Notes: generated from the letters alone by a model not told the origin. DNA of 32,000 nt from Methylophaga frappieri (GCF_000260965.1 NC_017856.1:1650001-1682000), one strand, 5' to 3'. Shown: positions 1 to 32,000, counted from the first letter of the stretch. Translations and numbers: made by a program.

Positions 1-429
1 GTCAAAGACTTCTCTGCAATAGATCAATGGCATCCGGCAGTCAAAAGCGTTGCAATGAAAGATGATAAAACACGCACACTCACACTTAAAGCGGATGGTG
101 AGCCAACGATCACTGAGGAACTGGACAAAGTTGATGATGAAAAAATGATGTTAATCTACACCATTGAAGACATGAGCGTTGTCAAGACGATTACTTTCAA
201 TAGTAAAGATACACCTTATTACACTTTGCCAGTTTCCACATATAAATCATGGATTTATGTTAAAGAAGTCGATAAAGGAACCGAAGTTAAATGGCGGGGA
301 AAATTTTATCGCTCGTTTATGGATAATCCACCCGTTCCAGAAGGTCAATCGGATTCGGATGCTGTCGATGTGATTACAGATGTTTATAAATCTGGTTTGG
401 AAAATCTGAAAAACGTACTAGAAAAATAA
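1..429 (+). CDS. SRPBCC (Bet v1-like / polyketide cyclase-dehydrase fold) family protein, 5' end outside the window
   Basis: The frame of ORF 55..429 stays open back to base 1 (VKDFSAIDQWHPAVKSVAMKDDK...). The F-x-x-x-x-x-WHP segment near the N-terminus and the size (~140 aa) are typical of SRPBCC proteins. A strong terminator hairpin follows the stop. Confidence 0.6.
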   Translation, partial: VKDFSAIDQWHPAVKSVAMKDDKTRTLTLKADGEPTITEELDKVDDEKMMLIYTIEDMSVVKTITFNSKDTPYYTLPVSTYKSWIYVKEVDKGTEVKWRGKFYRSFMDNPPVPEGQSDSDAVDVITDVYKSGLENLKNVLEK

Positions 430-460
430 TGTTTATCACGAATTTCAGCTATACAACGAA

Positions 461-490
461 AACGGTCCTTTCATGGGCCGTTTTTTTCTT
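461..490 (+). terminator. Rho-independent terminator after the SRPBCC gene
   Basis: AACGGTCC (461-468) pairs with GGGCCGTT (475-482), giving 8 bp with one G-U wobble and a 6-nt loop. TTTTTCTT follows. The ATG of the next ORF (473) lies in the loop/3' arm. Confidence 0.7.
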
Positions 491-1417
491 ATCTCTTCTA
501 TCCCGATATTAAGTTATGCAGAGACACCGCGATATGCCTATATCACAAACCAACTCGACGACAGTGTCAGTATCATTAGCTTAGAAGCACAATCCGTAAT
601 TCAGACCATTAAGGTTGGTAAAGCACCTGCTGGTGTCGCTTTAAGCCAAGATGGGAAGAAATTATTCGTTACCAACCCAGACTCTCAGGATATTTCATTC
701 ATTGATACCGCTTTGATGCAGGAATCCTTTCGACTCAAAACTGGAAGTGGCCCGGTTGGGATCGCAACTAATTCAAATGGGCATCGCGTTTTTGTAGCAG
801 ACTGGTATGAAAATGTGGTTAAGGTGATTGATACTGAAAAACGTCAAATCATTCACTCAATCCCAGTTGATAAGAGCCCAGCAGGCTTAATTGTTGATAA
901 TAAGCGACATAAACTCTATGTTGCTAACCGTGACGATAATTCCATCACGATCATTGATTTAACCACGTATCAAAAGATTGCCAAAATTAGCGTTGGTAAA
1001 GCACCATTTGGCCTTGCTCTCACACGTGATGGTCAACGGCTATATTCCGTTAATGTCCAAGACAATACGGTCAGTGTGGTCGATACCCAAAAACATCAAG
1101 TCTTAGCCACCATTAATGTCGGCGAATGGCCATATTGTGCCGTGCTAAGTCCTGATGATCGCTGGTTGTATGTGACTAATCAAGATGAAAGCACCGTGTC
1201 TAAAGTTGACACACAAAGTCAACAGGTCGTTACCGACATCGCGGTAGATGACACCCCGGAGGGTATTGATATCACTGAAGACGGACGCTATGTTTATGTC
1301 GCAAACTGGGGAAGCGGCCGGGTTTCCATTATTGATACAGCTCTAAATGCCGTTATCAATACACTTGAAACAGGACAAGGTAGCCGGGCTTTTGGTGATT
1401 TTATTACTGGACGATAA
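473..1417 (+). CDS. Seven-bladed YVTN-family beta-propeller repeat protein (YncE-like), probably secreted
   Basis: There are seven ~42-aa repeats of the pattern [KR]-L-[YF]-V-[TA]-N-x-x-[DS]-x-x-[VI]-S-[VI]-[IV]-D. Examples are YAYITNQLDDSVSIISL, KLFVTNPDSQDISFIDT, KLYVANRDDNSITIIDL and YVYVANWGSGRVSIIDT. The short hydrophobic N-terminus MGRFFLISSIPILSYA-E resembles a signal peptide. No alternative start exists upstream in frame. No clear SD. Confidence 0.75.
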   Translation: MGRFFLISSIPILSYAETPRYAYITNQLDDSVSIISLEAQSVIQTIKVGKAPAGVALSQDGKKLFVTNPDSQDISFIDTALMQESFRLKTGSGPVGIATNSNGHRVFVADWYENVVKVIDTEKRQIIHSIPVDKSPAGLIVDNKRHKLYVANRDDNSITIIDLTTYQKIAKISVGKAPFGLALTRDGQRLYSVNVQDNTVSVVDTQKHQVLATINVGEWPYCAVLSPDDRWLYVTNQDESTVSKVDTQSQQVVTDIAVDDTPEGIDITEDGRYVYVANWGSGRVSIIDTALNAVINTLETGQGSRAFGDFITGR

Positions 1418-2178
1418 TGCAACTATTTTGTCAGATAAAACCGGCATCCGAAGACTGGCTGGATATGGCAGATCAATTGGCCAGCCAACTTGGATTAACC
1501 GTATCGACCACACCTACATCATCTTTCATATTACATCTTAATGCTCATGGCTTATCACTGTCAGCGCCATCGTCAGGCAACCCGCTTCAGGTAGATTTTG
1601 TATCGGGTAAAAATGCCCATCGGCGACTTTATGGTGGTGGTCGCAATCAACCCCTGGCAAGAGCTTTGGGATTCAAGCAAGGTGTCAGCCCCGTTATTAT
1701 CGATGCAACAGCCGGTTTTGCCCGTGATGCCTTTGTCATGGCCTCGCTTGGTGCTAACGTCACGCTGATTGAACAGCACCCAATCATTGCTGCATTAATT
1801 AGCGACGGTTTGACACGTGGCAATGCAGACCCGGCTGTTGCCCCGATCATTCAGCGCATGTCACTTCACCGAGCTAATGCGGTTGATTACTTGCAGACAT
1901 TGTCTCAAATAGACTGGCCAGACACGATTTATCTGGATCCCATGTATCCACAACGGGACAAAACGGCTCTGGTAAAAAAAGAAATGCAGTTGTTGCATCA
2001 GCTGGTTGGCACCGATCAACACAGCCACGACTTACTCGATATCGCCTGCCAACGAGCACGACAACGGATTGTGGTAAAGCGGCCAAAATCAGCCGCATTT
2101 CTTGCTCAAATCAAACCAGTCGCCTCAATTACCAGCAAAAATACCCGCTATGATATTTATAAACCGCGTCTGACTTAA
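1417..2178 (+). CDS. rsmJ: 16S rRNA (guanine1516-N2)-methyltransferase RsmJ
   Basis: Collinear with E. coli RsmJ/YhiQ, including [48 protein letters not shown] and VVKRP. The start ATG overlaps the upstream stop (TAATG at 1415-1419). Confidence 0.9.
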
Positions 2179-3506
2179 CCTTTTTGTCGTGCCTGTTTAT
2201 CCAAAACGCGAAGGCGACTAAGTTTTTCAGCAATTTTGATTTCCAAGCCCCGATCAACGGGGTGGTAATACTGCTTTTCGCCAAGGCTCTCCGGAAAATA
2301 CGTTTCACCTGCGGCATAAGCCTCAGGTTCATCATGTGCATAGCGATACGCCTTACCATAATCGAGTTCTTTCATCAGCTTAGTGGGCGCATTTCGAAGG
2401 TGCAGCGGCACCTCCGCTGAACCATGATTGCGTACATCCTGCATCGCCGCTTTAAAAGCGTTATAGACAGCATTACTTTTAGGGGCACAAGCTAGATAAA
2501 CCACGGCTTGGGCAATGGCCAATTCCCCCTCAGGCCGGCCGAGTTTCTCAAAACTGTCCCAGGCGTTGAGGGTGATTTCCAAGCCTCTCGGATCAGCGTT
2601 GCCAATATCTTCCGTTGCCATACGCACAATCCGTCGCATCAAATAAACGGGATCACATCCCCCGTCAAGCATACGACAAAGCCAATACAAAGCCGCATCC
2701 GGAGCACTACCTCTCACCGACTTATGCAGTGCGGAAATTTGATCGTAAAATGCTTCGCCACCCTTATCAAAGCGTCTAAAACTGCCGCTCAATACGGAGG
2801 TCATGTCTGCTTCAGTCACGGCCTGTTGGCCCTGACTGTCAGCTAAATCAATCGCAATCTCCAATAAATTGAGTACACGACGCCCATCACCATCAGCGGC
2901 CTCTGCCAGCAAATCACGCAGTGGCTCTGCCATCGTTACATTTCGTGCAGCGACACCTTTGATACCATCCGCAAGCGCCCGATCAACAATCTGCCTCAGA
3001 TCTTCAGTTTCCAGCGACTTCAGAACGTAAACACGCGCGCGAGATAGCAACGCATTGTTTAGTTCAAACGAGGGATTTTCGGTCGTCGCACCAATAAAGG
3101 TAAAGGTGCCATCTTCAACATAAGGTAAAAACGCATCTTGCTGCGACTTATTAAATCGGTGCACCTCATCAACGAAGAGCATCGTACGGCGGCCACGTTC
3201 CTGAGCCAACAACTTGGCTCTGGCAACGGCTTCTCGTACCTCCTTGACCCCAGCCAGTACCGCTGAAATAGTGATAAATTCCGCGTCACAATAGCCTGCA
3301 ATCAAACGCGCCAGTGTTGTTTTTCCCGTCCCTGGCGGCCCCCAAAAAATCATCGAATGGGGTTGGCCACTGGCGATCGCTTGACGAAGCGGTTTGCCGG
3401 CAGCCAGCAAGTGCGATTGTCCGATATAGTCATCCAAACTCTGCGGCCGCATTCTGTCGGCCAATGGCCGTCCGGATGCGACTTGCAGGTTATCAAACAA
3501 ACTCAC
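2175..3506 (-). CDS. rarA: Replication-associated recombination protein A (AAA+ ATPase RarA/MgsA)
   Basis: The N-terminus [31 protein letters not shown]...[19 protein letters not shown] (Walker A) is nearly collinear with E. coli RarA. GTG start directly after the lolA stop. ftsK-lolA-rarA synteny. Confidence 0.93.
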
Positions 3507-4142
3507 TTAGGGTGACTCTCCAATAACATCAACGCCTTGAGGCGGGACAAACTGAAACTTTTCGGCCGCAATTGGCTGATTCACATTGGCCTCGCTGAAA
3601 ACCAGACGCGTTTGTTGATCAAAAGCATCCACCATGCGCATTTGTTGCAGGGATTGTTCTGAAAATCCCAATTGCACCCGTTGATAATTCGCATCGGCTT
3701 CCTTCGGCGTCAATTCAACCCATTGCAAACCATCGTCAGAATTCAGCCGGGTGATATGGTAAGCCTCATCCGGTCGGCTTTTTCCAGACAATAAGCCAGC
3801 TGGCGTATCAGCTAATGTAGCAGACTGATTTTTTACGGTAATTTGTTCTAAATCTTCATCGTAAAACCAGATCTGCTGACCATCTGCGACGATTTGCTGG
3901 GCGTAGGGTGTGTGATAATCCCAACGGAATTTGCCTGGCCGTGATAAATAGAAAACACCGGCGGCCTGCTCCACTATTTGTCCCTCGGGATCTGCGACCA
4001 CCTGTTGAAACCGTGCCTGAAACTGCTGAACCTGATCAACAAACTGCGTTAATCGGTCAACAACGGCATCCTCAGCGTAAGTTGATGCGCTGAATAACAA
4101 ACTCAATACCGTTAGCAAGGAAAGCGAAAATCGCCTAGCCAT
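3507..4142 (-). CDS. lolA: Outer-membrane lipoprotein carrier protein LolA
   Basis: Signal peptide MARRFSLSLLTVLSLLFSASTYA, a length of about 210 aa, a position between ftsK and rarA, and a strong SD (AGGAGAAAAT-ATG). Confidence 0.88.
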   Translation of the reverse strand: MARRFSLSLLTVLSLLFSASTYAEDAVVDRLTQFVDQVQQFQARFQQVVADPEGQIVEQAAGVFYLSRPGKFRWDYHTPYAQQIVADGQQIWFYDEDLEQITVKNQSATLADTPAGLLSGKSRPDEAYHITRLNSDDGLQWVELTPKEADANYQRVQLGFSEQSLQQMRMVDAFDQQTRLVFSEANVNQPIAAEKFQFVPPQGVDVIGESP

Positions 4143-4203
4143 ATTTTCTCCTAAATCTTAGTTGAACTCAGGTTTCAGACAAGCTGAATACGCAGTTAGT
4201 GCG

Positions 4204-6504
4204 CTAGTCGCGCGGCGGTGGCGCCAACACTTCCCGGCTGCCATTCCCCTGCATTGCAGAAACCACACCCGCAACCTCCATGGCCTCAACAATTCGAGCA
4301 GCCCGGTTATAGCCAATTTTTAATCGGCGTTGAATACCTGAAACAGAGGCACGACGAGACTCGGTCACGATCTGCACAGCCTGATCATATAACTCATCCT
4401 GCTCGCCATCGGCACCATCGCCAAAGCCGCCACCTTCACCCTCATCGCTCAATGCCCGGGTAATTTCTTCAAGGTAATCCGGGCCGCCTTGCGATTTGAG
4501 AAAGTTCACTACTTCATGCACTTCATTGTCATCAACAAATGCGCCATGTACCCGCTCAGGCAAACCACTTCCGGGCGGCAAATACAGCATATCGCCCTGA
4601 CCAAGTAATTGTTCCGCGCCCATTTGATCCAAAATGGTCCGTGAATCAATTCGAGATGACACCTGAAATGCCATGCGGGTCGGAATATTCGCTTTGATAA
4701 GCCCGGTAATCACATCCACCGACGGGCGCTGCGTTGCCAATATCAAATGAATACCGGCAGCACGTGCTTTCTGTGCTAACCGGGCGATTAACTCTTCGAC
4801 CTGCTTACCAACCACCATCATCATATCGGCCAGCTCATCAATGATGACCACAATGAATGGCAATGGCTCAAGATAAGGTAAAGGTTCTCCGGGCAATACC
4901 TCTGCAGTCGGATCCGTTAACGGCTCACCTTTATCAATCGCCTCCTGCACTTTTTTGTTGTAACCAGCAATATTGCGCACTCCTAACGCTGCCATCAGTG
5001 GATAGCGGCGCTCCATTTCAGCAACACACCAACGCAAGGCATTAGCTGCCTCTTTCATGTCTGTCACGACCGGCGTTAACAGATGCGGAATATCCTCATA
5101 AACGGATAACTCCAGCATTTTCGGATCGACCATAATCAGCCGCACATCCTTGGCAGTTGCTTTGTATAGCAAGCTCAGAATCATTGCATTTACAGCGACT
5201 GACTTACCCGAACCAGTGGTCCCTGCCACCAGAAGATGGGGCATTTTTTCAAGATTAGCGACGACGGGCCTGCCAGCAATGTCCTTACCTAAGGCCATGA
5301 CTAAAGGAGATTTGCTGTTTTCATAATCGGCACACGCCAGAATTTCGCGCAGCCGGACAATTTCCCGATGTTCATTTGGAATTTCCAGCCCGACCACCGG
5401 CTTGCCTGGAATCACTTCTACGATGCGCACACTACTCACCGATAATGCTCGCGCCAAATCCTTGGCCAGACCACTGATGCGGCTCACTTTAATGCCTGCC
5501 GCAGGCTGCAGTTCAAACCGGGTCACAACTGGCCCAGGCTGTACCTCGACAACCTGCACCTCAACGCCAAAATCTTTCAACTTGAGCTCAACCTGACGGG
5601 ATAACGCCTGTAATACCTCTTCGCTGTAGCCTTGTTGCGCTGCTTTTGGCATATCCAGTAAGGATAATGTCGGCATACCGGGCGTATCCGGCGTTTCAAA
5701 TAACGGCTTTTGCCGCTCTTTTTCTTCGCGCTTACTTGGCGCTGACGGTTTGTTAAGCACTGGCTCGATACGCACCTTAGCTTTATGCTGCAGTTTTTCT
5801 TTTTGCTCCAGGAAAGTCTCTTCGCGTTGCTGTCGGGTTCTTTTGGCCTGAATCTCAGCTTGCAGATCTCTGCTGCGCCGGGCAAACCAGTTAATCAACA
5901 CCAGTGCGGCCGCACCGAGTCTGTCGATAACCATTAACCAGGACAGACCAGTAAACAAAGTCACCCCCGTCAATAATAAAGCCAGAAGCAACAGGCTGGT
6001 TCCAGAAGCGCCAAAAACAGCTTCAAACCCATGGCCGACAACTTCACCCAACACCCCGCCAGCGCCCATTGGGAGTAGGGTTGCATAATCCATCAATCCC
6101 AGCGTCGACAAACCACTGGCAGCGGCCAGCGCGATCAGCAGGCCGGCGAGCTTTAACACCCAGAAATGCAATGCGTCAGCACTATCAGCACGTCGTCCCC
6201 AACTGAACAACAACCAACCTGAAAATGCCACCATCAATGGCGCCAAATACGCTGGCAGGCCAAATCCATAGAGCAACGCATCGGCTAGCCACGCCCCAAC
6301 AATACCGCCACGATTGGCAATCAGGTCATCAGTGCCGGTGGTTGACCAACCCGGATCGGTTGGCTCATAAGTGAATAAGGACAACAGCAAATACGCGGCC
6401 AGTGCCAATGCCAAAATTAACGCTGCTTCTCGCAAACGAAAACTGACCGCGCCTTCAGTGCTTTCCTGTTTGTTTTTGTCGTTTACCCGGGTCGCCTGTG
6501 CCAA
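4204..6504 (-). CDS. ftsK: DNA translocase FtsK
   Basis: N-terminal multi-TM region, charged linker, and motor domain with Walker A ([19 protein letters not shown]) and [13 protein letters not shown]-type Walker B. The C-terminal gamma winged-helix domain reads YDQAVQIV...[25 protein letters not shown]. The start is a TTG, the only candidate in frame, so the exact start is uncertain. Confidence 0.93.
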
Positions 6505-6561
6505 TGTAATAAATCCAGTTACGCCAACAAATTATCGGCAAATTCTAACACAGCTTTTTAA

Positions 6562-7575
<1,014 letters not shown>

Positions 7576-7584
7576 TCCTTGATA

Positions 7585-7610
7585 AGGCAGGTTAAAACCT
7601 GCCTTTTTAT
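7585..7610 (+). terminator. Rho-independent terminator after trxB
   Basis: Perfect 8-bp stem AGGCAGGT (7585-7592) / ACCTGCCT (7597-7604) with loop TAAA, followed by TTTTATTT. Confidence 0.8.
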
Positions 7611-7624
7611 TTAGGAGATAAGCG

Positions 7625-8068
7625 ATGTCCATCTACAAACATATTCTGATCGCCGCCGATTTTTCTGATCATACCGATCAGGTCATGCAACGCGCACTGG
7701 CACTTGCTGAGTCTGCCAAGTCCCAGTTTTGTTTATGTCATATTGTCGAGGACTTTCCGCTTACCGATTTTGCTTATGAACCCATGATCAGTGTCGATTT
7801 GGATATGCGAGACTCATTGCTTGATGCCGGGCGGCAACAATTAGCTAGTCTTGGTGAGAAATACCATATTCCTGCCGATTATCAGTGGGTTGAAAGTGGT
7901 AGTCCCGGCCGGGATATCGTGCGGATTGCCGATGAGCATAACGTCGATCTGATTGTCGTGGGTTCGCATGGCCGGCATGGCATAAAAATGTTACTCGGCT
8001 CCACCGCCAATGCCATATTACACCACGCTCATTGCGATGTTTTGGCCGTACGCTTACAGGATGACTAA
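7625..8068 (+). CDS. Universal stress protein (UspA family)
   Basis: About 147 aa with YKHILIAADFS at the N-terminus and the C-terminal ATP-binding-type motif VVGSHGRHG...LLGSTAN..L. SD AGGAGA lies 6 nt upstream. Confidence 0.85.
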   Translation: MSIYKHILIAADFSDHTDQVMQRALALAESAKSQFCLCHIVEDFPLTDFAYEPMISVDLDMRDSLLDAGRQQLASLGEKYHIPADYQWVESGSPGRDIVRIADEHNVDLIVVGSHGRHGIKMLLGSTANAILHHAHCDVLAVRLQDD

Positions 8069-8074
8069 GCCTTA

Positions 8075-9331
8075 ATGCCAAAAAACATCTCGGGATTAAT
8101 CCCCTTTTTATTGGTCGCCTTTATCAATGCGATGGTCGACTTGGGGCATAAAATCACTATCCAGAACACCCTATTCAAGGTGTATGATGATGCGACCCAG
8201 GTTGCGTTGACAGCTGTGGTCAATGCACTGATTTTATTGCCTTTTATTTTATTGTTTACGCCAGCTGGCTTTCTGTCTGATCGGTTCGCCAAACCCAAAA
8301 TCATGCGCTGGTCAGCATGTTCTGCGGTATTCATCACGTCAATGATTACGCTTTGTTATTACCAAGGCTGGTTTCAAGCGGCTTTTGGGTTTACTTTTAT
8401 CCTTGCCGTGCAAAGTGCCATTTATTCGCCAGCAAAATATGGTTATATTCGTGAAGTCGCGGACAACACGCAGTTGGCACCTGCCAACGGTTTTTTGCAG
8501 GCAACAACGATTATTGCCATCCTCACCGGCATTTTTGTCTTTACCATTTTTTTTGAACTGTTACTGACCGGACAAAGTGACTTAACTGAAACGAATGTCA
8601 TTCGGCAGATCGCCCCCTTGGGCTGGTTATTAATTGCGCTGTCCCTGCTTGAATTGTGGTTAACGACGCGGCTGCCCCGTTTACCGGCTGCAAATCCCGC
8701 TTTACAGTATGACTGGCAGGCTTATCGGCGTGGCTATTTACTGCGCGAAAACCTGAAACAATTACGCCGGAGCACTTTAATCTGGAGGTGCATTCTGGGC
8801 CTGTCCGTGTTTTGGGGTGTCTCTCAAACGATGCTGGCTGTCTTCCCCGCTTTTGCCAAAATGGTTTTGAATGAAACCAACACCATCGTTATTCAAGGAC
8901 TGCTCGCCTGCTCAGGCATTGGTATTATTGTCGGGTCATTACTGGCAGGGCGTCTTTGTCGGCAAGCTATTCGCTATAGCCTGATCTTGATTGGTGGTGC
9001 GGGAATGGTGATTGCCTTAACGGCTATCCCATCCATCCAGAATGTATCAGGTTATGCGATCGCAATAATTGGTTTTGGCTTTGCCGGCGGCTTGTTCATT
9101 ATTCCACTGAACGCTTTGATTCAAAAAACGGCGCCCAAAGCAAAGCTCGGCACCATCTTGGCTGGCAATAACTGGATCCAGAATTTGACCATGGTCAGCT
9201 TTCTTCTCGTGACCTGGATAATAGCCAGCTATCAACTAAGCAGCACACTTTTTTTACAGTTTTTGCCTTGGTTGACGCTAATATTATTAGCCCCGATACT
9301 TTTTAAACTAAAGAAAAACATGCGGAGTTGA
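8075..9331 (+). CDS. MFS transporter, lysophospholipid transporter LplT-like
   Basis: About 12 predicted hydrophobic segments. Matches to LplT-type MFS include AIYSPAKYGYI, ANGFLQATTIIAILTG and FIIPLNALIQ. Only 6 nt separate it from the usp stop, so the two are probably co-transcribed. No adjacent aas-type acyltransferase. Confidence 0.75.
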   Translation: MPKNISGLIPFLLVAFINAMVDLGHKITIQNTLFKVYDDATQVALTAVVNALILLPFILLFTPAGFLSDRFAKPKIMRWSACSAVFITSMITLCYYQGWFQAAFGFTFILAVQSAIYSPAKYGYIREVADNTQLAPANGFLQATTIIAILTGIFVFTIFFELLLTGQSDLTETNVIRQIAPLGWLLIALSLLELWLTTRLPRLPAANPALQYDWQAYRRGYLLRENLKQLRRSTLIWRCILGLSVFWGVSQTMLAVFPAFAKMVLNETNTIVIQGLLACSGIGIIVGSLLAGRLCRQAIRYSLILIGGAGMVIALTAIPSIQNVSGYAIAIIGFGFAGGLFIIPLNALIQKTAPKAKLGTILAGNNWIQNLTMVSFLLVTWIIASYQLSSTLFLQFLPWLTLILLAPILFKLKKNMRS

Positions 9332-9387
9332 TTTACGGGTGAAACAGCGCAATAATCCAGCGAAGCCCCAAAACAAGGAATGAATTT

Positions 9388-10455
9388 GTGGCAAAACCAA
9401 CCTCTTTCCCGCCTGTATACACAGATGCCTTTCAACAAGCGTCTGAAAATCTGCGCCGAACCCTGCCGCTGATTAATCAGCACAAAACGCCGGTTAATCC
9501 GGTGAATTATGCGGTTTGGTATGAATATGTCTCTGGCCATAATCAGGCCTTGATTGACGCCATTGATACCCGGTTGAGTAAAGGTGAGACGATCAGCAAT
9601 GAGATAAACCAGTACCTTTACGAAAAGTATGTTTTGATGGGCATGCCAGAAAAGCTGTCACAAACCAACAATGGTCTCCGTTTGGTAGTGGACAATACGA
9701 TTAATTACATTAATCGGGCCGAATCCACTGCTGGAGACGTCGCCAATGACCTGCACAAACGGCAAAGCATTCTAGAAAATTGCCACGATATAGACGATAT
9801 CCGTGATGTGTTAGCAAGTATTTTGGAAAATACCCGTAAGTTAACCGACTCCAGTCTGAGCCTTCGTCAAGAACTCGCCGATTCAACTCAAGAAATACTG
9901 AAGTTGCGTAACGAGCTCAATGCGGTCAAACATCAAGCACGCACAGACAGCCTGACTAACCTGAATAATCGCGGACAATTTGATAAAGAGCTGTCACAAC
10001 TTTGCCAAACTGGCCAGGTTCGGTTTTCATTATTATTAATTGATATCGATTACTTCAAAGAAATTAATGACCGTTTTGGTCATGCCCTTGGCGATAAGCT
10101 GCTGCAGTATCTTGCGTCATTGTTACACAAACATTGTGACGATCTGCATATTGCTGCGCGCTATGGTGGTGATGAGTTAGCCATGCTGCTATTACATACG
10201 ACTGCCGAGGAAACTCACGCTATCGCCGAGAGTATTCGGCAAAGCTGCGCCGCCAGTCGATTAAAGAAAAAGGATAGCCAGGAATCAATCGGTGAAGTCA
10301 CTATCTCGATTGGTGCCAGTCTATATCAAGTCGGCGATACGCCTATCGAACTCATTGAACGTGCCGATCAAGCCTTATATCAGGCTAAGCAATCGGGTCG
10401 TAATCGCGTGCAAATCTGGCCAACATCTACCACCGCGGCAGAGCTTGAGCAATAA
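9388..10455 (+). CDS. GGDEF-domain protein (putative diguanylate cyclase) with N-terminal coiled-coil/sensor region; active-site motif reads GGDEL
   Basis: The C-terminal domain carries D.LT.L.NR..F, LLLIDIDYFKEINDRFGH..GD, RYGGDEL and ADQALYQAKQSGRNRV. GTG start 7 nt after AAGGAA. Confidence 0.85.
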   Translation: MAKPTSFPPVYTDAFQQASENLRRTLPLINQHKTPVNPVNYAVWYEYVSGHNQALIDAIDTRLSKGETISNEINQYLYEKYVLMGMPEKLSQTNNGLRLVVDNTINYINRAESTAGDVANDLHKRQSILENCHDIDDIRDVLASILENTRKLTDSSLSLRQELADSTQEILKLRNELNAVKHQARTDSLTNLNNRGQFDKELSQLCQTGQVRFSLLLIDIDYFKEINDRFGHALGDKLLQYLASLLHKHCDDLHIAARYGGDELAMLLLHTTAEETHAIAESIRQSCAASRLKKKDSQESIGEVTISIGASLYQVGDTPIELIERADQALYQAKQSGRNRVQIWPTSTTAAELEQ

Positions 10456-10475
10456 GCAACACCGCAAATAGCAAA

Positions 10476-10503
10476 CCGTGAGGATGACAAGCTATCCTCA
10501 CGG
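10476..10503. terminator. Hairpin between convergent genes (possible bidirectional terminator)
   Basis: Perfect 10-bp inverted repeat CCGTGAGGAT (10476-10485) / ATCCTCACGG (10494-10503) with an 8-nt loop. U-tracts are weak on both sides. Confidence 0.55.
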
Positions 10504-10510
10504 CACGATT

Positions 10511-11755
10511 TCAGACTGGATGATTTTGCAATGCAGCAATACGCATCGAAGCTGGTGGATGCGAATCATACACAGCAGACACCAACGGATCTGGCGTTAA
10601 CGTGTTGGCATTCTCTTTATAAAGCGCCACTAATGCCGCAATCAGATCATCCGCATTAGCGACACTGGCCGCATAGGCATCGGCTTCAAACTCATATTTA
10701 CGCGATAAATGCGTCAATAAGGGATGCAGGTAAAAGCTGAACACCGGAATAACCAGCATGAACAAGGTAAGTGCCATAGCAGCATTTTGCGTATCAACGC
10801 CGAGTCCGGTGTAAAACCAGGTTTGTGTCGAAGCCCAGCCCAACAATGCCAAGCCAACAAGACTCAGGATCGCCAGCAATCCCATATTTTTGATGACATG
10901 TTGACGGCGGAAATGGCCCAACTCATGTGCCAGTACCGCTTCAATTTGATCGGGATTCAACGTCTCAAGCAAAGTATCAAAAAACACGATCCGTTTATTA
11001 TTACCCAACCCGGTAAAATAGGCATTGCCGTGACCACTTCGGCGGGACCCATCCATCACAAAAATACCCTGGCTGTTAAACCCGCAACGTTGCAACAAGT
11101 TATCCACCCGGTGGACCATCTCCTGATCTTCAAGTGGCGTAAATTTATTAAAAAATGGGGCAATAAAGGCCGGATAAGCCCACATCATGAATAAGGCAAA
11201 CCCCATCCAGGCCGCCCACAAATACAACCACCAAAATTCGCCGGTACTATTCATTAACCATAAGGTCACCCAGACAACTGGCACCCCCATGACCACTAAT
11301 AACAGCAATTGTTTGGCAAAATCCGCAAAGAAAATGTTCGGTGTTGCCCGGTTAAAACCAAATTTTTCTTCCATCACGAAGCTTTTATACCAGCCCGCCG
11401 GTAACTCAAGCACTGAGCCAATCACCATAAAACTAAGAATAAACAACAGCCCTGTCACAGTCTCAGAGAGTCCCAAGGCAGACCAACCTCCGTATAGAAG
11501 CGCCAAACCGCCGCCGAGTGTCCATAGCAATAAAATCACGCCACTATAAATTGCTTCGCCACGTTTGTAGCCCCCTTTTGCGACGGTATAGTCCGCTGCT
11601 TTTTGATGTGCTGATAAGCTGATTTGTTCACTAAAGGCAGCTGGTACCGCATGTCGACTGGCTAATACATGCCGTTTTTGACGCAAACTCAACCAGATCT
11701 CAATACCTGTCATCAACAAGAGCGCAAAAATAAATACCCAAGTAAATTCGTTCAT
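10511..11755 (-). CDS. M48 family zinc metallopeptidase (Ste24/HtpX-like, with N-terminal membrane domain)
   Basis: Multi-TM N-terminal half, HELGHFRRQH (HExxH) zinc motif, and downstream E.EAD-type third ligand region (YEFEADAYA). Confidence 0.85.
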   Translation of the reverse strand: MNEFTWVFIFALLLMTGIEIWLSLRQKRHVLASRHAVPAAFSEQISLSAHQKAADYTVAKGGYKRGEAIYSGVILLLWTLGGGLALLYGGWSALGLSETVTGLLFILSFMVIGSVLELPAGWYKSFVMEEKFGFNRATPNIFFADFAKQLLLLVVMGVPVVWVTLWLMNSTGEFWWLYLWAAWMGFALFMMWAYPAFIAPFFNKFTPLEDQEMVHRVDNLLQRCGFNSQGIFVMDGSRRSGHGNAYFTGLGNNKRIVFFDTLLETLNPDQIEAVLAHELGHFRRQHVIKNMGLLAILSLVGLALLGWASTQTWFYTGLGVDTQNAAMALTLFMLVIPVFSFYLHPLLTHLSRKYEFEADAYAASVANADDLIAALVALYKENANTLTPDPLVSAVYDSHPPASMRIAALQNHPV

Positions 11756-11858
11756 TTCAATTCAACTATAAAAACCTAATTCGTGAACAGCAGAGTAGCC
11801 TTTGATACAATTTGAAGCAACAACGTTCCTTCTTCACTAGCAATATAAAGCGGAGACC

Positions 11859-12410
11859 ATGGCCAAAAGTAAAAATAATTTGATCTGGATTGATCTCGAA
11901 ATGACGGGTCTGGATACACAAAATGACAGCATCATCGAAATTGCCACTATCGTCACAGATGCCAACCTCAACATCCTTGCAGAAGGCCCTATCATTGCAA
12001 TTCACCAGTCTGGCAGCAAACTGGACGGCATGGATGAATGGAATACCCGGCAACATGGCAGTTCTGGTCTGACCGAACGGGTTCGCAGCAGTACCTATAC
12101 GGAAGCACAAGCAGAAGCCGAAACACTGGCATTTTTAAAACAATATGTCCCCGCCAATACCTCCCCGATGTGTGGCAACAGTATCTGTCAGGATCGCCGC
12201 TTTATGGCGCGCTGCATGCCAGAGCTGGAAGCCTTTTTTCATTACCGTAATCTTGATGTGAGCAGTCTTAAAGAACTCGCACGACGCTGGGCCCCCAAAG
12301 TCGAAAAAGCCTTTAAGAAAAAATCATCCCATCTTGCCATGGATGATATTAAAGACTCGATTCGTGAACTTCAGCATTACCGCGAATTTCTCATTAAGTT
12401 ACCCGAGTAA
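11859..12410 (+). CDS. orn: Oligoribonuclease
   Basis: [13 protein letters not shown] (DEDDh ExoI), [11 protein letters not shown] (ExoII) and [19 protein letters not shown] (ExoIII). Length 183 aa. SD GGAG upstream. Confidence 0.93.
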
Positions 12411-12490
12411 CCCCGCCAGAATACTATTCCATTCACGGCGTTTTCACACCGTAGAACTAACATTGCGCTTAAACAGAATATTTTTTGCTT

Positions 12491-12631
12491 ATGGCGCATT
12501 TAAAACCGCATCTTCCTGAAAAACAATGTCCCATTTGCCAACGCCCATTTTCCTGGCGAAAGAAATGGGCAAATTGTTGGCAAAGTGTCATTTATTGCAG
12601 TGAACGCTGTCGACGGCAGCGACATCTATAA
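12491..12631 (+). CDS. DUF2256-type small Cys-rich (zinc-ribbon-like) protein, 46 aa; too short to appear in the supplied ORF track
   Basis: My translation is [46 protein letters not shown]. The pattern CxxC-RPF-WRKKW-...-YCSERCRR matches my recollection of the DUF2256 (PF10013) signature. The stop TAA (12629-12631) overlaps the ATG of the next gene (TAATG). No obvious SD. Confidence 0.7.
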
Positions 12632-14094
12632 TGGCTTTGTCGAATGGCTTCCCGGAAAAAATGGTATTGCTGGATTGTGAAACAACGGGGGCACATGCAA
12701 ATCATCACCGTATCACTGAGCTTGCGCTCATCTTTGTTGAAAATGGCCGAATAACAGATCACTGGCAACAGCTTTTTAATCCGAAGCAAATTATCTCCGA
12801 CTGGATTACAAACCTGACTGGCATTAGCAACGAGATGGTGGCTGACCAGCCTGTTTTTGAGATGCTTGCAGAGACATTGTTTGAAAAGCTCTCTGGGTTT
12901 GTTTTGGTTGCCCACCATGCGCGTTTTGACTACCGTTTTTTATCCGCCGAATTTCGAAGAAGCGGTATTGATTTTACGTCGCCGACCTTGTGCTCAGTAA
13001 AGTTAAGCCGGGCGCTTTATCCTAATCAAAAAAAACATGGTATCGATGCTATCGTCTCTCGATTAGGTTTAACCATAGCGAATCGTCATCGTGCCATGGA
13101 CGACACTAAAGTGATTGTGTCTCTGTTTGAGCAGATAAGCCGTGATCACGATAGCGGAACTATTGCTGATGCTTGCCGACAGGTCATGCAATGCCCCCGT
13201 CTACCCAGTCAGTTGGATACAGCTGAAATCGACAAGTTGCCAAACAGTCCAGGCATATATGAGTTTTATGACGCGCAGGGCGGGCTGCTGTACATCGGTA
13301 AATCCGTCAATATTAAGCAACGTGTTCTTAGCCATTTTGCTGATACCAAAACAGCACGTCATCAAGAAATTCAGCAACAACTCGCACACATCAACTTCAT
13401 TACTACCCCATCTGATTTCGGCGCGCAGTTACTGGAAAATCAGTTAATTAAATCGAAAATACCGCGTTACAACCGACGTCAAACTAAAGCCAAAAAGTTA
13501 TTTCAATTTGCACTCCACAAAGATGCTCAAGGATATCAGCGCCTCAGGATCGAAATGGCTGATTTACAACAGCTTTCACAATTGTCAACGCGTTACGGCC
13601 TGTTTCGGAGTCAACGCCAAGCCAAGCAAAAATTGTTACAAATTGTGCAAGAACAACAGCTATGTCCGCAGTTAACTGGGCTCGAACCCACCCATAAAGG
13701 CACTTGCTTTAACTATCAATTAAAAAAATGTCGTGGTGCATGTCATGGCATCGAGTCCGCTAATCGTTACAACCTGCGTTTGAATATCGCGCTTTTAGGT
13801 CTTAAAAATCAGGCATGGCCCTGGTCAGGGCCTGTTATTGTGCGGGAGAAATCTGTCTCAGATGAGAGCATCGAAGTACATTATCACTTACTCGACCAAT
13901 GGCTGTATCTAGGGCGTGTAAAAGATGCGCATGAGGCTCAACACAAACTCGAAAGCGAGACCAACACGCCTCGTCATTTTGATTTGGATGCCTGCCGAAT
14001 TCAAATTCGCTTTTTGACTAAACTCCGTCCGGCAAACCTTGACGTTCTGACCTTGACGGCCTTTTCAGAATACGACAGCCAACCCTGGCATTAG
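12631..14094 (+). CDS. DEDDh 3'-5' exonuclease (DnaQ-like) fused to a GIY-YIG / UvrC-N-terminal (Cho-like) nuclease
   Basis: The N-terminal domain has ExoI LLDCETTG, ExoII LVAHHARFDYRFL and ExoIII HRAMDD. The middle region has GIY-YIG (PGIYEFYDAQGGLLYIGKSVNIKQRVLSHF, then E in LLENQL and N in PRYN). A UvrC/Cho-like Cys motif follows (CFNYQLKKCRGAC). Confidence 0.85.
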   Translation: MALSNGFPEKMVLLDCETTGAHANHHRITELALIFVENGRITDHWQQLFNPKQIISDWITNLTGISNEMVADQPVFEMLAETLFEKLSGFVLVAHHARFDYRFLSAEFRRSGIDFTSPTLCSVKLSRALYPNQKKHGIDAIVSRLGLTIANRHRAMDDTKVIVSLFEQISRDHDSGTIADACRQVMQCPRLPSQLDTAEIDKLPNSPGIYEFYDAQGGLLYIGKSVNIKQRVLSHFADTKTARHQEIQQQLAHINFITTPSDFGAQLLENQLIKSKIPRYNRRQTKAKKLFQFALHKDAQGYQRLRIEMADLQQLSQLSTRYGLFRSQRQAKQKLLQIVQEQQLCPQLTGLEPTHKGTCFNYQLKKCRGACHGIESANRYNLRLNIALLGLKNQAWPWSGPVIVREKSVSDESIEVHYHLLDQWLYLGRVKDAHEAQHKLESETNTPRHFDLDACRIQIRFLTKLRPANLDVLTLTAFSEYDSQPWH

Positions 14095-14100
14095 TACGTC

Positions 14101-15630
14101 ATGACATCACAAACGCTTTTACTGATACTCGGTGATCAATTAAACCGGAACAGCTTGATTTTTGAGGATGTCGATACAAAGACCTCACACTTCATGATGG
14201 CTGAAGTGCTGGATGAATCAAGTCGTTACCTCTCATCTAAACAACGAACCACCGTATTTCTCTCTGCCATGCGGCACTTTGCTGAAAACTGTCAAAAAGA
14301 CGATCTGCCCTTATTTTATTATTCTCTGGACAAACGGTTAGCAAGTTTCAGCGATGCACTAGACCACCATCTGAAAAATACTCCCTTCAAAACCATTCGT
14401 TGTGTTCTCGCCGGCGATTATCGTGTTGTTAAAGAAATTAATCATTGGACAAATCAACACGATATTTCCATCGAATGGTTACCAGACCAACATTTTATTG
14501 CGCGCCAAGGTGAGTTTAAAAGGTGGCTTTCTGAACGAAAGCAACCTCGCATGGAATATTGGTACCGCCAGCTTCGCAAAGAAAGAGCGATTTTGATGTC
14601 AGGCCAGTCACCAGTTGGTGGTCGCTGGAATTTTGATCAGGATAATCGTCACGCTTTTTCTCAAAAAGGGCCCGATGCTCTTGCGGAGACTCATCAATTC
14701 AAGCCCGATAAAATAACAAAAGACGTGATAAAGGCGATTCATCAATATTTACCGGATTTACCCGGAGACCTTGACGAATTCAATTGGCCGGTCACACTGA
14801 ATCAAGCCAAACAAACGCTGGATGATTTCATTTCACAACGACTTGCCAAGTTTGGTGATTATCAAGATGCGATGTGGCTGGATCAGCCTTTTTTATATCA
14901 CTCACGTTTATCCGTTGCCTTAAATCTCAAACTCCTCTCACCTGATGAGGTTATCGATGCTGCGATTCAAGCTTACGAGCGGAACGAAGCACCGCTCAAT
15001 GCGGTTGAAGGATTTGTCCGACAAATTCTCGGTTGGCGCGAATATGTCAGGGGATTGTACTGGACGCATAAACAAGACTGGCTGCAAATGAATGCACTCA
15101 ACGCTCGCCGCGAACTACCGCAGTTATATTGGGATGCAAAAACCGACATGACCTGTCTGAACCAAGCTGTCATGCAAGTGCTTACTTACGGTTATGGCCA
15201 TCATATACAAAGACTGATGGTTACGGGGCTGTTTTCACTCTTATGGGGCGTGAAACCCAAGGCAATACATGAATGGTATCTTGCCATGTATGTTGATGCC
15301 GTTGCTTGGGTTGAAGTACCCAATACTTTAGGTATGAGCCAATATGCGGATGGCGGTATCGTCGGCTCCAAGCCTTACATTGCGAGTGGCGCCTACATCA
15401 ACCGAATGTCGAATTATTGTCAGCATTGTCGTTTTGATCCAAAACAAGCGCATGGCGAAAAGGCCTGTCCGTTTACAACGTTATACTGGGCGTTTGTTGA
15501 TCGTCATCACGATCTGCTCAGTCAAAATCCAAGATTGGGCATGCAAGTCAAAAACTGGCAACGCAAGTCAAAATCTGAACAAAAAGCGATTCGTAAACAC
15601 GCTGAAAAACTGCATCGTCAACTACCCTAG
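14101..15630 (+). CDS. Fe-S bacterial cryptochrome/photolyase family protein (FeS-BCP; PhrB/CryB-type (6-4) photolyase)
   Basis: Collinear with Agrobacterium PhrB as I recall it, including LILGDQL, FLSAMRHFAE, MEYWYR, PVGGRWNFD, APLNAVEGFVRQILGWREY, GHHIQRLM and MSQYADGG. The four Fe-S ligand cysteines are present in context (MTCLNQ; YCQHCRFDP; KACPF). Confidence 0.88.
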   Translation: MTSQTLLLILGDQLNRNSLIFEDVDTKTSHFMMAEVLDESSRYLSSKQRTTVFLSAMRHFAENCQKDDLPLFYYSLDKRLASFSDALDHHLKNTPFKTIRCVLAGDYRVVKEINHWTNQHDISIEWLPDQHFIARQGEFKRWLSERKQPRMEYWYRQLRKERAILMSGQSPVGGRWNFDQDNRHAFSQKGPDALAETHQFKPDKITKDVIKAIHQYLPDLPGDLDEFNWPVTLNQAKQTLDDFISQRLAKFGDYQDAMWLDQPFLYHSRLSVALNLKLLSPDEVIDAAIQAYERNEAPLNAVEGFVRQILGWREYVRGLYWTHKQDWLQMNALNARRELPQLYWDAKTDMTCLNQAVMQVLTYGYGHHIQRLMVTGLFSLLWGVKPKAIHEWYLAMYVDAVAWVEVPNTLGMSQYADGGIVGSKPYIASGAYINRMSNYCQHCRFDPKQAHGEKACPFTTLYWAFVDRHHDLLSQNPRLGMQVKNWQRKSKSEQKAIRKHAEKLHRQLP

Positions 15631-15639
15631 AGAAGCCTT

Positions 15640-17037
15640 ATGACTAATAAACAAGCGGTTTGGTTACGCAATGATTTGCGGCTGGATGATCATCCAGCGT
15701 TAAGTGAAGCACAACAGCAAGGTCCCATTCATGTTGTCTTTGTCGCGACACCTGCACAATGGCGTCATCATAAAGAGTCACCGGCAAAATTAGGCCTGAA
15801 AGCAGCCGCCTTAAAAGATATTGCAGATAGGCTAGCCAAGCTGGGGATTCCCTTCACGATACTGGAAACTGACTGGTTTCAGGAAGTGCCGGCGCTGCTG
15901 AAAGCGTTTTGTTTAAAAGCGTCGATTCAAGCCTTGTGGTTTCAACCGGAAACCCCTTGGGATGAAACACAACGCGATGCTGCTGTTAGCGCATGTTTAG
16001 CTGATTCAGATATAGAGGTTCATGAGCTGGATTATGACTTGATTGTCGCCGCACCCGTCAAAACGCAACAAAATGAGCCCTTTAAAGTTTTCACACCTTA
16101 CTACCGTCGCTGGCTGCAAATTTTGGAAGACAGTCAATCCTCCCCTTACCCTGCCCTTCAGCCTCAAGGTGAAGCTTACCAGCCAGAGAAATGGCCATAT
16201 CAATGGGCGGGTGAATTTAGACACGATCTCTGGCCGGGCGATGAAGAAAATGCCTTATCACGCTTGTCGTTATTTGGTGAAATAAAGCTGCAAGATTATA
16301 AAAAGCAACGCGACATCCCGAACAAACCCGCAACCAGTTTATTATCACCCTACCTTAGCCTTGGTCAGCTTGGACCAAGAAGACTGTTAGCGACCGTACA
16401 ATTTTTTTGCGGTGAGCAGAACCGAGATTGGCGACATGATGATTGGTTGCGTGAACTCGCCTGGCGGGATTTTTATCGCCAATTACTTCTATATTTTCCT
16501 CAGCTAAGTAAGCATCAACCTTTCAAACCAGAAACACAATTTGTGCATTGGCGAGAGGATGCGGCCGGTTTTGACGCATGGTGCGAAGGCAAAACAGGCT
16601 TTCCAATCGTGGATGCAGCAATGCGCCAGCTAAATCAAACCGGTTGGATGCACAATCGATTGCGGATGATTAGTGCCAGTTTTCTCACTAAACTCTTATT
16701 AATTAACTGGCGGCAAGGTGAAGATTATTTCTTAGAAAATCTCATTGACGGTGATTACGCATCCAACAATGGCGGCTGGCAATGGAGTGCATCGACGGGC
16801 GTTGATGCCGCACCGTATTTTCGGGTTTTTAACCCGACGCTCCAGTCTGAACGCTATGACCCCGATGGCAAATTTATTAAACGCTTCGTGCCTGAGTTAG
16901 CCGAGATTCCAGCATCAAAAATTCATAATCCGCCGGATGCGCTGCGCTCCGAGTGCGGCTACCCCTTGCCTGTTATTGATTACAAATCAGCACGCCAACA
17001 AGCCATTGCCGCTTTTAAGGATTTACCAGAAAAGTAA
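15640..17037 (+). CDS. phr: Deoxyribodipyrimidine (CPD) photolyase, class I
   Basis: TGFPIVDAAMRQLNQTGWMHNRLRMISASFL...DGDYASNNGGWQWSASTGVDAAPYFRVFNP is nearly identical in pattern to E. coli Phr. Lies 9 nt after the upstream stop. Confidence 0.93.
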   Translation: MTNKQAVWLRNDLRLDDHPALSEAQQQGPIHVVFVATPAQWRHHKESPAKLGLKAAALKDIADRLAKLGIPFTILETDWFQEVPALLKAFCLKASIQALWFQPETPWDETQRDAAVSACLADSDIEVHELDYDLIVAAPVKTQQNEPFKVFTPYYRRWLQILEDSQSSPYPALQPQGEAYQPEKWPYQWAGEFRHDLWPGDEENALSRLSLFGEIKLQDYKKQRDIPNKPATSLLSPYLSLGQLGPRRLLATVQFFCGEQNRDWRHDDWLRELAWRDFYRQLLLYFPQLSKHQPFKPETQFVHWREDAAGFDAWCEGKTGFPIVDAAMRQLNQTGWMHNRLRMISASFLTKLLLINWRQGEDYFLENLIDGDYASNNGGWQWSASTGVDAAPYFRVFNPTLQSERYDPDGKFIKRFVPELAEIPASKIHNPPDALRSECGYPLPVIDYKSARQQAIAAFKDLPEK

Positions 17038-17055
17038 ACCGCTTCCCTGCGGTTT
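17036..17055. terminator. Shared hairpin between convergent phr and fldA
   Basis: AAACCGC (17036-17042) / GCGGTTT (17049-17055) with loop TTCCCT. It overlaps the phr stop codon. The stem is short and AT-flanked. Confidence 0.5.
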
Positions 17056-17063
17056 GTAGCGTG

Positions 17064-17573
17064 TTAACCAAATAAGTGGGGCTTGATTTGCTCACACCAC
17101 TGATTAACGCGTTGTTCAGTTAATTCCGGTTGGCAGTCTTCGTCCAGTGCCAGACCAACAAAAGATTTTTTGTCTTCAGTCAGCGCCTTGGAAGCTTCAA
17201 ACTCATAACCCTCTACCGGCCAGTGGCCGATAACGGTGGCACCTTTGGCAATCACTTTGTCATGCAACATACCCATGGCATCTTGAAACCATTCTGCATA
17301 AGCAAATTGATCGCCCATTCCCACGAAAGCAACTGTTTTGTTGGTAAAATCGGTTTCATCGATTTCATCCCAGACATCTTGCCAATCCGTTTGAACTTCG
17401 CCGTAATCCCATGTTGGCAAAGCAAAAATCAGCTTATCGAAATACTCCAGCGCCGCTAGTCCAGCGTCTTTTACATCGAATAATTCGGTATTATCTTCCC
17501 CGAAGAAAGCCTGAATTTTAGCGACTGCATCTTCTGTATTGCCAGTCGTTGATCCATAGACAATTGCAACCAT
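17064..17573 (-). CDS. fldA: Long-chain flavodoxin
   Basis: IVYGSTTGNTE FMN phosphate-binding loop, WDYGE.Q.DW, 169 aa. SD AGGTGGA upstream. Confidence 0.92.
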   Translation of the reverse strand: MVAIVYGSTTGNTEDAVAKIQAFFGEDNTELFDVKDAGLAALEYFDKLIFALPTWDYGEVQTDWQDVWDEIDETDFTNKTVAFVGMGDQFAYAEWFQDAMGMLHDKVIAKGATVIGHWPVEGYEFEASKALTEDKKSFVGLALDEDCQPELTEQRVNQWCEQIKPHLFG

Positions 17574-17603
17574 AGTCCACCTGATAACGTGATTAATTTG
17601 GGT

Positions 17604-17622
17604 GAAAATGATAATTATTAGT
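17604..17622. promoter_or_regulatory. Fur box overlapping the fldA promoter
   Basis: GAAAATGATAATTATTAGT matches the 19-bp consensus GATAATGATAATCATTATC at 15 of 19 positions. It covers the -10 element and the spacer of the predicted promoter. Confidence 0.7.
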
Positions 17623-17636
17623 ATCTAATAAATCAA
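17608..17636 (-). promoter_or_regulatory. Sigma70-type promoter of fldA
   Basis: On the minus strand, TTGATT (17636-17631), a 17-nt spacer, then TATCAT (17613-17608), about 35 nt upstream of the start codon. Confidence 0.6.
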
Positions 17637-17742
17637 CAGAAAAGTCGCTTTCTACAGCAAGTCTGTGACTGAAATTCAATTTAAACCACTCAGCCATGCC
17701 GTTTTCAACCAGCGATCTGCCCTCAAATTTCGTTACCGATTT

Positions 17743-18180
17743 TTATTTGCAGCTGATCTGAAACCCATTCTCAACCCGCTTATAGTCAAACTGTTTGTCT
17801 GAGTTCTGCTTTTGATAATGCAGGTTTTCTCCGTCCAAACTTAAATCGATATAGACGGTTTGGGTATTTTCTGGCGCAGCTTGTTTGCCATTCATATTTT
17901 CCAACGTGTGCATGGTGTCAATTAATTTATCATCCTGAATTTGCCAGGCACCCAGTTCTTTCTGAACCCAAGATAAATCGTCGCCATTACACACTAAAAA
18001 CAGGGCAGCATATTTATTGTCATCCATCCGCCGCATCAACCATTTCATGGTTTCACCATCTGCCTCACGCTCGTTGTACCAAGTGCCAATCAAATCCTGA
18101 CTGCTAGGCGCAGCTTGGACAGATGTTGAGAAAGCAAAGCCAATCAGTAAAGATGAAAGGATGTAACGAAAATTAAACAT
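17743..18180 (-). CDS. Small secreted protein, lipocalin-like (uncharacterised)
   Basis: I prefer the ATG at 18180 (SD GAGG 5 nt upstream) over the upstream start at 18210. The signal peptide MFNFRYILSSLLIGFAFSTSVQA-AP is followed by LIGTWY, a motif common at the start of lipocalin-like domains. Two Cys residues could form a disulfide. Confidence 0.6.
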   Translation of the reverse strand: MFNFRYILSSLLIGFAFSTSVQAAPSSQDLIGTWYNEREADGETMKWLMRRMDDNKYAALFLVCNGDDLSWVQKELGAWQIQDDKLIDTMHTLENMNGKQAAPENTQTVYIDLSLDGENLHYQKQNSDKQFDYKRVENGFQISCK

Positions 18181-18305
18181 AATAACCTCAGCGTTGATGG
18201 TTTCTAACAATAGACTTGATTTAAGCTGTCTGGTGATTGATTGGCTTCTAAATCAAAAAGAAGTTCCACCCTATGCTTAATTCACCTGCCCTACAAGCGC
18301 TTAAT

Positions 18306-18328
18306 CTCAAAATCAGGAAAACTTCCTG
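18306..18328 (-). terminator. Possible terminator downstream of phoX
   Basis: On the minus strand, CAGGAA-GTT-TTCCTG (plus-strand coordinates 18314-18328) is followed by ATTTTGAG. The stem is short. Confidence 0.4.
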
Positions 18329-18405
18329 TTTCAAACACGAAGCTTCTGCTCATGAAAGTTGTTTAGTCTGAGACAACAAACTATCAGATTGCCGGCAGCC
18401 GTTAT

Positions 18406-20295
18406 TCAGGTGCCAATAATGCCGCCATCTTTTTTCGTGATTAACACCGTTGCGGAACGTGGCCGGCCCTCGGGATGATGATCAGGCCAGTTACTGACGG
18501 CTCTGGGAGTTTCCGGAGATGTTTTCAGGCCCTGATTTTTTAACAATGACAAGGTTTCACCAGGATGTTGAATATTGACCCACATGGTTTTCATATCCGG
18601 CGTCATGGCGACACCGGTGACTTCGCAGCCCACAGGTCCCGTTAAAAATCGTCGAATTTCGCCAGTTGTGGGATCTGCTGCCAGCATCTGGTTATTACCG
18701 AAGCGTTTGAATTTTCCTTGATTTAAGGCACTTGAGCTCACATCCGTCTGAATCCAGAGTACACCACGCTCATCAACGTAAAGTCCATCTGGGCAGGCAA
18801 ATATCTCCCCTTTACTATCGCTCTCACCCGCCAAAACAAACACCTGCCACTGCCCAGCCAAAGCCGTCGCGTCTGTCTCACGAAGTTTGAGAATGTGACC
18901 AAAATGATTCTGGTTGCGTGGGTTCGCCCCGTCTTTATCAGGTTGCGCGTCAACACCGCGCTGATTATTGTTGGTCAATGACACAAATACGTCGCCAGAA
19001 TGGGGATGGACCGTGATCCACTCCGGTCGGTCCATCTTGGTCGCTCCTAAGATGTCAGCCGCTGTGCGGGCATGCACTAACACATCCGCCTGATCTTGAA
19101 AGCCATTATCCGGCGTTAACCCCAACTCGCCAAAAATTAATGGCAACCATTGCATTTGACCATTGTCATCAAACCGGGCAACGGTTAACACGCCCTCATC
19201 GAGCAAATGACCATTTTCCACCCCTTGGCTACCATCCCACGCTTCGCGAGTCACAAACTTGTAAATATATTCAAACTGAGCATCATCACCAGAATAGAAG
19301 GCAACCCGTCCATCTCTGCCAACTTTATGCGCCACATTCTCGTGGCAAAATCGACCAAGTGCCGTCCGTTTGATCGGAATATGCTCCGGATCGTAAGGAT
19401 CGAACTCAACAACCCAGCCAAACCGGTTCGCTTCATTGGGGACTTTGTCCAGATCAAACCGCTTATCAAATTGATGCCAGCCGTAGTAGCTAAACCCCAA
19501 ATCATAGCGTTGCCAGCGGCGCTCTATTCGGGGCGCTTTCTCAATCATCTTGTTTCGAACAAAGTAGTATTGAAAGTTTTCCTCACAAGCAAGATAAGTA
19601 CCCCAGGGTGTTTTACCATTAGCACAATTATTTAATGTACCAAGAACCACTCTGCCATCCGGGTCATCAATCGTTCTGACTAATTCATGGCCTGCAACAG
19701 GACCACTTAAATGCATCGGTGTGTTTGCGGTCAAACGTCGCGCATAAGCCGATGGCCGAACAATCTGCCAATCATGGTTCTTTTTTTTGACCTCTATCAG
19801 TGACACACCATGAGCATGCTGCTCTTTTATCATTTTTTCTGAAGAGTAAGGTGTCGCGTGAATATGACTACCGTCAATGTGAATCAAATCCAGATCCAGA
19901 TATTCGTGGTTCATGACCAATAGGCCATGATCACTATTCGTCGACCCTTTCGGTAAAGGAAAATATTGCACGGCATCATGATGCATACCGGCCTGAAGCA
20001 ACTGCTCCGCCGCTGTATTGCTTGCATCCTGATTAAACTCCGGCCCCGCTGACACTGGATCGCCCCAGCGATAAATCACCTCAGCCTGATACCCCGAAGG
20101 CACTTGAATATCATCTCTCAAATCGGCGCTGGCTACGGCTGCAAATCCTAACAAACGGGTCTTAGCTTGGTGCCATGTCGCCGCTCGAACCGAGACAGGC
20201 ATCGCTGCGGCAAGGAGACCGCCTAGTCCATATTGCAATACTTTGCGTCGCCGAACTTGCTTATCTAATAGCGATGAAAAGAGATTCGGTGGCAT
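18406..20295 (-). CDS. phoX: PhoX-family alkaline phosphatase (DUF839), Tat-exported
   Basis: Twin-arginine signal (VRRRKVLQYGLGGLLAAAMPVSVRA-A), about 630 aa, and a beta-propeller-type sequence with PhoX-like segments (WGTYLACEENF, RFGWVVE, DRPEWI and NWPDHHPEGRPRSATV at the C-terminus). Confidence 0.85.
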   Translation of the reverse strand: MPPNLFSSLLDKQVRRRKVLQYGLGGLLAAAMPVSVRAATWHQAKTRLLGFAAVASADLRDDIQVPSGYQAEVIYRWGDPVSAGPEFNQDASNTAAEQLLQAGMHHDAVQYFPLPKGSTNSDHGLLVMNHEYLDLDLIHIDGSHIHATPYSSEKMIKEQHAHGVSLIEVKKKNHDWQIVRPSAYARRLTANTPMHLSGPVAGHELVRTIDDPDGRVVLGTLNNCANGKTPWGTYLACEENFQYYFVRNKMIEKAPRIERRWQRYDLGFSYYGWHQFDKRFDLDKVPNEANRFGWVVEFDPYDPEHIPIKRTALGRFCHENVAHKVGRDGRVAFYSGDDAQFEYIYKFVTREAWDGSQGVENGHLLDEGVLTVARFDDNGQMQWLPLIFGELGLTPDNGFQDQADVLVHARTAADILGATKMDRPEWITVHPHSGDVFVSLTNNNQRGVDAQPDKDGANPRNQNHFGHILKLRETDATALAGQWQVFVLAGESDSKGEIFACPDGLYVDERGVLWIQTDVSSSALNQGKFKRFGNNQMLAADPTTGEIRRFLTGPVGCEVTGVAMTPDMKTMWVNIQHPGETLSLLKNQGLKTSPETPRAVSNWPDHHPEGRPRSATVLITKKDGGIIGT

Positions 20296-20364
20296 ACCCG
20301 TTTTCCCTAAATTAACTTCTATGGGTGATCAAAACAAAAAGCTTAACCGTTTTACGATGCGATT

Positions 20365-21435
20365 TTATGACATTAATTGACGCTTTAACGCCCATTCGAT
20401 GTGTTCTGCAACCATCTCATTGACAATGGGAAGCCTGGCTCGCAAAGCTTGCTGTATCGGCTGACTTGGACGTGCATTACCGAGAGCAACAGCCAAGTTT
20501 CTCTGCCAGCAATCATATCCAATACGACGAATGGGGCTACCTTCCAGTTTTTGATAAAACTCAGTCTCTGACCAAGCAAACAAGTCCAATAATTGAGGAG
20601 CATCCAGATTTTCTCTTGGCTGAAAACTACTCTCCATACTGGGTTGTGCAAATTTGTTCCATGGACAAACCAGTTGGCAATCATCACAGCCGTATATCCG
20701 ATTACCAATTAACGGCCGTAAAGACTCCGGAATTGCTCCCCTCAACTCAATAGTCAAGTATGAAATACAACGACGCGCGTCTAATTGATACGGCGCAACG
20801 ATAGCCTGCGTAGGACAAATATCGATACAGGCTGAACATTTGCCGCAATGTGCCGAAACAGATTTCGTCAACGGCAGCGGCATATCTGTATAAATTTCAC
20901 CTAAGAAAAAGTACGACCCATGTTGCCGATTCAATATATTCGTATGCTTACCCATCCAACCAAGGCCTGACTTTTCGGCCAGCGCCTTTTCCATGACCGG
21001 TGCACTATCGCAAAAAACCCGATATCCCATTTTCCCCAATAGTGCTTCCAAACTATTTGATAGACGAAGTAACCGCTTACGCATAAGTTTGTGATAATCC
21101 CGTCCTAAGGCATACCGGGAAACAAAGCCTTTTTGGTCATCGGCGATAACTGGCCATGGCGCTGCCGTACTCTCAGGCCAATAATCCATTCGCGCCGTGA
21201 TAACTCGCACAGTATCGGGCAATAAAACGTCAGGACGGCTGCGCTTAACCCCATGGCGTTCCATAAAATGCATTTCGCCATGAAAGCCTCGCGCCAGCCA
21301 ATCTTGAAGCTGATTTTCAGCCTCTGTTAAATTGATATCACTCACACCAATCTGTTGAAATCCACATTGTCGAGCAAGAGATTGCATCTCTTCAATTACT
21401 GCCTCAGCAGACTGTGTTGTATTAATTTGGATCAT
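20365..21435 (-). CDS. queG: tRNA epoxyqueuosine(34) reductase QueG
   Basis: Two 4Fe-4S ferredoxin motifs (CGKCSACIDICPT; CDDCQLVCPWN), a cobalamin-domain N-terminal half, and a divergent position next to nnr as in E. coli. Confidence 0.9.
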   Translation of the reverse strand: MIQINTTQSAEAVIEEMQSLARQCGFQQIGVSDINLTEAENQLQDWLARGFHGEMHFMERHGVKRSRPDVLLPDTVRVITARMDYWPESTAAPWPVIADDQKGFVSRYALGRDYHKLMRKRLLRLSNSLEALLGKMGYRVFCDSAPVMEKALAEKSGLGWMGKHTNILNRQHGSYFFLGEIYTDMPLPLTKSVSAHCGKCSACIDICPTQAIVAPYQLDARRCISYLTIELRGAIPESLRPLIGNRIYGCDDCQLVCPWNKFAQPSMESSFQPRENLDAPQLLDLFAWSETEFYQKLEGSPIRRIGYDCWQRNLAVALGNARPSQPIQQALRARLPIVNEMVAEHIEWALKRQLMS

Positions 21436-21480
21436 GCCAGATAGTATAAAGCAGAGAACATATTGAAAACGGAGTGCTTA

Positions 21481-22971
21481 ATGTTGCCTTTGCCAACAGC
21501 GTTATATACGGCCGCACAGACTCGTCAAATTGATGAACTTGCGTTAAAAAACGCCGGCTTAGACTCAGCAACATTGATGACTCGAGCAGGCGCGGCAGCA
21601 CTGACCTGTATCAACCGAGCTTGGCCCGATGCAAAAAAACTCCTTATTTTTTGTGGGCAAGGGCATAATGGCGGAGATGGCTACGAGCTTGCCAGCCAAG
21701 CCGCAAAGTCAGGCAAACACGTCACCTTATTGTCAGTTGGGGATCCGCGACTTGCCAGTGCTGAAGTAAAATTTTGTTATCAACAAGCCTTGGCTGCTGG
21801 CGTCAATCAGATCAGCCTGTCAGATCCCCTCCCTCAGGTAGACTGTATTGTTGACGCACTTTTTGGAACGGGTTTAAATCGAGAAGTAAGTGGCGACTAC
21901 GCATTTGCAATAGACTCAATCAACCAAAGTCAATACGACGTGCTTTCACTGGATATCCCTTCTGGTATTAATGCCGATACCGGCTGTATCATGGGCAAAG
22001 CAGTTCGAGCAGAAATAACGCTTAGCTTAATTGGTCTTAATATTGGGTTATTGACTCACGATGGTCCCGATTACTGCGGCAACATACATTTTGACGATCT
22101 GAATGTGTCAGACACTATTAAAGCGCAAGTTTCTGCATTAGCGTATCACCTGACAACGCAACAGTTGTTCCCCATCTTACCGCCACGCGCCAAAAACAGT
22201 CATAAAGGTCTCTTTGGCCATGTTCTCATCATTGGCGGTAATATTGGCATGTCAGGCGCTGCATTAATCGCCGCGGAGGCAGCCGCTCGCTCAGGCGCTG
22301 GCCTCGTTACCATTGCCACTCATCAGCAACATGCCTCATTAATCAACTTACACCGTCCTGAAATTATGGTGAGTGGCATCACGCACGTAGAACAACTCCA
22401 AACACTCATTGCACGCGCTTCTGTCATTGCAATCGGTCCTGGCTTGGGCAATGACGATTGGGCGCAGATGCTATTTCAGACTACTATTTTTTCTCAAAAA
22501 CCAATCGTTGTTGATGCCGATGCACTTGTTCTACTCAGCCAATTAGACTTGAAGAACGATAACTGGGTCTTAACGCCACACCCTGGCGAGGCAGGAACCC
22601 TGCTCGACCTACCAAACCGTGCTATCCAAGAAGATCGAGTTACAGCCGTAAAAGCCATACAACAACGCTACGGCGGCACGGTTGTTTTGAAGGGTAAAGG
22701 CACACTGATCGCCAATAAACCTCCGCAGCTTAGTTTGTCATCAACGGGTAACCCGGGCATGTCTAGTGGTGGCATGGGAGACTGTCTGACCGGTATTATT
22801 GCGGGTCTTGCCGCACAGGGACTACCCCTAAGACAAGCCGCTGAGCGGGGCGTATTCTTACACGGCTTGGCGAACGACAAAGCAGCAGAAGTCCGTGGCG
22901 AAAGAGGCTTGTTGGCATTGGACTGTTTGCCGTTTCTTCAACAACTGATTAATTTGCAGGGGTCGGCGTAA
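21481..22971 (+). CDS. nnr: Bifunctional NAD(P)H-hydrate repair enzyme Nnr (epimerase + ADP-dependent dehydratase)
   Basis: YjeF_N region (CGQGHNGGDGY, DALFGTGL) and C-terminal carbohydrate-kinase region (HKG.FGHVLIIGG, GPGLG, GNPGMSSGGMGDCLTG). I prefer the ATG at 21481 (GGAG 7 nt upstream) over the TTG at 21463. Confidence 0.9.
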   Translation: MLPLPTALYTAAQTRQIDELALKNAGLDSATLMTRAGAAALTCINRAWPDAKKLLIFCGQGHNGGDGYELASQAAKSGKHVTLLSVGDPRLASAEVKFCYQQALAAGVNQISLSDPLPQVDCIVDALFGTGLNREVSGDYAFAIDSINQSQYDVLSLDIPSGINADTGCIMGKAVRAEITLSLIGLNIGLLTHDGPDYCGNIHFDDLNVSDTIKAQVSALAYHLTTQQLFPILPPRAKNSHKGLFGHVLIIGGNIGMSGAALIAAEAAARSGAGLVTIATHQQHASLINLHRPEIMVSGITHVEQLQTLIARASVIAIGPGLGNDDWAQMLFQTTIFSQKPIVVDADALVLLSQLDLKNDNWVLTPHPGEAGTLLDLPNRAIQEDRVTAVKAIQQRYGGTVVLKGKGTLIANKPPQLSLSSTGNPGMSSGGMGDCLTGIIAGLAAQGLPLRQAAERGVFLHGLANDKAAEVRGERGLLALDCLPFLQQLINLQGSA

Positions 22972-23426
22972 TGTGGCTGGAAAATACCGAAGCGACAGAG
23001 AATTTTGCCTACCAGCTTGCCCAATTGATCCCTGCGGGATCATTCACACTCCATTTGCAAGGTGATTTAGGGGCCGGTAAAACCACGCTGGTGCGCAGTT
23101 TGCTCCATGCTTTGGGTCATCAAGGCAATGTCAAAAGTCCGACTTATACGCTGGTTGAGCCCTATCATATTGCTGAGAGACAGGTTTTTCATTTTGATTT
23201 ATATCGTCTAGCTGATCCGGAAGAACTCCTATATTTGGGTATCGAAGACTATTTAAGTCAATCGGCCTTACTGCTAATCGAATGGCCGGAGCAAGCTGGT
23301 GACTTGTTACCCCCTCCGGATATGATCATTCAACTGCGTTATCAGGCAGATGGTCGCCAACTTGAGCTAAAAGACCAGTCAGCCCGCGGCAAAGCAATCT
23401 GCGAAAAACTTCACAATCAAGTATAG
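22971..23426 (+). CDS. tsaE: tRNA t6A37 biosynthesis ATPase TsaE
   Basis: GDLGAGKTTLVRSLL P-loop, SPTYTLVEPY, HFDLYRL and EWPE. The start overlaps the nnr stop (TAATG). Confidence 0.92.
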   Translation: MWLENTEATENFAYQLAQLIPAGSFTLHLQGDLGAGKTTLVRSLLHALGHQGNVKSPTYTLVEPYHIAERQVFHFDLYRLADPEELLYLGIEDYLSQSALLLIEWPEQAGDLLPPPDMIIQLRYQADGRQLELKDQSARGKAICEKLHNQV

Positions 23427-23526
23427 ATTTACAAGCTATCTTGTTTAAATATATGAAAAAAGCTTGATTTTTTTGTTTGACCATTTCACACTTACCCCTA
23501 AGTCAAACTCACACGGAAAAAACGCA

Positions 23527-24858
23527 ATGCGGATGCTGTTGATGACAATCTGTCTCAGTTTGCTGTCATTGTCGGTTTCGGCAGCGACCGTAGAGCAGAT
23601 CCGACTCTCTCATGGAGAGGATGTCACGCGACTGGTTTTAGATATGGACGAGTCCGTTGACTACAAAACCTTCACGCTGGACAATCCGCCGCGTCTAGTC
23701 ATCGATGTCAGCAGTGGAAAAACCAACAAAAATCTGGCGATGCCTGAACTTGAGCAAAGCCATATCAAAAATATCCGTCAAGGGCAGTTGAACCCAACAA
23801 CGCTGCGCATGGTGCTTGATCTCCACCAAGAAACCGCATTTACCAGTCGTAAATTGGCGCCGAGTGGCGACTACCCGCACCGACTGGTCATTGATCTGGC
23901 TGCCAGTAAAACAACGCTGCCAAGAACTTCAGACCCGATCGAGACACCTGAAAAATTGGCAGCAGTCACGCCGCCACCGCTGACCGATACTGTGATAAAA
24001 AAAGCCCCCATCCTGCCTCGTCGCGATATCGTAATTGCCATTGACCCCGGACATGGTGGTCGTGATCCAGGCGCAATTGGACCCAGTGGTACACGTGAAA
24101 AAGACGTAGTGCTGCAAATTGGCAAACGACTGGAAACCCTGGTCAACAAAGAACCGGGTATGCGTGCTTACATGACCCGCAGTAAGGATGAATTCATTAC
24201 TTTGCGTCAACGTATTCTTAGAGCGAAGCAAAATGGTGCGGATATGTTTATCTCAATTCATGCCGACGCATTTACCAATAGAAATGCACGTGGATCTTCG
24301 GTATATGTGCTATCAGATCGCGGCGCCAGTAGTGAAGCCGCACAAATCTTAGCCGATCGCGAGAATGCAGCAGATCTTTACGGCGTCACACTTGAAGACA
24401 AAGACGATGTGCTGGCATCAGTACTACTGGATCTGTCGCAGACAGCCAGTCTGGAAGCCAGTCTGGAAGTCGGAAACTCGGTGCTCAGCGGTTTAAAACG
24501 CGTTGGCAGAGTGCATAAAAAGCAGGTTGAATCCGCATCTTTTGTGGTCTTGAAGTCACCAGACATTCCTTCCGTATTGGTTGAAACGGCTTTTATCTCT
24601 AATCCTACAGAAGAAAGTAACCTGAGAAACGCCAATCATCAGTATAAATTGGCCGCCGCAATGATGTCGGGTATTCGTGGGTATTTCAAACGCAACCCCG
24701 TCACTCGGCCAGGCCAGACACAACAACACATTGTGAGTAGTGGCGACACATTGAGTGGCATTGCCCAACGCTACCAAGTCAAAATGGCTGAATTGAAATC
24801 CAATAACAATCTGCAAAGTAATACTTTACGTATTGGTGAAGTACTGCAAATCCCCTAA
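23527..24858 (+). CDS. amiB: N-acetylmuramoyl-L-alanine amidase (AMIN domain + amidase_3 + C-terminal LysM), AmiB-type
   Basis: Signal peptide MRMLLMTICLSLLSLSVSA, AMIN-type N-domain (RLVLDM...PPRLVIDV), IDPGHGGRDPGA, SIHADA and ETAFISN. The C-terminal LysM reads HIVSSGDTLSGIAQRY...LRIGEVLQIP. I prefer the ATG at 23527 over the TTG at 23464. Confidence 0.9.
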   Translation: MRMLLMTICLSLLSLSVSAATVEQIRLSHGEDVTRLVLDMDESVDYKTFTLDNPPRLVIDVSSGKTNKNLAMPELEQSHIKNIRQGQLNPTTLRMVLDLHQETAFTSRKLAPSGDYPHRLVIDLAASKTTLPRTSDPIETPEKLAAVTPPPLTDTVIKKAPILPRRDIVIAIDPGHGGRDPGAIGPSGTREKDVVLQIGKRLETLVNKEPGMRAYMTRSKDEFITLRQRILRAKQNGADMFISIHADAFTNRNARGSSVYVLSDRGASSEAAQILADRENAADLYGVTLEDKDDVLASVLLDLSQTASLEASLEVGNSVLSGLKRVGRVHKKQVESASFVVLKSPDIPSVLVETAFISNPTEESNLRNANHQYKLAAAMMSGIRGYFKRNPVTRPGQTQQHIVSSGDTLSGIAQRYQVKMAELKSNNNLQSNTLRIGEVLQIP

Positions 24859-24977
24859 ACCTCAACGCGATCCTGCACCGCTGAACTGACCTGAGGCTCG
24901 CCGCTTCGGAGCAGATTATCCAAGGTATTTTTCTCACGGCCTGTTTCGGCTATCGTGCTGCCGGTTTACACTAGGGC

Positions 24978-26627
24978 ATGGTCAATAAACCGCTCAACAT
25001 ACCGCGTATTCATGCCCTGCCACTGCAGTTAGCAAACCAGATTGCCGCGGGCGAAGTGATCGAGCGTCCGGCTTCCGTTGTTAAAGAGTTGGTTGAAAAC
25101 AGTCTGGATGCTGGCGCAACGCAATTAAATATTCGAATCGAAGGCAGTGGCAGTCAACTGATTCATGTCCGGGATAATGGTGCAGGCATTCACCCGGAAG
25201 ATTTGCCGCTGGCATTAACGCGACATGCCACCAGCAAATTAAGTAGCAGTGACCAACTGAGCCAGATAGGCAGTCTCGGATTTCGCGGTGAAGCTTTGCC
25301 CAGTATCAGCTCTGTGGCCAAACTGACACTTATTTCAAGGCAAGCGGACAGCGATTGTGCGTGGCAATTAATACCGTCAGAAAATACCTTAAAACCCACC
25401 GCTCACCCCTTAGGTACCACCGTTGAAGTGCGGGACTTATTCTTCAACCTGCCTGCAAGGCGTCGTTTTTTACGCAGTGCGCGAACTGAACAACAACACA
25501 TTTTAACCACACTGCAACGATTGGCATTAAGTCGCTTAGATATCGCCCTAGATTGTCAGCTTAATGGCCAACAAAAAATGGTTCTACCTGCTGCGGATAG
25601 TGACAGTAAACAATTGCAGCGGTTACGCAAAATCTGTGGTAGCCGCTTTGTAAAGGATGCTTTTGTTATCGAACAACAGCGCGATTTAATGCAGCTCAAT
25701 GGCTGGATTTGCCCAGCAATTGCACACCGAGCCCACAATGATATTCAGTATTTTTTTATTAACGGGCGCGTGATTCGTGATCGATTGATAAGTCATGCTG
25801 TACGCCAAGCTTTTGCGGAACAAATTCCAGCAGGAAGACATCCAGCTTATGTACTGTATTTGACATTGCCTTTGGACCGGGTGGATGTCAACGTCCATCC
25901 AACGAAACACGAAGTACGCTTTAGAGAGGCACGGCTTATCCATGGGCTTATCACCAGTGCAATTCGCGATGCTTTGCGCCAGACGATGCCAAAATCAACC
26001 TCAACAACCGTTCCGCAACATACCAGTCATTACGACAACCAACCGGTATCTGTCCGAGAATCTGCAGCCGATTACCATCAGCTTGCTATTCCTGCTCAAC
26101 CAGCATCGCACTCATTACAAATTATCGCTGAGAAATTTGTCGTAATACATTATCAGCAACAACATTGGCTAATTGATCTGATCAAGCTTGAGACAGAATT
26201 GACGTATCAGAAGTGGTGCCAAGCCATCGCGCAAAACCAACTCAGCCACCGCCCGGTCATGGTGCCCGTCAGTTTTCATATTGACGCTGCTCAAGCCGAA
26301 TTATTCCTTGCTTATCAAGACAGACTGGAAAAGCTTGGTGTGCATATAGAGATTGAAAACAAGCAGCTTCGAATCCTTGCCTTTCCAACGCTCTTTGGCG
26401 CCATTGATCTACAGAATTTGTTTGATCAACTGGTCAACATTCTCGCTAACACACCTGATCAAGATATGTTGTCGAACGCCCTGTTTTTATGTCGCCATGT
26501 GCCGCGCCAATTTACCGCTACTGATGCACAATCTTTGCTGGAATCCTGTCAAAACCTATCCTGGCAAACGGTTGCATGGGCAAAGCAACTTGATAAAGCC
26601 TTGCTTACTAGCTTATTCTCCGAGTGA
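24978..26627 (+). CDS. mutL: DNA mismatch repair protein MutL
   Basis: GHKL ATPase N-terminus (ANQIAAGEVIERPASVVKELVENSLDAGAT, VRDNGAGI, GFRGEAL, VNVHPTKHEVRF). 549 aa. I saw no DQHA(X)2E(X)4E endonuclease motif in the C-terminal domain. Confidence 0.92.
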   Translation: MVNKPLNIPRIHALPLQLANQIAAGEVIERPASVVKELVENSLDAGATQLNIRIEGSGSQLIHVRDNGAGIHPEDLPLALTRHATSKLSSSDQLSQIGSLGFRGEALPSISSVAKLTLISRQADSDCAWQLIPSENTLKPTAHPLGTTVEVRDLFFNLPARRRFLRSARTEQQHILTTLQRLALSRLDIALDCQLNGQQKMVLPAADSDSKQLQRLRKICGSRFVKDAFVIEQQRDLMQLNGWICPAIAHRAHNDIQYFFINGRVIRDRLISHAVRQAFAEQIPAGRHPAYVLYLTLPLDRVDVNVHPTKHEVRFREARLIHGLITSAIRDALRQTMPKSTSTTVPQHTSHYDNQPVSVRESAADYHQLAIPAQPASHSLQIIAEKFVVIHYQQQHWLIDLIKLETELTYQKWCQAIAQNQLSHRPVMVPVSFHIDAAQAELFLAYQDRLEKLGVHIEIENKQLRILAFPTLFGAIDLQNLFDQLVNILANTPDQDMLSNALFLCRHVPRQFTATDAQSLLESCQNLSWQTVAWAKQLDKALLTSLFSE

Positions 26628-26652
26628 AATCAAGCGATTCGAGGCGTTAGCT

Positions 26653-27768
26653 ATGGAAAAGTTTTCCCGCACCCGTTCTTTATGGCTGGCATTTTTGCTG
26701 GCAATAATTGTGCTGGGGGTGTTTGGCTATTTGTTATTTACCGATGGCGAACATTTTAAAAAACAGGAAATCGTTGATCCGCCCATCGAACTCGCTGAAC
26801 CAGAGCTGCCGCTGGAGATCATCGAAGTGGATGACAGCCTGCCGGCTCAAGAAGAAATTCGTGAAAATGAAGCAGAGATTTTTGTTGAAAACCTGGCAGC
26901 GGAACCAACGGAAGCGGTTCGTTTAACCGAGGGCGAAGATCAATTTGTCCGGTCAGATAGTGTTATTGCGCTACCTTCTCTGGAAGAGCGTGTGACCACG
27001 CTTGAAAAACTACTCGATGATGAAGCCCTTGCGGATGATACGCCCGTATCAGTTTTTTTCACCGAAGAAACGCGTGAAGAAACGACTATTCAAAAGATGG
27101 TCGAGAGTAAAGAAGATCACATCGCACCAGTGACCATCGAAACCGAATCCGGCGAAACCATTACAGCACCATTATCGGAGCTGGTTAAACGCGACGACAT
27201 AGACAAAAACCAACCAGTCACCGAGGTACGTCAGGAAAAGAAGCAAATTCAGACCACCGTCGCCGAATTGGCCAAATCTGATATTGCCCCCCAGCAGGAA
27301 GTAACGGTTGTCATCAATCATGGCAACAAAGAAATTGCACTCGAAGAGCTGCTCGCGGGCGAACCAATAGAGAAAGACAGTCTGCTCTATCTGCACCGGG
27401 TAACCGAGGCAGATTATCAGGGTTTATGGGGCATTATTCAGTCAGGTCTCATTAACAAATTTCGTCGCGGTATGCGTCTGGAAGGTATGGGGCCGCAATC
27501 GACCTTAAGTGTTACCATCCCCGCAGATGCCGATGAACCGCTACCGGATGGACTGAGTTCTTTCCTAGGTAAAATCCTCAATCAAAAAGTCACCAGCAGT
27601 TATGTTTATAACTTCAGAACCGAAGCCATGGGGCGTAACCCTAATCTGATATTCCCAGGCCAGCAACTGATTATGATTGAGTTTGAGGCAGATGAAATAC
27701 GTGATATCTACCTCTACTTTGCTGAGCACCGTGCAGAAGAGGTCAAAACATTTGCCATCAGCAACTGA
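26653..27768 (+). CDS. Membrane-anchored, highly acidic protein with a LysM-like C-terminal region (uncharacterised)
   Basis: ATG at 26653 with GAGG 8 nt upstream. The longer ORF-track start at 26353 overlaps mutL in another frame and is rejected. One N-terminal TM segment (LWLAFLLAIIVLGVFGYLLF) is followed by a ~230-aa D/E-rich linker. The C-terminal segments HRVTEADYQGLWGII and NPNLIFPGQQLIMI resemble the two ends of a LysM fold, separated by a long insert. Confidence 0.6.
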   Translation: MEKFSRTRSLWLAFLLAIIVLGVFGYLLFTDGEHFKKQEIVDPPIELAEPELPLEIIEVDDSLPAQEEIRENEAEIFVENLAAEPTEAVRLTEGEDQFVRSDSVIALPSLEERVTTLEKLLDDEALADDTPVSVFFTEETREETTIQKMVESKEDHIAPVTIETESGETITAPLSELVKRDDIDKNQPVTEVRQEKKQIQTTVAELAKSDIAPQQEVTVVINHGNKEIALEELLAGEPIEKDSLLYLHRVTEADYQGLWGIIQSGLINKFRRGMRLEGMGPQSTLSVTIPADADEPLPDGLSSFLGKILNQKVTSSYVYNFRTEAMGRNPNLIFPGQQLIMIEFEADEIRDIYLYFAEHRAEEVKTFAISN

Positions 27769-27842
27769 TGTGGCTTGAGCTCATTTTTGTCGGTATTGTA
27801 TTGGCTGTTGTCGCTATCGCTTGGCTCATCCCTCTCGACTGA
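27768..27842 (+). CDS. Candidate 24-aa hydrophobic micro-protein (MWLELIFVGIVLAVVAIAWLIPLD)
   Basis: The ATG overlaps the upstream TGA stop (TGATG at 27766-27770). It has a single TM-like segment and overlaps the 3' end of the convergent RND gene by 17 nt. There is no homology evidence and it could be a chance ORF. Confidence 0.25.
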   Translation: MWLELIFVGIVLAVVAIAWLIPLD

Positions 27843-30800
27843 GATGTGTGGTTTGATGCGCATTTGAGTTAAATACGCCAAAACGCAGCATAATGGCTGG
27901 CAGAACTAAAAGATTTAGTAATGTCGAAGTGACAAGTCCACCAATAATAATTGCCGCCATCGGCCCCATGATTTCACGTCCCGGGTTATCGGCATCAATG
28001 GCTATCGGCAACATTGCTAATGCTGTAACCAGGGCTGTAATCAAAATTGACGGCAGGCGCTCCTGTGCCCCTTGAATGGCGGTACTTAGCTGCCAAGGTT
28101 TTCCCAGCTTTTCTACTAAATAATGGTAATGCGAAACAAGCATTATTGAGTTTCTCAACGTAATACCAAATAAAGTAACAAAACCAACTAAAGAACCAAT
28201 TGATAGTACGCCGCCAGTAATGAGTACAGCAACAACACCACCTAACAATGAAAACGGCAAATTCATTAGGACCAATATCATATTGGGAAAACTTCGTAGT
28301 GCCACGTAGATCAACAACATTACCCCGATACTGGCTAATAACGAGTGTAATAACAAATCAGACCGTGACTCAGCCTCAACAACTGCGGCGCCGGTGAACT
28401 CTGGATAAACCTCAGCGCTAAACGTTACCTGCTCATGGATACGTTTCCGCAACTCATCGAAAAATGAACTGAGATCCCGGCCAGTTAAATTACAGGTTAC
28501 CGTCTGTAAACGTTGCCCCCCTTTATGTAGAATCGCATGTCGGTCTGAAACCTGTGATAGCTCTACAACTTCTGACAAGGGGATGATGCCGCCAGTCAAT
28601 GTGCGAACGGGTAAGGTCAAAATTTGGTGCGGGTTATGTCTTAGTGTTTTTGGTAAGACAACAACAGTCTCAAATTGTCGATTATCCTCACTGACATGAC
28701 CAACCAACATGCCATCATAGGCCGTTTTCAATACGGTCATTATCTCTGTCGGCCTAAGCCCCCAAAAAGCAAGTTGATCTAATTTCAGTCTCACCTGTAA
28801 CTGAGGTTCTCCTACCGGTGCACGAATTTGTATATCTGACGCGCCACGGATTTCCGCCATCACCGCAGCAACTTCCCTTGCTTTGCTATCCAGTACATCC
28901 AGATTTTTACCGAATAAATTCACGACAATCGGAGATGTATAACCAGAAATTGTCTCGTCAATGCGTTCAACGAGGAAAGAATTCACTTCTGAAGCAATGC
29001 CTGGGAACTCTGATAAGATTTCCCGGATTTCATCTAAAATCGCTTGTTGTTGTTGACCGTTTAAATCAGGCTCAAGATCAACCTCGTACTCACTATAGTG
29101 GGTGCCGTAAGTATCCGCTCCACGTTCTGCTCTTCCAGCCCACTGCGATGTTGCCCTGACACCAGGGATTTTTGCGATACGCCGCTCGATTTGCCCACCT
29201 ATTTGCAATGATGATTCAACTGATGTGCCAGCAATACTTGTCGTATGGATAATGTAATGACCTTCCCTCAACTCGGGCAAAAAGCCGCTTCCGAAAAAAG
29301 GTAATACGGAAATACCACCAATACATAAAACCAATACCGTCATGAACGTTATTTTAGGAAACTGGCAAATCCGGCCCAGCATGTGGCCATATTTTGGTGT
29401 TAACCATCTTATTAAAGGTGGTTCCCCATTTTTGGTATGACTGAGTTTGCCCAGCATTAAATGGCATAAGGCTGGCGTGACGGTTAATGCAACTAACAAT
29501 GAAGCAAAAATCGCCAGGATATAGGCTTCACCAAGCGGCTCAAACATACGTCCCGCCACACCGCTTAAGGTTAGTAGAGGAACAAACGCAAGCATGACGA
29601 TAAAGCTGGCATAAACAACCGAGCTTCGCACCTCCATCGAGGCCTCATAAACGACCGTTGTAACTGACTTTGGCTCACTTAATAATGCATTTTCTCTGAG
29701 CCTTCGGAAAATATTTTCTGTGTCGATGATCGCATCATCTACCACCTCCCCTAACGCTATCGCCAACCCGCCTAGAACCATTATATTTAGATTAACGCCC
29801 ATCTCTAGAAGAACAATAATGGCCGCCATCAAAGATAATGGAATTGCAGTGATCGAAATTAATGCCGTACGGAAGTTAAACAAAAAAAGGAATAAAACCA
29901 ATAAGACCAGCCCGCCGCCGACAAACAAATGATGCTGGATATTACTCAGTGACCGTTGTATGTAATTTGCGGGCCTAAATAAATCGTCGTGGAGCACAAT
30001 CCCATCACTCTCAAACCCCTTTTGGAATTCACGCAAGGCAGCTTCCACACCTTGAGTCACCGACAACGTATTCCCTTTATATTGCCCAATCACCATCATG
30101 ACGATAGCGGGCTGACCGCTCACGGCGGCACCACCAATCGTCGGTGCCGCCGCCATTGTTATTGTCGCAACATCACCGAGTAGAATCACATTCTCGCCTT
30201 GATGTTTAACGACAACCTTGGCCATCTCATCGGCTGAATTTGGCTGGCCAGTGACTGTCAACATAATGCGTTGATTGCTATTTTCTATGTATCCAACCCC
30301 ATGTAGGCCGGTAGCCTGTCTGGCTGCCGTCGTAACATCTTGAATAGTTAAACCAAGTTGTTGTAGTGCCGGAAGGTCTGGCTGAATTTGCAGTTGCTTA
30401 ACCTCTCCACCGAAGACATTAATATCTGCAACGCCCGGCACAGCAAGAAGTCTAGGGGTAAGGGCATAATCAACAACGGATCGTAATGACATTAAGTCTT
30501 GCGAATCTGATGTCAAACCAATCGTCATGATAGTACCCGATGAAGATTCTAACGGTACCATCGCCGGTGTTATAAATTCAGGAACAATGTCTTTTAAGCC
30601 CGCTAACCGCTCATCAACTAATTGCCTGTTTCGGTAAATATCTGTTTTATCATCAAAGGTAAGTGTGATGACGGATAGGCCCGGTGTTGATGCAGAATCA
30701 ACAAAGTCGACATCCGGTAGACCGCCTAAAACATTTTCCAAGGGCTGAGTAATGAGTGCTTCAACCTGCTTAGCTGTAAATCCTTGAGATTCGGTTTGAA

Positions 30801-30945
30801 TAATAACTTGCTTGGGGGCGAATTCCGGAAAAATATCCAGACTAGCGCCATTTAGCTGATAGACGCCATAGACCATCATCAACACAGCAAGCACCAGCAC
30901 GACACCACGAAAACGAACCGAGAAGGCCACGATTTTGGCTAACAT
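27826..30945 (-). CDS. RND efflux permease, CusA/CzcA (heavy-metal efflux, HME) family
   Basis: 1039 aa with the 12-TM, two-large-periplasmic-loop architecture. The N-terminus (IVAFSVRFRGVVLVLAVLMMVYGVYQL...LDIFPEF) and the TM4 motif LGGLAIALGEVVDDAIIDTEN resemble CusA ([21 protein letters not shown]). Confidence 0.85.
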   Translation of the reverse strand: MLAKIVAFSVRFRGVVLVLAVLMMVYGVYQLNGASLDIFPEFAPKQVIIQTESQGFTAKQVEALITQPLENVLGGLPDVDFVDSASTPGLSVITLTFDDKTDIYRNRQLVDERLAGLKDIVPEFITPAMVPLESSSGTIMTIGLTSDSQDLMSLRSVVDYALTPRLLAVPGVADINVFGGEVKQLQIQPDLPALQQLGLTIQDVTTAARQATGLHGVGYIENSNQRIMLTVTGQPNSADEMAKVVVKHQGENVILLGDVATITMAAAPTIGGAAVSGQPAIVMMVIGQYKGNTLSVTQGVEAALREFQKGFESDGIVLHDDLFRPANYIQRSLSNIQHHLFVGGGLVLLVLFLFLFNFRTALISITAIPLSLMAAIIVLLEMGVNLNIMVLGGLAIALGEVVDDAIIDTENIFRRLRENALLSEPKSVTTVVYEASMEVRSSVVYASFIVMLAFVPLLTLSGVAGRMFEPLGEAYILAIFASLLVALTVTPALCHLMLGKLSHTKNGEPPLIRWLTPKYGHMLGRICQFPKITFMTVLVLCIGGISVLPFFGSGFLPELREGHYIIHTTSIAGTSVESSLQIGGQIERRIAKIPGVRATSQWAGRAERGADTYGTHYSEYEVDLEPDLNGQQQQAILDEIREILSEFPGIASEVNSFLVERIDETISGYTSPIVVNLFGKNLDVLDSKAREVAAVMAEIRGASDIQIRAPVGEPQLQVRLKLDQLAFWGLRPTEIMTVLKTAYDGMLVGHVSEDNRQFETVVVLPKTLRHNPHQILTLPVRTLTGGIIPLSEVVELSQVSDRHAILHKGGQRLQTVTCNLTGRDLSSFFDELRKRIHEQVTFSAEVYPEFTGAAVVEAESRSDLLLHSLLASIGVMLLIYVALRSFPNMILVLMNLPFSLLGGVVAVLITGGVLSIGSLVGFVTLFGITLRNSIMLVSHYHYLVEKLGKPWQLSTAIQGAQERLPSILITALVTALAMLPIAIDADNPGREIMGPMAAIIIGGLVTSTLLNLLVLPAIMLRFGVFNSNAHQTTHLSREG

Positions 30946-30992
30946 AGGAAGTCGCTCAAATTCTCTCTAAATTAAATTCACGTGCTTTAAAG

Positions 30993-32000
30993 CTAATCAT
31001 CATCGTCATCGTCGTCTTCATCCATGATTTGCCACTTGAATTCTTCTGACAAAAGCGTTTGAGCCCCCCTTATAACCACCTTTTCTTGGGGTGAAATAAG
31101 ATTGTTTATGTCAAACACACCTATAGCTGTAGGTATCATGGACTGCGCTGAAACGCGCTGAAAGTTTTCCAATGAACGCCTTACATAAATCCATTGTTGG
31201 CCGCCATACCAGACAAGCGCTTCCCCCGGTATTGAGACTCCCTTTAAAGCTGTTGGTTGTTTAGGTACCCACACATCCAACCTAAGGCTTTCTGGTAATG
31301 CGGTATCCTTAATTAGAAAGTAATATGATTGACCAAACGCACTCTGATTACCGCTTAATACAGGCGCTATAAAGGTCGCCGTTTTCAGCGCTTTTTCCTG
31401 ATTAGGTAAGACAACGCTGAGAGTTTTCACTTCTGAATTTAACGAAGATCCAACCGGCAAACTCACGCGCAACAAACTATCCTGACGGCTAACAATCCGG
31501 TTTAAAGCCAAACTATTGTCCGCAGTTATCCAGTCTGCAATTGTTTCAGGCCAGTACCCTGCAATCTTGTTTTTTATCAGGTCAAAATGAAGTTGCGCTG
31601 AATCAAACCTTGCTTTTGCTGCTTGCCATTTTGCTTTAGCACTAGCGACTTCCTTATTAGCAATGCTGCCAGCTTGTGTCGCTAACTCTTGCAAGCGTGA
31701 CCACTCTTGGTACATCGCATCCATCACAACTTCCGCTTCTTTACGTTGTGCCTGTTGCTGTACAAGCTCTCCCCGCTGTTCTAACAATGGCTGAACAGAA
31801 TGAACTGAAGCCCAAGCTCGAACTTCAGGAGATAATATGGCTTCTTTTACTATGGCCGTTTTAATTCCGGCCAACTCAATCAAATCCGAATCAAGTTCAA
31901 CGGCCATTAAACTAGGTGCAGACTTCTCACTATCAGACGCAACGACATCATCATCTGAATCAAGCTTATCTAACCAATCTGATGTCAATATATTGGGAGA
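30993..32000 (-). CDS. RND periplasmic adaptor (membrane fusion protein), N-terminus probably outside the window; C-terminal poly-Asp tail
   Basis: AGIKTAIV...VRAWASV, then an alpha-helical hairpin (QQQAQRKEAE...AKAKWQAAKARFDSAQ), then beta-rich domains, as is typical of MFPs. It ends ...KWQIMDEDDDDDDD. The frame stays open to base 32000 and no signal/anchor segment is seen, so the gene is likely 5'-truncated by the window edge. It lies 47 nt upstream of the RND gene. Confidence 0.7.
   Translation of the reverse strand, partial: SPNILTSDWLDKLDSDDDVVASDSEKSAPSLMAVELDSDLIELAGIKTAIVKEAILSPEVRAWASVHSVQPLLEQRGELVQQQAQRKEAEVVMDAMYQEWSRLQELATQAGSIANKEVASAKAKWQAAKARFDSAQLHFDLIKNKIAGYWPETIADWITADNSLALNRIVSRQDSLLRVSLPVGSSLNSEVKTLSVVLPNQEKALKTATFIAPVLSGNQSAFGQSYYFLIKDTALPESLRLDVWVPKQPTALKGVSIPGEALVWYGGQQWIYVRRSLENFQRVSAQSMIPTAIGVFDINNLISPQEKVVIRGAQTLLSEEFKWQIMDEDDDDDDD

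Follow-up and report, generated by a model that had tools for sequence, protein, structure and literature searches.

The gene for the micro-protein DUF2256 and a photolyase/cryptochrome gene form a widespread pair, a pairing of which no description was found in the literature, and in the genus Methylophaga this pair is the conserved core of a larger cluster, in which an exonuclease-Cho fusion (Exo-Cho) looks like a genus-specific insertion between DUF2256 and the photolyase. The cluster was analysed in a 32,000-nucleotide stretch of Methylophaga frappieri DNA (NC_017856.1:1650001-1682000, hereafter the window), which gave a 100% identical protein match. Gene neighbourhood across phyla strongly backs a partnership of DUF2256 with photolyases, and this neighbourhood gives a widespread protein of the DUF type a concrete and testable context, namely UV/light DNA-damage repair.

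Gene neighbourhood of DUF2256

Two scans were made, centred on DUF2256 and on Exo-Cho, each taking 80 loci which are the best matches and not random samples. A photolyase/cryptochrome-family gene was located within 300 nt of DUF2256 in 33 of the 80 metagenomic loci, nearly always on the same strand, and in 30 of the 71 loci of the dereplicated set, against a chance expectation of about 0.3. Among the DUF2256 loci of at least 8 kb, a photolyase-family ORF occurred within 5 kb in 20 out of 37. Photolyase families led the list of neighbours by a wide margin, with 28 and 20 loci, and no other real gene family exceeded 7 loci; two neighbour clusters of 11 loci each look like antisense ORFs of photolyase-family genes or DUF2256 itself. 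The neighbours comprise Fe-S and Cry-DASH classes, a divergent cryptochrome/photolyase family (CPF) group, and others. The literature search did not find a paper tying DUF2256 to photolyases.

In four look-ups, the organisms with DUF2256-photolyase neighbours belonged to the Proteobacteria and Bacteroidota. DUF2256 overlaps a gene for an Fe-S bacterial cryptochrome/photolyase (FeS-BCP; DPRP family, PF04244) by 1 nt in Aeromonas and a photolyase gene by 4 nt in Marinobacter, while in Vibrio an SDR-DPRP-phr operon lies 60 nt from it and in Flavobacterium the gene order is phr-DUF2071-DUF2256-DPRP-phr. Thus, with the gene at or near a photolyase gene, Aeromonas, Vibrio and Flavobacterium offer tractable organisms for its study. 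In roughly half of the DUF2256 loci a photolyase is lacking within 5 kb, examples being a cyanobacterium, Spirosoma, Variovorax and Novispirillum. Moreover, the link to FeS-BCP is not obligatory, since DUF2256 was not found near the FeS-BCP genes of three Exo-Cho-centred loci (L011, L024 and L051).

An initial annotation of the window had proposed a functional partnership of DUF2256 and Exo-Cho with photolyases, and had called for neighbourhood statistics of PF10013 against the photolyase and GIY-YIG families. The proposal is borne out only in part: the statistics come out in favour of the photolyases, with the counts given above, but not of Exo-Cho, near which DUF2256 was present in none of the 75 non-Methylophaga loci (among the best 80 Exo-Cho loci, Methylophaga included).

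The four genes and their products

The four same-strand ORFs were confirmed (Table 1), all genes, coordinates, strand and spacings of the initial annotation being recovered, and its gene identities proved correct by domain matches and alignments to solved structures. DUF2256 and Exo-Cho overlap by 1 nt at a TAATG junction, Exo-Cho is followed after 6 nt by FeS-BCP, and FeS-BCP after 9 nt by the CPD photolyase.

Table 1. Features of the cluster and its flanks, in window positions
Feature	Position	Strand	Length	Match or remark
orn (oligoribonuclease)	11859..12410	+		NF003765, E 4e-89, above cutoff
Direct repeat TTCACGGCGTTTTCAC (TTCAC-N6-TTCAC, 11-bp period)	12432..12447	+		Candidate regulator-binding site
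DUF2256 micro-protein (ORF1)	12491..12631	+	46 aa	PF10013
Exo-Cho, DEDDh exonuclease/GIY-YIG fusion (ORF2)	12631..14094	+	487 aa	RNase_T + GIY-YIG
FeS-BCP, PhrB/CryB-type (6-4) photolyase (ORF3)	14101..15630	+	509 aa	PF04244
Class I CPD photolyase, E. coli Phr type (ORF4)	15640..17037	+	465 aa	PF00875 + PF03441
G+C-rich hairpin	17036..17055	.		Between convergent CPD photolyase and flavodoxin genes

ORF1 matches PF10013 with E 5e-21 (75 bits, gathering cutoff 25), and homologues share its ATG start at 12491 (MAHLKPHLP). The protein is a basic zinc ribbon, C-x2-C-x19-C-S-x2-C, of the TRASH clan, with a pI of about 10 (10 K+R against 2 D+E), and 13 of its residues are invariant in 37 diverse homologues, including the four zinc-ligand cysteines C13, C16, C36 and C40. 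Within Methylophaga it is under purifying selection (pN/pS 0.06-0.36 at pS 0.6-1.0), and the family reaches 2479 clusters at 50% identity; the invariant residues, the pN/pS values and the number of clusters establish DUF2256 as a genuine protein. No fusion to a photolyase occurred among the top 150 of the 2479 family representatives. The AF2 model has a pLDDT of 80 and its nearest folds in Foldseek are MYND, HIT and YacG, none of them significant. DUF2256 falls outside YacG (PF03884), since it scores 13.1 bits where the cutoff is 25.5 (E 0.08) and has a Foldseek E of 2.4, the resemblance being at clan level only. In hhalign the two families align with 61% probability over a common zinc-ribbon signature, C-P-x-C...[FY]-C-S-x-R-C, and the gyrase-bound YacG (4TMA) has the top query-normalised TM-score (0.49) among the Foldseek matches; the fold/profile resemblance is weak. 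YacG differs in loop length by 4 residues, in having no counterpart of the invariant RPFSWRKKW motif, and in its C-terminal tail, which contacts GyrB and is missing from the 46-aa DUF2256. Pfam places DUF2256 in the TRASH clan along with YacG/DUF329 (PMC4047054), where MYND, HIT and zf-FCS are further zinc fingers, and the sORFdb paper lists it among the most frequent DUFs in bacterial proteins of 50 aa or less.

ORF2 contains RNase_T (E 1e-32) and GIY-YIG (PF01541, E 2e-8) domains: a DEDDh 3'-5' exonuclease resembling DnaQ/PolC forms the N-terminus and is followed by a UvrC-like GIY-YIG nuclease, a C4 region and a C-terminal domain of the Cho type. Residues D15, E17, D100, H153 and D158 of the exonuclease, G208, Y210, Y221, G223, R231, E269 and N281 of GIY-YIG, and the cysteines C345, C359, C367 and C371 are invariant in 20 homologues. 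PDB matches are 2p1j (E 3e-22) and the UvrC N-terminal domain 1yd6 (E 1e-12), and Foldseek, with an AF2 model of pLDDT 86, ranks the DinG, PolC and epsilon exonuclease domains at the top. The E. coli Cho model NF007833 aligns over its positions 26-277 of 289 with residues 198-463 (E 2e-61); as an equivalog of that protein, which lacks the exonuclease domain and whose gene is LexA-controlled, Exo-Cho was rejected, the whole-protein score of 208 being below the cutoff of 367. The UvrC C-terminal domains (UvrB-binding/EndoV/HhH module) were not detected by domain search. The intact DEDDh site, the GIY-YIG core (Y, Y, R, E, N), the four-Cys region and the Cho-type C-terminus are the layout of the 'Cho+Exo' subfamily, with its ExoIII/epsilon-like exonuclease, described by Dunin-Horkawicz et al. 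in 2006 (PMC1564403), from which mycobacterial Rv2191-type 'Cho-like+Exo' proteins differ by a UvrB-binding domain in place of the Cho C-terminal domain. That paper knew 18 members in a few Betaproteobacteria, and the count now stands at no fewer than 596 genome loci and 2955 proteins, the family being large in Gamma- and Betaproteobacteria. A biochemical study of Cho+Exo was not found in the literature, and the architecture itself has been classified since 2006.

ORF3 covers positions 2-224 of 224 of the DPRP domain PF04244 (E 7e-67) and gives full-length matches to 4DJA, 5KCM, 3ZXS and 7YKN (E 1e-112 to 1e-138), aligning end to end with Agrobacterium tumefaciens PhrB (4DJA, E 4e-138, residues 5-506) and over its full length with Rhodobacter sphaeroides CryB (3ZXS, E 6e-128). 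The catalytic HH motif and the four [4Fe-4S] cysteines are kept in the PhrB alignment ('...mtClnq...'/'...mnCmak...' and 'yCqhCrf...gekaCpf'/'yCdtCry...gdnaCpf', that is, C...C-x2-C-x12-C). The DPRP domain, the full-length match and the four cysteines are the sequence marks of FeS-BCP/CryPro. The gene of this predicted (6-4) photolyase shares a probable operon with Exo-Cho and DUF2256. ORF4, with DNA_photolyase (PF00875) and FAD_binding_7 (PF03441) domains, has E. coli photolyase (1DNP) as its closest solved relative (E 1e-108, residues 6-460), the class III, plant cryptochrome and DASH entries scoring well below it, and shares with it the FAD-binding domain and the aligned Trp positions, which we take to be the Trp triad. 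The class rests on this alignment, since the protein falls just short of the NF007955 equivalog cutoff (488.2 bits against 506); its operon context also differs from that of E. coli Phr. A paper on photolyase operons counts only two prior reports. The photolyase operons compared likewise have photolyase genes co-transcribed with repair or unknown genes, in overlapping or nearly overlapping cistrons, and differ in that none includes DUF2256 or a Cho-family nuclease.

Transcription and history of the cluster

The layout exceeds chance and its order is kept across the genus. The order orn-DUF2256-ExoCho-DUF3429-FeSBCP-phr was present in all five of the other Methylophaga loci retrieved, orn is immediately 5' of DUF2256 on the same strand in the six genomes, and the stop of DUF2256 overlaps the start of Exo-Cho (ATGA or TAATG) in the six species. 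M. frappieri has no DUF3429, and its tight four-gene packing is in part a recent deletion, because the sister species carry DUF3429 as a fifth gene between Exo-Cho and the Fe-S photolyase. Outside Methylophaga, Exo-Cho is normally a stand-alone gene. A general co-localisation of the four genes as a module is not borne out, since all 75 non-Methylophaga Exo-Cho loci are devoid of DUF2256 nearby and a photolyase-family gene is abutted in only 4 of them. These 4, apparently of different lineages, have a P of about 2e-5 to 2e-4 under a chance model of 0.2-0.4%, so that a weak independent association exists, and together with the Methylophaga operon they provide independent genomic support for a role of Cho+Exo on UV lesions.

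The four genes likely constitute a single transcription unit, as first annotated, in view of the tiny gaps, the genus-wide order, the conserved start-stop overlap and the terminator-like scan, which noted no site at the gene junctions. The same scan noted none in the 80-nt gap between orn and DUF2256, its total count being at chance level, and no sigma-70-like promoter was found in that spacer; orn may be co-transcribed with the cluster. When the orn-DUF2256 spacers of the six Methylophaga genomes are aligned, no intergenic columns but those of TTCAC-N6-TTCAC are invariant. The motif occurs once in the window and, in 1.85 Mb of fetched loci, stands upstream of DUF2256 in 5/5 Methylophaga loci and appears elsewhere only 3 times. 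This direct repeat is a candidate binding site for a regulator of the cluster. In addition, the absence of an upstream LexA box, already remarked upon in the annotation, extends to the whole window for the exact CTGT-N8-ACAG, with 1-mismatch sites at chance level and none upstream of the cluster. Such a box is absent upstream of Exo-Cho in 79 of the 80 loci, the single exception sitting inside the gene; the pattern suggests that Cho+Exo in these bacteria lies outside classical LexA-box control. The transcription unit probably ends at the hairpin at 17036..17055, which the terminator-like scan called on the - strand and whose + strand T-run is weak.

Proposed function and competing readings

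We hold it to be rather probable that Methylophaga possesses a genus-conserved UV-damage repair operon, with a DUF2256-photolyase core and an inserted Exo-Cho, which works in the following way. In the ancestor of the genus, Exo-Cho and the gene for the DUF3429 membrane protein would have come to separate DUF2256 from the Fe-S (6-4) photolyase, DUF3429 being lost later in M. frappieri. Transcription would start in the orn-DUF2256 spacer through a non-LexA regulator acting on TTCAC-N6-TTCAC, some read-through from orn being possible, and would yield one mRNA with four cistrons, with DUF2256 and Exo-Cho translationally coupled by the overlapping stop and start. In the light, judging from homology to characterised enzymes, 6-4 photoproducts and cyclobutane dimers would be reversed by the two photolyases. 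In the dark, the GIY-YIG domain of Exo-Cho might cut 3' of the lesion, and its DEDDh domain then resect 3'-to-5' through it, in line with the earlier proposal of an incise-then-resect mechanism for Cho+Exo, with UvrAB-dependent 3' incision and 3'-5' resection (PMC1564403). Neighbourhood and sequence features would make of DUF2256 a folded, basic, Zn-binding accessory factor, whose target, common to all photolyase classes, would most likely be DNA with UV damage or distortion, or else the photolyases. A bolder version, in our opinion improbable as a whole, is that DUF2256 might be a general partner, hitherto overlooked, of several classes of prokaryotic photolyases and cryptochromes, a 45-55-aa zinc ribbon binding UV-distorted DNA or the photolyase and needed in vivo for efficient photoreactivation or the hand-over of unrepairable lesions, in Methylophaga also being coupled, translationally and perhaps physically, to Exo-Cho as a compact non-SOS incise-and-resect dark pathway. 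Should DUF2256 turn out to serve photolyases as a cofactor, these enzymes could no longer be presented, as textbooks do, as self-sufficient repair systems made of a single protein.

Other roles can be imagined for the small protein. The clan shared with YacG (PMC4047054), the hhalign and Pfam scores and the fit to 4TMA would agree with a zinc-finger plug modulating gyrase, topoisomerase or a UvrB-type repair protein, which would pause DNA transactions during photoproduct repair; this is very unlikely, as the similarities all fall short of statistical significance at database level, the YacG tail and a YacG counterpart of RPFSWRKKW are lacking, and the neighbouring genes give no hint of topoisomerases. 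Just as hard to credit is a small DNA-binding transcription factor autoregulating photolyase operons, in spite of DUF2256 often being the first cistron of the cluster and a very basic protein with a zinc ribbon: 81 diverse loci have no shared motif upstream of DUF2256 (k-mer counts at shuffle level), the TTCAC repeat is absent upstream of it in other taxa, and the nearest fold relatives MYND, HIT and YacG are protein-binding zinc fingers. A sequence-specific autoregulator fits poorly with DUF2256 being nearly invariant across phyla and its recognition surface having no conserved operator.

Regarding the operon as a whole, it could have no promoter of its own and be expressed constitutively within a five-gene operon that is read through from orn, hence not a UV- or light-regulated module. 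We find this doubtful: the position of orn in 6/6 species and a spacer with neither terminator-like hairpin nor sigma-70-like promoter speak for it, but orn does not precede DUF2256-photolyase clusters outside Methylophaga, and the one element that the spacers conserve is the direct repeat, whose 11-bp period is the usual one for activator sites, and not a signal for transcript processing. A neutral juxtaposition would also be conceivable, in which Exo-Cho functions independently of DUF2256 and the two photolyases, a chance rearrangement in the Methylophaga ancestor having placed a housekeeping nuclease in the cluster and co-transcription being mechanistically meaningless. In about 92% of the other lineages sampled, Exo-Cho shows no linkage to photolyases, so its presence in the Methylophaga cluster could be neutral; besides, it stands alone with only lineage-specific neighbours in the 75 other loci, the full arrangement is limited to one genus, and the cluster content is fluid (DUF3429 present or absent). 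Even so, this reading seems to us unlikely, given that Exo-Cho sits exactly between DUF2256 and its usual partner, that the DUF2256/Exo-Cho overlap has been kept in six species saturated at synonymous sites, that adjacency to photolyase genes in four other apparently independent lineages is above chance, and that UV and bulky lesions are substrates of Cho-family enzymes (PMC1564403).

DUF2256 and its photolyase neighbours

The transferable finding of this analysis is the neighbourhood formed by DUF2256 (PF10013, COG4338) and photolyase genes. Photolyase operons are known and sparsely described (PMC9649867), a 2025 survey counts DUF2256 as one of the commonest domains without a known function in proteins of up to 50 aa, and no paper tying DUF2256, PF10013 or COG4338 to photolyases was found in the literature searched. 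When metagenomes were scanned with an alignment of DUF2256, 80 loci were obtained, which represent the best 80 matches and not a random sample. In 33 of them a photolyase/cryptochrome-family ORF lay within 300 nt of DUF2256, nearly always on the same strand, and 20 of the 37 metagenomic loci of at least 8 kb carried a photolyase-family ORF within 5 kb. After dereplication the count was 30/71, against approximately 0.3 expected from a rough chance model whose photolyase density was taken from the loci of Exo-Cho, a DEDDh exonuclease fused to a Cho-like GIY-YIG nuclease. By far the commonest neighbours in the metagenomic loci were photolyase families (28 and 20 loci), with no other real gene family exceeding 7; two neighbour clusters of 11 loci each look like antisense ORFs of photolyase genes, or DUF2256 itself. 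All neighbourhood sampling started from DUF2256 and Exo-Cho genes only.

The enzymes adjoining DUF2256 span several classes, including Fe-S photolyases, Cry-DASH proteins (of 10 neighbours sampled, 4 passed the cutoff of TIGR02765) and one divergent group whose members have some 520 aa. A frequent neighbour group of the photolyase/cryptochrome family, with members of some 500-550 aa (loci L104, L112, L088 and L135), stayed below every NCBIfam photolyase or cryptochrome cutoff, with best scores of about 150-180 bits.

DUF2256 was also looked up gene by gene in eight cases from different taxa. In Aeromonas it shares 1 nt with the gene for the Fe-S photolyase, and in Flavobacterium it lies inside a phr-DUF2071-DUF2256-FeSBCP-phr cluster (phr, photolyase gene; FeSBCP, Fe-S photolyase). 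The Marinobacter gene has a 4-nt overlap with a gene of the photolyase family, and an Fe-S photolyase is two genes away. In Vibrio a convergent operon, SDR-FeSBCP-phr, stands at a distance of 60 nt. No photolyase was found within 6 kb of DUF2256 in a cyanobacterium, Spirosoma, Variovorax and Novispirillum, and in two of these four a short-chain dehydrogenase (SDR) gene adjoins it. Such an adh_short gene recurs beside DUF2256 (L089:5259-6159, L090:6001-6893, L083:6001-6916), even without an adjacent photolyase, as in Spirosoma and Variovorax; in Vibrio, the SDR is the last gene of the phr-FeSBCP-SDR operon and faces DUF2256. It may be part of the same light/UV gene network.

From these neighbourhood counts, the conserved core is DUF2256 plus photolyase, and in Methylophaga Exo-Cho and a DUF3429 gene sit between the two.

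The Methylophaga cluster and the Exo-Cho family

The coordinates and junctions of the four genes in the initial annotation proved exact when compared with the ORF listing and the junction sequences, the junctions being, in order, a 1-nt overlap (TAATG) and gaps of 6 and 9 nt. The 487-aa product of ORF2 matches an M. frappieri protein with 100% identity, which places the window on the chromosome of that species. In ORF3, the alignment to 4DJA showed the HH motif and all four cluster cysteines to be conserved, and ORF4 scored 488 bits against an NCBIfam cutoff of 506. Judged by their sequences, the two photolyases fit known families and are not unusual within them.

Genes of the photolyase cluster and associated features (window positions unless a locus is named)
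Feature	Position	Strand	Description
ORF1, DUF2256	12491-12631	+	46 aa; PF10013, E 5e-21
ORF2, Exo-Cho	12631-14094	+	487 aa; RNase_T/DnaQ-type DEDDh exonuclease (E 1e-32) plus GIY-YIG domain
ORF3, PhrB/CryB-type Fe-S (6-4) photolyase	14101-15630	+	509 aa; full-length alignment to 4DJA, E 4e-138
ORF4, E. coli-type class I CPD photolyase	15640-17037	+	465 aa; alignment to 1DNP, E 1e-108
Shared hairpin	17036-17055		between ORF4 and the convergent downstream FldB-like flavodoxin gene
DUF3429 gene	L001:9449-9850 and equivalent stretches of L002-L005		PF11911 match; missing in the window, where the gap is 6 nt

The architecture of ORF2 is that of the Cho+Exo subfamily, which was defined in 2006 with the 18 members then known, and for which an incise-then-resect mechanism had been proposed in earlier work (summarised in PMC1564403). 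The E. coli Cho model is spanned nearly whole (positions 26-277 of 289, E 2e-61), with a score below the equivalog cutoff, and 20 homologues show no variation at the DEDDh residues, at the catalytic residues of GIY-YIG or at four cysteines. The closest solved structures were the exonuclease domains of PolC and epsilon and UvrC's N-terminal domain; the search with the full-length model matched the exonuclease domain only and did not inform the fold of the Cho C-terminal domain. An origin of the exonuclease domain as a recent duplicate of the adjoining orn (oligoribonuclease) gene was rejected, since the two show no similarity. The family is evidently now large in Gamma- and Betaproteobacteria: a scan with an alignment query and one genome per species returned at least 596 loci; those kept, with 8-kb flanks, were the 80 best matches, again not a random sample.

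Among these best 80 loci, the order orn-DUF2256-ExoCho-FeSBCP-CPD photolyase was present in all five from other Methylophaga (L001-L005), where Exo-Cho and the Fe-S photolyase are separated by one more gene, some 135 codons long, for a DUF3429 membrane protein (PF11911, E 4e-19). Since the other five loci carry this gene, the 6-nt junction of M. frappieri is a derived deletion. In 6/6 Methylophaga species the stop codon of DUF2256 and the start codon of Exo-Cho overlap (ATGA or TAATG), and the DUF2256 core shows a pN/pS of 0.06-0.36 at near-saturated synonymous divergence.

The initial annotation had suggested a functional partnership of all four genes, and their co-localisation was found only within Methylophaga; a widely conserved four-gene module is therefore ruled out for the best 80 Exo-Cho loci. 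In neighbourhood terms, the pairing of DUF2256 with photolyases stood, whereas that with the GIY-YIG partner did not, as none of the 75 non-Methylophaga Exo-Cho loci had DUF2256 within 8 kb. A seeming second adjacency of Exo-Cho and DUF2256, L145, was rejected, its upstream ORF being the C-terminus of an ordinary dnaQ. Only 6 of the 75 held a photolyase-family ORF within 8 kb, and the three Fe-S photolyase genes among these loci all lacked DUF2256. Immediate adjacency of Exo-Cho and a photolyase ORF was seen in four (L018, L020, L024, L051), exceeding the 0.2-0.4% of a rough chance model (P about 2e-5 to 2e-4), which indicates a weak, recurrent association and not a conserved module. Clustering the neighbours of the 80 loci gave lineage-specific genes only, with no shared partner genes pointing to a pathway.

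The DUF2256 protein and the proposed working of the cluster

DUF2256 is a very basic protein (pI about 10) in which 13 of some 46 residues (K11, C13, C16, R18, F20, W22, R23, K25, W26, W30, C36, S37 and C40) are invariant in 37 diverse homologues, among them named Proteobacteria, Bacteroidota and Cyanobacteria, with the pattern C-x2[11 protein letters not shown]3-W-...-Y-C-S-E-R-C. The AlphaFold model (pLDDT 80) predicts a small fold that resembles a zinc ribbon and has a helix at the C-terminus. A Foldseek search of the PDB returned no match with E < 0.6, the top, non-significant resemblances being MYND, HIT and YacG zinc fingers, and the PDB sequence-profile search gave marginal C2H2 and L24 matches only.

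An exhaustive profile search collected 2479 DUF2256 clusters at 50% identity. The best 150 representatives were nearly all stand-alone proteins of 50-126 aa and included no Rosetta-stone fusion with a photolyase; the top match, of 3179 aa, was discarded as a C2H2-repeat false positive. One homologue from this family search, P0290 (126 aa), carries an N-terminal extension that is rich in Ala and looks like the transit peptide of an algal organelle, which suggests that the family also occurs in photosynthetic eukaryotes.

In the proposed working of the cluster, a single mRNA would probably begin in the orn-DUF2256 spacer and be controlled by a regulator other than LexA, with read-through from orn being possible; it would encode all four proteins. 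In the light, the two photolyases would reverse 6-4 photoproducts and CPDs, activities expected from their close homology to characterised enzymes. As a putative dark route, following the proposal summarised in PMC1564403, the GIY-YIG domain of Exo-Cho would nick 3' of the lesion, and resection through the damage, 3'-to-5', would fall to the fused DEDDh exonuclease. DUF2256 would be translationally coupled to the next gene, Exo-Cho in this window and, in Aeromonas and Marinobacter, a photolyase gene.

Since DUF2256 adjoins several photolyase classes, it is suggested to recognise a feature that all of them share; a first guess is DNA distorted by UV, or else the fold of the photolyase. It is less likely that DUF2256 acts on another DNA enzyme in the manner of YacG. 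Pfam places DUF2256 in the TRASH clan alongside YacG, MYND, HIT, zf-FCS and L24e (PMC4047054), and hhalign gave a 61% probability against E. coli YacG (sequence entered by hand), yet the structural resemblance to YacG was not significant. No k-mer was enriched upstream of DUF2256 genes in 81 loci, which rules out a universal operator and argues against a sequence-specific autoregulator.

Candidate control region and chromosomal surroundings

The orn gene lies 80 nt upstream of DUF2256 on the same strand, and the only invariant block of this spacer in six Methylophaga species is a direct repeat, TTCAC-N6-TTCAC (11-bp period, 12432-12447). It occurs at this spacer in 6/6 species and three other times in the 1.85 Mb of fetched DNA, and is considered a candidate regulator-binding site. 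Neither a sigma-70-like promoter nor a terminator-like hairpin was found in the spacer. The absence of a LexA box upstream of the cluster, as initially reported, was borne out, there being no exact box anywhere in the window; a canonical box was likewise absent upstream of Exo-Cho in 79 of the 80 loci.

The downstream flavodoxin gene was ruled out as a module member, as it is not kept beside the cluster in other Methylophaga. The rest of the window, of unremarkable GC content, holds common chromosomal genes (ftsK, lolA, rarA, a thioredoxin-reductase-like gene, usp, a GGDEF protein, an M48 protease, phoX, queG, nnr, tsaE, an amidase and mutL). In 11859-21435, the photolyase cluster, the flavodoxin gene, an orphan ORF and PhoX are flanked by orn on one side and by queG-nnr-tsaE-amidase-mutL on the other, with no deviation in GC. 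Because orn and the latter group are close neighbours in E. coli, the stretch between orn and queG may be an insertion site. The orphan ORF (17743-18210, - strand, 155 aa), between the flavodoxin and PhoX genes, matched no Pfam family, and its N-terminus is hydrophobic and resembles a signal peptide. Directly after mutL, and overlapping its 3' end as listed, a 471-aa ORF without a Pfam match at E 0.01 (26353-27768, + strand) occupies the place that miaA takes behind mutL in E. coli.
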